From Eremomyces bilateralis CBS 781.70 (taxonomy: Eukaryota): a DNA stretch of 64,000 bases. The stretch lies in assembly GCA_010015585.1 (NCBI GenBank), contig ML975156.1. One strand, given 5' to 3'. Shown here one piece after another: positions 1 to 64,000 of this stretch (position 1 is its first letter; every line of letters begins with the position of its first letter). A program made the translations under genes and the position numbers. The notes under the pieces were generated by a model. The model saw only the letters and a list, made by a program, of their open reading frames with translations. It had not been told where the DNA came from and ran no database searches.

Positions 1-523
1 GCCCTGGTCCTCTCGACCGCGTTCATGCTCTGGAAAGGGCTGTCCGTTGCAACGAACTCGCCGTCGCCGATCGTTGTGGTCCTGTCCGGGAGCATGGAGC
101 CGGCGTTCCAGCGCGGCGACTTACTCTTTCTCTGGAATCGGGGGATGGACACGCAGGTCGGGGAGATCGTGGTGTACAACGTCAAAGGGAAGGATATCCC
201 GATCGTACATCGTGTCATTCGACGGTTTGACGGAGGGTGAGTCGTTCCATCCCACTGCACGCCGATGGTCCCTTCGGGTCTGACTTTGCGACAGTTCGAA
301 ACCGCTCCAGCTTCTCACAAAGGGCGACAACAACGTCGCGGACGATACGGAGCTCTATGCGCGCGGCCAGCGGTTCCTGACCCGCGAGACCGATGTCATT
401 GGCAGCGTGCGGGGGTTCGTGCCCCTCGTTGGCTACGTGACGATCCTGTTGAGCGAATACCCGTGGCTGAAAACCGTGATGCTTGGGCTTATGGGCTTGA
501 CGGTGGTATTGCAGAGAGAATGA
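1..523 (+). CDS. SEC11: Signal peptidase complex catalytic subunit Sec11 (5' truncated by window edge)
   Basis: [23 protein letters not shown] and IPIVHRV motifs. Intron 237-294 (GTGAGT..CTGAC..CAG) joins to LLTKGDNN...[15 protein letters not shown]...LQRE, stop TGA 521-523. Confidence 0.95.
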
Positions 524-1947
524 TCATTGCACTTGGCAGGACGGGCATCAGGGCATTGGTACGGCGCACGTGGAGTTTAGTACCGAGCAAGCGTTCTTTG
601 GATTGGATGATAAGCCGTGTATGAAAAGGGGAATGCCTTTCCATTTTTGCTTTACAATGACACCGACCTTGAGTATCATCGAGATTCGATTCTAACACGT
701 CCAGATCAATGATTGATACTGGATGGAACAAAAGGCCCTGATGCCTCCTAAGGCACCATATATTCAGCTCCAGCGCAACTGGACAGCATCCGATGTTCCA
801 GGTTTTCAGTCGTCATGGTCAGTGAGCAGCTCCGGGCGGTCCAAAATCAAAATATCAGAGACAAAGCAGCGGATGACAAAGATCAATTATACTTTACCTC
901 TCCAAGCATATTGCTTATAAAGCCGTACTTCTTTTCCGCACCGTAAGAGATATCTTAAGCCTTGAGCGAATTCTGGTTGGCCCCAGCAGCAGTGGGTATC
1001 CATCCACAACGCTGCCAACCCGGGGCATTCGGGTTTGTCGCCTCTATTCTTCGGACTTAGTGAGGATATTGGCTGAAGTGCATCATAAGCCAGTCAACGG
1101 CGACTAGGCGGAAAGGAGGGTGCATCACCGTGCATGGCTATTGGCCTGGTTCATCCGATGTTGATCTAGGGCGAGATGCAGCAAGCTACCATCGCTGGCT
1201 GCAACCGTCATGGATTCCTGATACTGACGGTACTTTACATGTACAACTTACCAGGCACCGATAAATTATTCGTGGGACGGAAGTGAAACGCCCTGTGGCC
1301 TGTTTACATGCCGTATGTCAGTGCGACAGGCAGGCAGCGGTAAATTTCGCCGAAACACGCCCAGGGAGTCTGTCATTCCTGGCCTCCTGGCCCCTGGGGA
1401 TAGAATCTAAATGGACGGTACGTACTACTGGGCTTCTGGTCGCCTGAAGCGGGCTGAGGACGGCATGCTGTGTGGGCTTGTGCACTGGGAAGAAGCCTGC
1501 AATCAATAGATGATACCATGAAAGTCATGGGTTAGTACATTGTCGCCGGGTGATAATTACCGGTACAATACCGGTGCAGTATTACAATTAGATGGAATGC
1601 TGCGAAGAGTGCTAACTGGGTGGACGATGTTGGGGAATATCTTGAATAATATACGGGATGATAAGAAACGTAGGTACACACTACGGACGAGTATAGATTA
1701 CCCGATGGCAGCCTTCAGAGGTCATACCAACCTCCACGTTTTTTAGGAGGGGTGCGGTGGTGATGGACGACGATGACGGTTGGATGGGTGTTACGCGCGG
1801 TGGAAGTCTGGAAGGATCTGCCTCCTCACGTCTCATGCTTTGCAGAGGGAAAATCCGGTCTGGGGCGACTCAGCTCATTCAGTCAGTTCACGTCCGGCTG
1901 GCGTTGGTGGCAGGTTTCATTCAGGCCGGATTCTGTTTGGCTGCTGT

Positions 1948-1985
1948 GCAGGTCACTTGCAGGTCACTTGCAGGTCACTTGCAGG
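1948..1985. repeat. 11-bp tandem repeat (GCAGGTCACTT)x3.5 upstream of NHP6
   Basis: Three perfect copies plus GCAGG, read directly. Confidence 0.9.
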
Positions 1986-2429
1986 CCTCATGCCTTCATC
2001 ATTTGCGTGGAATCGTGGACTGGTGGAGGATGATTTGTGTTGGATGGTTTGGCTGCTTTGGTCGCTATGGTTGACCGGAGCTGAAAAAGCTTCCCCCTCC
2101 TCCGCTGGTGACTGGACTGGTCTGGAAGGGACGGAGGGTGGCAGGCCTGCGCAGGCGCAGGCGCGACGGTGTGTGCGTGTCCATGTGTTGAGGAGGACCT
2201 TTGAGGAACAGTGGGAAGGAGGGGTTCCTGGCACCTGCTCATTGTTGGTGGGAGCTCCTGCGCTTTCGGGGACCTTCCACTCACCCACTCTTGCCCGCCC
2301 TCTTCTTCGCTGCCTTCAATCTTCCTCCTACCTTTGCTCTCTCTGCTGCTCACCACCGCGCTTCTCTCACTGTTCTCACTGCTCTCATACAACGATACCA
2401 CCAACGCTTCGCCCATACAAATCCTCACT

Positions 2430-2972
2430 GTGAGTACGCCCATATAATTTCTGGATACCTGCAAATGCGCCCGTTGAATTTCCCATCCATTGCTTCTTCT
2501 AACACGCGTTTTTTCCACTTTTCCGCCTGTCTATCCCTCTGCTCCAGCCTTTCAGCCGTGTGTTTTGTTCTCTCACGGCTTCACCTTCGCCCTGTCCCAT
2601 CGCTTTGATTCCCGCCATTTCTCTTGTTCATCCATACACCACATGTTCCCACGCGTCCACCAACGTTCGAAACTAACAACACCACAGGACTTTTATTTCT
2701 GCTGTTGAATCCAGCTTCATCGCCGCGTCAAATGTAAGCTCCCCGTCTTCAACCCGTGTTTGGTTCACCATTGCCGCCTTGGTCGCGTTTGCGACCAGTG
2801 GCTTCTCGCGCTTTACTGCGCGCTTCTTGTACTTCATCCTTCTAAAGCGCAACAAGTCAACTCTGTTCTACTAGCGATTGTTGTAGTCGCGGTCTCATTC
2901 TTATCTACTCGTTTTCGTCGCTCGCAACCGCTCTCATCCAGCACCATCACGTCATACTGACACTTCTCCTAG
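2430..2972 (+). other. Two predicted 5'UTR introns of NHP6 (2430-2687 and 2734-2972)
   Basis: GTGAGT...CTAAC..CAG and GTAAGC...CTGAC..TAG, with pyrimidine-rich interiors, ending 29 nt before the NHP6 ATG. Confidence 0.6.
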
Positions 2973-3001
2973 ACATTACTCTCAAATCAACTTCAGTCAT
3001 C

Positions 3002-3805
3002 ATGCCTAAGGCAGCAAAAGCTACTACCAAGGCCAAGGTCACCAAGCCCGAGAAGAGGAAGAAGGTACCGCGAATGTCGCACCCTCGTCGCTCGTGAATC
3101 CTCTGTACTAACTTCATGTTTGGAAGGATCCCAACGCGCCCAAGCGCGGTCTCTCAGCCTACATGTTCTTCGCCAACGACAACCGTGACAAGGTCCGGGA
3201 GGACAATCCTGGCATCAAATTCGGTATGTTTTGTCTCTATCAACTTCGTCCTTCAATGGTTCGCTGTTTCACTCTCCATCACCGTGATATCTTCATCGAT
3301 TCCCCCATTCTGTGATGGCATTCGCAATCTCTCGTGATTCAAGGCTCTGGCCTTGTTTTTTCGTAACTGCGATGCTAGTAACGCGTGTTTTGACGCGTAA
3401 ATCGCGTCTATGTCGCGCTATTCTGCACGAAATCCACGCGTTTTCCTCTTCCCTCACAAGCAACTCGCATCGGTCGGCCGGTCTCAATACTTTGATAGCT
3501 AACATCGACATCGCAGGCGACGTTGGCAAGGCCCTTGGTGAGAAGTGGAAGGAGCTCACGGACAAGGATAAGGCTCCTTATGAGGCCAAGGCCAAGGTCG
3601 ACAAGAAGCGATACGAGGACGAGAAGGCGGCTTACAATGCTGTAAGTTGATACGCACTCATGATTTTATTTTTCTGCCATTCCTGGCAATCGTTCGCAAA
3701 AAAACTTTTTATGGACTGGATCTGAGATGTGGTGTGATGAATAGTAAATGACGTTTCCTCCAAACTCATTAGGGAGGCGGCGACGGCAGCGATGATGACG
3801 AGTAA
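3002..3805 (+). CDS. NHP6: HMG-box non-histone chromosomal protein 6
   Basis: Exons 3002-3064, 3127-3223, 3517-3641, 3773-3805 give MPKAAK...[48 protein letters not shown]...[13 protein letters not shown]. Confidence 0.95.
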
Positions 3806-4631
3806 ATGGAAATAAGACAAGATCACCCTGGGAACCATCCGGCGCTTTCGATTTTGCCGCGCTCCAACGTGGATTTTCCTATCGTTGCGCAAGATGTCAA
3901 GAAGAGACCAGAGAGCCTGGCTCCGCGCTTCCATCATCATTCCATTTGCTCCCATCCCCGTCTGACGATTCGCACGTCTACCCCTGTCCCCATCTCCCTC
4001 TGCGGCAATGATCTGACGAGAATTGATGCGGAGGAAAATGACCCGTTTCTCGCTTTGTTTTACTGGGTATCCAACTGGACGGTGCGGGGTTGTGGGTGCG
4101 TTTCTTTCATTTCTAACGGGACTGCTTCTTTTTACTATCGATGGGATGCGAGGGAAGATAATTGTCTGGTTTTTATTCCTTCGTGTCAGGACCGCCATTG
4201 CGTCATCCCTCACTTACATGAGGTATCACATGCGCTCTGAGTAACTCAATGGCTTTCCAACATGTGGCACCTTGCAATGTATACTAGTAATGGCAGCTCT
4301 TCGCAACGCCTGACTTCCTTGCATGGTGCTTGCTATTCATAGGTATCCTACCGATTGATTCTTCCCGTTGCGCTACCGAAGTCGAAGTGACCCGGCAGTC
4401 AATCTGGGGGTCATATCGCACTTTTTATAAAGCATGGGACCTCGTCATTTCATCGAGACCCTGGAGTTTCTTCCGAGAGGCACCCATTGGGCCAACGTAG
4501 GAAGGGTCATTTGCCAAGTTGGGTTTGGAGATCCTGAGATGCGAGAGCCATCAGTTCTCGGGAGCGTGTAACAAACTCCAGAGCATGACGCTTTATCATT
4601 AAATGCCGTTGAATCAGCGATCGTGATCCTC

Positions 4632-5441
4632 TCAACCCAACTCCTCGTCTTCAACCACCAACTCCACCAACTTCTCGTCCTCCGCCCAATTCACCCCACT
4701 CCCCACCACCACCCCCTGCACCAACCCCCTCATCACCCGATACCTCTTCCTCTCCTCCGCCACCCTCCTCTCCCCCTCCCTCAGCCTCCCACCCCACGCA
4801 TCCTCCCTCCCCTCCAACTCCTTTACCACCTCCTCCACCCCCGGCTCCCTCCCCTCCTCCGCTAACCGCACCATCTCCCCCACCAACCCGCGGTTCTCCT
4901 CCACCAGTTCCCGGCTCCGAGTCTCCACACGGTCCAGCTCCGTTAACGTCTCTGCCAGCTGCGTCGCGAGCCGGGACGAGACCAGCGCAAGCACGTCGCG
5001 TTCGGCGATGAGCGGCGCGAGGCGGTCGGACGCGGATGGGGAATGTACAGCGTCGAGTATCGGTCGCGTGGAGAGGATGGAAGAAAGGAGGGTTTGCTGG
5101 GCGGTTGTGACGTGGTGGGTGGCACGTAGGTCGGTCTCGGCGGTGGAAAGGGCGGCGAGGACTTCGGCGTCGGAGAGAGTGGAGGGGTCGGGGTTAGGTG
5201 CTGGGATGGGGTTAATCTGGACTGCTTGGGGAGAGCGGTGAGAATGGGAGGACGAACGGAGCTTCTTCGCTTCGAGCACAGCGGTCTCAAGGCGGATCTC
5301 GTGGAGCTGGTTCCAAAGGTCGAGGATCTGCTGCTCGCGCGGGGACAACTGGAAGGCATCAAAGGAAAGCGTAGTGAGAAGGTCAGATATGTCATTAGGC
5401 TGTGCTGCCTGCTCGCCTAGCGATGTCGGGCCGCTCGCCAT
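4632..5441 (-). CDS. Centromere protein H (CENP-H/Fta3/Mcm16-like) inner kinetochore protein
   Basis: Coiled-coil protein ending in RVMRGLVQGVVVGSGVNWAEDEKLVELV, the typical fungal CENP-H C-terminus. Probable in-frame 57-nt intron 5201-5257 (GTTCGT..TTAAC..CAG). MCB ACGCGT at 5546-5551 upstream. Confidence 0.75.
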   Translation of the reverse strand: MASGPTSLGEQAAQPNDISDLLTTLSFDAFQLSPREQQILDLWNQLHEIRLETAVLEAKKLRSSSHSHRSPQAVQINPIPAPNPDPSTLSDAEVLAALSTAETDLRATHHVTTAQQTLLSSILSTRPILDAVHSPSASDRLAPLIAERDVLALVSSRLATQLAETLTELDRVETRSRELVEENRGLVGEMVRLAEEGREPGVEEVVKELEGREDAWGGRLREGERRVAEERKRYRVMRGLVQGVVVGSGVNWAEDEKLVELVVEDEELG

Positions 5442-6024
5442 GGTGATGTACGTCGTATCGTCACAGTATCAAGCCGCTTCCATTGCGAGTGTTACTTCGC
5501 CATTTAGCAGATGACGTCGCATCGGTGGTGACGGATCAGCACCCGACGCGTCCGGATATTTGTCGTCAAATGAATACCGGCAGACCAGTTATTACGCCTG
5601 CTGCCATAGAATGCGACTAAATCGTTCACGAGTACAGATCATCCGCAGTTGTAGTGGATGTTCCTCATGCGCTCAATGCTTGGCATCATAGTCACGTGCA
5701 TGTGGCAGAATGCTGTGATTTCATTGGAGCATCAGCTGAAACTTGAGTGGCTGAGAGCTTCTACACGCGCTACAGTTGACCACCGCAGCTGTGAGACCTC
5801 CCCCGAATACGGGACCTGATGAATCCGAAATGCACCCCGTTGATATTCGGTTGACAACCACTCATGGCTGGTAGTCAGCTCTTCTAATCTACTGAGGTTA
5901 TCGCGTCCTCTGCGCCTCTACGACATCCTCAAACCAACGAATCCATCCCATATCTACTATCATCTCCAACGCCGACACTAAATTGGAAGCGCTCCCTCCG
6001 AGCGCAGCTCTCCTAGATGATCGC

Positions 6025-9000
6025 ATGTCGCTTTCACTCTTCATCGCGCATAGCGGCGAACAACTACGCGCCGATCCGGTGTCCATAGGGTCCCTCGATG
6101 CTCTGAAACGTTGGATCCATGAGGCTACACGGATACCGGGAGAGGACCAGATCCTGTTAACATCTCGGGGGAAACACGTCAAGCTACAGACGCTACTCAC
6201 TGAGGTATGTATTCCGCTTGCATTTGTAACATCTGAACCGGAGAGTCCGAGGATTACAGTGTAGATATCTATCGTTCACCCCGTTCCCAACCTGACTCCA
6301 TACAGAAAGAGCTCTTCATCTACGACCGTGAACTATTCACCCATCCGAAGCAGGCGGCCCAGAACGTCCCCGAATCTCCGGCGCCAGAACCCTACATACC
6401 AACCGATCCTCCGGACACGCTTGCCAATCAAACCAACTTGAAGTCATGGCAGACCCTCTTTGCGTCGCGCCGCGACTGGGCGCTGGAGCTGACGCGCGAC
6501 TGCAAGTCCATGGCCCAGACCGCTGAGCGCCACTTCACGCAGCAATCGATCGTCGAACGGGGCCTGCATATCGCGACCGGCAACCATGAACCGCACGTTC
6601 GCGGCTTGGAACGAAAATGCCAGGAAGCACGGGAATGGTTTAAGGATGTATCGAAGGAACATCGAGAGAACGTGGATACCTGGGAGGCAGATGTGGACAA
6701 GTTGACACAGATCGGTGCCGTGGAAGACTTCCGGTATTACCTGAGCGCTGCTCCGTCACCGGTTGCGAGCAAGCCGAGCAAGAAATCATCGAATGCCACA
6801 ACACCGCTAGCGTCCTTCGTAGACGTGGATGCAACACAAAAGGCTGCGACGGCGACGAAGACTGCCACCGATGAGTTCGCTGGACGCATCTCAGACCTAG
6901 GGAGCAGGATAGCCGCTGTCGCTTCAGAGTATGATGGGCTCATGGAGCGACTTAACCAGTTGCACGGGAGGAGTACAAGCGGGGACATAGGTGAGCCAGG
7001 GAAGCTTCTCGAGGAAATAGAGGTGATTGCGCGGAAAGTTACGACCGATCATGACCACGTCATGGCCCTTCCACCAAATCCGAAGAGTGTCGCTCAGGTT
7101 TCCAAGATGGCTTTGCTACATACGAGGAACCATTTGCCGACGATCGCAGAGTACGCCGCGGAGATGGGTGATGTGGTGCGCAGAGCCGTGCATCAGAAGA
7201 ATACTGCGGTGCGGTCAATGCTCGAGCATATGAAGCTCATTGCATCTCTGGAAGGTCGGATAGACTCGCTCAAAAAGGAATTCAGTGGCCTTGAGCTATC
7301 GCCAGACATTATGACTGACTTTGATACCCTTGCCTTGGTCGGAAAATTACCCCTGCTTTACGGCAATCTGACTATCGAAACCGTCCGGTGCCGAGAGTGG
7401 ACGGAGAAGATGAAGCGCGATACAGAAGCGTTGGCGGAAGACCTGGCTGGTTACAAAGAAGAGGAGAACCGCCGACGGAAGAAATGGGTCCGAGGCATGG
7501 GAGAAGTGCTGCGGACCGGCTCTCTGGAGAGGAAGGTACTGGGCGTTGAGGTTAACCTCCAGGGTGGTGACGAGTCCTGGCCTGCTGTAACGCGAGAAGA
7601 CGTCGAAGCATACATTTACACTCTGAGCGAATTAGGCGGCTTCGATTCTACTGTGAGCACGCTCACGCAAAGCTTCAAGGACCTGGACAAACCGACCCGA
7701 TCTCAAATCAAGCGCGCAAAGGCATTTAAAAATGGCTCGGTCCATGAGGGACTCGGAAAAGGCTCCCTGATGCTTCGAGGGGAGGATGACAATCGAGTCT
7801 TACGAGTCGTTAACACCAGGCTTGAAGACGAACTTCGCGGTCAGAAATCGCGTATTCGTAAACTGGAGGATCTGCTACACCGACAAAGCCACATCAACCG
7901 CCTCGGTAGTCCAGGTAGCGCCGTAACGTTTCACGGAGGGGGCCTTAATAGCCCATCGTTCGATGCACCACCTACTCCGACGACCACCGCCCAACCAGCG
8001 AGGCATGAGCTGAAGAGTCCAAGTCCACGGCAGCATGATGAACATTCGCGCCGGTCGTCCATATCGAGCCGGCGATTCTCGGCGAATCAACCGGCTGAAG
8101 ACAAAGCGGCCTTGGTGCGGAAGGTTCTAGCCTTGGAAAACGAACTTACTACAGTGAAAGCAGCGCATGAAGTGCTCGAGCGAGAATCCGCTGGCAGGAC
8201 CGCCTCCGCTGCGCAAGAGCGTCGAGCAAGCGAGGAGAAGGTCTCCGAGGTCCAGCGACTCATGGCGGAGGCAAACTCCACGAAGGAAGATCTCATGAAG
8301 AACATGGACGCGCAGGCGAAGGAGTGGCAGAGTGAGCGGAAACATTTAATAGACGAGATACGAAAGCTGAAGGAAGACTATGAGGAGGATGTTGATAAAC
8401 TTATGGCGAGCCGAGAACAGGAGCGGGTTACACTCGAGGAGAAGGTGGATAACACAAGAATGGAGGGTGAAATGATCACGAGTGAGCTCGAGGTCCAACT
8501 CAAGAAAGTGGAAGAGAAGGCGGAGGCGAACCACGCAGTGGTCGACAAGCTAAAGGACTTGGTGCAGTTTATCCTCCGGAGTCTCAGCCAAAATGACGTG
8601 GAAGTACCGATCGGAGACGAAGAGTTAATAGTAGCAACCAGAGACATTGTTGACGATGTTCTGAAAACGCTTGTCGAGAAGAGCACCAGGATCGCCGATC
8701 AGCTCCAGGACGCTCAAATGAACACGGCACGGGTTGCTGCTCTCGAGTCCGACGCCGCCACTCTTCGTGAGGAGGCCGATACGCTGATGCGAGAAAAGGA
8801 ATCCCTCAACGCCGAGCTCCAAGAAATGAAGACGAGGTTCGACCAAGAGCAGCAAGAGCTACGTGATCTCGCCAAGATGCTCGAGGAGAAGCAGTCTGGC
8901 GACGCCGAAGGAGATGCCCGGATCATGCGCTTGATGTCCGAACTAGCCGAAGGCAAATCGCACATCAACACCCTCGACGCGAAGTTATCGTCCACCCAAC

Positions 9001-10259
9001 GACGCTACGAACGGCTCGTGGAATCGTTGAGGGCGGATGGGGCGCGCTTGGACGCACGTGCGGATCGTGCGAGGCAGTTGACACGGAAGCTTTTCACCAG
9101 CACGGAGCGCTTGAATCGGCTGGTGGAAACCCTTGGCTTTACCGTTGGCCAACCGGATGAGAAGGGGAATCTGATCATTCAACGCGCATCGAAAGTCTCG
9201 TCGTCCGGAGTATTGGCTGATGGTTCCGTCGTCAGTACCGTGTCGGGGTCGCGCAACCTCTCGAATCCCAGCGTGATGAAGCGCACGCTGGATGAACTGT
9301 CTGATAACGGAGCGCTCGAGTGGTCGTCGGCCAGCGCGGAGGAGGAGGAGGCGTCCAAGTTCGCGAATTATTTGAGCGCTATCGAGCAGTTCCCGCTCAA
9401 TGCGTTCTGCGAAGCCCTGGCGAAGCGTCAACGAGACGTCGAGCACACGGCGCGAAAATGGCAGAAAGAGTCCCGCACATATCGTGAACGAGCGCATCGC
9501 TACCAGCACGAATCGCACGAGAAGATCGCCTACCGTTCGTTCAAAGAGGGGGATCTGGCGCTTTTCCTTCCGACGCGCAATCAAACCCGCGGTGGTGCCT
9601 GGGCCGCGTTCAACGTGGGAGCACCGCATTACTTCCTCCGCGAACAAGAGTCCCACCGTCTTAGCGGGCGAGAGTGGCTCGTTGCCCGCATCGGCAAGAT
9701 CGAAGAGCGAGTGGTCGATCTGAGCCCGACCATGGAGGGAGGCAAACCTGCGACCGGCGGCCGTCGTAGGGGCACCTCGGTTGCCAGCATGGCGTCCGAA
9801 CTTGACGACGACAATCCATTCGAGCTAGGGGATGGCTTACGGTGGTATCTCCTGGACGCGCTGGAAGAGAAACCCCATCCGCTCGGCGCGCCCATCACGC
9901 CCCGCGCCGGTACCACCACGGTCGCGAGCGCGAACGTCGACGCGCGAGGGACGGTCGGCACGAGCAAGAAGGGCAATGGCGAGGGAGAAGCGGCGCGCAC
10001 CCTAGGCCGACTGGACGAGCGAGCGGCCGGGTCGACCCGAAGTCGGCGGAGTAGCGAGAACAGTCGACGGAGCGTGCCGCCGCCGGGGTCATCTGCGGGA
10101 CCCAAACCGTTGCTGCCGACCGAGAATAATGGCGAGGGAACAGCGGAAGGAAGCGCGGGGACGGAGCAGCGAGAGGGCGGAGACGTGACAATGAAGGCTC
10201 CGCCTCGGGACACGAGGGGAGAAGAAGAGGTTAGAACCGACCAGCTCCTCGGCCCGTAG
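6025..10259 (+). CDS. ATG11: Autophagy-related protein 11 (selective autophagy scaffold)
   Basis: Exon 1 6025-6204 (MSLSLFIAHSGEQL), intron 6205-6305, exon 2 6306-10259. Long coiled coil and C-terminal ATG11/claw domain KIAYRSFKEGDLALFLPTRN...WAAFNVGAPHYFL...DDDNPFELGDGLRWYLLDA. Confidence 0.95.
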
Positions 10260-10347
10260 AAGAGAGCTGCCATGTTTAGCTCTCTTCGCGGGCCCGGGAC
10301 CTCCCCATCCCGTCGTTCAGATGCTGATCGGTTCTTTCTCCCACCAG

Positions 10348-10641
10348 ATTCCCGCGCCGTCCACGCCGCTCAAACCGCCGCCGACCGCCGACCGCACCGC
10401 GCCCGCGCCAACGCTGACCGTGTCACCGCCCCACGCCACCCCCGATCGCGGCTCGGCGCGGATGTTTAGTCCGTCGGGCAATCGCACGGGCACGCGGCAA
10501 CCCAGCACCGCGTCGCCGGGACGCCGCAATGCGTCGGCTAGTCCGACGAAGAAGGGGAAGGGCGGGTGGGATAGCTTGTTTGATTTGAGTTTGAGCCTGG
10601 GGAGTCCGGGGCCGAAGAAGGGATCGGGGAGTATGGGCTGA
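10348..10641 (+). CDS. ATG11: Putative alternative terminal exon of ATG11
   Basis: Phase-0 donor GTTAGA at 10230, branch CTGAT near 10324, polypyrimidine tract and CAG at 10347. It joins in frame to IPAPSTPLKPP...GGWDSLFDLSLSLGSPGPKKGSGSMG*. Confidence 0.6.
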   Translation: MPAPSTPLKPPPTADRTAPAPTLTVSPPHATPDRGSARMFSPSGNRTGTRQPSTASPGRRNASASPTKKGKGGWDSLFDLSLSLGSPGPKKGSGSMG

Positions 10642-11069
10642 ATTCGACGGGGTTATTCGGCGCGGCTGTGTTTTCGGGGCGTGGGTTGCGCTTCTGGTGG
10701 TGGCGTCGCTGCCGACTTAGATATTCTGATCGTGCTTTTCAAGAGGACAGGGGTGGTGACGACATGCATTTATTTACGATAGTTGTATATAGGCAAATTC
10801 ACGTACTGTCGTATCTCAACCGCACATGTCTCAGGGAATACGCCAGAGGTATCTAGCAATGGGGATAAACGCACAAACATCACACCCAGTTCTTACGTTG
10901 GCTTCACATGAAACAATTTTGTATCATAACATCCTGCTCGCTCAATTAATTACAACTTTTAGGTTCATGCCGCATCAGTCGTATAACATATCCCATTCTA
11001 TTGATTCCATCCTCCGTGGATTGCAGTGGATACAGGCACTTGGAGCAGAGCGGCAGCCCTAGCAAGGAC

Positions 11070-12858
11070 CTAGGTCTTAACATCCGGCTCGTCGCGACCG
11101 ACGAATTCCTTCAAGCTCAGCAGCTCGGTGGCCATCTTGACCTCCGTCTTCAAGAAGTCCTGCGCATCCAACGGATACGCGCTCGCGTCGCTGGTGTGCT
11201 TCTCGATGTACAGACGGATAGTCGCGCCGCTGCTTCCCGTCCCTGACAAGCGCACGACGATGCGCGTGCCGTCGTCGAACTTGACGTAGATGCCCTGGTT
11301 CTTGCTGACGGATCCATCCAGGTCGGTGTACGCGAAGTCGTCCGCCTCGATGACCTTCTTGCCCGCCACGGTCGAGCCGACGAAGGTGTCGCGACCAGGC
11401 GAGGTGATGCGCTCCCGCATTAGGGCAACCACCTTGTTCGCGCCCTCGGAATCGACGTTCTCGTAGTCGTATCGGGTGAAGAAGGTGCGGCCGTACGTCG
11501 TCCAGAAGTCCATCTGGACGTCCTTAATGCTCGGGGTCTTGCCCGTCTTCTGGCCCACGCCGGCGAGGATGTTCAGCCAAGCCACGACGGCCCAGAGGCC
11601 GTCCTTCTCGCGCACGTGGTTGGCGCCGGTGCCGAAGGATTCCTCGCCGCAGATGTTCATCTTGTCGGCGTCGAAGAGGCCGCAGAAGAATTTCCAGCCG
11701 GTGGGGACTTCGTAGCATTCGAGGCCGCGGGCTTTGGCGACGAGGTCGACGGCGCGGGAGGTGGGCATAGACCGGGCGAGGCCGTAGACGCCTTGTTTCT
11801 TGAAGTAGGGGATCAGGTCGGCGTGGTGTGCGATGATGGCGAGGGAGTCGCCCGGTGAGACGAAGGCGTTGGCACCGTAGATCATGTTGCGGTCACCATC
11901 GCCATCGGATGCAGCGCCGAAGTGGATGCCGTTCTTGTCGACGGCGTCGACCAGGCTCTTGGCGTAGACCAAGTTGGGGTCGGGGTGATGCCCGCCGAAG
12001 TCGGGCTTCGGGATGCAGTTCTGCGTGCTGCCCTTGATGCCGAGCTCCTTCTCGAAGATCTCGACGCCGTACGGACCGGTCACGCCGGACAGGCCGTCGA
12101 ACAGGACTTTGAAGTCGGGGTGGGAGGACAGAAAGTCCTTGATGAGGGCAAAGTCGAAGATGTCCTTCAGCATTTTCACGTACAGGTCGGTGCTGTGAAT
12201 GATCTCGACCTCGAGCGGGCCGTATGTCTTGGACCCGATGTTGTCGATGTCAATGTCGGGGATGTTGGCGATCTTGTAGGAGGTGAGATCTTTGGAGGTG
12301 GAGAACATTTTATTAGTGACCGATTCGGGGGCCGGAGCTCCGTTCGAAAGGTTGTACTTGATGCCGAAGTCCTCGGTGGGACCTACAAGATAGATATCAG
12401 TACGGTGGTTGCTGTCATCTCAGGAAATGTGCTACTCACCGCCAGGATTGTGGCTGGCCGTCAGGAGGATCCCTCCAGTGGCCTTCATCTTGCGGATGAC
12501 ATGGCTGGCAGCCGGAGTGCTGAGAATGCCATGCTGACCGATCACGAGCTTCTTGACACCATATGCAGCTCCAATCTTCGCGATGAGCTGCGTCACCTCC
12601 GGATTCCAGTAGCGACCATCTCCACCGATGACGAGGGAGCTCCCTTCGGCGCCTTCGGGGATGGAGAGGAGGATAGAGGCGATGAAAGCCTCGGAGTAGT
12701 GGCTTTGCTGGAAGACCTTGACCTTCTTACGGAGGCCAGAGCTGTAAGGGGTGTCGTCAGCTAGTGGCCGCAGTTCGGAACTGTTTACACATGAAGTATA
12801 CGTACGTGCCAGGCTTCTGATCGGAGAAGGGGGAGATAGAGACTTCCTTGACGTCCAT
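11070..12858 (-). CDS. PGM2: Phosphoglucomutase
   Basis: Exons 12858-12806, 12741-12440, 12382-11070. Motifs DQKPGTSGLRKK, active-site TASHNPGG, metal loop [28 protein letters not shown]. Confidence 0.97.
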
Positions 12859-14378
12859 TGTGCAATGTACGAGAGCAATTGGGAATTCAGAGTCGCAGGA
12901 AATGGGTATAGTAGCGGAGACGAGGGAGAAGGAAAAGTGGTTACGAAGATGCAAGTTCAAGCGGATCAATTTCTTAAGAAGGATGTCACCTCTAATCTGA
13001 CATCTGGTTTCTCGTGTTGTGTTGTTGGGAGCTCCTCCTGTTGGTCGCTTTGGTGGGGGGAGGTTTAGTGGCAAAGAGCGGGCGCCCCGATGACGAAATT
13101 GGTTAAAGCTTTTCCCACCGATAGCCTGGAGGAGTAGGATTTAGGAAAGACACGATAGACACGTTGAGGAGGTTGAGTTGTTGACCTCTATGATCTATTC
13201 TATCGCCTCTCCGGAAAGTACATTGCAGTTTGTACAGTCCTTTCTCTCTCAATTACTCCAAAGCCTGAGAGGATATCCCCCACTACTTCCCCTCAGTGTC
13301 GTCTCCCAGGCTCTAAACCATAGGAAGCTTAGATTGCTGACTGGTATGGCTGGAGGGTATGTACAGAGTCTTGACAGATCACACCGCTTATTCCTCTCTG
13401 GCTGACGCGAATAGAAAACCATCAGCCGCATTTCCCTCCAAAGGTTTAGAGACAACAGAATGAAGCTCCTGGTAAGTACTGCGACGCATAGGCGCTTCTA
13501 GACCGCTAGAAGCCTAGGACATTCAATTTGCATTTTTTCCATTCCGTCTGACATATCACGGGGGAAGAATACGATACAACGGGTCAAAGTTTTGCTCTTG
13601 AGATATTTTCTTGAGAAATGAGATGAAAAAAGGACACGATTCTCCCGCTTCACTATGCGCTATTGTCTCTTTCGCTTCATGGACAGACAGGCGGCGTACA
13701 GATGTGCCGTCATAGGACGGTCCGTTTCCGCAGCATCGAAAGCTTCGGATTCAGAGGCAGTGATGTATCTATGAATCAGAATTCCAGGCGATTGTGATAG
13801 GTCCTTGAGAATTGAGATGATATCGATTCCCGACTTTCGTATTTGGTGTCGTCCTCCCAAGTGATGGCGATGACGTCGACCTTTAGGCTGTACACGAAGA
13901 ACTGTATTAGTGATTCTAGCGAAGTAAGTGACAACGACAAGGCTAAGATTCCCCCGAAACTGCAGTGATCGGCAGAATAATGGTTTGATTGATCATTGAT
14001 GGAGTATGCCGGAGGAATGGAGTATCGTGTAAGTAGCCTACTAAAGTACTGTACATATCCTTCGGGACCGAACTCGGGGATCTCTCCATGGTACTTCTTT
14101 CCGTTGGATCCATCTCATGATTCTACTAAACCAGCGCGTCAGGCGGATGGAAGCCAAGGCAGTTCATCCTCTCCTCTGAACTTGAACAGCGGTTCTTGAC
14201 CTCACAGCTACTGCATTATAACTCTTCGCTTCTTCGCTTCTTCGCTATCGTGCTCCCCTCCAATCCAAATCGCAAATCATTGTCTTTCCCCGGCGTATTC
14301 TATTTCCCCTTTCTCCACCCGGTTCTATTCCCCTCCTATACGAGTGACCATCATTGTTCGATTGACAGTAGAATCATC

Positions 14379-15809
14379 ATGTCAGCTGAAGGATCAGCCG
14401 TACCGGTATCGTCAAAGGGGTCGTGGGCTCAGTTCCTCAAGGTGAGTAAGGCGCATCTTCCCCCTTGAGATGGAAATTTCATTGGAGACCCGATTCGCTC
14501 ATGGTTTGGCTTCGTGTTCGCTAGAGCGTCTCTACCTTCAATGGCGACCTTTCCACCCTAACCGCCCCTCCTTTCATCGTCTCGTCGACCTCCCTGACCG
14601 AGTTCTCCTCCTACTGGGCCGAGCACCCAAACTTGTTCATTGCACCCGCTAAGGAATCCGACCCGGCCACGCGGGCCATGCTCGTGCTGAAATGGTTCCT
14701 GGCCACATTGAAGTCGCAGTACAGCAGTAGAAGCGACAAGCTCGGCAGCGAGAAGAAGCCATTGAACCCATTTCTTGGGGAGCTCTTCCTAGGGGAATGG
14801 GAGGGGGATGTGGAGGATGAGGAGGCCGGCGAGACCAAGCTCGTGAGTGAGCAGGTCAGCCATCATCCGCCAGTGACGGCGTACTGCATATGGAATTCGA
14901 AGAATGGAGTGCGGCTAGAGGGCTACAACGGGCAGAAGGCTTCGTTTAAGAGCACGATCAATGTCAAGGTGAACAAACCACCCGAGTTCATAGACCATAA
15001 AGAACTTCAGCGCCAGGACCAATTCGCTAATATCACCGCAGCAAGTCGGCCATGCCGTCTACAATCTCGAGAAATTCAACGAGACCTACGTCATCACGCT
15101 CCCGTCCCTCCACATCGAAGGCCTCATCAGCGGATCGCCGTTCGTCGAGCTCAACAAGTCCTCCACCATCATCTCCTCCTCCGGCTACGTCGCCACCATC
15201 TCTTACTCCGGACGCGGCTGGCTCTCCGGCAAAAAGAACAGCATCTCCGCGACCCTCCACCAATATGCGAACCCGACCCAGCCCGCATCATACGACCCTA
15301 GCGCCCCCGGCTGCTCCCCCAAATCCCCCCTCTACACCGCCGACGGCCAATGGAACTCGACCTTCAACATCAAAGCCGCGTCCGGCGAGGTGATCTCTAC
15401 CTTCGACGCCAGTCAGCACCCAATCACCCCCCTAAGCGTCACGCCGGTCGAGCAGCAAGACCCGCTCGAAACCCGGCGCGCGTGGAAGAAGGTCGCGGAC
15501 GCGGTTGCCAAGGGCGACATGGACCTGACGTCCTGGGAGAAATCCAAGATCGAGAACGCCCAGCGCGAGCTGCGGAAGAAGGAGAAGGAGGAGGGACGCG
15601 AGTGGCGGCGGCGGTTCTTCAGCCAGACGGACCGGAAGGACGAGAAGGTCAAGGTTATCGCGGCGTTGCTGGGTCATCTGCATGAGAACATCGAGGCGGA
15701 CAAGACCGGGGGGATCTGGGTGTGGGATGCGGACAAGGCGAAGGACGCGCAGCCGCCGTTTGCGGGGAGCGAGGAGCTGGGGAAGCAGGCGGTGGGGCTG
15801 GACACGTGA
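14379..15809 (+). CDS. KES1: Oxysterol-binding protein (Kes1/Osh4-like)
   Basis: Exons 14379-14441, 14525-14968, 15042-15809. Motifs [24 protein letters not shown] and the OSBP signature EQVSHHPP. Confidence 0.93.
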
Positions 15810-17832
15810 TGAACGAAGCGTGATGCTGACGATTCGTATGATTTTCGTTGGGTTGGTACGTGGAAACGGCCGTTCTGATTCTAGTACCGTTGGAGTGAGC
15901 ATTTATATGGCTTCGCACCATGGTGCCTGTATCAATAGCGGCCCTTTCTACACCAGGAACAGGGCGAACTCCTTGCGCCAGAAGTGTTTCACACGGCTAA
16001 TGTGTGCTTGCCCTCGGTCCAACATAGCATTCTAATTAGTAAAAAACTATCTATCAATTTCAGTGCGTGCTGGAATACTTCGAACGCTAATGCACGCCTC
16101 CATAGGACAGGACTTGAACCATGCACATCTACCCCGCCAGCGCCGCAAGAGGGAAGGTTGGAAAACAGTCTCATCATCCGCAAATTGTCAAGCCATCATA
16201 GAACATGGAGCCATCTACGAGCGATTGAGTATTCTAAACTGAAGCCTCCAGCCTCCTAGGAGAGGCAGACGGATGCCGGGCCTCCGTTTCCGACCATTGC
16301 GAATCCTTGACGAAAGCGCGCCTCGGGCGTGTAACTACCGACGTCTTCGGGAGAATCTCCTGGCGAAAACAAAAAACAAGCTGGTTGCATCCAGCTGCAG
16401 ACCCGACGTCGCTGTGCCGCAATGTTTATATCCGTTGAGGGGCTTCGCCAGGGTGTTTGTCCGACGACCTCACCTGGGGCGGCACGGATGCGTGTAACGC
16501 TAGATCCGAGTGTATGGACACAACCACACCTTTTAATTTGGTTGTTTCTTCGTTGCCGCGGTCAATAAATTGATGATCATGGAGATGATTTACAGCGATC
16601 GTCCGTACTTGATTCATATTGACTGGAAAACCCATGAGAATCGGTAGAGGGAGGTTGTACAGGGATGCTAAGACAGTCACGTGATATTGTGGTGGAGAAA
16701 ATTGATTGGCTGAAAATATTGCGGGAAGTCCCGAGCGGCTCAAGGAACTGAGACACCGCCTTCGCTTCGTCAACGTCCAACCATCACATCTTCATCATCA
16801 ACACATGCTGTTCAACATACTGACTGCATTTAGCCCGTGGAACTGCAAAGGTCCATCAGACCTTAGCTGCGTCTGCAGAAGATCCGATGACCGTCTCCAT
16901 CCCCCCCATGAATCTTTGGCGTATAACGAACGAAAGATCGCGTCATGTCGACGATGGTAACACAGGATCTCACAAGTCACATATCATTGATCATCGATCA
17001 TGGCCTTAATTTAGACAACTTTGCAACCCTCCATCCAGCAAAGTGGCGTGCACAAGCTCATTAGCCCAACCACACTTAACCCAATCCAGCCTGAATCCAC
17101 GGCAGGCGTTCTTAGAGATGCAGATGAACCACTTCCCCGGATCTCCTCCCCCCTGGACCTTAGCTCGCTCGTTTTCAAATCACGGCGGCAGCCTGGCCAC
17201 AACCAACGCGTTCAGCGTTGCCCCGAAAATAGGACGGAACTTCACGTTTCACGTCCTGTACAGTTGGCGGCTGCCCTTCACAGCTTGTGCTCATTCGTGG
17301 AACGTGTGGCAACGTCCATCGATGGAGAGAATGGATCGATTCATAGAAAGGTAGGTCCGGCAACGCGGGTAGTCCTATTCATAGGGCCGCGGGGCACCAA
17401 GGTGTGCTGTTCCGTCTTCAATCTATTCGGATGTTGATCCCTCGAGTCTGCTTTGCCGCGCCATATTAATGTTGATGCTGGGACGGGCCAAACAAGTCAG
17501 TTTTCCTTGTTGTATTGCGTGAGGCGAGGACAGGCGAATATATGACTGCGCCGGAACATATGTACTCCACCCGCCCCTCAGCCTTAAGATTCATTTTAGC
17601 AGCATTCACATCTGCCTTAACTTTGCCGTCGGTTTCATCCCTCTTGTCTCAGTTGTGTTGGCCATTTTCAAGTCCGTGTCTGCGGCTCGATTAGCGTCTC
17701 TGTTTGGGTACGGCTTCGAGGTTTCGTGCCTAAGCTTCACTGCTCAACGGCGCCTACCCATGTAGAGAGTCAACATTTTCCCCTGAACCACCTGAGGCAC
17801 AATACGGCACGGAAGTCCGCCTATCCATCATC

Positions 17833-18480
17833 ATGTCCATCCCTCTACCTCCATCCGACACGCCGGCCATCCCCCACCCCGACGTGGCTGCCACCCGCCA
17901 ATCCACCATCACTACCACCGGTCTCCCCTCCAACCCCTCCCCCCACCTCCGTTCCCACTCCCGCTGCTCCTCCCCCACCCTCACATCCCCCACCTCTCCG
18001 ATCTCCAAACCTCACTCTCCCTCCGACTCCCTCTCCCCAACCACCACCCTCTGCAGCTGCTGTCGCAACCTGCTGGCGGCCCCGGAACTCACCCAACCCC
18101 GGGGCCCCTCCGAAACCGTTACCCCGGCCTCAACATTCCCCTCATCCCCGCCGCCAACGGCCATCGCTACATCCCCGCCATCCTACGCCCGCTCCCCCCG
18201 CAGCGTCCCGAAACGCCCGCAGAAACGCGCCACGGCCGGCGGGAGACGGGCGCGGAACAACAGCTTCGTGCGGATCGGGAAGCGGATCAAGATGGAGCTG
18301 CAGAGCTGTTTCGTGGATCCGAACGTGAAGGCGGGGGGGCAAGGGGGCGGTAGTGGCGGAGGTGGAGGAGGTGGAGGAGGGGGAGGAATTCAGGGAGGGA
18401 GCGGGGAGCAGGCGCAGGTTCAAGTGCCGTATGAAACGCACTTTGAGAAGGTACCGGACTTGCATTGGACGGAGAGGTAG
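17833..18480 (+). CDS. Hypothetical Ser/Pro-rich protein with poly-Gly tract
   Basis: 215-aa ORF with a good start context (atcATG). Low-complexity N-terminus, basic patch RNNSFVRIGKRIK, (GGN)n tract, ordered C-terminus FEKVPDLHWTER. Confidence 0.55.
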   Translation: MSIPLPPSDTPAIPHPDVAATRQSTITTTGLPSNPSPHLRSHSRCSSPTLTSPTSPISKPHSPSDSLSPTTTLCSCCRNLLAAPELTQPRGPSETVTPASTFPSSPPPTAIATSPPSYARSPRSVPKRPQKRATAGGRRARNNSFVRIGKRIKMELQSCFVDPNVKAGGQGGGSGGGGGGGGGGGIQGGSGEQAQVQVPYETHFEKVPDLHWTER

Positions 18481-19181
18481 ACGACTTGAGAACCATCGAG
18501 TATCGTCCGGTTCTCCTGTCAACATTTATGACGAATGATACGTTTTGTAGGTTTGGCATTGGCGTTGGTGGCATTCTTTCGTGTTGACTGACCTCTTCTT
18601 GGGTTGGCCATATCTTTTGCCTCAGACATGCTAAAGGCATTATCAGCAGCGGTTCTATGTTTCAACTTATGAGGGCTAGGACCCTTCTTCCTCTGGCCCC
18701 CCTAACAGATTGTCTCAAGGGGCGACCAACTTGTAGATAAGATGATTCTATATTCATAGCCATCATGGCTCTCATTATCGTTATTTTCTAATGGAATCTA
18801 TGTTATCTAGTACCGGGGTCGCTTGCCGTTGCCTTTTGCCGATTCTGTGAAACAATTTTGGGGTTCCAACTCGTCCAACCAGGAATCCTTGCGATGTTCG
18901 AACCCGCTATGCGCAATCCTAAACACATGTACCCCACATGATCATGATACATCTCCAAATTCGCCGCGAACGGCCCAACTGTCGTGAAAACGAGCATCGT
19001 TGGTAGATGCGAAATACCCCAAACGGTATGCCAAAACCCCCCATCTCCAAACCCGTAACTTCATTCATGCAATGGTAACTCCCAGCTTCCTCACCCGTCT
19101 CGCCTTCCTCCATCCTTCTTCCGCGCTTCCTTCGATTATCTTCCGCCGACCCCTTTATCGATGCCCCAAGGTTAGTCATTC

Positions 19182-22100
19182 TCATCTCATCCCCCGTCCC
19201 TGGAAATACCCCTCACTCCCCATCCCGTCGCTCTCACTCCCTGGCGTGTCCACCGGCAATCCGCGATACCCGTGCCCGGACGCCGCTCCCCCGGAATAGC
19301 TCCCGTCCGTCTGCCCCGTGACCGTCCTCCCCATCGGTGCCCCCGCCCCGGCCAAATCGACCCGGCTCTCATCTCCGTACCCATCGACCACCACGCTGTG
19401 CCTCCCTAAACTCCCCTCCCGTGCATGGCCCGCGGGGCTGAACTCCCGGGGCCGCGCACGCGGCGTCTGGTGATAGCCGTGCGGATACACGATCCCCGGC
19501 GCGTCGTCGTCGCGGTCCTGCGACGCGGAGCGACCGTGCCGCGGGTCACCGACCAGCGTGGCCGGGGTGCCTGGCCGCGAGCCGGTGTAGACGCTGTCGA
19601 GATCGCCTTGGAAATCGGACTTGAAATCGGGGTGCTCAGCGTACATGTCGGCCGCAATGTCGCCTTCCGAGACGAACTCGAAGCGGTTCTTCCCCGTGGC
19701 GGCGGAGTCATTCATCTTCATGTCGCCGGGCTTGCTGAACGGATGCATAGCGTAGGTGTCGGAGTAGCCCGCGAGGGTGTGGGTGTCGGTGAGATCGGCG
19801 GACGTGCGGCCCTGGTAGACCTGGGTGAGCAGGTGGCGGGATTTCTCGTGCACCATGGGCGTGATGAGCGGTTTATAGAGCGCGGGATGCCCGTAGCGGA
19901 CGGAGACGCGCTCGCGCTTGTCCCGGACGGAGGAGCTGTCGCTGTGCTCGTGGATTTCGGGGTCTTTGAGCGCGTGGGTGGCGTAGTAGTGAGTTTGGGT
20001 GTCGAAGGCGCGGACGCAGTAGAATTTGAAGCCGGCGAGGAGGAAGGGGAGCGGGATGAGGGAGATGAGCATGGGGGTCGAATAGCCGTTCGCGGCGATG
20101 GCGAGGGCGACGACAATGTTGCTGAGGAGGATGGCGACGAGCATGCGGTTGAAGACCACGCGCCAGAAAGCGCCACCAGATTCGGATTTGGTGATGAAGA
20201 CATAGCTGTGTTGAGAGTCAGTTTTCCCCTCACTTGTCAGACGGAGATGCGGTCACTTACAGAAGCAGGTACTTCTTGAGCCAGGAATCCAGACTGAAGT
20301 AGAAGAGCATGACGGCAAGAACGACGGGCTGCAACGGCGCAAAGAACAGCGCTACCGTCGCATAGAAAAGGAAGGAATTGTAATAGGTTGCATAATCGAA
20401 AGGCGGTGGTGCCGTCAATTCGATCAGCTCCCTTGGGGTGGGATGGGTCACCTTCCTCGTGAAGCCTTTCCAGGCGAGATTGACAAATTGCGACAGATCG
20501 ATGGCCGCAGCAAGGTTACGCTGGAGCAGCCAGCACACCCAGAAGACGGTGAGCTCACAAAGGCCGATCAGAAGTTTGTTCAGTAGCTTCGCATCGGACA
20601 GCGTCTGCATGACATCCTTGTCGTCATGTTTGGCGTCGATGATGATGGTGACGAATTTCCAGACGGTGGAAAAGAGCGAGAAAACGATCAGGTTGTTGAA
20701 GACGAAGAAGGTGTAGAGCTTGTGAAGGACGTGGCGCTCGCGTTGTGATTTGCTCTGATCGCCCGCCTTGATCGAGAGTCGGCGGAAAATGATGGGAAGG
20801 ACGAGGTAAAAGAGTGAAGTGACTGCCGGCGCCAACACACCCTGGACGATAGCCCAGGTTTTGGGATTGTGTTGAAGCTCTTGGGCGAACGCGGGCCATA
20901 ACCGACCGAGATTGTTCAAATTCGAGAGGAAGATCGCAATGAGCGCGTTAGGAGCGATCCAAACGAGGGTGAGAAGGACGACCCAGACGTTGTTCATGAT
21001 GCGTTGTCGCCGTCGAGAGCTTTTGGAAAGCGGGAGATTCTTCCAGATGAGGTCACCTGGGCGCGGTGCAAGGCGAATGGTTGTGCCTTGCGGGTGCTTC
21101 TTACGCGCGGCGTAAGCGATGCTGTGCGCTTCGGAAATCGACCCGTACGAGGCAAAGCCGAAAGGCATCGCATTGCGTTTGTCGACCGTCTCTCGCACCG
21201 ATTTGATCATGCCCTCCAGGTCCTGAATGCGACCCGTCAGATATTCGATAGCGTCCACCTTAGCATTACCAGAATGTGCCTTATCCTTCTTCGAAGGTTT
21301 ACAGGTAGGACGGTTCAACGCAAGGTGATCGGGGTTCTTGAGATATTTGGCCAAATGGCCTTCCAACTGCCGGACCAGGTGTGCATGCTCCTCGATCATC
21401 TCTGGAAGCTCTTTTACGTTCCGCGCGATGGCCGCGCGAGGGATCTCGCCGGTATGGTTGATCGTATCCGTGATCCGTAGGAGACCTTCATCGGACCGCT
21501 GGTCGCTCGGAATGTCCGTCACCATGAGCGTCCGGGCATGTAAACTGCGCTGGTAGTCATCACTCTCGAAATAATTGCGTCTGAGCTCCACTACCGCCCG
21601 ATAGTTCCACCATAGGAAAAAGCAGACGGTCACGTCGAAGAGGTAGGCGACCGCCACATGACCCCAAAACTTCTCCCCGAACATGTATTGCGGAGTCATC
21701 TTCATGAACGCGGATATGGAAAACTCCTTGGTGAGCTGATGGCCGCCCAGAATGTTGATCGGAATGAGGATGCCGCATCCGATGACCGTGAGCACGGCGA
21801 ACATGTTCCGCAGCATGGCTGCGAATCGGAGGAACAGGGCCGCATCGACGCCGGCTTTCTCCACCATGATCTGCTCTTTTGTCCGGACGACGGGTGTGAT
21901 CCAGGCGAAGGGACCGTTGCCGATGGGCGGAGGGGCGTGCCGTGCGTCGGCATGTTTCACTTTCGGTTGGTAGATGACTTTGTTAAATCGGCGGAGAAAG
22001 GAGAACAGGACGGCGACGAGGGCAGTGGCACCGAGGCCAACCACCAGGGCGGCTCCAATGGCTTCATTTTGAATCTGTAGCGAGTGTCAGGACGTGGTGG

Positions 22101-22233
22101 AGTAAAGGGGAGCGGAGGCCTGAGTGAAGCTTACCTGAGTGCTGAAAGGATCGGAGAGGAGATCGAGAAACTCGTCCGTAGCGGTATTCGGGTTTTGACG
22201 AGGTGAGAGCTTTTGTGAGATAGAAGGGTCCAT
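19182..22233 (-). CDS. CSC1/OSCA/TMEM63 (DUF221, RSN1-like) calcium-permeable stress-gated channel
   Basis: Exons 22233-22135, 22074-20261, 20205-19182. Motifs GVDAALFLRF, SLHARTLMVTDIP, LAPRPGDLIWKNL, KKYLLLYVFITKSESGG; many transmembrane segments. Confidence 0.92.
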
Positions 22234-23253
22234 GATGAGGACTGTAGCGAATGTTGGGTGATGCAGGGTCGTGCAACCGACCACCGAGCTATGAAGGGAT
22301 CCAGCTATCCAAGATTCGTATGAGTGTCAGTGTTAGTGACGTAGGGGGGCTGATGAACACATTAAGATGGACCAAAAGAAAGTTGGAACCTGGTAACGAC
22401 AGAGGAGGGAGTTAAACTTGTCTCAAGAAAGGAAAAGGTCAAAGGAAAAACGAATTAGAAGAAATCAGAATGGTTGAGTGAAGATGAAGGGAATTGATAT
22501 GAGGGAAGGACAAAGGCCATTACACGGTTACATGGAGTTATTAATATGGGGGTCTTGGGGTGGAAATCTTCACATCGACGGCCTGTCATCGAGATGGTTG
22601 CGTCTGGACCGAACCATGCGGCCCCGGTTCCAAGTCTTCCAACGATCTCTTTGACGCTCTCACATCGCCTATCGGTACGTATTGGAGTCGGTTCGAGACT
22701 TCGAGATCACTAGGGCTGTTAGACGTTGGGCCAGACTATGCCAGACTCGTCCGCGCTATTGGTTCGGGACTTACACGCCCGTCAGTATGCGACGTGTGCT
22801 CCTCACCAGGGATGTTTCTTTGAGAGGGCGCCAACGCAAAAATAACCTCCGGAATGCTGTATTACGGTGATCTAGGAAATAGTGTGACTTTCAATTGCTG
22901 AGGTAAAGTGGTTTTTCATGGTTCTAAATCTTGCAATTCCCACAATGCCATGCTTACTCCAAGTTTCCGACCAATGTTAGTCTCGAAGCCGGGGGCGAAA
23001 GAACAGGAGTCCCCTACTTAGAATGGGGACCTTTCCCAGGGGAATTCCCGTGATATGAATTATTGAATGACTGCGCCTCAGGAGAAGAATGTATTTCTTC
23101 GCTTGGTCAAATACTTGCGTCAATGTTCTGGCTCCCAGATCACTTGTAGGCTCTTGACACTACATTTTCCATCCCTGATGGATGATGATGGATGATAATC
23201 ACGAACCATTCCTCGGAGGTTTAACGGAACAGCCGACGGGTAAGCTTCACTCT

Positions 23254-23878
23254 TCAGGGACGGCGGAAGACACTGTCGCGATAGAACCTGGCCTCTTCGA
23301 TGCTCTCGAGGATATCCGCCCGCGCGTCATGGAGACTCTTCTTCATCGGCACGTTCTTGAGCACGTCTTCGTCTGCCCATCGCCTCGCCGCCTCTTTGAT
23401 AGCACTCACGTCCAGAATGCGGTAGTGCAGATGCTGAATGACCGCATCATAGGGAGCCCGCCGTAGAAACGCTTGGTCGGCGTGCACCGAGTTTCCAGCC
23501 AGCATGGCCACCCTTGGTTCGGAGACGTGTTTCTTGATGTATTCGAGGAGGGCCGTCGCCGCCTCCTCCGCCGTGGTCGTGGATTCGAGGGCCGCGGTGG
23601 TCAAGCCGGTTTCCGCGTGCTGTTTAGTGCACCATTCACCCATCTGGGCCAACGTGTCCTGGTCATGGTGGATGATTAGATCGAGGCCATCGTCGTCCAT
23701 CAGGTTGAGATTGTAGTCGGTGACGAAACATGCGATGGACAGGATGGTGTCGTTGGCATAGTCCAGACCCGTCATCTGCTCCAAGAGTCAACCATCGATC
23801 ATGACTAGTGCCACCGAAAGAATCACGTACTTCACAATCGATCCACACCAATGGAGCTTTGGATCTTCGTTCAGGCAT
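23254..23878 (-). CDS. REX2: Oligoribonuclease (DEDDh exonuclease)
   Basis: Exons 23878-23831 and 23775-23254. Motifs PLVWIDCEMTGLD, LAGNSVHAD, LHYRILDVS, HDARADILESIEE. Confidence 0.95.
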
Positions 23879-24152
23879 TTTGCACGACGCTGTGGTTTCG
23901 TCAGAGGCTCGGAGGACAGTGGATATGTGGGACGGAATTCTCGACGTGAACAATGGATTTTTGCGGACAGATGGGATCCAATTGAATACGTAATCCGGCA
24001 ACACATGCTCTCCGTGTGTTTCTTCGGGAAATTAATCCATTAATACTGGTAACCAACCAAAGATGGGTTTCAACATTACGCATGATAGTTGGAAGGCGCA
24101 ATCGACTGGATGTCTATGGTAGGTACTGTGTTCAAGTACTAAGTACTTGGAT

Positions 24153-24437
24153 TCAGGCTGGGTAGCGCGGGTATATATGTTTTACCGCTTCATGCATTCT
24201 GTTCCAAGTAATATCCATGAGGTGTTCTGGTTCTATTTTCAAGAGACATCTCCTGTAATATCCTATCTGCCTTCCGTCCTTTCCTTGTATGTGCATTGCC
24301 CGTCGGTATACCATGGGTACAGGCACCCCCGGACAACCATTGCCAGACTTGAACCGCCTCCGAAATGCTTCGTTTGTGAAATGGACAGTATTCGAGTATG
24401 AAGAAGGGACCGTCCTCGAGGTTTCGAATAGGCCCAA
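24153..24437 (-). pseudogene. Possible relic of an aminoglycoside-phosphotransferase-like (APH/kinase-like) gene
   Basis: TNEA...GVPVPMVY...GYY...EPEHLMDITW resembles the APH N-lobe pattern (E..L....PVP.VY...Y.LME..G..L...W). No catalytic HxD motif and the frame ends early. Confidence 0.3.
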
Positions 24438-25091
24438 CCACTGTCAGATACGAATGAGTGCCTCGTAGGCGAAGTCATCGCCAGATGCCGACTTGGCTAT
24501 ATCAACATGTCGGAGGAAACTGGACCAGTCCATCGATCCGACTTCAAAAAGAATGGTTGCGGGTGCGGTCGTCCATGGCAATTCTAAGTTAATACGCTTC
24601 CATCAATGCATCCCTCGAAGCGCACTGTGTCAAACGAGCTGCGCTGCAAAGCCCTACGACCTATCGTCGATTTCTTCACGGCCCGCCATGACTGAGGTTG
24701 AGAAATTTGCCTGGAGGAACGAAGTTTTCCTTCCGCGCAAGCATAGCCAAAACGGCAAAACCTTTGTTTCGACCGGTGACCAAGACATTAACCGCACCCT
24801 GTAGCAGCTATTATGTCATATGAGGTTAGCGCCATTTTGAACTTACCAAAAGGCAATTGATCCGTCCAAAACCCACCACTTATTATAACGCGAATATCGC
24901 TGTAGCGGTAATCGTTATAGCGGTGGTTGACTGTAAGCCTTTTATGATGCTTCTGTGAACATAGTTCGTGCACTCTTTTAGGGGAGATTCGAAGACAGCG
25001 AACTCTAGCTTCGTTCCTCCAGGCTCCCTTTCAGCGAAACCCGCTTGCGGGTTCGCATCTCTTGTTGAGAATGAACAGAACGAGAATCTTG

Positions 25092-25195
25092 CACGTGATC
25101 ATCAGTTGATTTCGACATTAGTGGGGCAGTGACAGGGGACCGCGTCATGTCCGCTCCATTCCACGTGATGTAACGCGACCTCAGACGCGACGCGT
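25092..25195. promoter_or_regulatory. POL1 promoter: MCB-like cluster and two CACGTG E-boxes
   Basis: ACGCGT at 25190-25195 overlapping ACGCGA at 25185-25190, further CGCG cores near 25141 and 25174, CACGTG at 25092 and 25162. MCB control of POL1 is established in yeasts. Confidence 0.7.
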
Positions 25196-25362
25196 ACAGT
25201 AGTAATTAGACTAGACGAGCCTCACCCGCCGTCTCCTCCACCACTTGACCTTCATACTACTACACTCCCAGTGACGCTTTCACCTGATGGCATAATTCAC
25301 TCACTCATATCTACATTCTACCATCATTGCTGGACGTGGTACAATTGCTCAGCACACCCACA

Positions 25363-28300
25363 ATGACTTCCAGAGCGACACGTCTCGCCCAGCTGCGTGA
25401 ATTGCGCAAGTCAGGCAAGAAGGCAATCGACTCGTACGAGGTTGAAGAGGCACAGCAGTTGTACGAAGAAGTGGACGAAGAATCGTACAAAAAGGTCGTC
25501 CGTGGCCGTCTGGATCAAGATGACTTCGTTGTGGACGATAATGGTGACGGATACGCCGATGACGGACGCGAGGAATGGGATGATGACCGTCGTCAACGCT
25601 ATTCATCCGAGGAAAGCGACGAGGGTACACAATTAAAGGGCAAAGCTGGTATGTATATTGACAAGATGCTCTTTAACAATAGGCGGCCCTAATTCGACCC
25701 TGCAGCAAAACGAAAACGCGAGGAAGAACGCGAAAAGAAGGTCAAAATCACCAATGGGATCAGCAAGTACTTCAACACCAAGGCCACTGGAGCAGCGGCC
25801 AAGCCCAAGGTTAGTATAGCTCATCGTCCTCTACAATGACGTGGACTAACACCAGCAGCCTGTTGCCACCGCTGAAGATGCCGCTTTCATGGCAGACCTT
25901 CTCGGCGAGGTTGAGGTCAATATTCCTAGCAAGCCTGCCCCTCGAATGAAGCCTGTCAAAAGCGAGACACGACGCAAAGTCCGAGTACTGTCACCACCGA
26001 TCGAAGAGCCAAAGCGGTTTAAGCAGGTTTCTTTCAAGAACTGCGATGTCGATGAGCTCGATGCAGACCACTACAGCGGACCCGCTCTCGATGACGATGA
26101 CTACGTCGCTCCCATGGATGATGATGTTCCAATGAGTGACCCGATGCCGTCTTCACCTCTCGCTCAAGCCATTGAACGCAAGGCTCAGCCACCCGTAAAA
26201 GTGGAAGAAGAAGAGGACGACGATATGATGGAGGTTGCTGAAGCAATTGGTCACAAAGCAGCGAACGTCGCGTCTGTCAACATGGCTGGCAGTCGACCAG
26301 CCCCGAAGATCAAGAAAGACCCATACCCTACACCGGCGAACTCCTCACCACCCATTCCTACCAGCGACGGCTTCGATCCATCAACATGGACTGATGTGAC
26401 CAGCAAGCTCAATGTCTTGAGTACTCCGGCGAATGAAACTACTTCCTTCGGAAAGCTAAGCCCGGAGAGTGTCCTGGAGGCTGACGGAAGTTTTAACTTC
26501 TTCTGGATGGACTATACCGAGGTCAATGGCAGCCTGTGTCTGTTCGGAAAGGTCAAGGACAAGACCACGGACCTGTACACGAGCTGCTTTGTCAAGGTCG
26601 ACAACATCCTTCGAAAATTATACTTCCTCCCTCGCGAATACCGCGTGCGAAATGGACGAGACACCGAAGATGAAGTCCGTATGGACGATGTCTACCAAGA
26701 GGTCGACGCGCTGATGAGCCGTTTCCGGGTCGACATGCACAAGATCAAATCTTCCTCGCGAAAATATGCGTTCGAACTTCCCGATATCCCGAAAGAAGCG
26801 GACTATCTCAAACTGCTGTATCCCTATAACAAGCCCGCTATTCCCATGGACCTCAAAGGCGAAACTTTCTCTCATGTCTTCGGCACAAACACGGCCTTGT
26901 TTGAGCAGTTTGTCCTCTGGAAAAACCTCATGGGACCATGTTGGCTGAAGATTGAAGGAGCCAACTTCACTGCTGTCACCAACGCGTCGTGGTGCAAGCT
27001 GGAAGCTCAAGTCTCGAAACCCGCTCTCATTGTCCCGCTTGGAAACGCCGAAGATTCCGAGTGTCCACCTCTGACGCTGATGAGTATCTCCTTGCGGACG
27101 ACCTTCAACACCAAAGAGAATAAACAGGAGATCCTCATGGTTAGCACTCGTATATATGAGAACGTCTCTTTGGCCGACACGACGCCTGTGGAGAGACTCC
27201 CGTGCAGGACTGTAACCATCATGCGTCCAGCCGCAGAAAATTTCCCCGTCGGCTTCAAAATGGAGGCAGAGAAGCAGAAAGGCTCCGTACATCTGGAGAG
27301 GAACGAGGCGGCTCTCCTTAGCAAATTCATGGCGATTATGCAACGGATCGACCCCGACGTCCTCATGGGACACAAACTCGAGGATGTCGACTACGGCATC
27401 CTTCTCAGTCGCATGAAGGAACGTAAGACCCCTGGCTGGCACCGGATCGGACGTCTCAAGCGATCCGACTGGCCGAAGTCCATGGGTAAAGGAGGCGGTA
27501 GCTTCTATGCAGAGCGACAACTCGTTGCCGGCCGGCTGCTCTGTGATATCGGGAATGACATGGGCCGGTCCCAGATGCCGAAGTGTCAGGCTTGGACTCT
27601 CACGGAGATGTGCGAGCTCTATCTCGGAGCGGGGAACACTCGACAGGACATCAACAACGAGACGGCTCTCAAGACGTGGGCTTCGACCCGGGACGGCCTC
27701 GTGAACTACCTCCGGCACTGCGAGGCGGATACCTACTTCATCGCCGCATTGACGCTCAAGTCACAGCTCCTTCCTCTGACGAAGGTGCTTACCAACTTGG
27801 CTGGCAACTCCTGGGCCCGAACCCTCACTGGCACTCGAGCGGAGCGGAACGAGTATATTCTCCTCCACGAGTTCTACCGCAACAAGTACATCTGCCCTGA
27901 CAAGGTATGGGGCAAAGGGAAGCAGAAAGTCGAGGAAGAAAATCCAGAGGGTGAGGGAGGTGTTGATGCGAAGAAGAAGGATAAGTTTAAAGGTGGCTTG
28001 GTCTTCGAGCCTGAGAAGGGTCTGTACGACAAGTTCATTCTTGTCATGGACTTTAACAGTTTATACCCCAGCATCATCCAAGAATTCAACATCTGCTTCA
28101 CGACCGTGGACAGAGCAGAAGTGGTAAGTTTTGTCCCTTGGCTGACTCGAAATTTTGACTAATATGACACAGTCCGAGGAGGAAGAGAAAGTGCCGGAAG
28201 TCCCAGAAGATCAAGATCTTGGTATCTTACCCCGACTAATCGCAACACTGGTGTCGCGTCGTCGAGAGGTGAAAAAGCTCATGAAAGACAAGACCGCAAA

Positions 28301-29953
28301 ATCAGAACAGCTGGTCACCTGGGACAACAAGCAGATGGCTCTCAAGCTCACGGCCAACTCTATGTACGGCTGCTTGGGATATACGAAATCCCGCTTCTAC
28401 GCTCGTCCACTTGCCATGCTCACGACCTTCAAAGGCCGTGAGATCTTGCGAAGCACGAAGGAGCTGGCGGAGAGCAACATGCTTCGAGTCATCTACGGCG
28501 ATACCGACTCGGTCATGATCAACACCAACATGGACAATATGGAAGCAGCGGTGAAGATCGGAAACGAGTTCAAGCGACTGGTCAACGACCAATACAAGTT
28601 GCTCGAAATCGACATCGACAATATCTTCCGCCGGATCCTTTTGCATGCGAAGAAGAAGTATGCCGCTATTAATATGGTCGAAGTGGACGGGAAATATGTC
28701 GAGAAACTGGAGGTCAAAGGCTTGGACATGAGGCGAAGAGAATACTGCAAGCTGTCCAAAGATACCTCCCAGTATGTCCCTCACCTTTCTTGCACCCAAA
28801 CTCCACTGACTCGCACCATAGACAGCTGCTTAACTTTCTCCTATCCGGAGAAGATCCCGAAGTGGTCGTCGAGAAGATCCACGATTATCTCCGCGAGCTT
28901 TCCTCCAAGATGCGCGAATTCCAGATTCCCGTCCAGCAATACACCATCTTCACCCAGTTGGGCAAGAATCCGGACGACTACCCCAATGGCGCAAGCATGC
29001 CCTCCGTGCAAGTGGCCAAGAAGCTGATGGCGACGGGGAGGCACGTCAAAGCCAAGGACGTCATGTCGTTCGTCATCTGCGGCGACTCGGGCGGCTCTGC
29101 AGAAAAGGCTGCCGCAAACGCGCACACTCTGGCGCAGGCGATGAGGCCCAGTTCGGACCTGAAGCCAGATGTGGACTACTACCTCACCAAACAGATCCTC
29201 CCACCCGTCGAGCGATTGTGCGCACCCATCGATGGCACCAACGCCGCTCGCCTCGCCGAGTGCTTAGGACTCGACCCGAACAAATACCGCAGCCAAGTCG
29301 GCGGATCCAGCGCCATGAACCAGGAGACCGAAATCATGCCCCTGGAGTCTCAAATTCCAGACAGCATCCGGTTCAAGAACTGCGCTCCTCTCCGCCTCCG
29401 CTGCCGGGCGTGCAAGCACCGCTTCCCCTTCAGCGGATTGGTCGGCTCCAGCGACGTCGTCTCCGCGAGCGGAATGGTGTGCCCCACGGAAAACTGCGGA
29501 GCCACGCTGCCGAATCTTTCGATCGTCGCGCAGCTAGAATCGCAGATCCGCCAGCACCTCGCCCGTTACTATGCGGGCTGGCTGGTGTGCGACGACGCGG
29601 CGTGCGGGGCGCGAACGCGGCAGATGAGCGTGTACGGGCATCGCTGTCTCGGACCGAAAGGTCTCGCGAAGGGATGTCAAGGGCGTATGCAGTGGGAGTA
29701 CGGTGAGCGAGAGGTGTATAATCAGCTGATCTACCTCTCGTCGATGTTTGACGTAGACAAGATCAAGCAGAAGGTGAAGGACGGGAAGGAGGTCGGCGCG
29801 GTGGAGATGAAGGAGAAGCTGAACGTGCTGGCTGATCAGAACCGGGAACGGTTTGGGACGCTGATGAACGTGGTCAAGGGGTATTTGGACCGGAACGGGA
29901 GGCGATGGGTGGCCATGGACAGCATTTTTGCGTTTGCACTCAAGGTTGTGTGA
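25363..29953 (+). CDS. POL1: DNA polymerase alpha catalytic subunit
   Basis: Exons 25363-25648, 25706-25809, 25859-28123, 28173-28771, 28822-29953. Motifs [50 protein letters not shown], and C-terminal CxxC zinc fingers. Confidence 0.98.
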
Positions 29954-31407
29954 CGTGGTGGACTGGTGAACTGGTGATACTAGCAGCACGTAGTATGCCG
30001 GCTCCTTGCTATTTGGACGGACAGGGGCATGGGCTGGATAGGGCTGATGAACGTATACGTAGTATGGATCGAGATATTGATAGGCGTCGAACCAGGGTTC
30101 CTTGATGGACGGCTGATTACATGATTACATCTGATGTCACTTTTGGATTTGTGGTGAAAAAGGGCTGAAACGTGAATGCTGACAGGCATTTGTAGACTGG
30201 AGCCCTGAAGCCATCCTCAATTTCCTCATTCATCAATCCCTGACCGATCCTCATCGCACATCTTGCCACCACTCACCAGCATTCAACCTGTCTTGTGGGT
30301 ACCGTAAGCACCAGTGGTTAAGCTTAAACGCTAAGGCTCATTGCGGGAGGCCTAGCCCGATTGAAACATCCGGTTTTACAGGGTTTCTAAGTATACTCCA
30401 ACAGAAAATGCAGCTCTTCGTGTCGAATTTCTCGACAATCTCCCGCCGTCGTCCGGTTGGGGGTTGCCGCCGCCTTAGGGGCCAAGGGGTAAGAAAGTTT
30501 GAATGGCCAACAGTCTGTGTGACTTGTGAGGCTATATACAGTGATAGTGTGATAGCCTTATCTCATTCACCGCTACACGTCGATCCCGCTTCCCTCTTCT
30601 GTTGCGGATCCTGTTAATCATGACCAACATTGATTTCTCACACGGTCCACAACACTTTGAAGGGCTCGAACTATGCTTGCTTTGAGTAATTCTCCTCGCA
30701 AGCTAAAGCACGAAGTCGCAATTCCTGAGGAACAAGCAATACTTGGACCAGGACCAGTATCGCGGATTCGTGACACGACAAATGGCGTCAGATGGCGCCC
30801 TTGGCAGTTGAGCATGCTAGCCCGAAGACAGTACTGATAACAAGGCCCCTAATCCAAAGGAGCCAACTGCCACCCAGCGAACAGGGAACAATCCAACCCG
30901 CTTACAGTCAAACCACAACGCCAAACGCCCCCAAATCCCAAACTCCAAGCCTTCCTGGTTAAAATGGATCCCGAAAAACAGTAAGCACTTGCGACGGATC
31001 TATTATTAATATGCCCGATTGGACTTTCGCTGCACCAGTGCTCCTTGGCCCAGTGCCCGCGAATCGGCGATCACTACACCGGACACTGCCTTTTCAGCCG
31101 CAGCAATGTTGCTTGAACCCTTGAATACAATTACAATGTCGCGTGTTTCTTAGCGTGGATTAATTTTAAGGGTTGAGGCTATGGTTGACATGACAGGGAC
31201 GGGGGACTCGGGATCGTCAGTCCATACAGTCAGCTCTTAAATCGCCCATAGCGACGCCATTTATTTCGTAAGGTGACTTTTTTTATATTTTTCTGATTCC
31301 CGATCTTGTGCTTATAATTCCTTCGTGTTTTGGAATTTGGAAGTTGTACTGTATCTTGTTCAGAAAGTAATGCCAGGTCCAGCCCAGTAGGCTGAGAGGT
31401 TATCGGT

Positions 31408-33297
31408 ATGCATCGATTTCCAGGTCATGAACGAGTTTTGAGAGCTAACACGGAATTTGCAGTTCAAATGGGCTCCCCAGCTCCTGCGGCATGGAGCCAT
31501 CAACCCTCTGGAATTCCCAATGATGGAGATATAGCCTACGAGCCGATGCGAGACCGGTCGGATACATACACGTCCGATGCACCTGGACGAGGTCGGTCTG
31601 ATACTTTCTCGGACGAGCCACCTCGATACTACGACCCAAGCGGAACACAGTCACCTCCCCTTGCAAACGACCATTCGAGGCATGTATCACAACCGACTCC
31701 ATTCCATGAGAATGATTTCCTGCTCTCGGATCGATCAGGTGCTCCGACCGTGGAGCACAAGGGACCACCTCCCCCGTTCTTTCGAAGAGGCGTCCTGTTC
31801 TTCACTGCGACACGGAAACGTGTCTTTACTCGTCTCCTTCCATTGATTCTTCTCCTGGTGGGTATCCTCGCCATCGCTATCGGGGTACCGATTGCCCTGT
31901 CGCAAAAAGGCGACTCCAATCCCTCCGATAACAATGACAACAATAACGACGACGGCACCCCGATTGCGGTTGCAGCCAACCTGCTCTCTACACCGGTCGG
32001 CTCTCCGGACGCCGATGATTACGACAATACCCCCCGCCTCATTTTCGCCCACTACATGCTCATCACACCGCCGCCGGACCACAACTATAACCCAGACATT
32101 GCAGCCGCACAAGCCGCGGGCATCGATGCTTTCGCCATCAACTACGGAGGCGTGAACATCAACCCAACTACCCTGCAAGCGGAGCTCCGGAACTTCTACG
32201 ACGCGTGCGCTGACCACGGCTTCTCCGCCTTCATCTCCATCGACGCCACCTCGACCACCGCGTCCGGCGACCAGATCAAGCCCGAGGAAGCCGCCGATCT
32301 GTTCAACATGTTCGCCGGCCACCCGGCCCAACTCAAGTACCGGGACGCCGCCCTGTTCAGCTCCTTCCAGACCACCGACACCCCTTGGAACTGGCGCGAC
32401 GACGTGCTCACCAACCTGAATACCTCCGTCCACCTCCTCCCCGGTACGCTCACCACCGACGGCGACGCCGCGTTCAATCGCTCCGAGGCGGACGGCGCGG
32501 CCGGGTATTTCAGCTGGATCCACCACTTCGAAGACCCGCACAGCGAAGCCAGTATCGACGCCTCCTTCGCGGCGATCCGGAACAGCACCGAGCACTCGCC
32601 CAGCGGGGGGACGAAGGACGGGAAGCTCAAGTGGATGGCGCCGCTCGCGCCGTGGTTCTACAAGAACCTCGGCGCGCACTGGGCGACGCACCAGGGCCCG
32701 CAGATGTTCCTGCCGCGCGCGTTGGACCTGCTGCGGCGGAAGCCGGACTATCTGCAGCTTGTGACGTGGAACGACTACGGCGAGTCGACGTATTTCGGGC
32801 CGGTGAACAGCAACCTGACGGCGCTGTGTTCCGGGTGCTATTACGGCCACCTGGACCACTCCGGGTTTCTCGAGATGTTGAAGCCCATCTTCCGCGCCTA
32901 CCGGAAAGGGGACGTCGACGTCACGTTCGACGCCGACGACAACGACAAGGAGAACGTGTGGATGTACTACCGCCCCCATCGCGCGGCCACGGGCACCGTC
33001 GGCACCCGGCCGGACGCCTGGGACATCCTCCAGGATAAGGTCTACATCGTGACGTTCGTCGCGGAGGATGACACGATGATCACGCTGACGGCCAAGGACG
33101 GGGCCGGGACGAAGGTCAAGGAACAGAAGATGAAGGTGATGAAGGGCCTCACGGTGGTCCAGGCGGACTGGGCGAAGGGCAACCAGACGATCATGGCGAC
33201 GCGTGGGGAGAAGACTGTCGTCAAGGCGAAGACGGGACCATCGATTATGGATGCGCCGGATAGGAATGGATATAACGGGAATGTGGTGGTCGTTTGA
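31408..33297 (+). CDS. Glycoside hydrolase family 71 (alpha-1,3-glucanase/mutanase) with N-terminal signal-anchor
   Basis: Motifs IFAHYM, DIAAAQAAGIDAFAINYG, WMAPLAPWFY, QLVTWNDYGESTYFG. Single hydrophobic helix at about 31834-31902; intronless. The true start may be Met at 31468. Confidence 0.88.
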   Translation: MHRFPGHERVLRANTEFAVQMGSPAPAAWSHQPSGIPNDGDIAYEPMRDRSDTYTSDAPGRGRSDTFSDEPPRYYDPSGTQSPPLANDHSRHVSQPTPFHENDFLLSDRSGAPTVEHKGPPPPFFRRGVLFFTATRKRVFTRLLPLILLLVGILAIAIGVPIALSQKGDSNPSDNNDNNNDDGTPIAVAANLLSTPVGSPDADDYDNTPRLIFAHYMLITPPPDHNYNPDIAAAQAAGIDAFAINYGGVNINPTTLQAELRNFYDACADHGFSAFISIDATSTTASGDQIKPEEAADLFNMFAGHPAQLKYRDAALFSSFQTTDTPWNWRDDVLTNLNTSVHLLPGTLTTDGDAAFNRSEADGAAGYFSWIHHFEDPHSEASIDASFAAIRNSTEHSPSGGTKDGKLKWMAPLAPWFYKNLGAHWATHQGPQMFLPRALDLLRRKPDYLQLVTWNDYGESTYFGPVNSNLTALCSGCYYGHLDHSGFLEMLKPIFRAYRKGDVDVTFDADDNDKENVWMYYRPHRAATGTVGTRPDAWDILQDKVYIVTFVAEDDTMITLTAKDGAGTKVKEQKMKVMKGLTVVQADWAKGNQTIMATRGEKTVVKAKTGPSIMDAPDRNGYNGNVVVV

Positions 33298-33764
33298 AAG
33301 TTTTTACCGTTGTCAGGAATGCGATCGAATAGACCGAAGATACCTTTCATCTGAGCGTTGGCGCACTAGGAATTAATGTTTCACTCGGGTGGATTTGCAC
33401 AATGATCTCAAGTAGTTGATTTTAGGATATAGCCAATGCTATTGGAATTGTTCAAGTACGCCTCCTTGTCAGCAAATATGGGTGCGCTCCTCAAAGCTCC
33501 GAGCGAGCAGAGAGCGCGGTATTAAAAAGGAACAAAAATCTCAGATGACTATCCTAAGGTGAGGACATCAGCCGAAGCCAGTAGAGCAAGTCCCCAAACA
33601 TTGAAACAAGGTATCCCCAATGTCGTCAGGGCATTTCATATCGTCTTCTCACAACCACCGCCTGGAGATTGGCATGTAAAAGACGTTCCACATCATCACA
33701 AGGACTTAACCTCTTCAATTGAAAGGCATCATCGCCTCTCAATTGGTGCATGTCAACCACCATT

Positions 33765-35823
33765 TCACCCCCGAAGTCTCTTCCTCTCTTTTCCAACGCC
33801 TTCATCAAGCTCACGCTTCATGGGCAGACTCGATGGCAGCTCCGGTTCATTGACTTGGCCATCCAATCCAGTCACTTTCCGCCTCATGTCCGGGGAAACG
33901 GATCCTCCGCGCTTCGTGCGACGCCATCTGTTGAATGGGCTTTGAGTGCGCGTCTTCTCGACCTGCAGTTTGTCGACGGCGTCGTTGATGGGAAACGCCT
34001 CGGCAGTGGTGGGCGTCTCCGCCGCGAGATGGGGAACGGTTGCGGGAGACTGCGGAATATCAGTGGCACGAGCGTCGATGTCCATCATATCATGGTCGGC
34101 TGGGACTGCAGGAGGATCCGAATCTTCGAAGATCGAAACGGGTTCTTTGGATTTCCTGCCACGACGACTCTTCCGCGTCGTCGGTACGGTTCGCTCATCA
34201 TCAGCCTCCGCGCCGGTCTCAGGCTCCAGGTCGACCGAGGGGGTCTTCTGAGCCGCTCGGCGGATCCGAGTAGATGCTCGAGTCGATGCCCGAGTGGATG
34301 CCCGAGCTTTCGGTTGAGCTTGAGGCCTGAAGGACGGAGACTGGTCGGGTTGGGTGAGGTTCGTCGAATGGGAGGAGGCAAAGGCAGACACGGAGAAGCT
34401 GACAGAAGCGGAACGCAGACTTTCGGTGTATTGGCGAACCGTTTCGTTGTCAACGTCCGTCAATGCCTCTTCGTCATTCTCGTCCACAGGCTCCACTGGA
34501 GTTGGCTCAACCGGGACACCTTCATCCTTCGTTTGGCCTCGTGCGGCCTTTGCGTTACTGGAAGAGGGTTCGTCATCGTTTGGGAAGAGTCGGCGTGCAA
34601 TGCGTTGGCTGGATCGAAGAAGTGGCCGGTCGGCGGCCGCTCCTGCGGAACGAGCGACGGTAGCACTCATGGGATATTCTTCCGCCAAAGCCTTGGCGTG
34701 GTTGTTGACGGTTTCCGGTGAAGAATCTGCGGCTCGAAGTCGAGAATCCTTCGAGACTCTTCCGGGGGTGGGCGAGGTCGGAGGTTGGCGGTCCGTGAAA
34801 GGTTTGAACGTCTTCTTCCCCCGGCTATGTAACAAGTCAGTGATGCGTCGCGAATTAAAGGATGGGGAGCGTGTGAATAACTTACAAGACGTAAATCAAT
34901 CCTTCGTTCCGTTGAACTGCTTCTTCCATTCGCTTCTCCTCTTCCACCTGATCCTTCGACTTCCTCTGGCTCCGGGTCTTGGGCGCTGGCTTCACTTCGA
35001 TCGCAGCAGACTCGTCCTTGGCGCGACTTATGAATGGGTTGTCCTCACTCCGGTCAAGCTCGGGTCGTCGCTCCTTGGGATCGGTGTAGACCTCGACGCC
35101 CTCGTTGTCTGCATCTGCCATATCAAGATCATCATTCCAACCGTCGAGCACAAACTTGCCTCGGCGACGGCGTGGTGGAGGCATTGCATCCTCTATTGTG
35201 GCAGTACGGCTTCCGAATAGCGGACGGGCCGCCGCCTGGATGGCTGAGCGGGGGACATCACGTTTGCGTGGAGTCCTGGCAGGCGTTGGGTAAACACCGG
35301 CTCCAGTGAAGGGTAGAAGTGAAGCTCCAGATTGATGACCACTAGGTTGCGGCATGCTGAAAACCTCTTTGTCTTCCTCCATTGTCTTGGCTGTCACACG
35401 TCGTGATTGTGTAGGCGACTTTGATTTGGAAGACTTGCTCGGCGAGGGGTGTGAATCAGAGTGGTGCGGTGAACCAGGAGGTGATAATTCAGAATATTCA
35501 GGTAGCTTGTGCTTTCGTTTGGAGGAGCGCACGGAAGTCGATGGAGTAGGTGTCGTTTGCCGCATATTGTTTCTTGCATATGATGAAAGTGAAAGTGAAG
35601 TGAAGTTGGAGCTTGTGTTAGGTGTGAGTTGGGAAAGTGATGTTGTCGGGGTAGAGGAATATTTGCTCTGTTGCGATGCAACTCGTGTGGATCGTCGTGG
35701 TGAATATGGCTCCCAGCGGTCATGTCGAGCGCCATGCAGAGGAGCCGGAGGGGTGTGGATGCGAGAGTGACGAGGAGGAGTATGAATTCGTGCTCGAGGC
35801 GGCGGTGTGCTGGGAGATGCCAT
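33765..35823 (-). CDS. Disordered S/T-P-rich protein, probable Rum1/Sic1-type CDK inhibitor
   Basis: Exons 35823-34886 and 34824-33765 (intron GTAAGT..CTGAC..TAG). Splicing creates EGLIYVFRGKK. Other motifs: PSTPP, PTPARTPRK, EDNPF, RRLF. The gene model is well supported; the function is inferred. Confidence 0.65.
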
Positions 35824-36268
35824 AGTGAACTGAACCAACAGGACCGCTCGTCTCTTCTTCTTGGGTTCTGAACAAGTGACACCAACAAATGTTTGGATGA
35901 GGCTAAGATATGCGCACTGTCAGGAAAGGGATAAGGGAAGCGCTATATTTTGGTCCTCTGATCCGGATGAAGGAGATATGGGAGACTCAAGTCGACTGAG
36001 GAAAGGGGTGTAAGAGGCTAGACAGCATAAAGGGTAGAGCAATGGAATAACCAGAATAAACGTGCTATATCCAAATAGAGCATGAACCATGAACTGAAGG
36101 TAAAACTGGGAAGCGAAGTGAAAGGACGAGATGCTATGTCAGATGCATCATGGCTTCACTTGAGGGATGAGGTGGCTGGGAGGGTTGGTCAATTCCGGTT
36201 GGAGGTCGGTGCTTGTGATGTTTACTGGCCATGTGTGGCTGGGCTGTGGCGCACCATGTCCATCCTGT

Positions 36269-36323
36269 CACGTGTAAACAAACAAAATAGTATCACGTGC
36301 AATCCCTCTGTCCATGTCACGTG
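36269..36323. promoter_or_regulatory. Three TCACGTG E-boxes and a forkhead site in a divergent promoter
   Basis: CACGTG at 36269, 36294 and 36318; GTAAACAAA at 36274-36282. Confidence 0.6.
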
Positions 36324-36557
36324 CATATGACTCTCCAGTACGTTCCTGCATCACGTCGGGATTTGTCCTTTGTGAAATTGTGAGTGCAATATCTCGGGTT
36401 GATCCACATATTGAGGTTCTTTATACGTATCCTCAGACTGCCCAAGCTCTTTAAACCTCAATTGGTCCATCTCGCTGGACAAGTTTGCAGATTGTAAAAG
36501 GATCCTTCCCATTCTTGGGTGGAGAGTTATACCTCAGCAACCGTTCAGCTCTCCACC

Positions 36558-37166
36558 ATGGATTCGGAACCGGACTCTCCCACCGACCATCTCTTCGACA
36601 GTCCTCCTCCCCACCCCCCCTCTTCCAAAACCTCGAAACCGTCCCCCGCAACCGATCCCAGTCCCACAAACCCTCAACCACGGTCCGCATCTACACGCTA
36701 CTCCGACGCCGAAGCGCGGGACGCCTCCCTCAAAACCGAGCTGCAGTCCCTCCGCCGTGTCAACGCCACCCTCGACGCGCTCATCGCCTCCTTACGCACC
36801 GCCAAAGGCAACATGTCGACCCTGTCCGGCACCCTCGCCTCCAGCACCACGTTGCTGGACTCGTATTCCCGCATCCTCAGCCTGACGGAGCACCATAACC
36901 GATTGATCCTGGATCCGCGATGGGACGGCGCGAGCGGGGACGTCGCAGAGATGGAGCGGGAGGAGGAGGCGAAGCTCGAGCGGGAGCGGGAGCGGTCGAG
37001 GATAGAGCAGCGGAGGAGGGAGGAGGAGGAACGGAGGAGGGAGGAGGCAGAGCAGAGAAGGTTAGTTGGGGCGAGTAGTAGAGGGAGGGGTGCAAGTGGA
37101 ATCGGGCGAGGTGGAATATCAAGCGGAATCGGGAGAGGGGTACGCGGAAGGGGGAGGGCGGCATAG
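36558..37166 (+). CDS. DUO1: DASH/Dam1 complex subunit Duo1
   Basis: ELQSLRRVNATLDALIASLRTAKGNM...LLDSYSRILSLTEHHNRLILDPRWDGA, followed by a charged coiled coil and an RG-rich tail. Confidence 0.88.
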   Translation: MDSEPDSPTDHLFDSPPPHPPSSKTSKPSPATDPSPTNPQPRSASTRYSDAEARDASLKTELQSLRRVNATLDALIASLRTAKGNMSTLSGTLASSTTLLDSYSRILSLTEHHNRLILDPRWDGASGDVAEMEREEEAKLERERERSRIEQRRREEEERRREEAEQRRLVGASSRGRGASGIGRGGISSGIGRGVRGRGRAA

Positions 37167-37584
37167 AAGAGGCATCGCAGAGTTGGCAACCTCTACGCGT
37201 TGTCATGGCGGATGGCGTTTATATTTTGGAGAGCAGTGCATGATACCCAACCCTTTGAGCCTTTGCAGAATCGAACGGACCTGGAATGGGAGCGTCCAGT
37301 CCGAAATTACATGGAACGGAATAGTCGTCAAATTCACGTCGATGGAACAATGGCGTGCACGATAAAATATGTCATTTTTAATGACAATGACGCACTGAAT
37401 CTCCCAAAGGAAGAATATCCACCGTGACCCCTAACGATGGCTTAACGACCATGCATACGCCCATACGTATTGCGGTCGACACTAAACCATGTGATGCGCA
37501 GGCATGTAGCGACCAGCTGATCAAACCCTGCCTGAAAACCCCTTCCACGAACCCATCGGGGAACCCGTACGGATCCCATCTACG

Positions 37585-40500
37585 TTACATCCCTTGCGAT
37601 CCATCTCCTCCGCTCGGCGATCGGCCTAATCCCCCAATGCGACTATCGAATCCAAATGACCCCGTGCCAACATTCCTCTGCAGGCCAAGTCCCGCGCCCG
37701 GTGCCATGCCCGGCGCGAGGGGCGCTCCGAACGAGTGATTCGGTCCTGCTCCGAGTCCCGGTGCAGCTCCGAGTCCCGCTAAGGGGGAACCCACGCCGAG
37801 TCCAGGGAGCGGGCTCGTTGAATCCGGTTCCCACTTGACGAACGTCCGCTGATCCTCGCCGGGTCCGATCCAGGCGATGCTGGCCGCGTCGTCCTCGGTC
37901 CGGAGCTGGAACGTTCCGCCACCGTTGTTCGAATCGCCTTCGGTTTCAAAGATCTGCATAAGTTCCTTATGTGTGACCTGGCCAATCTCGGGAGGTTGTG
38001 AGCTTTGGACGGCGGCGTACACATCTCGGACTTCGTGGTAGCCATCAATCTTCTTGGCAGCCGCGGAACCAGGACTCTCGGCCACGCCCGGAGCCGTGGA
38101 TCGTCGGGGTGCTGCAGCGGACAGTGTTCGACACGCTTGGCAGGCAAGAAGGCGGATGGTGACAGGTCGAGAGCTACGATGGTGAGATGGGGCTGGCCAA
38201 GGGTTGCCGGGACTCGCTCCCCAAGCACTCGAGCCCGTCAATCCGGACATGAGCCCTGCAGAGCCGAAGGAATTGGCAAGCGGGGGCGTGCTCCAGACCG
38301 TCGATCCGGGGATTTGAGCCCCTGGTGGCGATGGCTCACGACCGAACATCGTTGGCATCTGGTACATGCCGGGTCGGCTGTCTTGACGGCCAATGGGAGG
38401 AATACTCGGACGCCGACCACTTGACGGGCCCGGATATGGATCATCTACATCATCGAGCAATGCAGAGCTACCGAGGTGCCGAGACAAATCATCAATCGGA
38501 TCAGTCGAAAGAGACTTATGTTCGTGCTCGTGCGGCTTCACACTGGACGGTCTCTGGATAGGAGCGGGTCGTGAAATTGGTTGCGCCAAAGACTGTGAAG
38601 CCCCTGGTGGACCATCATACGAACCCGACGGCTGGCGAGAATGAGGCTGAGGGATGTCCTTCCCTATGCCGGGGGGTCCGAATGCGTTGAAATTTACAGG
38701 CCCAGACATGGGAGGAAGTGGACTGGGAAATCCGGGCGGAGGCTCAAATGCACGAGAACCGGGCATCGGTGGCTGCATAGGATGGTGCAACCCCGGAGGT
38801 CCTTGGCCAGGCATCCCATAAGGAGGCATCGGGCGAAACTGAGGTCCCATCGGGAGTTGATGGGTGGTGAAAGGTGATACGTTCGGACCCCCGTGCGGGA
38901 TTGGGCTGATTCCCTGCCCTGGAGACAGTTGAGGTTGACCGGTAGGGCCAAACGTCGTAGGAATTCCAAACCCAGATGCTGCCTGAGATACAGGAAGACC
39001 CGGAGGGGAAGCCAGTGTTCGAGGTGGGGAAGAAGGGTGAGAACTCGAGAGCGGGACCTGTTGTTGACTGGGCCTTTGGAGAATAGACCTTGGTGTTGGA
39101 ACCGGATGAGATGCAGCTGCATTATTCGGAGATGCCGACTTCGACGTGGCTGACGAGATATTCGGTGTTTTAGGCGGAGTTACATGACTACCCGGCTGTG
39201 AGCCTTGCCTTGCTCGCAGACCAGGCGTAGGAACCTTCCCCATGACTGGAGTTGCGACCGGAACGGCGGGGGAAGCATAACCGGAGGGCTGTTTGTGAAG
39301 GCCCGGTGGTATTGCGACGGCAGGTTGAGTAGGTCTTTTGGATGCTTGGGCCTGCAGGTTAGCTTGCGATAGTTGCGATGCTTGGTTCGCGCCCTTCCGG
39401 TTGTGGACCGTCTGGGCTTGAGCCTGCGCCGCAGCCTCCAATCGTAAAGGGGCCTCCTTCGCTTGACGTTCGAACTCCGCTTGGTGCAAGGCATCCCGTT
39501 GTTTGCGTCCCTTCTCCTCCTGGAGCTTCCTCTCCCGGGCCTCCTTTTCACGGGCTTCACGCTCGTCGCGTTCCCTTTTCTTGGCATCGTCTTTGGCCTT
39601 TTTCTCCAGGGCCTTGGCTTCCGCTTGCTTTCGTTGTGCTTCCAGCTGCCGCTCTTTCTCCTCTTGTTGTCGCCGAAGCCGCTCCGCCTCTTTCTTTAGT
39701 CTCTCCTCCTCTTGGGCTTTCTTCTCCGCTTCCTTCTTCCTCTTCTGTTCTTCCCGCTTCTTTCGTTGCTCTTCGGCTTTCTGGGCTTCGGCGGCCTTGG
39801 CTGCGGCTTCTTCCGCTGCTTTCTCGGCCTCGCGTCGAGCCTTCTCTTCAGCCTTGGCCTGCTTCTGCTGGAGCTTCTTGTCTTTGCGCTTTTGGGCGTC
39901 GCGAGCTTTCTTGGCGTCCCGCTCCGCACCCATACGCTCCTCCTCCTGGATCTCCTCGAGGAGTTTCTGCTGTCGCTCCTGGGCCACTTTCTCGCGGTAC
40001 GCGGTGAGGACTCGCTGCTCAAACATCCGGGCGGCGAAGATCTGGAACATGCGGCGGCCTTCTTCCATACGCTGCTCTTCGGTCATGGCATCCTAATTCC
40101 CGGTCAGAACCCTCTTCGTTTCAATGGGGGCGTTCACAAACCATCTCCTCATCCTCCTCGTACTCCTCGTCTTCGCTGTACTCCTCTTCTTCTTCCTCGT
40201 CGTACTCTTCGTCGTCGGGAGGATAAGCGTGAGTATGGGCCCCATGAGAATGCATCATGTTCGCGGCAGCATGGATTGCCTCCTCTTCGCGTTGCATCCG
40301 TCGTTCGGCGAGCTGCTCCATCATTTCGATGAATTTCTTGCCATCGTTTTTCAGCAAATCGTCGGCAACGGTCAGTATGCCCCCTGCTGCAAATCGGATT
40401 AACTCTCCGCCCGACATTGTGTTGGGAGTCCACTATACCTTTCACGGTCAAGCTGTTCCCAAAGTTCAGGAAGTCGGCGGCGGGACCACGAGGTATCTCT

Positions 40501-41504
40501 TCGGAGACATCGTCACTATACTCGTCGTAATCTTCGTCGCTGTACTCCTCCTCTTCCAGATCATCTTCTTCCTCGTCCTCCTCGTCCTCCTCGTCCTCCT
40601 CATCAAGCTCGTCGTCGACGAGATCGACCTGCGAGGCACCGGGGGTTGCATGGTCGATCAGACGATGCATGCGATCGGGCGGCAACCTGGCATGTTGTTG
40701 GCCATTCTGTCTCACCTGAGGGGGTGCGGGCAGGCCGTTGCTTGGGATGTGCTGGTGATGTGCGTACTGTTCAAGCTCATCATAATATGCGTCATATAGC
40801 ACTTCCAGCTCCTCCTCGATGGCGACGCGCTTTCGACCACAAACCGTGCAGCTGCAGGAATGCTTCTGCTGCTCCTTCATCTTCCGCATGACCGCGTCTT
40901 TCTCGATCTTAACCAGTGACTTCCGCTCGTCCTCGCCGAGAGAGAGCCAAAACTCCTTGATTCGCTCCCGCTCTTCTTGCGTGGACGTGTTCCAGATGCG
41001 GTCCTTGGTTTTAGCGTGTTTGGGTCGAAGAGCATCGGACGAGGAAGGGCCAGATAGAGTCGAGACAATCCCATGGGTATGAGGCCCATCAACGGCAGAG
41101 GCTCCGGATTTCGACTTTTTCTTCTTCTTAGATTTCTTCTTCGCCCCATTCGTCGCCTCGCCCGTGTGACCGTTCGGTAGAGCGGACGGGAACCGGGGGT
41201 CCCTTGGCAGGTCGGCGTCGCTGTAGTAAACGTCATCCGGCCCCCCAGGTTGTCCTTGATAATCCAGGTCGGCGTCATCGAATTCCTCTGCACCATGATC
41301 CGTATCTGGCATCGGAGGAGACCGTAAGTGCGCTCCCTGTGACACATGGGCGGCGTTCGGCAAACCACCGGTCGGCCGACCTTGCTCGGCCGCTTGTTTG
41401 GCGGCCTGCTTCGCTCGACGCTTCTGTTTCTTCCGGTTGACGATAGGGGGGATGGACGAGGCAGAGCCAGCGACGGCTCCATTGTTTACTGAGTTTCCCG
41501 GCAT
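37585..41504 (-). CDS. NST1: Stress response protein Nst1
   Basis: Exons 41504-40439, 40383-40142, 40092-37585. Motifs [17 protein letters not shown]...[66 protein letters not shown]. Confidence 0.93.
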
Positions 41505-42650
41505 CGGGTCCCAAGATGAGGTCGTCTTGGGAGGTTTGCGGGGTGGGTGGATGGAGAGCTGCGATAGCAGAGGTCGCGGAAGTGGTCAGCCCTTCTTCCA
41601 AAGCCACTGGTGACCTGGTCAATAAGCTCGAAAGTCATCCAACGGCGAGTGTGAGTGGCGCGTGGCGGTCTAGCGGAGTCGGTAGCGATATGATGTCGAG
41701 GATAACTAGCCCTTTTCCCAGAAGTGAGTCGATTGTCAGGGCTCTCAGGACCGAAGCAGACGCGTGGACAGCTCCAGAGCGGTGGAAGAGCGGATGGAAT
41801 CGACGGAGACTTCAGCAAGGCAATGCTCGAGGAATCGGATACGGGGAAGTAAAGTGGTGGATGTTTAAACTCTACAGGAGAGAAACGTGAATTGCCCGCA
41901 GAGACCAGAGAGCGTTGGTTATGCAGGTTCGGTCTTGGCGAAAACCGGCAGGGCAGCGGCGGTGCAAGCAATGGGTGGTTCCTGCCCTGCACTGTTGGAT
42001 TTAAGGCGTCAAGGCATCACTCTATCAGACACCACTCTATCAGAAATTCGGAATTCAGACATCACTCTGCACTCACGTGATCTGGCACTACCATCCTTGC
42101 ACAGCCACACTTCTCACTCACCAGGCCACCACAGCCGCAGCTCAACCCCGACTCCCCGAGTCCCCGACAGTGAGACACAACAGTGAGACCACCACCACCG
42201 CTGCCACCACCACTGACTAGACGCCATTCTAAACTTCCTTCTCCCTCCATCTCAACCTCACCCACCGAACGCTTTTCCCACTCCGCTTCCTTTCCCTATT
42301 CCTTCCCCTTCGTGCTGGCGACGGAGCGATCAATCTCTGCTGGTCCCAGGATCCCGCCTCAGCAATTGCCATTGTCTCTCACAGCTTACAGCCTGTCGAC
42401 CAGGGCTTGGAACCGTTGATCATCGAGACAACATCCCGATTCCCCACCCTACCCAATCTTCCCCGACTCCGACCACGATCGCGATCCGAAGACGACTCGA
42501 CGACCGAACTCCTGGACGCTTTCACGACGACGTGACAGGCTGTCCATTCTCCCCGTGCGGAAACCCGTGCAGCTAGGCATCGATCATCGGTTCGAGTCCT
42601 CAACGTCAGCTAAGGCGGAACCCTCGGAATACACATCCTCAACCGGCGAT

Positions 42651-43772
42651 ATGGCACAGAATGGGGAAACGGTGATGAGGAGGTAAGTTTGCAGAAGGTC
42701 ATAATCTCCTTCAAACTTCAATCACGCCGAACATATCCACCGCATCCCAATATCCAACCCTTTCTTCCCTGTGGCGCTGTTGTGTCACTTCCAGTGCAGG
42801 AGTTCGAATGTCGCACGTATCAGGATGCCTACTACCAGTCCCTCCTTTCTTCCCCCATCCCTCTCTCCCAGCCTTGGGAAGTGTAAACTACCTTCTTTTC
42901 TCCTCTTTCGATTTTCTCGCGGTCGCCAAACCGGTTTTAGGATGATGTCGCCAAAAATAGTATACCGATTGGAACCCCTGCCGCGCTATTCCGTCACTTT
43001 GTCGATTCGGTGTCTTGCTTCCAAATAGACTTGACACAAGTTCTCAGGACTATTACCGATGCCCACTTACTAACCCGACTGCTTGTTCAGGAAACTAGTC
43101 ATCATTGGAGACGGAGCCTGTGGGAAGACAAGTTTACTCAGTGTGTTCACATTAGGTTATTTTCCACCGGTATGGCGAGATACCTCATATTCATATGGAT
43201 CGACTGGCTAACAATAGTCGGTAGAGATATGTATGTAGACTCAATAGCCTAGCCGCATGCAGCAGTCCATACTCATCCGCGACCAGGTTCCCACCGTCTT
43301 CGAAAACTACGTTACAGACTGCCGTGTCGATGGAAAATCAGTGCAGCTCGCTCTCTGGGATACCGCCGGGCAAGAAGACTACGAGCGACTCCGACCGTTA
43401 GCATACTCCAAAGCCCATGTCCTCCTCATTGGCTTCAGCGTTGACTCTCCCGACTCACTCGAGAACGTCAAGGCGAAATGGGCTGAAGAGGCCCGAGAAC
43501 GATGCCCGGGAGTCCCGATTATACTGGTTGGTCTGAAGAAAGATCTAAGAGACGACCCGCTCGCGCAGGAAGATATGCGCAAGAAGAGCCTACGGTTTGT
43601 GACGGCGAAAGACGGAAGCGAAATGAAAGACCTCATCGGCGCCCGGAAATATCTGGAGTGCAGCAGCTTGACTGGAGATGGCGTGGACGATGTGTTCGAG
43701 GCCGCGACACGAGCCGCCTTGATTGCTGGGGACGAAGGGAAGGGCCGGCCCGGGTGCTGCGTCATTCTGTGA
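42651..43772 (+). CDS. RHO2: Rho-family GTPase Rho2
   Basis: Exons 42651-42682, 43091-43169, 43225-43230, 43287-43772. Sequence [60 protein letters not shown], ending in CAAX CCVIL. Confidence 0.95.
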
Positions 43773-44445
43773 ACACTGAATCCAGCCACCGGGCCATACG
43801 ATGCAAACGACGAGCAACTCCGTCCGCTAAGTATCACTTCGACTCTCACGGTTCCGGCGTTTCTCGTCCCATTCCCTTTGTTCGTCTTTGCATTCAATCG
43901 GCGTTCATGCGACATTGCGGGCGTCCTTTGGAGTTTGGATCGGCCGAAACGACTTCCTGATGAGCTGCTCTTGACCTCCACCACGATTCAGGGGTTCGTG
44001 CTAGGCGATGGTTTAGTGGGGGTGGAAAAGGAATTGGGATTTGGAAATCTCGAAAGACTGATTTGTCACAGCGGGCAGGCCCATAGTTCGATGCTTCGCC
44101 ATCGACCTTTCTCCAATGGTGCTCCTAATGTTCCTCTTCTGTTTCGTCCAGCGGAAAACTAATGATGTCGGGGAAGGTAGCGGGGTCGGAGCCTTCGAAA
44201 AGCACATGTATCTATTATACAGTTGTGAATACATGGTGGTATCTTTTGAAATGTATGCATGCAAGTTGACCACATGATACTTCCATAGCCATACGTACAG
44301 TTAATCGCAGCCGCTGCAATGGATCCTTTCAGCAAGAATCCCATCCACCAGAGTCTCGGATGTAAAAGGGTTTGGCATCCTTATGACCATATCGGCGAAG
44401 ATAGTGAGAGGAAATATATCTCTTCGAAATCGGTCCCAAACTTTC

Positions 44446-45156
44446 CTAAGGTCGTTTCCACCCAATATTCCACCCATCACGGCTCGGATAATCAGTAAGC
44501 GGCCTCGCATACTCAATCGGGAACCCTTTCCACACATCCTGCTTCTTCATCGCCTTCCGATACAACCTCCCCACCTCCTTTCCTGTCGGCCTCGCCCGGA
44601 CCTGTTCGCGCGTCTCCGCCTCGCCGCCCTCATCCTCAATCACCCCCGGCGTCGCGTCCGACAACGGCGCGCGGTTGCCCAGCTCGTCCATGTGTCGTAG
44701 TTCTTCGCATGCGTCGCGCATGCTGTGGTAAAGCCGTTGCAGTTCGCGTTCCCGAGCTTCGCGCTGCTGGCGGCGGTAGAGTTGCCAGGCGCGGTGGATG
44801 GTCCAGTGTCTGAGGTAACGGGAACGGCCGAAGCGGAGAGGTCGGGGGGTTTGGGGGTGCATGAGATGGTAGCGGAGCTCGGCTGTAAGCGATGTCAGTG
44901 ACCGGAGCGCTACGAAGGGACGGATGGGGGGAAACTTACTAATCCGCTTATCCTTTTTGGGCCTCTCTTTCTTGCGAGCGAGGAGGGTGGCGGATGTCGA
45001 GAATGGAGAGACTTGAGGCTGAAAGGGCATTATTTGATAGCGAGCGCAATACATTGACTGTGGAATCCATTGTCGTGGATGAGGAGTTGATCTCGATATG
45101 GCCTGTAATGAGCCAAACCATTGGCGAAGGAGGGAAGGCGTTGACATCTTGAACAT
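44446..45156 (-). CDS. MRPL28: Mitochondrial large-subunit ribosomal protein (MrpL28/mL40 family)
   Basis: Arg/Ser-rich presequence and PRPLRFGRSRYLRHWTIHRAWQLY...FPIEYARPLTDYPS. In-frame 57-nt intron 44883-44939. Confidence 0.85.
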   Translation of the reverse strand: MFKMSTPSLLRQWFGSLQAISRSTPHPRQWIPQSMYCARYQIMPFQPQVSPFSTSATLLARKKERPKKDKRISKFPPIRPFVALRSLTSLTAELRYHLMHPQTPRPLRFGRSRYLRHWTIHRAWQLYRRQQREARERELQRLYHSMRDACEELRHMDELGNRAPLSDATPGVIEDEGGEAETREQVRARPTGKEVGRLYRKAMKKQDVWKGFPIEYARPLTDYPSRDGWNIGWKRP

Positions 45157-45394
45157 CCCGTCCTGGCCTGACAGGAACAGATAGTCTGCAAAATGTTCGA
45201 GTCCTGATATGTGATATTACTCGATCAATGTGCTTCGAAAAACGCAAAGGTCACAATTCCAAGTGAAGTCCGAATGGAAAGTTCATATGGGGAGCTCCTT
45301 AACCAGTTCGAGGCGCATTCTCTCCCTCCAATCAGAGCGGATATTCAGCCAACCAATGGGAGCTGTATAAACATCTGGAACCAAATATATGAGT

Positions 45395-45410
45395 CACGTG
45401 ATGGCACGTG
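45395..45410. promoter_or_regulatory. Tandem CACGTG E-boxes in the MRPL28/PCM1 divergent promoter
   Basis: gtCACGTGatggCACGTGatc; CCAAT boxes just upstream, near 45328 and 45353. Confidence 0.55.
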
Positions 45411-45750
45411 ATCTCCGCCGGCCGTGTTTCTCCTCTGCTGCACTTCCCCCGTATCTTAGAGTACTGAAATGATACCTTGTCTTATGACCCTGTTAATCTC
45501 CGGAGTCAGAAGTCCAAAAATAGTCAGGTAGCGGTGATGGATTGGATCGTCGTGTAATTTGCCTCAATCAGATCTATACCTGATCAATACTATTTCTTGC
45601 CTCAAGGCTTCGATATATCAGGCGTGTTGTCCGAATAGGTACATCCCAGCGTTTTTGTTTCCAGGCTTGTTTAGGCTCCGCTTCTATGGACTGTTGTGTT
45701 GTTTGCATTGCCTGACTGTCAGCGTGTTGAAAGCCACCCTTCTTCAGTAC

Positions 45751-45790
45751 TTCCGCGATCTTTCGCGATCATTCACGATCTTTCACGACC
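45751..45790. repeat. Degenerate 10-bp tandem repeat upstream of PCM1
   Basis: ttccgcgatc / tttcgcgatc / attcacgatc / tttcacgacc. Confidence 0.75.
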
Positions 45791-45860
45791 TTTCCTTTAC
45801 ACGGCACTCACATACATCGCTTCCTCTTTTCCAAGTTCCTTGATCAAGTCCTCATCAATC

Positions 45861-47762
45861 ATGTCCGACGTGATTCCCAAGGCGCTGCTCGAGGCTACTG
45901 CGAAGCACCCCAAGGGGAAGGACCTCGTGTTTCAATATGGGACAGCTGGTGTAAGTTCCGCCTTTACAGTCCAGGATGCATGACACTGACGTCAACATCT
46001 AGTTCCGCCTGAAGGCGTATGCATTGTGCCAAGAGAATATTGGTATCATCTTCATCGCTGACCAGCATGCTGTAGGAACCTCCTTGGCTCTGTGGTCTTC
46101 CGAGTCGGGCTTCTGGCTGCTTTGCGCTCCAGGAAGTTCAATGGCCAAACCATTGGCGTCATGATCACTGCGAGTCACAATCCTCCTGAGGACAATGGTG
46201 TCAAGCTCGTTGATCCAATGGTATGTTCCTTGAACCTCGTGCTGAATTCGTGTTTAGCATATGGCTGACTATATCGTATAGGGAGATATGCTGGAGGTAC
46301 AGTCATTATCACCTTACACATTCGCCTTAGATGCTAACAATATTGAAAGGGTACTTGGGAACAATATGCCACTCTACTTGCCAATGCTGGGAATGATGAA
46401 GCCCTGGTCGAAGCGTATGAACAGGTGGCGGAGGAGCTGAAGGTGAACCTCAATGCGCCTGCTCGCGTGGTCTTTGCCCGAGACACCAGAGCGTCCGGTT
46501 TCACTCTGGCTGCGGCTCTTGTCGATGGGTTGAAGGCGCTCAATGTTGAGTATGTCGACTTCAAGATCCTCACCACTCCCCAACTCCACTATCTAGTCCG
46601 CTGCATAAATACGAAGGGGACCCACTTTGAGTATGGTGAGCCAACCGAACAAGGCTATTATCAGAAGATTGCGACTGCCTTCAAGAACGCCATGGCAGAC
46701 AAGAAGCCCAAGGGTTCTGTCACAGTGGACTGTGCCAATGGCGTCGGAGGCCCCAAGCTTCATGAGATGATCAAGTATCTGCCTCCAGGAATGCTCGATA
46801 TTCGTGTGGTGAACGACGATGTTCTGAAACCCGAAGCTCTCAATGTACAGGTACGGACGGCATGATCGTTTAAAATAGGTGAACTGTCTGACATCGTATA
46901 GTGTGGCGCCGACTTCGTCAAGACGCAGCAACGTCCGCCTCCGTCCTCGAAAGCCGCTCCGCATGAGCGTCACGCCAGCCTTGACGGCGATGCCGACCGT
47001 GTCGTGTATTACTTCCTCGATCGCGAGTCCAACTTCCGTCTCCTCGACGGCGATCGGATTGCAACGCTCGCCGCTGGCTTCCTCGGAAACCTCGTCAAGC
47101 TGGCCGACCTCTCTGATGAGATTACGCTTGGTGTCGTGCAAACGGCCTACGCCAACGGAGCGAGCACCAAGTACCTCACGGATGTGATGAAGCTCCCGGT
47201 AGTGTGCACCAGCACTGGTGTTAAGCACCTGCATCATGCCGCCCAACGCTTCGACATCGGAATCTACTTCGAAGCCAACGGGCACGGTACGGTTCTGTTC
47301 TCTCCCGATGCGCTAAAGGCCATCGAAACCCGTCAGCCGAAGTCGCCGCATCACGCCTCCACTCTCAAGATTCTAACTGCCGTCACCAACCTCATCAACC
47401 AAGCCGTCGGCGACGCCATCTCGGACATGCTCCTCGCGGAGGTGATCCTAGCACATATGGAATGGAAGCCCGAGAACTGGCTTGCAACTTACACCGACCT
47501 TCCGAACCGCCTTGTTCGAGTCGAAGTGCGGGACCGCACCATCTTCAAGGCCACGGATTCCGAACGCAGGCTGGAAAGCCCCAAAGGCGCCCAGGATGAG
47601 ATCGACAAACTGGCTGGCAAGTTCTGCCTTGGCCGGAGCTTCGCACGAGCTAGTGGCACGGAGGATGCAGTCCGAGTGTACGCGGAGGCTGCCACCCGCG
47701 GAGAGTGCGATGAGTTGGCGCGTGGGGTCGTGATGGTGGTGCAGAAATATGGAGCACTCTGA
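45861..47762 (+). CDS. PCM1: Phosphoacetylglucosamine mutase (Agm1/Pcm1)
   Basis: Exons 45861-45950, 46003-46016, 46076-46220, 46282-46296, 46350-46850, 46902-47762. Motifs [45 protein letters not shown]. Confidence 0.96.
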
Positions 47763-48004
47763 ACTATCAGTTCGGTTGGAAGTTATGCATTCCAGCAATG
47801 CTGGTTGGGTACGTGCTTTCTAGAAATGCAGTCTTCGGGGTTCGACTGTTGATCTCGGGCGGGAACGCAAGATTTGCAGTTGGCTATTCAGCAGCCGACA
47901 TAAAGTCGTGATGAGGCGTGTTCATAGCGCAAATGATACCGTTTAACAGTTCCTACTTTGGGCTGTCTATCCTAACATTGACATGACAATATCTTGAAAC
48001 TGTC

Positions 48005-48770
48005 TTATTCCTGAACATCAAAACTGGCCCCACACCCACAACTACTCGACGCCCCGGGTATATCCACCACTTTAAACTGGCTCCCAATCAATTCCATGGC
48101 GTAATCCACCTTTGCCCCTCCAATGACTTCCAAGCTACTCTCGTCTACCACCACCTTCGCGCCATCTGCGTCATCGCCAAACTCTCGGTCTTCCTCCGGA
48201 TCGAATTCCTCCTGCGGTGACGTCGCCGAATTTGGCGATGACAGGTCTTCGAGTGTGAATATGTACTGAAAGCCGTGGCAGCCGCCAGGCAGCACGCTGA
48301 TGCGGAGACGAATGGGTTGGTCGGATGTCTTCGCGATGGCTCGGAGCCGCTGTGAAGGTTGGATCAGAACGGTTCAACGCAGAAAGGAGCCATGTGCTTA
48401 CCTCTCTAGCCCGTGGCAAGATTGTTATAATGGACTTATCAGGTGCCGATGGAGGAGGTGTCGTTGTATCAGGTTGTGAAGATCCTATGGTCGTCTGAGT
48501 TGATCGCATGTAGACAGAGCCTGATGATAACCAGCGGACAGCAGTTTGGCTCCTCAAGGTAAACGATGGTATGCTACTGATGCGTAGGGAACCTTCTTTG
48601 CTTCGCATTAAGCATCTCGACGCTCGTGAGGCCAGAGGGTCTGGGGTGGCGCTGGTGAAGGTGAGGGTCCGGGATGAGAAGGCTCTCCGTACGCTGTTGA
48701 GCTGACTCGGTTTTACTGCTGATAGTGCCCGCTGTCTACAAGAGACACAGATGTAAGATGAGGTCGCCAT
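48005..48770 (-). CDS. ISA2: Mitochondrial iron-sulfur cluster assembly protein (IscA/HesB family, Isa2-like)
   Basis: Exons 48770-48402 and 48349-48005. Long Arg/Ser-rich presequence, GGCHGFQY and SSCGCGASF. Confidence 0.9.
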
Positions 48771-49094
48771 GATGTATTGTCGTGTTATGAATTGCGCAGA
48801 GAATTGCCCAACTCAGCATTATGAATCATGAATCTTTTGAGGTCATCAATTAATTGCATACATGGTATCTGTCGTCCGTCTAGACCCGGCTAACAGAATG
48901 GCTGACCAATCGATGGCAACATGAATCCACTGGACGTTCGCCTTGTATCGGAGGTTATCGGTAAATAATTAAATATCAATGAGTCAACTATTCCCTACAG
49001 TATTGAGATGGGCATCCAACTGATAAATTCAAGGCGTGAGGGAGAAGAGATCGAAATCAAAAGGGTAGGACCGTGTTCTACCTGCTGAACTAAC

Positions 49095-50562
49095 ATGAAA
49101 TCGGGAAAATACACGATCGAGGAGGCTCGACAATTAGATGCCGCAGATCCTCTCGGCCACCTCCGTGAGGAGTTCACCATTCCGTCCAAGGGTGACCTCA
49201 AACGAAGGAACCTGAAGCATGATGGCGACAAAGAGCCCGGAGACGAAGATCCATCCATTTATCTCTGCGGCAACTCGCTGGGCTTGCAGCCGAAAAGGAC
49301 CACGGAATACATTGACAGATATCTAAAGACTTGGGGGACGCAGGGCGTGTACGGTCACTTCAAGGAGTTCGACGATGCGTTGACGCCTCCCTGGGTTGAT
49401 ATCGATCTTGCAGCTAGGGGGCGAATGGCGACGGTCGTTGGTGCGAACGAAGAGGAGGTCGCCATAATGGGCACCCTCACAGCGAACCTGCATTTCTTGC
49501 TGGCAAGCTTTTACAAACCCACCAAGGAGAAGTACAAAATCATAATCGAGGGGAAGGCCTTCCCCAGTGATCATGTAAGCCACATTTGCACTCTTGCATT
49601 ACGCTAGAGTCGAGGTTGAGACTCACTGGCTACAGTATGCGGTCCTCTCTCAACTCGCTCATCACTCCTTGCCGGCGGAAGCGCTGATAACCATCGATCC
49701 CCCTGACCCAGAGATACATTACCTTCCGCTGGACCACATTTTGTCTACCATCTCCGCCCATGCGTCTGAAACCGCTCTCGTCCTCCTCCCTGGGGTGCAT
49801 TACTACAGCGGCCAATTCCTCGAGATCCAGAAGATCACCGCTCATGCCCACGGTCTTGGCATCACTATCGGATGGGATCTCGCTCACGCAGTGGGCAATG
49901 TGCCTCTTGCGCTGCATGATTGGGACGTAGACTTCGCGACATGGTGCAGCTACAAGTACCTCAACGCCGGCCCTGGCGCGATTTCCGGCCTCTTTGTGCA
50001 TGGAAAGCACGGTGAGGTGGTGCGGAGCCCCAGCGCCACGGAGAGCGAGACTGAGCAGTTCGAGTACACTCCAAGGTTCTCAGGGTGGTGGGGGAGCGAG
50101 AAATCCACGAGATTTCGGATGGAGCCTGTTTTCCGACCTATCCCTGGCGCTGCCGGGTGGCAAGTGAGCAATCCGAGCGTACTGGATACGACGTCGTTGG
50201 CTGCCAGTCTGTCGGTGTTTGCCAGGACGAGTATTGCATCCCTCAGGGAAAGGAGTCTACAGTTAACGCAATACCTGGTGGAATTGCTCGACCATGCAGA
50301 AGATGGAGACACCGCTCAGGGGTATAGGATTATCACTTCCAGGAATCGCGATGAGCGAGGGGCACAGATCAGCATCAAGCTAGACGAGGGATTATTGGAT
50401 AAAGTGATGGAGATACTCGAGAAGGAGGCCGTGGTGGTGGATGAGCGGAGACCAGACGTGGTCCGGGTTGCACCAACCCCTTTATATAATACTTTTGAGG
50501 ATGTTTGGAACTTTGTAAAGATATTCCGGGCGGCCTGTAAGGACGCAATCGCTGCCGCTTAA
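49095..50562 (+). CDS. BNA5: Kynureninase (PLP-dependent)
   Basis: Exons 49095-49574 and 49636-50562. Motifs YLCGNSLGLQP, AFPSDHYA, GWDLAHAVGN, WCSYKYLNAGPG, RVAPTPLYN. Confidence 0.96.
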
Positions 50563-50607
50563 CAAGAGAAGACGACACCGAGCCGCTGTGGTTGGATTTC
50601 AACCCGG

Positions 50608-53133
50608 TCAATCAACTGCGAGATCTTCCACCCTTACGAGCCCGCTACCCATTCCTGCAGCGGCCCACGTGCCGTACTTCAAGTTCGGATTCCAGGATAC
50701 TCTCGTAACCGCCGTCTCTTCCTCATATATTGTAGAGAAGAGGACGCCATTCGCTTGGTTCAGAAAGCCAACACCTTCCCCTGCCACAATATTCGTCTTC
50801 TCCGGTTTGAACCCTTCGATAAACCGACTCATGGGTCGTTTGAGAAGTTCCTCTCGCCATCGCCCATCCATTCCTGGTCCATCGTTAGGGACTGGTAATT
50901 CTTGGATGGTAAGCGGGTCGCCTGGACGTCCGACATTTTGACGAGTGAACCCTTTCTTCTTCGGTTTTGAGGCTTTCGACGTTTTTTGCGTAGCGGTTGT
51001 CTCACTCGGTTTGCTCTTGCTTTGCTCGTCCTCCAGGACCAGATGGGGAATTTGACTGTCTCCTGCTTGAGAATCTTTGTGTGCATTCCCATTTGTGCCA
51101 GCGCCATTCAATCCCCTCTCTCTAACATCTTGTCCCTTCTTATTAGTTTGAAGGCCGTCCCTCCACTCATGCTTGAACCACATCGACTTCCATGCTCCAG
51201 TTCCCGCCTTTGGCTCCTGAAGTCGATCGAAGATCGTCGTCCCAATCGCGAAACCGTCCGCGCAACCAGATAGTACGGTCAAGTGTAATGGCGTCGTTGC
51301 TAAGTCCAGAGCCGGCGAGCCGAGGCCCACCATTCTGTATTCCTGCTGTACACGTCGTATTGGCACAGCTTTTAGGAAATGGTTCTCATCAGTAAGCACC
51401 AGGCTTTGCGAGACATCCTGAAATGCAAAAACGTGGTGTCCGAACCGTGACCGCTGGGAGGTAACCTGGTCCGCAGATGCAAAGGCAGACGATGGACCTT
51501 GGCATTTCGACAAATCGGTGAGGATATAGTAGCCTGACATGGATGCGCTGGCGAGGAGGTTCGGCCTGGACGGATGAAGCGATACCACATGCTGAACATA
51601 TGTTTGGTGAACTGGGTGGTAGAAAAAGGGTCTAACGGATTCGGCAGGGCGGGGAAACGGTGAAGAGATGTAATTCGACAGATCCCAGATAGCGACGTAG
51701 CCATTGGCACATCCGACGGCCAAGCACTTGGGCGAGAGCCAGGCAACACAGGTGCAGACGGTGTCTGGCGGTCGAGATTCAAAAACCGCGGACTCCAAAC
51801 GCACGAACTGTATCGTTTCCTGGTCTTTCGCGATGCAGACTGTGAGGACTCGGACACAGCCATCAGACCATACTCCAGCAAGGAATCCAAGGTCAACTGT
51901 GCTGGCGTCGGGGTCTATTTCCAAGTCGCTTCGCTGCATTGGACACCACTTCAACTGTCGAGGCGTCCCCCACTCAAAGCAAAACACACTCTTAAGACGC
52001 GGATGTTGAGATGAATTCATAACTCTGCCGTTGTCCCGGCTGGACGATGACGGAACCTGCCAGATCTGGAATGATGAGGAATATGGTGGTTGCGGTGCAA
52101 ATGCTCTGGCGGGAGAGTCCCCAACGCTGGCCTCGAAAGACTGCTGCGTGTGCTCGTGTGCTGTATGAAAGGCGGACACCAGTATGTATTGATCATTCCC
52201 GGAATGATGAGGCACCCATTCTAAGCAGTGTATCCTCGCACCGATATTTAATATCCAGCCATTCCTGGTCATGTTGCTAGGAGACGTGTCGATGGTCGGT
52301 CCTCCAGCCCCAGATTCAGAAGCAGTTCCCCAAGCATCGCCCAACGGCATCGATTGGCCATATTGAATGTCGAACAACTTTTGGGATTTGACAGGGCCCA
52401 TTAGTATAGGGAGAGACTCGTATTTCGCCTTCGGAAGGTACCGTCGCCCATCTATGGCATCGATTGAGATCATCCGTTGCTGCTCCTTGAAGGTCTCTGC
52501 ACCTCCTCTTTCATAATACCATCGCCAGCCCTCGGTTGCCTCCCGCCGCTGTTGGTCAATCGAGTAGTAGAAGCTCTGATGTAACTCTTGCCGGAGAGGC
52601 CATATGAATTGGTTGTGCCATTGATCACGCGCTTTGTTCAAAGCTACTAGGTCCTCGTCGCCAGTGCCCCAAGTAAGAAGGATTTTCAAATGTCTAGAGC
52701 CGTTTTTTCGAGGATCGAGTAGCCCCTGGACGTGGAGTTCGTCCTCCTCGTTTGAACCGCCTTTGCCTAGGCGATCGTGCAACCAAAGTCCAGAGCGACC
52801 CTTTCTTCTCATTCTTGAAATCTTCGACTCCTCCCTCTTCTCTCCGGACCCAATAGATCCATCGATTGACAGTCCATCCGTCTTCCCTTCGCTTGCGTCA
52901 GAAACCGAACCATCCTCTATGCCATCAGAATGATACTCGTCCTCCTCTTCGCTTGCGGCAACTTGCTCCTCTTTCGTCACATCGTAAGGTTCATCTTCTT
53001 CGGTGATCTCGGCTACGTCTTCTTCAATCGCGTCGTTCTCGGATTCCGACGAGAATATGTCGAGGCCGTGGAATACATCATTGCTGTACTTGACGTTGGA
53101 TCGACTGGCCCTGACAGATTTTCGAACAGGCAT
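50608..53133 (-). CDS. WD40 TFIIIC subunit (Tfc6/Sfc6-like)
   Basis: Acidic N-terminus, WD-like blades (LAVGCANGYVAIWDL), and C-terminus VSWNPNLKYGTWAAAGMGSGLVRVEDLA typical of fungal Tfc6 homologues. Confidence 0.75.
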   Translation of the reverse strand: MPVRKSVRASRSNVKYSNDVFHGLDIFSSESENDAIEEDVAEITEEDEPYDVTKEEQVAASEEEDEYHSDGIEDGSVSDASEGKTDGLSIDGSIGSGEKREESKISRMRRKGRSGLWLHDRLGKGGSNEEDELHVQGLLDPRKNGSRHLKILLTWGTGDEDLVALNKARDQWHNQFIWPLRQELHQSFYYSIDQQRREATEGWRWYYERGGAETFKEQQRMISIDAIDGRRYLPKAKYESLPILMGPVKSQKLFDIQYGQSMPLGDAWGTASESGAGGPTIDTSPSNMTRNGWILNIGARIHCLEWVPHHSGNDQYILVSAFHTAHEHTQQSFEASVGDSPARAFAPQPPYSSSFQIWQVPSSSSRDNGRVMNSSQHPRLKSVFCFEWGTPRQLKWCPMQRSDLEIDPDASTVDLGFLAGVWSDGCVRVLTVCIAKDQETIQFVRLESAVFESRPPDTVCTCVAWLSPKCLAVGCANGYVAIWDLSNYISSPFPRPAESVRPFFYHPVHQTYVQHVVSLHPSRPNLLASASMSGYYILTDLSKCQGPSSAFASADQVTSQRSRFGHHVFAFQDVSQSLVLTDENHFLKAVPIRRVQQEYRMVGLGSPALDLATTPLHLTVLSGCADGFAIGTTIFDRLQEPKAGTGAWKSMWFKHEWRDGLQTNKKGQDVRERGLNGAGTNGNAHKDSQAGDSQIPHLVLEDEQSKSKPSETTATQKTSKASKPKKKGFTRQNVGRPGDPLTIQELPVPNDGPGMDGRWREELLKRPMSRFIEGFKPEKTNIVAGEGVGFLNQANGVLFSTIYEEETAVTRVSWNPNLKYGTWAAAGMGSGLVRVEDLAVD

Positions 53134-54156
53134 TTTGCAAGCCACACAAATGATTTGAGTTAGTAAACAGTGACCGTTAGATTGTCGGATCTATGCGCGG
53201 ACTGGTAGCGTGGCTGATCGAATGGAAGTGGTTCTGCACTTGATCGCAAAGACAGGACACGAAATCAAATCAAGAGATAAGTAATTGAAATCTGCGCAAG
53301 GAAGGCGTGAACGATATGAGTGGCATTCCTTTTGCATGTCTTGGAGCATTTCACACATCAGTTGCGTTATTGGCCATCAATCTCAACTACGTTCCGTCTC
53401 TCGAGGCATTATTGCCAAAGACTTGATCGTTGGATAACGCGCAGATCCAGCATATGTGTACGTATCAACGCCCAGGACTCCAGGTACATAGAGGATTCGG
53501 ATTCCCCTAATCGGGCTAGTCGAGTTCGACGAGTAAAGGCAGGTTTGAAAATCGGAAGGGAAGGGGTAGAGCTCCCAGTGTGCAATGATTTATGAAGAAG
53601 TTGGTTGTCAAATCCATCAGAACTGTCAAATGAGTATATTAAGGGTCCAAGCTCATCACGATCAACCATATTGGAGAAATTCACAGCAAATGTATTATGC
53701 TAGTAACGATTATAGTCACTTATGCTCACAGTTAATAATTTGAGAGTTTAAAAATTGACCTTGACGTATGACCACCCCCTGATACGGGCAACTTTGCCAT
53801 CCGTGAGCATTGTCTGCTGAGGATGCTCTTGGGCGGAACAATGCTGCCGGGTAGCAGTCGTCGTTTTAAAGCGGTCTCCGAGGCAGATGGAACGAAGAAC
53901 TTGATAAAATGAATATATCACTAGCCCTCGCCACATCGAAGTACAATTGCAATGTTATACCATCTATCCTAAAGATGCCAGCTACAGCAGAGGACGGATG
54001 TTCCCTCGCTTAGGATTTGATCATCGCATTTCATCCATATCATTCGAGCGCATCCGATGCGTCCCCCTCCTAGGACCAATCCGCCAATGCTGGATGTGCG
54101 AAGAATGCACGCATGACCTCTCGGCTCTCCTCCATGAGCCCTGCCATGTGACCCTC

Positions 54157-54858
54157 CTAATACCCTTGTCCTTTCAAGTAATCGGCGAGATTCTCAACCG
54201 TTGCCGTGGCATTCGGCAGTTGTACGGTGTCGGGATGGTGAGCAATCAATAAGGCTTGGTTCGTTTTTGCGATAACCAGGCCTTCTCGGCCCTGGATAAG
54301 AAGGTCTGTTAGTTGCCATTTTTCAAGGAACGCTGCGGATAGGAAGCTAGTGTAGCAAAACCAGGGGGAAAACACACCTTCTTCAACCGCAAGCTTCCCT
54401 CGGTATTGACAATGATGTACTTCTCTCCTTGAATGACTAAAGACGTGATACCAGAATCCTCTTTGAGTGCCTTTATGATCTCCGGCATCTCCTTCGAAGG
54501 TTCAATCTATGTGCGAATGTTAGTCTCCAGGTTTGTTCAGGGACCGGTTTCGCGAGACTGCGGCCTATGGGAATGCGTATCCAAATTCGCAGACTCAGGG
54601 CAGCTACGCAACATGTCGGATATCTGGATGACGTACAACAAAGCCTGGTGACGATGCCCAAACCGAGGAGCCATCGGCGGCGAAAATTGCTGCCTTATCG
54701 ATATATTTGCTCCCGATGAGACTGGTAATGGTTTCAGCACTGATTACAATCAATTCCCAAATATCCCGTACCTCTTGTCGATGTAATCTGTTGGCATCGT
54801 AGCTATCAGTCATCTGCCTGGCAATGCAGTCAGAGAGGCACTCACCTTGCCAAGACAT
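54157..54858 (-). CDS. PFY1: Profilin
   Basis: Exons 54858-54846, 54787-54772, 54721-54637, 54506-54378, 54291-54157 give MSWQDYIDKSLIGSKYIDKAAIF...GEKYI...KKGREGLVIAKTNQALLIAH...VENLADYLKGQGY. Confidence 0.94.
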
Positions 54859-56129
54859 GGCTGCGGAATGAACGGAGAGGTGTTCTGTTGTGAGGAGATG
54901 GAAGTTTGAGGATGGAAACAATCTGAAGATCAAATGCAAGACGGCCGGAATAATTTCGAGCAATCTGACACGAGCGAAAGGATAATGAACGGCTTCGTAT
55001 CCGGATATTGTATCAAGTCAGGTTGTGGACATGCGGGACTGAAAGGTGTTTATTGTTCTGTTGGTTTCCTCCACTGAAGGACGTCAGTCACCTGCCCCGC
55101 ACCAGCGATGGACTGGATGCCCTAGGCATCAAGGCATACTCCTTTATTCCTCCATTGTATCCAAGACCAGATCCAACCTGTCATCACGATATATGTACAT
55201 ATCGTATATACGTATTAAATGAGGCTACCTTCCTAATGCACTCCTCGGTCATTCTCATCTGGGAATCTCGGCATCAAGGGCCATCTTATACATCCGTTAA
55301 GCCGAACATCCTCTCTTGCAGCAGGGCCTGCTCGATACCCGGTGTTGGACGGATTGGCGCTTTCGCCTCGGGGACAACCACAATTTGCTGACCGCGTGAA
55401 CTCACTTAGCGTGGGGTTACGAGTTCTGCAGTCTCCTGCTGCGGTTGCGCCATCTTGCAGAATTACATGCTTAGGAAATGGAAAATGGCTGCACTAGGAC
55501 TCCAAGGGAGCTTCTGTTTCAGTGTTTCCTGATCGCGAAATCTGCACTGTTGCCCATGCGCTCCCTCGCTTGATGGTTCTTCCAGCCCACCGACGTGCCG
55601 ACATCTACGGTCTGCACGCACTACGCGTAGAAAGGTACACATACCGGCAACAATCAGAAAGTGTCTCGCAAGTGTTCGGGCCAAGTTTGTGGTGTTGACG
55701 CTCATCTTCAACCCCACCAAAGTGTCCCAAACAGTCGCGGATAGACCCTTTGATTGAACTCGCATTAATATATTGCTTAGCCAGTTTTCGACTCTGATGC
55801 GACTCATGCGAGGGAGAGGTCTATCATTACCAAATTCTAAAAGATCCACTCCCATGGAAATGGATTCCAGGAGCATCAACTAATGCCTCGACGGAGGGTT
55901 GTCAAGACTCTATTCCCTAATGGCTAATATTACCCGGCCCTTTTAATACCAATTCGTGCTGGTGCGAAGCCAAAGTTGCTGCCTTGATGCCTGATACCCT
56001 CAGTTGACCCAAGTCGAGTTGAGTCTGAGTTGAGTCGAGTCATCGGTCAGATATTTCGTATACGCATCAAGCGCAAATTGGCGGAGCTACTCTTCGCAGA
56101 CCTTTCCCACGGGATAAATAAGAAGGACT

Positions 56130-58292
56130 ATGTCTTCCATAATAACATTTGCTGCCAATAATGATCTCTTCCGGAAACGCAAGAGGGTCTTCCGCGCTTG
56201 CGAATCATGCAAGAAACGGCGGGTAGGTCACTCCCCCTTCATAAAACCAGTCATTGCTAACGTAGAGCTAGAAACGCTGCACACACGTCTTTGATGAACC
56301 TGATGCTGTGTCAGCGAATGAACCTCAAGTAAAACTGCCAAGAAAGGCCCCATCAAGTCCCCAAGCTCAAGGACAAGGTGGCATAGTCGTGAAGAGCCAG
56401 GTGAAGTCAACAGGAAATCTATTTAAGGCCTCCGTTCTGAACGGCGATGGCCACGAAACACCGTCGGGATCACAAAAGAGGTCAAAGTCGCCAGTACCTC
56501 CTCGATTTTATGGATATCTGCATCCCGAGACGGAATTACGGCACCAGATCCGTGATCAGAGTCGCAACCCGCAGGTTCTCCGTCACCAATGCGGCTATTG
56601 GATTCAGACAGAGGATGGCTCGGAGATGCCAGCGGCTGGATTACCTCGCGAGTCACTCGCTCTGTCAGACCTGAGCAATTCTGCGCAAGAGGCTCTTTCT
56701 AAGTACCTACATGCGGTTGACTTCGGTATTTGTCCACCTCGGCAACATCAGGATGCCATGCTGGAAATTTTCTTTTCTTTCGTCCACCCACTCCTTCCAG
56801 TGGTAGAGAAGGATGTATTTCTCAAGCAATATGCCGAGAGGTCCGAACCACGGCTGCTACTACAGGTTCTTTGCATCATCGCATCCAAACATGATCAGGC
56901 GAGGAAGCATTTGTACCTTGGTCAATCAACGGAACTCCTTTCACCCCGCGATTTCGCTCAGAGGCTGTATAAGTCTGTTTGTGCCGCATTGGATGCTCGA
57001 CAGGAGCCGAATAGGATTGTGTTAATCCAGATTAACGCCCTCCTGTCCATGTATTCGGAAGGATATGATGGTTTCGAGCAAGCATCCTTCCATCTTGTCA
57101 CCGCAATTCATCACGCCCATACGATCGGACTCCAATTTGGGAGGGCACGCCAGTCGCATCATGACGAGTATCTCGATAACCTTTGGTGGTGTTTGTGGTC
57201 CCTCGACCGCGTTACTGCATTCACCTGTGGCCGTCCGCTGAGTATCAATGACCGAGACAACCGTCTGGACAAGATCACGACCCAAGAGGATCGGAAGTAC
57301 ACACCGTTTGGTATCTGGCTGCAGCTTTGTGAAAACGTTGACACGGTCATCAACTACTACAGGCCGACTAATGAACCTCTGACAAACAATGGCTGGGAGA
57401 GCAATTTCCCTGCATTTGAAGACTTTCTAGGAGGCGATGAACGAGTAGTTCAAATAGACCCTACTCTTCTCGGTATGCCACTCTCTTTCCATCGTCAAAG
57501 TTGTAAACTAACAAGTGCTATGTAGCCGCACTGGAGTTGTTCTATTATGCTGTCGCGATGACAACATACACGTCGAGATCCTTGAATGATCCCGAAAGGG
57601 GTTCCCCAGCCTATCTTCGCCAAAGTCATTCAGCCGACAAAGTAAGATGCATCTTAGGTTCTAGAAGTCATGAGAACCTCCCTCCAGTATCTATCATCCC
57701 TTATGCACTCTCGGTTGCCACCTCCGTCTCGTATCGTCACTACAGACAGGCTCAAATCCAACGGAAAAAGGAAGAGGCCCTTCAAGAGCTTACGACATGT
57801 TGTGTCTTGCTACGAAGGATGAGATACCAATGGTGGTCTGCCGCCGCTATGGCCGAACTCGCCTCCGCCGCGCTTGCCAAGGCCGATCGACAAGCAGAAG
57901 CGGCACGACAGCCTTCTGTTGATGAACAGCAGAAAAACGAACCGGAGTCTCGCTTACATGCACTTGCCGCCCTGGCTCATGCCCAACCGGTAGATTCAGA
58001 TCCGATGAATCGGCCATACACATCTTCTTCTGCCGCTGGAGGGAGTAAGATCCCTTCAACGATAACCTCGTCATTCCCTAATTTTAGCGCGACCCCCACA
58101 ATGAGTCCATTGACACCACAGTTGGGCACTGCCACGATGGATCTGACCGACTCCCTCGACTGGCTAAACTTCGACAATTGCTTCGACAATATGGATACGC
58201 TTCTTGGTAGCTCAGGGGCCGACATGTCAATGGAGATGTTGCGACCGTTTGATGATGGTGGACTTGGATTACTAGAATTCCCGCAACAGTAG
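56130..58292 (+). CDS. Fungal-specific transcription factor (Fungal_trans domain) with truncated zinc cluster
   Basis: Exons 56130-56222, 56272-57472, 57526-58292. Motifs RKRVFRACESCKKRRKRCTH, FFSFVHPLLPVV, AIHHAHTIGLQ, LWWCLWSLDR...GRP. Confidence 0.85.
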
Positions 58293-58530
58293 ATATTTCT
58301 TCTGGCTGCCTCCCTTTTACGATTCCATTGAATAGCCTCCATGGTCGCACCGACAGATGGATCTGAAGCATATCACTCGGCTTCGAAAGCTCCCGGTCAT
58401 TTATGAAGGCACCTTTCCGCCTGGGATTGGTGAATCCCGAGAATAAACTCTAGTGAGTCGGAAAGTTGATGACACATCCCATCATTTGCGAGGTTGGAAT
58501 GGTGTTACCAATTCCCGGCCGTGGAGGGAC

Positions 58531-59760
58531 CTAGCTCGCCTCTACTCGGACCGGATACTTCTCCAGACTCTCGTACCACTGGATCACACTTCCGATCAAG
58601 AAAGCCCAGCTGCCCCAGAACGTTGAGCAGCTTGCTTGGTACTGGGCCCAGCTATCGGTATCGTACCCGAAGGCAGGACAGATGGTGAACCCGATCCCTC
58701 CGATAAGATTCCAAAATCCAATATGCCAGCCAAGCACACCGAAGGCTGGCTTCCACCACTTCTTCTGTGTCTCAAGCATGAACAAGGTGCCAGAGATGAT
58801 GAATCCCGTGCCACCGACGACTTGAGGAGTCCAATAAATTCCGTCTTCTAGGCCAGGGGACATTTTGTTGAGAATCCCGGGCAAGGCAGTAAATCCCGAG
58901 ATCCAAAAGACCGTCGCGCCGATCAATTGAGAGAAGCAGGCCACGAAACCGATCTCGTGGAAGAAGTGCTTCTTCAGGTCATACCACGACGGCGACCATA
59001 TCCACACCAGATTATCCGCTGGCTTTCCGGTTTCTTTCCGCCCTTCTTCTACGCTCCTTGACCGCCCGGCTTTCTTTCTAAAGATATTCCAAGTCTTTTG
59101 GTGATGATGGATACAGTGCTCAATTGCCGGCTCCACTGGCCTGGCTGCTTCGTCCAATGCCTCGTGGACTGCCCACCCAAAACACCCGTCCCGGTTCTCA
59201 TTGAGGGCTTCTAGAATCAGCAAGATACTGCCAATTTCGAATATCGTTGCTCCAATGAATGCTGTCACACCACCTCCTACAAGCTCCTCTCCCTTGAACT
59301 CGCTCTTCGGTCGGATGAGCGGGAGAAAGTTGAAGAACCCATTAATGCACCATATTACACTCCCAAGGGTGAATATGACCGCTACGAGATATGAAATATC
59401 AAAGACCGGTGCCTTGGTGAACATCCGTGATATCCCTCGCAAAGTAGAGCGAATCGATCCGGTTACGGGTATCATGTCAAGAGTTTGACTAGGGTGCGTA
59501 CGTTGAATAGAAAGTTCATGCCGGCCTTTGCGGTTATTTCGAGGCTTCCAGACGTACGTCACCAGCGGTCCTGGTTTTGCTCTTGGATGCCCTTGGGCGA
59601 ACTGATGAGCATCTTTGTCGCCTTCCTTTTGGACCCGAAACAAGGCACGGGTCGGGTTCGCGAAATGTAAGGGGCCATTCGTCGCATTCGGGACGGCCTT
59701 TAGCTCCGGATGAACATGAAATGGCTTGTGTCCGTGTTGGAAATGTCCGTTTCGACCCAT
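58531..59760 (-). CDS. Conserved-looking fungal integral membrane protein of unknown function
   Basis: 409-aa intronless ORF with about 6 hydrophobic helices and repeated F.IGS/GA..F motifs (FTLGSVIW, FIGATIFEIGS, LIGATVFWISG, FLIGSVIQWYE). Confidence 0.8.
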   Translation of the reverse strand: MGRNGHFQHGHKPFHVHPELKAVPNATNGPLHFANPTRALFRVQKEGDKDAHQFAQGHPRAKPGPLVTYVWKPRNNRKGRHELSIQRTHPSQTLDMIPVTGSIRSTLRGISRMFTKAPVFDISYLVAVIFTLGSVIWCINGFFNFLPLIRPKSEFKGEELVGGGVTAFIGATIFEIGSILLILEALNENRDGCFGWAVHEALDEAARPVEPAIEHCIHHHQKTWNIFRKKAGRSRSVEEGRKETGKPADNLVWIWSPSWYDLKKHFFHEIGFVACFSQLIGATVFWISGFTALPGILNKMSPGLEDGIYWTPQVVGGTGFIISGTLFMLETQKKWWKPAFGVLGWHIGFWNLIGGIGFTICPAFGYDTDSWAQYQASCSTFWGSWAFLIGSVIQWYESLEKYPVRVEAS

Positions 59761-61877
59761 CGCTTTTCTTTATTCCGTAGCTCTTAACTTCCACTCCCTC
59801 GCCGCGAGTGATTCATAATAGGGGCCATTGTCAGTCGAAAATATCCATGGGACGTATCCTTTTAGGGGTGAAATATAATCAAATGTTGGTTTTAGGTAGA
59901 AAATACCTCGGACCTTGGGGTAAGCTTGAACTGCGCGGAATTTGGGAGCTGCATCAGTTGATGAATTGAACTGACGTCGCATTGACCTTAAGATACATCC
60001 ACGTGATTCAGCCCTATGAGAAGCACACCTGTGAGCTGGTTCATTCATCTACGTGCCTCGTCCCATGGATCTTGATTCTTGAAGGCATCTTTAATAACAA
60101 CATCCAAGGTGGTAGGTAGTGAAAGTATTAAGTATATCATCAGGACTTGAAATCCACAAAGTGCTTTAGGACTGTTGGTAATGGTGTGCTCAGTAGCTTC
60201 AGAGCTATTTCCTAGATATCCTCATTTCCAAATCCTCCGTTCTGGATATTTCCTAGGCTGGAGACAGTCTTCTAACTTCTAAGACTACAGACGAAGTATT
60301 TCGTTTCTCAGATATTTCGACACTAAGGTAATAATTCCAATCTCTACTATCTTCGTACAGCGGTCAGACGCTCCGGTCCGCAGAAAGTCGAATCCAAGCT
60401 CTTGCGTTGCTATTTTCTAAGTCTCATCTCAAATCCAGTCACCTTTCATGTCATGCTTTTTGACGGGTTCGAACATGACTGTGGAGTGTCGATCAACGTC
60501 AAGTCTTCGTCAGTCGCCGCAGTGACCAGCACACTGTCTCGATGACCTCTGGTGTGCGAGAACCTTATGTCCGTTCGTCAACTCCAAGTATAGCACCGAA
60601 AGAGCATTGGGTAGACCAGGCAAGACTCAGTGATTACTGGCTTCCATATTCCAACCCTGCACGGAAGCGGTGTGACTGGTGGCAGCTCCGAATGCCTCCA
60701 ATCCATGAAACTTACTGCTAACGCACTAGCCAATCAGATATTCCATACCAGGTTGGAGATGATGTTCACAGAAAGGATCAGGAGAAACCATCCGATGGAA
60801 ACTTGCATCTGCCTTCAACATGGATCGCATCCTGGCGGCTACAATGCGAAGATGATTTATGTCCTTGACGGTTGACCCCTCATCCTCGATAAGAATGGAA
60901 ATCCAGGCTCCAGCTTCCATTTGATGGTACCTGGGTCCTGGGGCTGCAACTTACCGCCGAGGCGCATTTGGCAGGCTTACTCACGAAAAAAACGTATCCA
61001 GGCCAGCTCCATTTGGCCATTCCTGCATCTCGATTCCTCGGAGCTGTCGAACACTCGTCTGGTTGCCTTCCCAGCCAGCTATAGTCAACATTTGCGCAAG
61101 GGGTGTCATCATGTACATTGCCCATGTAACAGGGTCGTTTCCCCTCCATTCTCGATTGGTAAATCAACACTTGCGCAACGGCATTGATCATGAGTACCAG
61201 TATCTCGGATACCTGGAGCTGAGGGAAGGCTCACTGCTCACTGCTCATTGCTCAGCGTGTCAGTCAGTCCGACTCCCACCAATTCCCGAACCGCCGCATT
61301 GGTGTCAACACGAAAGTTTACTCAGGACAAACAATCAGGATGGCTCCCAATCAAACTCTGCGGATCATGACATCGGAGACGCTAGGCGACGAGTGACATT
61401 TTGGAACCCCCATGCAAGCCTTGCTCCCTACTCAGGATTTTTTCGGTTCGTCATCAGACCGACGAAATGTTCCGGTCATGATCTGCAGGAGAGGCAAAAG
61501 AAAAGAAAGGCACATGCCGTTGACCACGATCTGAATCTTATTGGGGCGGAACAAGATCTGGAAACAAACTGCTCGTTGTGCACCGGTCAGGCGCTCACTT
61601 CAGCACTCAAAACTCAAAAGCAGCTACTGACCGGGGTTCTCAAAGACTTGCTACGATTTACGAAGATTCTTTAGTGCCCAGTGGTGGGTTGGATTGGCGA
61701 GTGGCTTGATCAACAGCAAGTCATCGAGCCCCCTTTCTTTCCCCAGTTATTCCAGTCCAGGTACAGATTTGAACACGGGTTTCTAGCCTTTTCTGGAAGT
61801 ATTCGAACTTTGGTCAAATTTCTCTCCCTGCAGATGATGGCTGTTTTTATCCCTGGTGGAGAATGCTGATCTCTGTT

Positions 61878-62163
61878 TCACTGTTCAACAGTCGTTTCTG
61901 GGATCTTTGGAAGTTTGGATTGATGACGACTGTAGATTAGTTGCCAATGATCTGCATTGGTGTAGACTAGGGCCTGGGGCATGCCATATTGTCTATTGAG
62001 GATCGAGCGAATGTGGCTTGTTCTCAATTTTGCCTTGCGGTTCCATCGGCGGTACTGGATGACTCCCAAACCCCGATTCCTGGCTTCCCGCATGTCGCAG
62101 CTAGCCGTATCATGTTGTCAGCATTTCGGCACTTGAGTGACCGCACTTCAGATCGGCCGGCAT
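61878..62163 (-). CDS. Candidate small spliced ORF (79 aa) or spliced non-coding transcript
   Basis: aaaATG at 62163; a 46-nt intron 62101-62146 (GTGCGG..CTGAC..TAG) joins in frame to ORF 61878-62093. Upstream intron-like segment 62183-62428 (GTGAGT..CTGAT..CAG). No recognisable homology. Confidence 0.25.
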
Positions 62164-64000
62164 TTTGCCAAGTTCTGGACTTCTGCCGATCAGCTCAATA
62201 CTATTACAAGCATAATTCGTGAAAATAGCGAGAATAGCGACAAGGAGCGGCAGGGCTGGTGTTGGACTTGATATGATGGTGGGGCATGACTGACTGGATC
62301 CTGGATGAGCGGAATGGGCGATGGTGAGAAGGAAGGATGAAGTCACCCCCATGAAGAGTCTCAACAGAGGCCCCAGCAGAGGGCACACTGGGGACAAGGG
62401 TGATCTCAAGTCTCAACTCTGAACTCACTGATCGATTTTCACGATTTCACGATTTCACAGTCAAAGCGGAAGTGAAGTGAAGAATCAAGGAAACATGGGT
62501 GAGGGGAAGCCTGCTGGAGATTACGCGCTTCGTACCCAAAAATACGCCTACCTTCACGTCCCTGTACCTGCACTGCACCAGCCCCCAGGCATTAAGGCAT
62601 TAAGGCAGCCATGTCTCCCCTTCGCGCCTTCTCGGATCTCTGACAGTTTTTGATATTTCGTGTCCATCTCATCGCTCATGTCAGGTCTCGCACTCTTAAC
62701 TGAGGGTTGAACTGATAAACTCTCCAATAAGCTCTTGCTTTCAGGTCTCTGCAAAACTCCAAGTCCTGTTTCTGAACGCCCGAATGTTTTTGACGCTGGC
62801 GCTGTCGGGGTCCCTAGTGGGCCAACGTATCAGATTCAGACGAGTATCTACCTACTGTGGGCTACAGTCAACATCCTCACATCTCTCATATGAGACGATG
62901 GAGATCGCCAAAGCAATCGCGAAGGAGTACCCTATCATGATGACTGTTCGCAGTCTTACAGCATCGGTGTGCAACCTCTCTGAGGCTCGCACGAGTAAAT
63001 ATATGTTGTACGGAACCTTTGGATACCTTCCTCACCTTGGGATTGTGGCGGTACAGAGAGAGCCTTTTCCCTAACGGGATCACAAAACAGGCAACAGCCA
63101 ATAGGACAGCAAGCAGAGTGAACTGAAAGCAGACAGGATGCAGCAGGCAGCCAGAGAATTCCGCACTTGCCTACGATGGGTGATCTGCCTGGTGGCTTCG
63201 TGTGGTGAGTGGTCGCCTCACAGCTGGCGCCCTTCATTTCCTTGGGTCAGTTGGGCACACAACATCAGCATCGTAATTCAGAAAGGGACCCTCCTCCGGA
63301 GGATAATTTTTCCCAGGCGTTGTTGATCTGGCTTGCACCCGGTTGCGGGCCCGTTGCTGGGTTGCTCGGTGCTCCAGACCAAGATTGCCCCATCCCCTTG
63401 TTCGGCAAGCAGTTAATGGGAGGCTTCAGAGTTCTGAGTTCTGGGAGGTGAGAGCCAATAAAGCAAGCTGTATTATGTCCAGCCGCATTTGCTTCCATCT
63501 GTATGCTCGAGGGAGCCAGTGACGAGCCAGTCCCGGTGACACAACCATCTCGAATTTCTCGATCCATTTGAAGAATTGGAAGGCGGCGAAAACGTTTTTT
63601 GCGCAGTCATGCCGAGCATCAGACTCAGACAGGGAGCGCAGAGCATGGACCGCGAGACGAAGAGACGACGGCTGCAAGCGGCAACGGGCCTGGCATTCGC
63701 AAGCCGATGGGGCGAAGTGGCGCCTGCAAGCCTGCGTGTGCTAAGTGCCATGAGCTAACCCAGGCAAGCAACTAGCAATGCCGAGCGGTGGGTGCACCGT
63801 GTATTCGCTGTCGCCCAGATGCGACATGCGACCGGAGGGCGGAGATGATGAAGTGTTCACTTTAGTCCCTCCCATTTGCTGCGCTTCGGCTTACCCTAGC
63901 CCATTGCGCCCGCGCCTCTCTCCCCCCCGTCAAACAAGAAGGTGGGCTTGGGGTATGGGCGCCTTGAGCGGGTGACGGGAATAGAACCAGACAGGAGGAA

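Follow-up and report, generated by a model that had tools for sequence, protein, structure and literature searches.

The ATG11 locus and its gene model

The window – the whole 64-kb stretch of contig ML975156.1 from Eremomyces bilateralis CBS 781.70 that was analysed here – contains the ATG11 gene of this fungus, recognised by its Pfam domains and by a 100% identical public protein from the same strain (P0003, 1437 residues, named 'hypothetical protein, partial' at its source). In the protein sequence P0001, the ATG17-like domain (PF04108) spans residues 61–425 (E = 2.1e-53, 182.5 bits against a Pfam cut-off of 43) and the ATG11, or claw, domain (PF10377) residues 1059–1208 (E = 3.1e-48, 163.6 bits against a cut-off of 22), while the sole Pfam match of the central region is a sub-threshold one to an FKBP15-like family. 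A search with the ATG11 protein returned 1871 homologues at E ≤ 0.001. On the opposite strand, positions 11070–12419 hold the 3′ part of a phosphoglucomutase gene, which is convergent with ATG11.

The gene model was obtained by tblastn of P0003 onto the window and comprises, together with the features discussed below:

6025–6204, plus strand: ATG11 exon 1, 60 codons, MSLSLF...LLTE (tblastn of P0003, sequence)
6205–6305, plus strand: intron 1, 101 nt, GTATGT...ACAG, at the gap between P0003 residues 60 and 61
6306–10229, plus strand: ATG11 exon 2, 1308 codons (tblastn of P0003)
about 6417–7511, plus strand: ATG17-like domain within exon 2 (PF04108)
about 9411–9860, plus strand: ATG11/claw domain within exon 2 (PF10377)
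10230–10347, plus strand: intron 2, 118 nt, donor GTTAGA, acceptor CAG at 10345–10347 (sequence and P0003 junction)
10230–10259, plus strand: short-form ending, VRTDQLLGP plus TAG, identical with the first 30 nt of intron 2
10318–10320, plus strand: candidate alternative in-frame acceptor CAG, giving a 91-nt intron, which would insert MLIGSFSHQ ahead of IPAPS
10324–10328, plus strand: branch-like CTGAT in intron 2, next to which come a pyrimidine run and then CAG
10348–10641, plus strand: coding part of exon 3, 97 codons plus TGA (10639–10641)
10555–10602, plus strand: conserved tail motif GKGG-WDSLFDLSLSLG, with its Trp codon at 10567–10569 (40-tail alignment, column counts and profile)

The long plus-strand ATG11 frame extends without interruption over 6237–10259, its last residues and stop being ...RGEEE-VRTDQLLGP-TAG. 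According to the original prediction, which had been made from the letters of the DNA and its open reading frames, the Val and Arg codons of this ending begin a phase-0 donor, a branch-like CTGAT, a pyrimidine tract and a CAG ending at 10347 follow, and removal of the 118-nt intron fuses the frame to a 97-codon exon with WDSL at 10567–10578. Each of these elements is found on the sequence exactly where it had been placed. The Val codon starts at 10230, and position 10348 is in frame with an open frame running from 10195 to 10641. Exon 3, which reads ...GGWDSLFDLSLSLGS... up to its stop codon, encodes a linker rich in Pro, Ser and Thr and, after it, the conserved terminal motif. The predicted product has 1465 residues if intron 2 is spliced and 1377 if it is kept. 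The in-frame acceptor at 10318–10320 and the existing public model with exon 3 had both been overlooked in the original prediction.

The junction in public models and contigs

P0003 reads ...GEEE/IPAPSTPL... at the end of the claw-bearing exon 2 and joins 10229 to 10348, which is exactly the proposed junction. Its last residues, ...ASPTKK (window position 10554), are followed by no stop codon and lie one residue cluster before GKGGWDSLFDL, so that the conserved part of the tail is absent from the public protein. The tail or the same junction is present in P0003 and in at least 12 other public ATG11 models (P0032, P0061, P0068, P0076, P0083, P0120, P0129–P0131 and P0133–P0135), and 'cryptic', as exon 3 had been called, is accordingly not the word for it. 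Intron 2 and the 97-codon terminal exon are real, beyond chance, because three things coincide: the G+C content, which is 0.64–0.70 over 10250–10650 and then 0.43 at 10700–10999; the match of a tail profile from which the window was left out, described below; and the junction of P0003. Pfam searches with the tail and with the antisense open reading frame at 10320–10652 gave no family match.

Contigs of one study of E. bilateralis that fall within 9300–11100 contain no join over intron 2 and leave 10230–10345 uncovered, but as that study is only guessed to be of RNA and consists of contigs only, neither the uncovered intron nor the missing join carries any weight. One contig record ends exactly at 10229 and the other begins exactly at 10346 – the point where spliced and unspliced sequences converge, because exon 2 and intron 2 both end in AG. 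Such record ends fit an assembly graph branching at the predicted splice sites; we treat this as a coincidence that merits attention, and not as support. The downstream record has a 30-fold higher depth than the other, probably because of the convergent phosphoglucomutase gene.

A conserved tail reached only by splicing

When the 97-residue tail alone was searched against 1.84 billion representative proteins, only P0003 and one low-complexity match were returned; one sequence by itself cannot find this motif of 20 residues. The tails of relatives came instead from the C-termini of homologues and from the DNA downstream of ATG11. Among the 120 best homologues, the unspliced type of ending, ...EVR[KRT]D[LQ]L[WFL]GP, is found in 96, six are spliced and share the motif, and 18 have other endings (P0003 belongs to these 18). 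Spliced models end, for example, in ...GGLWDSLWQFDLSLESGSKKK (the Microthyrium model P0032) and in ...SIWDSFFQYDIEYSGGNGKAKK (Parastagonospora nodorum), the joint of the latter being at the same place, immediately ahead of the VR codons. A later profile search found tail models in Paraphaeosphaeria, Stemphylium, Coniothyrium, two Alternaria and Penicillium salamii, the last of which (P0135) carries a variant form of the tail.

The DNA downstream of ATG11 was taken from 80 metagenome loci that encode a relative; 11 are without the claw-end anchor motif and four run off their contig, and 65 reach a post-claw stop. By motif, the tail is present in 51 of these 65 anchored loci, at 78–386 nt past the short-form stop. 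Relative to the claw, 20 loci have it in frame 0, 14 in frame 1 and 17 in frame 2, always with a stop codon in between, from which it follows that the tail can be attached only by splicing and not by stop-codon read-through. In 41 of the 65 loci, the tail motif is found together with the short ending (L-x-G-[PSRA]-stop), and 10 have the tail and no short ending that matches the pattern. In two, the short ending is accompanied by a deviant tail – a variant in L030, and in L048 a stop codon at the position of the Trp codon. The patterns match neither ending in nine loci, of which eight are the most distant ones and the ninth, L043, was missed by the pattern alone. The downstream sequence is too short to judge in two, and the one that remains (L056) is already spliced. 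The W-x-x-L tail and its donor, first noticed in the window, are thus conserved in relatives (51 of 65 loci by motif, with donors of the form GTN[ACG]GN kept).

From 40 distinct tails, the consensus is [KR][KR]-S-x-h-W-[DE]-S-L-[WF]-[SQ]-h-[DE]-h-x-h-[EQ], where h is a hydrophobic residue. The linker of about 70 residues ahead of it is poorly conserved, rich in Pro, Ser and Thr, and rich in S/T-P sites. The tail profile also matches variants in Eurotiomycete-like loci, which read ...RSRPWEKLWSLDYR... and, up to the stop, ...KTWDRLFSMEYHS.

A profile of the 39 relatives' tails, without the row of the window, was run against the 1826 six-frame segments of the 64-kb window. Its best match lies at 10507–10620 (17.2 bits, E = 4.5e-4), and the next best has an E-value of 0.48. 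At 17.2 bits, the window's motif is the most divergent of the family, with D and S swapped at positions +5 and +7 from the Trp. On its profile match, the window's copy is best regarded as a genuine yet divergent member of the tail family.

This divergence bears on the proposal that E. bilateralis makes the short protein only, the downstream frame being an untranslated relic or part of a 3′ UTR. The window's motif is the weakest of the family and P0003 breaks off ahead of it, as such a relic might lead one to expect; yet all 97 codons are open with a coding-like G+C content, the top profile match in the window falls exactly on the tail, intron 2 has an intact donor, branch-like site and acceptor, and P0003 uses the junction. 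We consider a short-only gene very improbable.

The short ending evolves as protein

The start of intron 2 is conserved as well. The short ending is retained in 44 of the 65 loci, as a D-x-L-h-G-P-stop type found with the pattern L-x-G-[PSRA]-stop. Across 37 distinct DNA versions, the last six codons plus stop have mean entropies of 0.68 bits at the first codon position, 0.54 at the second and 1.53 at the third. The corresponding values are 1.89, 1.87 and 1.87 bits in the 21 nt past the stop of the same versions and 1.60, 1.78 and 1.92 bits in seven linker codons upstream of the short ending. As L, G and P were prescribed by the pattern used to pick this set, its unbiased features are the Asp column, the third positions of the codons, and the use and position of the stop. 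At position −6, which lies outside the selection pattern, there is an Asp in 35 of the 37 versions and an Asn in the other two. The third codon positions vary freely, the stop may be TGA, TAA or TAG, and its position is fixed, with conservation ceasing at that point. To judge from these features, the start of intron 2 is evolving as coding sequence, and more strictly so than the exon just upstream.

A natural control for this pattern is provided by seven lichen-like loci (L019, L032, L033, L038, L040, L042 and L060), where the donor GT and the tail are kept and the short ending is scrambled. The read-through peptides there are unrelated – for instance ...QVGISRAPDW-stop and ...HVGKISASDL-stop – and presumably represent the state that the sequence reaches once the short form is dispensable. 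A D-x-L-h core is common to the short and long endings (in one group, DSLM-GP and W-DSLW-S), the short one being without the Trp.

Two joints in an Alternaria-like relative

A closer view of the two endings is offered by what we call cDNA-like records – a term deduced, for both L005 and L056, from contig structure – in an Alternaria-like group. The 1354-nt L056 equals the genomic L014 minus 97 nt, which extend from GTGCGC, encoding Val and Arg, to GATAG, and which in L014 contain GCTGAC shortly ahead of their end. Past the joint, L056 enters the tail directly and reads ...KGSIWDSFFQYDIEYQGKASKK to its stop; the joint of L056, GGN/SSIAQLQ, recurs in the Alternaria models P0133 and P0134. L005 is 99% identical to L056 upstream of this point; it retains 40 nt that encode VRDLLWGP and a stop, and is without the 57 nt that in L014 run from GTAAAT to GATAG and end at the same AG. 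Because no AG precedes the shared downstream sequence in L005, splicing of an L005-like genome could not yield L056. Read most simply, the three sequences would reflect two mRNAs from one kind of gene, made with two 5′ splice sites and one acceptor. This reading is supported by an independent stand-alone open reading frame from another assembly source, P0128, known as a protein only, which has the L005-type joint on an L014-like sequence.

It is also supported by the element GTAAATCTA, conserved 7–20 nt past the stop in five Pleosporales-like loci (L014, L007, L009, L016 and L002). In Leotiomycete-like loci, the whole intron measures 54–63 nt and a branch-like CTGA[CT] is found a few bases past the stop, so here the short form would arise by simple intron retention.

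Two isoforms or an ordinary terminal intron

Because both endings evolve as protein and two joints are seen in the Alternaria-like cDNA-like records, we find it likely, on this comparative evidence, that both C-terminal isoforms are made and that they are conserved across Pezizomycotina. In the short form, the first 30 nt of intron 2 would be kept and add nine codons, which yield VR-x-D-x-L-h-G-P-stop. In the long form, splicing at a weak Val-Arg donor would exchange these nine residues for a linker of about 70 residues and the terminal motif. We infer that both proteins are produced in E. bilateralis and that their ratio may serve as a control point. The existence of two isoforms, which had originally been read from the window alone, has thereby gained comparative evidence and two cDNA-like joints in the Alternaria-like group; the nutrient regulation that had been envisaged along with it has found no support.

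The donors themselves are of the form GTN[ACG]GN in all lineages, always with a G at +5, and within the window's ATG11 the GTTAGA of intron 2 may be set against the GTATGT of intron 1. Judged by the fungal donor consensus, we take the intron 2 donors to be weak, because the coding of Val and Arg constrains them, and a weak donor suits partial or regulated use.

The main rival to two functional isoforms is an ordinary terminal intron that is always spliced, in which case only the long protein counts and the short ending is a fail-safe, or a remnant, mistaken by gene callers for the protein's end. P0003 and 12 other public models have the spliced tail, the tail occurs in nearly all Pezizomycotina-like loci, and the lichen-like group demonstrates that the short ending can be lost. 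The 'short' public proteins, moreover, probably come mostly from gene callers that do not model intron 2, so that the 96 short models among the 120 best homologues say nothing about usage. It must also be admitted that the conservation pattern would look the same if the short ending were no more than a tolerated safeguard for unspliced RNA. On the other hand, the interior of an intron does not normally keep an open frame with a fixed stop, synonymous third-position changes and the residues D, L, G and P across classes, here with stronger conservation than in the coding linker upstream, and L005 and P0128 resemble processed mRNAs that retain the short ending. Constant splicing therefore seems to us quite unlikely, and the production of both isoforms remains the preferred reading.

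The tail as a possible docking motif

Atg11 is a hub that links cargo receptors to the machinery that initiates autophagy, and it is in this setting that the long-form tail has to be considered. Its most conserved positions are the Trp (39 of 40 tails) and the Leu at +3 (35 of 40). The strict core of an Atg8-interacting motif (AIM), [W/F/Y]-x-x-[L/I/V], is present in 35 of the 40 aligned tails, the remaining five having Phe at +3, and W-[DE]-x-L, of which the window's WDSL is an instance, is the classical AIM core. Known AIMs favour acidic flanks, whereas the six residues ahead of the Trp contain on average 2.1 Lys or Arg and 0.2 Asp or Glu in the 40 tails; this, like the Phe at +3 in five of them, speaks against an AIM. 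It is because these residues are basic and not acidic that the AIM reading of W-x-x-L, a sequence match, is kept as a lead. A Ser at −3, which would add charge if phosphorylated, is found in 25 of the 40 tails. After W-x-x-L, hydrophobic and polar residues alternate, and 33 of the 40 tails have L-h-x-h-[DE] at +3 to +7, a stretch that in our view resembles the clathrin-box pattern.

From these features, the tail could dock onto a partner by strand addition, held on a flexible leash behind the receptor-binding claw domain. Its partner, as far as the motif suggests one, may tentatively be sought first in Atg8, bound through the AIM-type W-x-x-L; Atg11's own claw, for which the tail would be a receptor mimic, is a more doubtful candidate, and otherwise some other protein would be bound. 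AlphaFold2 models of the 350-residue L056 product, computed with alignments of 40 and 111 rows, have a mean pLDDT of 52 in both cases and a poorly folded claw; in these weak models the tail shows a small local rise in confidence, with block pLDDT values of 66 and 59.

The two isoforms might also exist with a tail that does not bind Atg8 at all, and that would instead be a strand occupying the claw – for autoinhibition or for control of oligomerisation – or the site of another partner. The basic flank with its Ser at −3 is more in keeping with a phospho-switch than with a constitutive AIM, the alternation of hydrophobic and polar residues past W-x-x-L suits strand addition, and L-h-x-h-[DE] is shared by most tails. 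The FIP200 Claw domain, as described in PMC6477179 and PMC7946963, binds disordered, phospho-regulated regions of cargo receptors, which offers a precedent for a claw-directed tail. Against this stands the fact that the Trp and the Leu at +3 are the most conserved positions of the motif, as an AIM core predicts, and we regard a tail with no role in Atg8 binding as possible, if somewhat unlikely.

The fullest version of the two-isoform proposal would be a Pezizomycotina-wide splice switch of ATG11, working through the 5′ splice site that is chosen or through intron retention, that decides whether the protein has a tethered W-x-x-L tail for Atg8 or for its own claw. The basic, Ser-containing flank would act as a kinase-controlled gate, and the isoform mix would tune selective against bulk autophagy. 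With all its parts taken together, this scheme is on present evidence unlikely, although its first component, the production of two isoforms, is favoured for the reasons given above.

Implications

The claw domain is usually taken as the C-terminus of Atg11. Pezizomycotina, among which are plant pathogens, lichens and industrial moulds, have extra residues past the claw, with two conserved endings. If the isoforms differ in their partners, selective autophagy would have a control point here that can be tested directly. Tags and deletions at the C-terminus, and constructs for complementation, that are based on short or truncated models may drop or disturb one isoform; and, if the splice switch is true, most published fungal ATG11 constructs, which follow the short model, would have covered one isoform only.

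Relation to known systems

Our literature search found no paper on splice isoforms of fungal ATG11, on a C-terminal tail motif or on two ends of the protein; in PMC9508853, the sole mention of Atg11 is an entry in the reference list. The public models that carry the tail agree with our gene model in junction and tail, but they are annotations only, and P0003 is cut ahead of the motif.

In its architecture, the protein resembles the Atg11/FIP200 (RB1CC1) scaffolds of the Atg1/ULK1 complex, with which it has in common an N-terminal ATG17-like domain and, towards the C-terminus, the ATG11 (claw) domain. In yeast Atg11 and human FIP200 the claw is the end of the protein, whereas here about 170–260 residues follow it, with two conserved endings between which splicing would choose.

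That core autophagy genes of a filamentous ascomycete can have splice isoforms has a precedent in Beauveria bassiana, in which ATG8, ATG4 and ATG10 are alternatively spliced (PMC6550541, PMC10128008). The passages concerned do not name ATG11, and the case described here differs in its class-level conservation and in that one conserved C-terminus is swapped for another.

A scaffold subunit with a motif of its own of the [W/F/Y]-x-x-[L/I/V] type, which in our case is a candidate, is known from Arabidopsis, whose ATG11 binds ATG8 directly via two AIMs, according to a review that cites Li et al. 2014 (PMC8666691), a parallel that favours the AIM reading of the tail. The passages concerned do not describe the Arabidopsis AIMs as splice-dependent; the fungal motif, by comparison, lies at the extreme C-terminus, has a basic flank and is reached by splicing only.

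A further parallel to the tail may be seen in the FIP200-interacting regions (FIR) of cargo receptors, which bind the claw domain and are likewise short and hydrophobic, within disordered stretches that can be phosphorylated (PMC6477179, PMC7946963). Unlike a FIR, the motif described here would be located in cis, on the very protein that bears the claw.

The terminal exon and its splice sites

The public protein model of the window's ATG11 (P0003, flagged as partial) covers 10348–10554 of the terminal exon; it breaks off at 10554, where no stop codon stands, and therefore leaves out 10555–10641, the only part of that exon that is strongly conserved. Within intron 2, an additional candidate acceptor can be read from the sequence:

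10318–10320: CAG, a second acceptor that is in frame and lies 27 nt 5′ of the annotated one

If used, it would give an intron of 91 nt and add nine residues to the protein.

A second 5′ splice site is suggested for the Pleosporales-like loci. Five of these (L014, L007, L009, L016 and L002) share a conserved intronic element, TGTAAATCTA[AG]GC.CCC, located 7–20 nt past the stop codon of the short form, and it is the GT of this element that points to such a site, because it marks the edge of the piece absent from both the cDNA-like contig L005 and the stand-alone ORF P0128. The window has no obvious counterpart of the element.

Apparent loss of one ending

In the lichen-like loci (L019, L032, L033, L038, L040, L042 and L060), the donor GT is retained, as is the tail motif, but the read-through peptides are unrelated; this lineage appears to have lost the short ending. 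In the tail motif of L048, the position of the invariant Trp is taken by a stop codon (...SVV*DPLWKLDVN...), either through an error in sequencing or because the tail exon is decaying.

The convergent neighbour

Downstream of ATG11 lies a gene in the opposite orientation:

11070–12419, minus strand: 3′ part of a phosphoglucomutase gene, converging on ATG11

The stop codons of the two genes lie about 430 nt apart, so their 3′ UTRs may overlap. The convergent gene may also account for the depth of the downstream contig in sequencing run X1, which is 30-fold higher.

A conserved island before the alternative endings

A third conserved island follows the claw and precedes the alternative endings:

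about 10030–10080: third conserved island (P0001 residues about 1266–1280)

Most relatives read K-S-L-D-S-R-R-S-S-x-x-S-K-K here, and the window version is STRSRRSSENSRRS; R1270, R1271, S1273 and S1276 are invariant across the 19 sequences compared. The island resembles the target of a kinase with a preference for basic residues.

Follow-up and report, generated by a model that had tools for sequence, protein, structure and literature searches.

The window analysed here is a 64,000-nucleotide stretch of contig ML975156.1 of Eremomyces bilateralis CBS 781.70. The gene under study lies on its minus strand and consists of two exons that together encode 665 residues, from the start methionine codon at 35823 to the end of the stop codon at 33765. 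The first reading frame runs from the ATG at 35823 to a stop just within the GTAAGT donor at 34885, and the second one ends at 33765. The coding part of exon 1 (34886..35823, minus strand; residues 1-313) comprises an S/T-P-rich, disordered N-terminus, a degron, a first RxLF motif and the YTD and NPF blocks; the coding part of exon 2 (33765..34824, minus strand) covers residues 313-665 and the stop codon. The GT-AG intron between them (34825..34885, minus strand; 61 nt) interrupts the codon for F in the YVFRG block and carries, besides the donor, a CTGAC branch site and a TAG acceptor. This intron had been proposed in a preliminary description made from the sequence alone and is borne out by a spliced contig from one public run (X1, which is guessed to be RNA), where 34824 is joined to 34886 with exactly 61 nt skipped, and by the spliced frame which remains open, with no internal stop, over all 665 codons. 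The probable 5' leader (35824..36117, minus strand), which reaches the end of the spliced contig, contains three upstream ATGs (36090, 36083 and 36028) that open frames of 56, 21 and 13 codons; translational control by these ATGs is possible. On the opposite side, the contig extends beyond 33000 and covers the 3' end of a glycosyl hydrolase 71 gene that runs towards it (31396-33297; Pfam E 5e-63); either the two genes overlap at their 3' ends, or the assembly has merged them. The 26.9 Mb genome of this fungus has a single copy of the gene under study.

Head-to-head with this gene, at a distance of 735 nt from ATG to ATG, is the gene for the DASH complex subunit DUO1 (36558..37166, plus strand, 3' end approximate; Pfam PF08651, E 5.6e-22). 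Beyond DUO1, there is a large gene for a coiled-coil, proline-rich protein (37585-40092, minus strand) with no Pfam match in the scanned part, which we presume to resemble Nst1; a relative of this gene is located near the respective family gene in two of the 79 related loci (L031 and L037), on the downstream side there.

The search with exon 1 identified one protein of a lichen fungus (44% identity, E 5.5e-19) as the sole relative; when itself used as the query, this protein retrieved 399 proteins among 948 candidates. A profile of 35 members matched 1001 clusters at E<=0.001 (the best 150, which carried no names, were displayed); the names seen among members come from many filamentous ascomycete genera and are all of the hypothetical or uncharacterized kind. 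Against a family profile of 83 full-length members, hand-chosen from the search matches, the spliced product of the window gene reaches 260 bits (E 4e-72), compared with -27 for the best of 500 shuffles. The conserved blocks come in the order PTPAKTP, ARxLF, IfTD, NPF, GxxYVFRGK, RPlTRSxxKPRLLF, EEAxTD, SPFxxWxRtK and basic end, and their counts, given below for the 83 family rows, are partly circular because the members were recruited by the same motifs. Deviations of the window protein from the family consensus are a Y before the degron, ARRLF in place of KPRLLF and about 200 additional residues.

Matches to characterized domains were not detected. Neither exon product belongs to a Pfam family, none of 35 relatives has a match above the cut-off (one weak, unrelated match has E 0.052), and the Cip/Kip CDK-inhibitor domain is absent from the exon products and from these relatives. 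The PDB sequence search returned a nucleotidase tail alone (E 0.15-0.87, judged to be due to chance), and Foldseek with the disordered model returned nothing at E<=0.001; VIA-align with the same query reached a best Z of 2.7, and both fold searches were uninformative. A search for longer relatives found none, which is weak evidence. The intron position is conserved in 52 of the 79 metagenome loci; 18 loci lack the intron, and in nine the motif was not located. Most of the 18 (L033, L034, L042-L045, L047-L052, L054, L059, L065, L066, L081 and L085) have a similar wording, RDEG..YIFRG, which suggests that the intron disappeared in a single lineage or in a small number of lineages; some of the intronless loci may be transcripts. 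Among 253 database proteins, 62 terminate at the intron point, as reading through the intron would produce; such endings split the best-conserved block and may contribute to the lack of annotation for this family.

All the motifs listed in the preliminary description are located where it had placed them: YPTPARTPRKR at residue 178 (35292), AARPLF at 198, DRSEDNPF at 257 and IARRLF at 388, together with the EGLIY..KPF block at residue 307, which exists as a product of splicing only. The richness in S/T-P sites, for which more than ten had been claimed, is evident as well: there are 25 in the whole protein versus 14.8 expected by shuffling (25 or more in 0.4% of 2000 shuffled sequences) and 15 in residues 1-200 versus 8.4 expected (0.45% of the shuffles reach this count). 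The family median for sites preceding the degron is 10. In the structure model of a relative, the chain is disordered (pLDDT 55, pTM 0.23), and the ordered parts are a helix and beta-hairpin that cover the YVFRG block and a further helix downstream. Disorder and an abundance of S/T-P sites in the N-terminal part are what is expected of a Rum1/Sic1-type inhibitor.

The diphospho-degron PTPARTPRK (35263..35289; this and the following motifs are on the minus strand) is, by sequence comparison, the counterpart of Rum1 T58/T62; its T180 and T184 are each embedded in a full CDK consensus, and the pattern is found once in the 26.9 Mb genome. It is followed by the first RxLF motif, AARPLF (35215..35232), in which the R, L and F are present in 81, 81 and 77 of the 83 rows, respectively; since RxL is a type of cyclin docking motif, this is a putative cyclin docking site. 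Next are the YTD ... NPF blocks (35032..35091), with NPF in 83/83 rows, and the G-x-x-YVFRGK block spanning the intron (34797..34905), a putative Cdk1-binding element that, in the relative's model, forms a beta-hairpin right after the most confident helix. The second RxLF motif, IARRLF (34584..34601), corresponds to KPRLLF in the family consensus. Downstream are the acidic EEAxTD block (34455..34472), the SPFxxW tail block (33924..33941) and the bipartite NLS-like basic end (33771..33818; pattern in 69/83 rows), which is predicted to function in nuclear import. The C-terminal tail had been described as a long extra. Its unusual length stands, the protein having 665 aa versus a family median of 459 (range 415-547), but its blocks are not species-specific: EEAxTD is present in 66/83 rows, SPFxxW in 62/83 and the terminal basic block in 77/83. 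What is species-specific is a low-complexity expansion, including a short RAST repeat, in the tail at 33950-34450 (minus strand), and this expansion accounts for the approximately 200 residues by which the protein exceeds the family median. The likeness of the putative inhibitory region to Rum1 is tentative: the NPF, YVFRG and LF blocks of Rum1 presumably follow in the same order as in the window protein, and the start motif MEPSTPP of Rum1 would likewise fit.

The degron provides the link to Rum1 that can be compared directly with a published sequence. The T58 degron of Rum1 is printed as PPTPAKTPK in Table 1 of PMC1802738, and the family columns L-P-T-P-A-K-T-P-R, which form the most conserved block of the family (T, P and P in 83/83 rows, the second T in 81/83), are identical to it in seven of nine positions. 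The Rum1 degron motif given in the preliminary description agrees with the printed one. The window sequence, Y-P-T-P-A-R-T-P-R, has six of nine identities and two K/R exchanges. According to the available text of PMC7195536, T58 and T62 are the main CDK sites of Rum1, and their phosphorylation leads to degradation via SCF-Pop1/Pop2. Degrons of the T-P-x-x-T-P form are common among the SCF substrates in Table 1 of PMC1802738, so the window protein could in principle be an unrelated disordered cell-cycle protein, such as a transcriptional repressor, an APC/C inhibitor or a kinetochore partner co-regulated with DUO1, that acquired its degron by convergence. One Atlas cluster, whose members have no Pfam family in common, carries the automatic name 'Shugoshin C-terminal domain-containing protein', which would also fit this possibility; we nonetheless consider it highly improbable. 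The AKTP half is absent from the other degrons in the same table, the 35 members have no Pfam family above the cut-off, and convergence would require two coincidences, namely the 7/9 degron match and a DUO1 neighbour in the S. pombe orientation.

The second of these observations, which the preliminary description had not noticed, holds across the family. Among the 50 of 79 related loci with at least 1.5 kb of upstream sequence, DUO1 is encoded head-to-head with the family gene in 48 (32 of 34 after removal of near-duplicates), and it is correctly oriented in 51 of the 51 loci where it was seen. The loci were selected by protein motifs rather than by their neighbours, and the many that come from related fungi cannot be counted as independent of one another. 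The S. pombe genes duo1 and rum1 are presumably divergent neighbours as well, going by the naming convention (no DNA was viewed), given that their identifiers are consecutive and the first one carries a 'c'. These identifiers are SPBC32F12.08c for duo1 in the available text of PMC2193660 and PMC4700965 and SPBC32F12.09 for rum1 in the supplement of PMC1157095. The family gene thus occupies the position of rum1, head-to-head with duo1, as far as the S. pombe orientation can be read from gene names. Because a chance degron match combined with a chance shared neighbour is jointly very unlikely, we conclude with high confidence, from the degron match and the DUO1 gene order, that this gene represents the ortholog of S. 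pombe rum1 in filamentous ascomycetes. The Rum1-type reading first proposed from motifs is therefore supported by a published degron sequence and by gene order.

The region shared by the two divergent genes contains two CCAGCCA sites (36173..36179 and 36236..36242, both on the minus strand). Within 750 nt upstream, CCAGCC is present in 32 of 33 promoters, the window included, versus 12.5 expected by first-order resampling, mostly 280-430 nt before the start and chiefly on one strand. The extended form CCAGCCA is found in 24 of 33 promoters versus 4.4 expected and in 17/84, 1/24 and 3/27 control tiles; this form was selected a posteriori, being the most frequent 7-mer, and the start positions of some genes are estimates based on match coordinates. 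The form CCAGCC(A/T)C, we assume, also fits a Crz1-type site. At the level of sequence, the conservation of CCAGCC shows an apparently conserved regulation, for which Ace2- and Crz1-type factors would both fit. MCB-like sites are weakly raised (22 versus 14.3 expected), with none in the window promoter, and GCCARG is not enriched (20 versus 19.4 expected). A second 7-mer, CAACCTC, is present in 20 of 33 promoters versus 3.3 expected (32 loci, L012-L084, and the window). The window promoter also has three CACGTG and two forkhead-like GTAAACA sites at 36219-36356; the relatives' promoters contain forkhead sites in five of 32 cases and CACGTG in four of 32, so that neither kind of site is conserved. 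In the available portion of PMC1157095, CCAGCC is given as the S. pombe Ace2 consensus, and rum1 itself is placed in the forkhead-type Cdc15 cluster, not in the Ace2 cluster; the supplement lists SIC1, an M/G1 gene bound by Ace2/Swi5, as the rum1 homolog (a low-similarity functional ortholog).

Judging by orthology with Rum1, the protein is probably a working Cdk1-cyclin B inhibitor, and the reading that we favour as a whole is, likewise with good probability, that of a rum1 ortholog encoding a disordered, nuclear, stoichiometric Cdk1-cyclin B inhibitor that lengthens or holds G1. The gene would be transcribed around mitotic exit via the CCAGCC site, and the product would enter the nucleus through its basic C-terminal end. 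The RxLF motifs are then predicted to dock on cyclin B, and the NPF and helix-hairpin blocks on Cdk1, so that the kinase would be blocked in G1. A G1 cyclin-Cdk1 complex of the PucA type might subsequently phosphorylate T180 and T184, perhaps aided by the many upstream S/T-P sites, and an SCF-Cdc4/Pop ligase would destroy the phosphorylated protein and release S phase, as published for Rum1. The expected partners are encoded in the same genome: three cyclin genes score highest, the first of which is cyclin B-like, and there is a single PSTAIRE kinase. A search of viral contigs yielded no relatives of the cyclins. A complex prediction that combined the cyclin B domains of this fungus, its Cdk1 in the form of two exon products and the relative's core, run without alignment or controls, gave a score of 0.00 with the verdict 'no answer' and speaks neither for nor against the reading.

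The published data on Aspergillus nidulans bear on this reading from both sides. In Table 1 of PMC3944740, cyclin B and PucA alone are listed for purified NimX(Cdk1), although an unstable inhibitor confined to G1 could be missed by such a purification. Furthermore, as described in the available text of PMC6078057, deletion of pucA becomes viable once cdhA alone is deleted; this rescue implies that passage through G1/S in A. nidulans is not absolutely barred by any inhibitor. Together with the conserved tail blocks outside the core, the NimX table and the rescue would fit a gene that shares its ancestor with rum1 without retaining stoichiometric G1 inhibition, so that its product would act as a Cdk1 substrate, a cyclin-docking adaptor or a weak modulator while G1 depended mainly on APC/C-CdhA. 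We regard this as improbable, considering that the degron, both RxLF motifs and the hairpin block are strongly kept across classes, as if degradation and Cdk-cyclin binding were under selection, and that the pucA cdhA double mutant retains an interphase delay (PMC6078057, same text). If the gene is a Rum1 ortholog acting as an inhibitor, it should explain this residual delay.

No Rum1/Sic1 ortholog in filamentous fungi was named in the literature searched; subscription journals and ortholog databases lay outside this search and may record such an assignment. Rum1 is absent from the main text of a survey of fungal cell-cycle evolution (PMC4862756), the available parts of PMC6593044 and PMC2895642 treat Rum1 or Sic1 in yeasts only, and those of PMC6078057 explain G1 control in filamentous fungi via PucA and APC/C-CdhA, with no mention of Sic1 or Rum1. 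Rum1 and Sic1 being well known, the gene described here is very probably an added member that goes by the label 'hypothetical' in moulds. It turns a gap in the cell-cycle control of filamentous fungi into a specific, testable single-copy gene that is readily located next to DUO1 in the majority of the related loci studied, and T180 and T184 are its predicted stabilising sites. The hundreds of family sequences may help to define the residues that are important in the inhibitory region of Rum1, and the rum1-duo1 pair would represent a deeply conserved gene order. More speculatively, and with considerable doubt on our part, filamentous ascomycetes might widely possess an unrecognised, longer form of Rum1, equipped with a pair of cyclin-docking motifs and with a conserved tail that has a nuclear signal of its own, as the G1 brake that keeps spores dormant and determines the timing of the nuclear cycle in multinucleate hyphae. 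Its gene would have stayed together with the kinetochore gene DUO1 on a single bidirectional promoter ever since the fission yeast lineage branched off, and the Ace2-/Crz1-type site would couple mitotic exit, or calcium stress, to the length of G1.

Among known inhibitors, the Cip/Kip proteins p21 and p27 are disordered chains that combine a motif of the RxLF type with a helix and, after it, a beta-hairpin. The window family resembles them in these features, by analogy only, but has neither a Cip/Kip Pfam match nor a PDB sequence match. Sic1 of S. cerevisiae, alongside which C. albicans Sol1 is placed as a related system, is similar to the window protein in being disordered and in having many N-terminal CDK sites. 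Unlike the family with its one strongly conserved diphospho-degron, Sic1 has several imperfect degrons, according to PMC1802738; Sic1 and p27 are themselves without sequence identity (PMC4862756). S. pombe Rum1 differs in size, being named p25 in cited titles, in contrast to the 665 aa of the window protein and the family median of 459. In the window protein, the degron is about 120 residues farther from the start, the tail of the family proteins has conserved blocks of its own and a bipartite basic terminus, and the promoters of the family conserve CCAGCC, not forkhead sites. Nevertheless, it is Rum1 that shares with this family both the T58/T62-type degron, identical to the consensus in seven of nine positions, and the duo1 neighbour in head-to-head orientation, the latter by the S. 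pombe naming convention.
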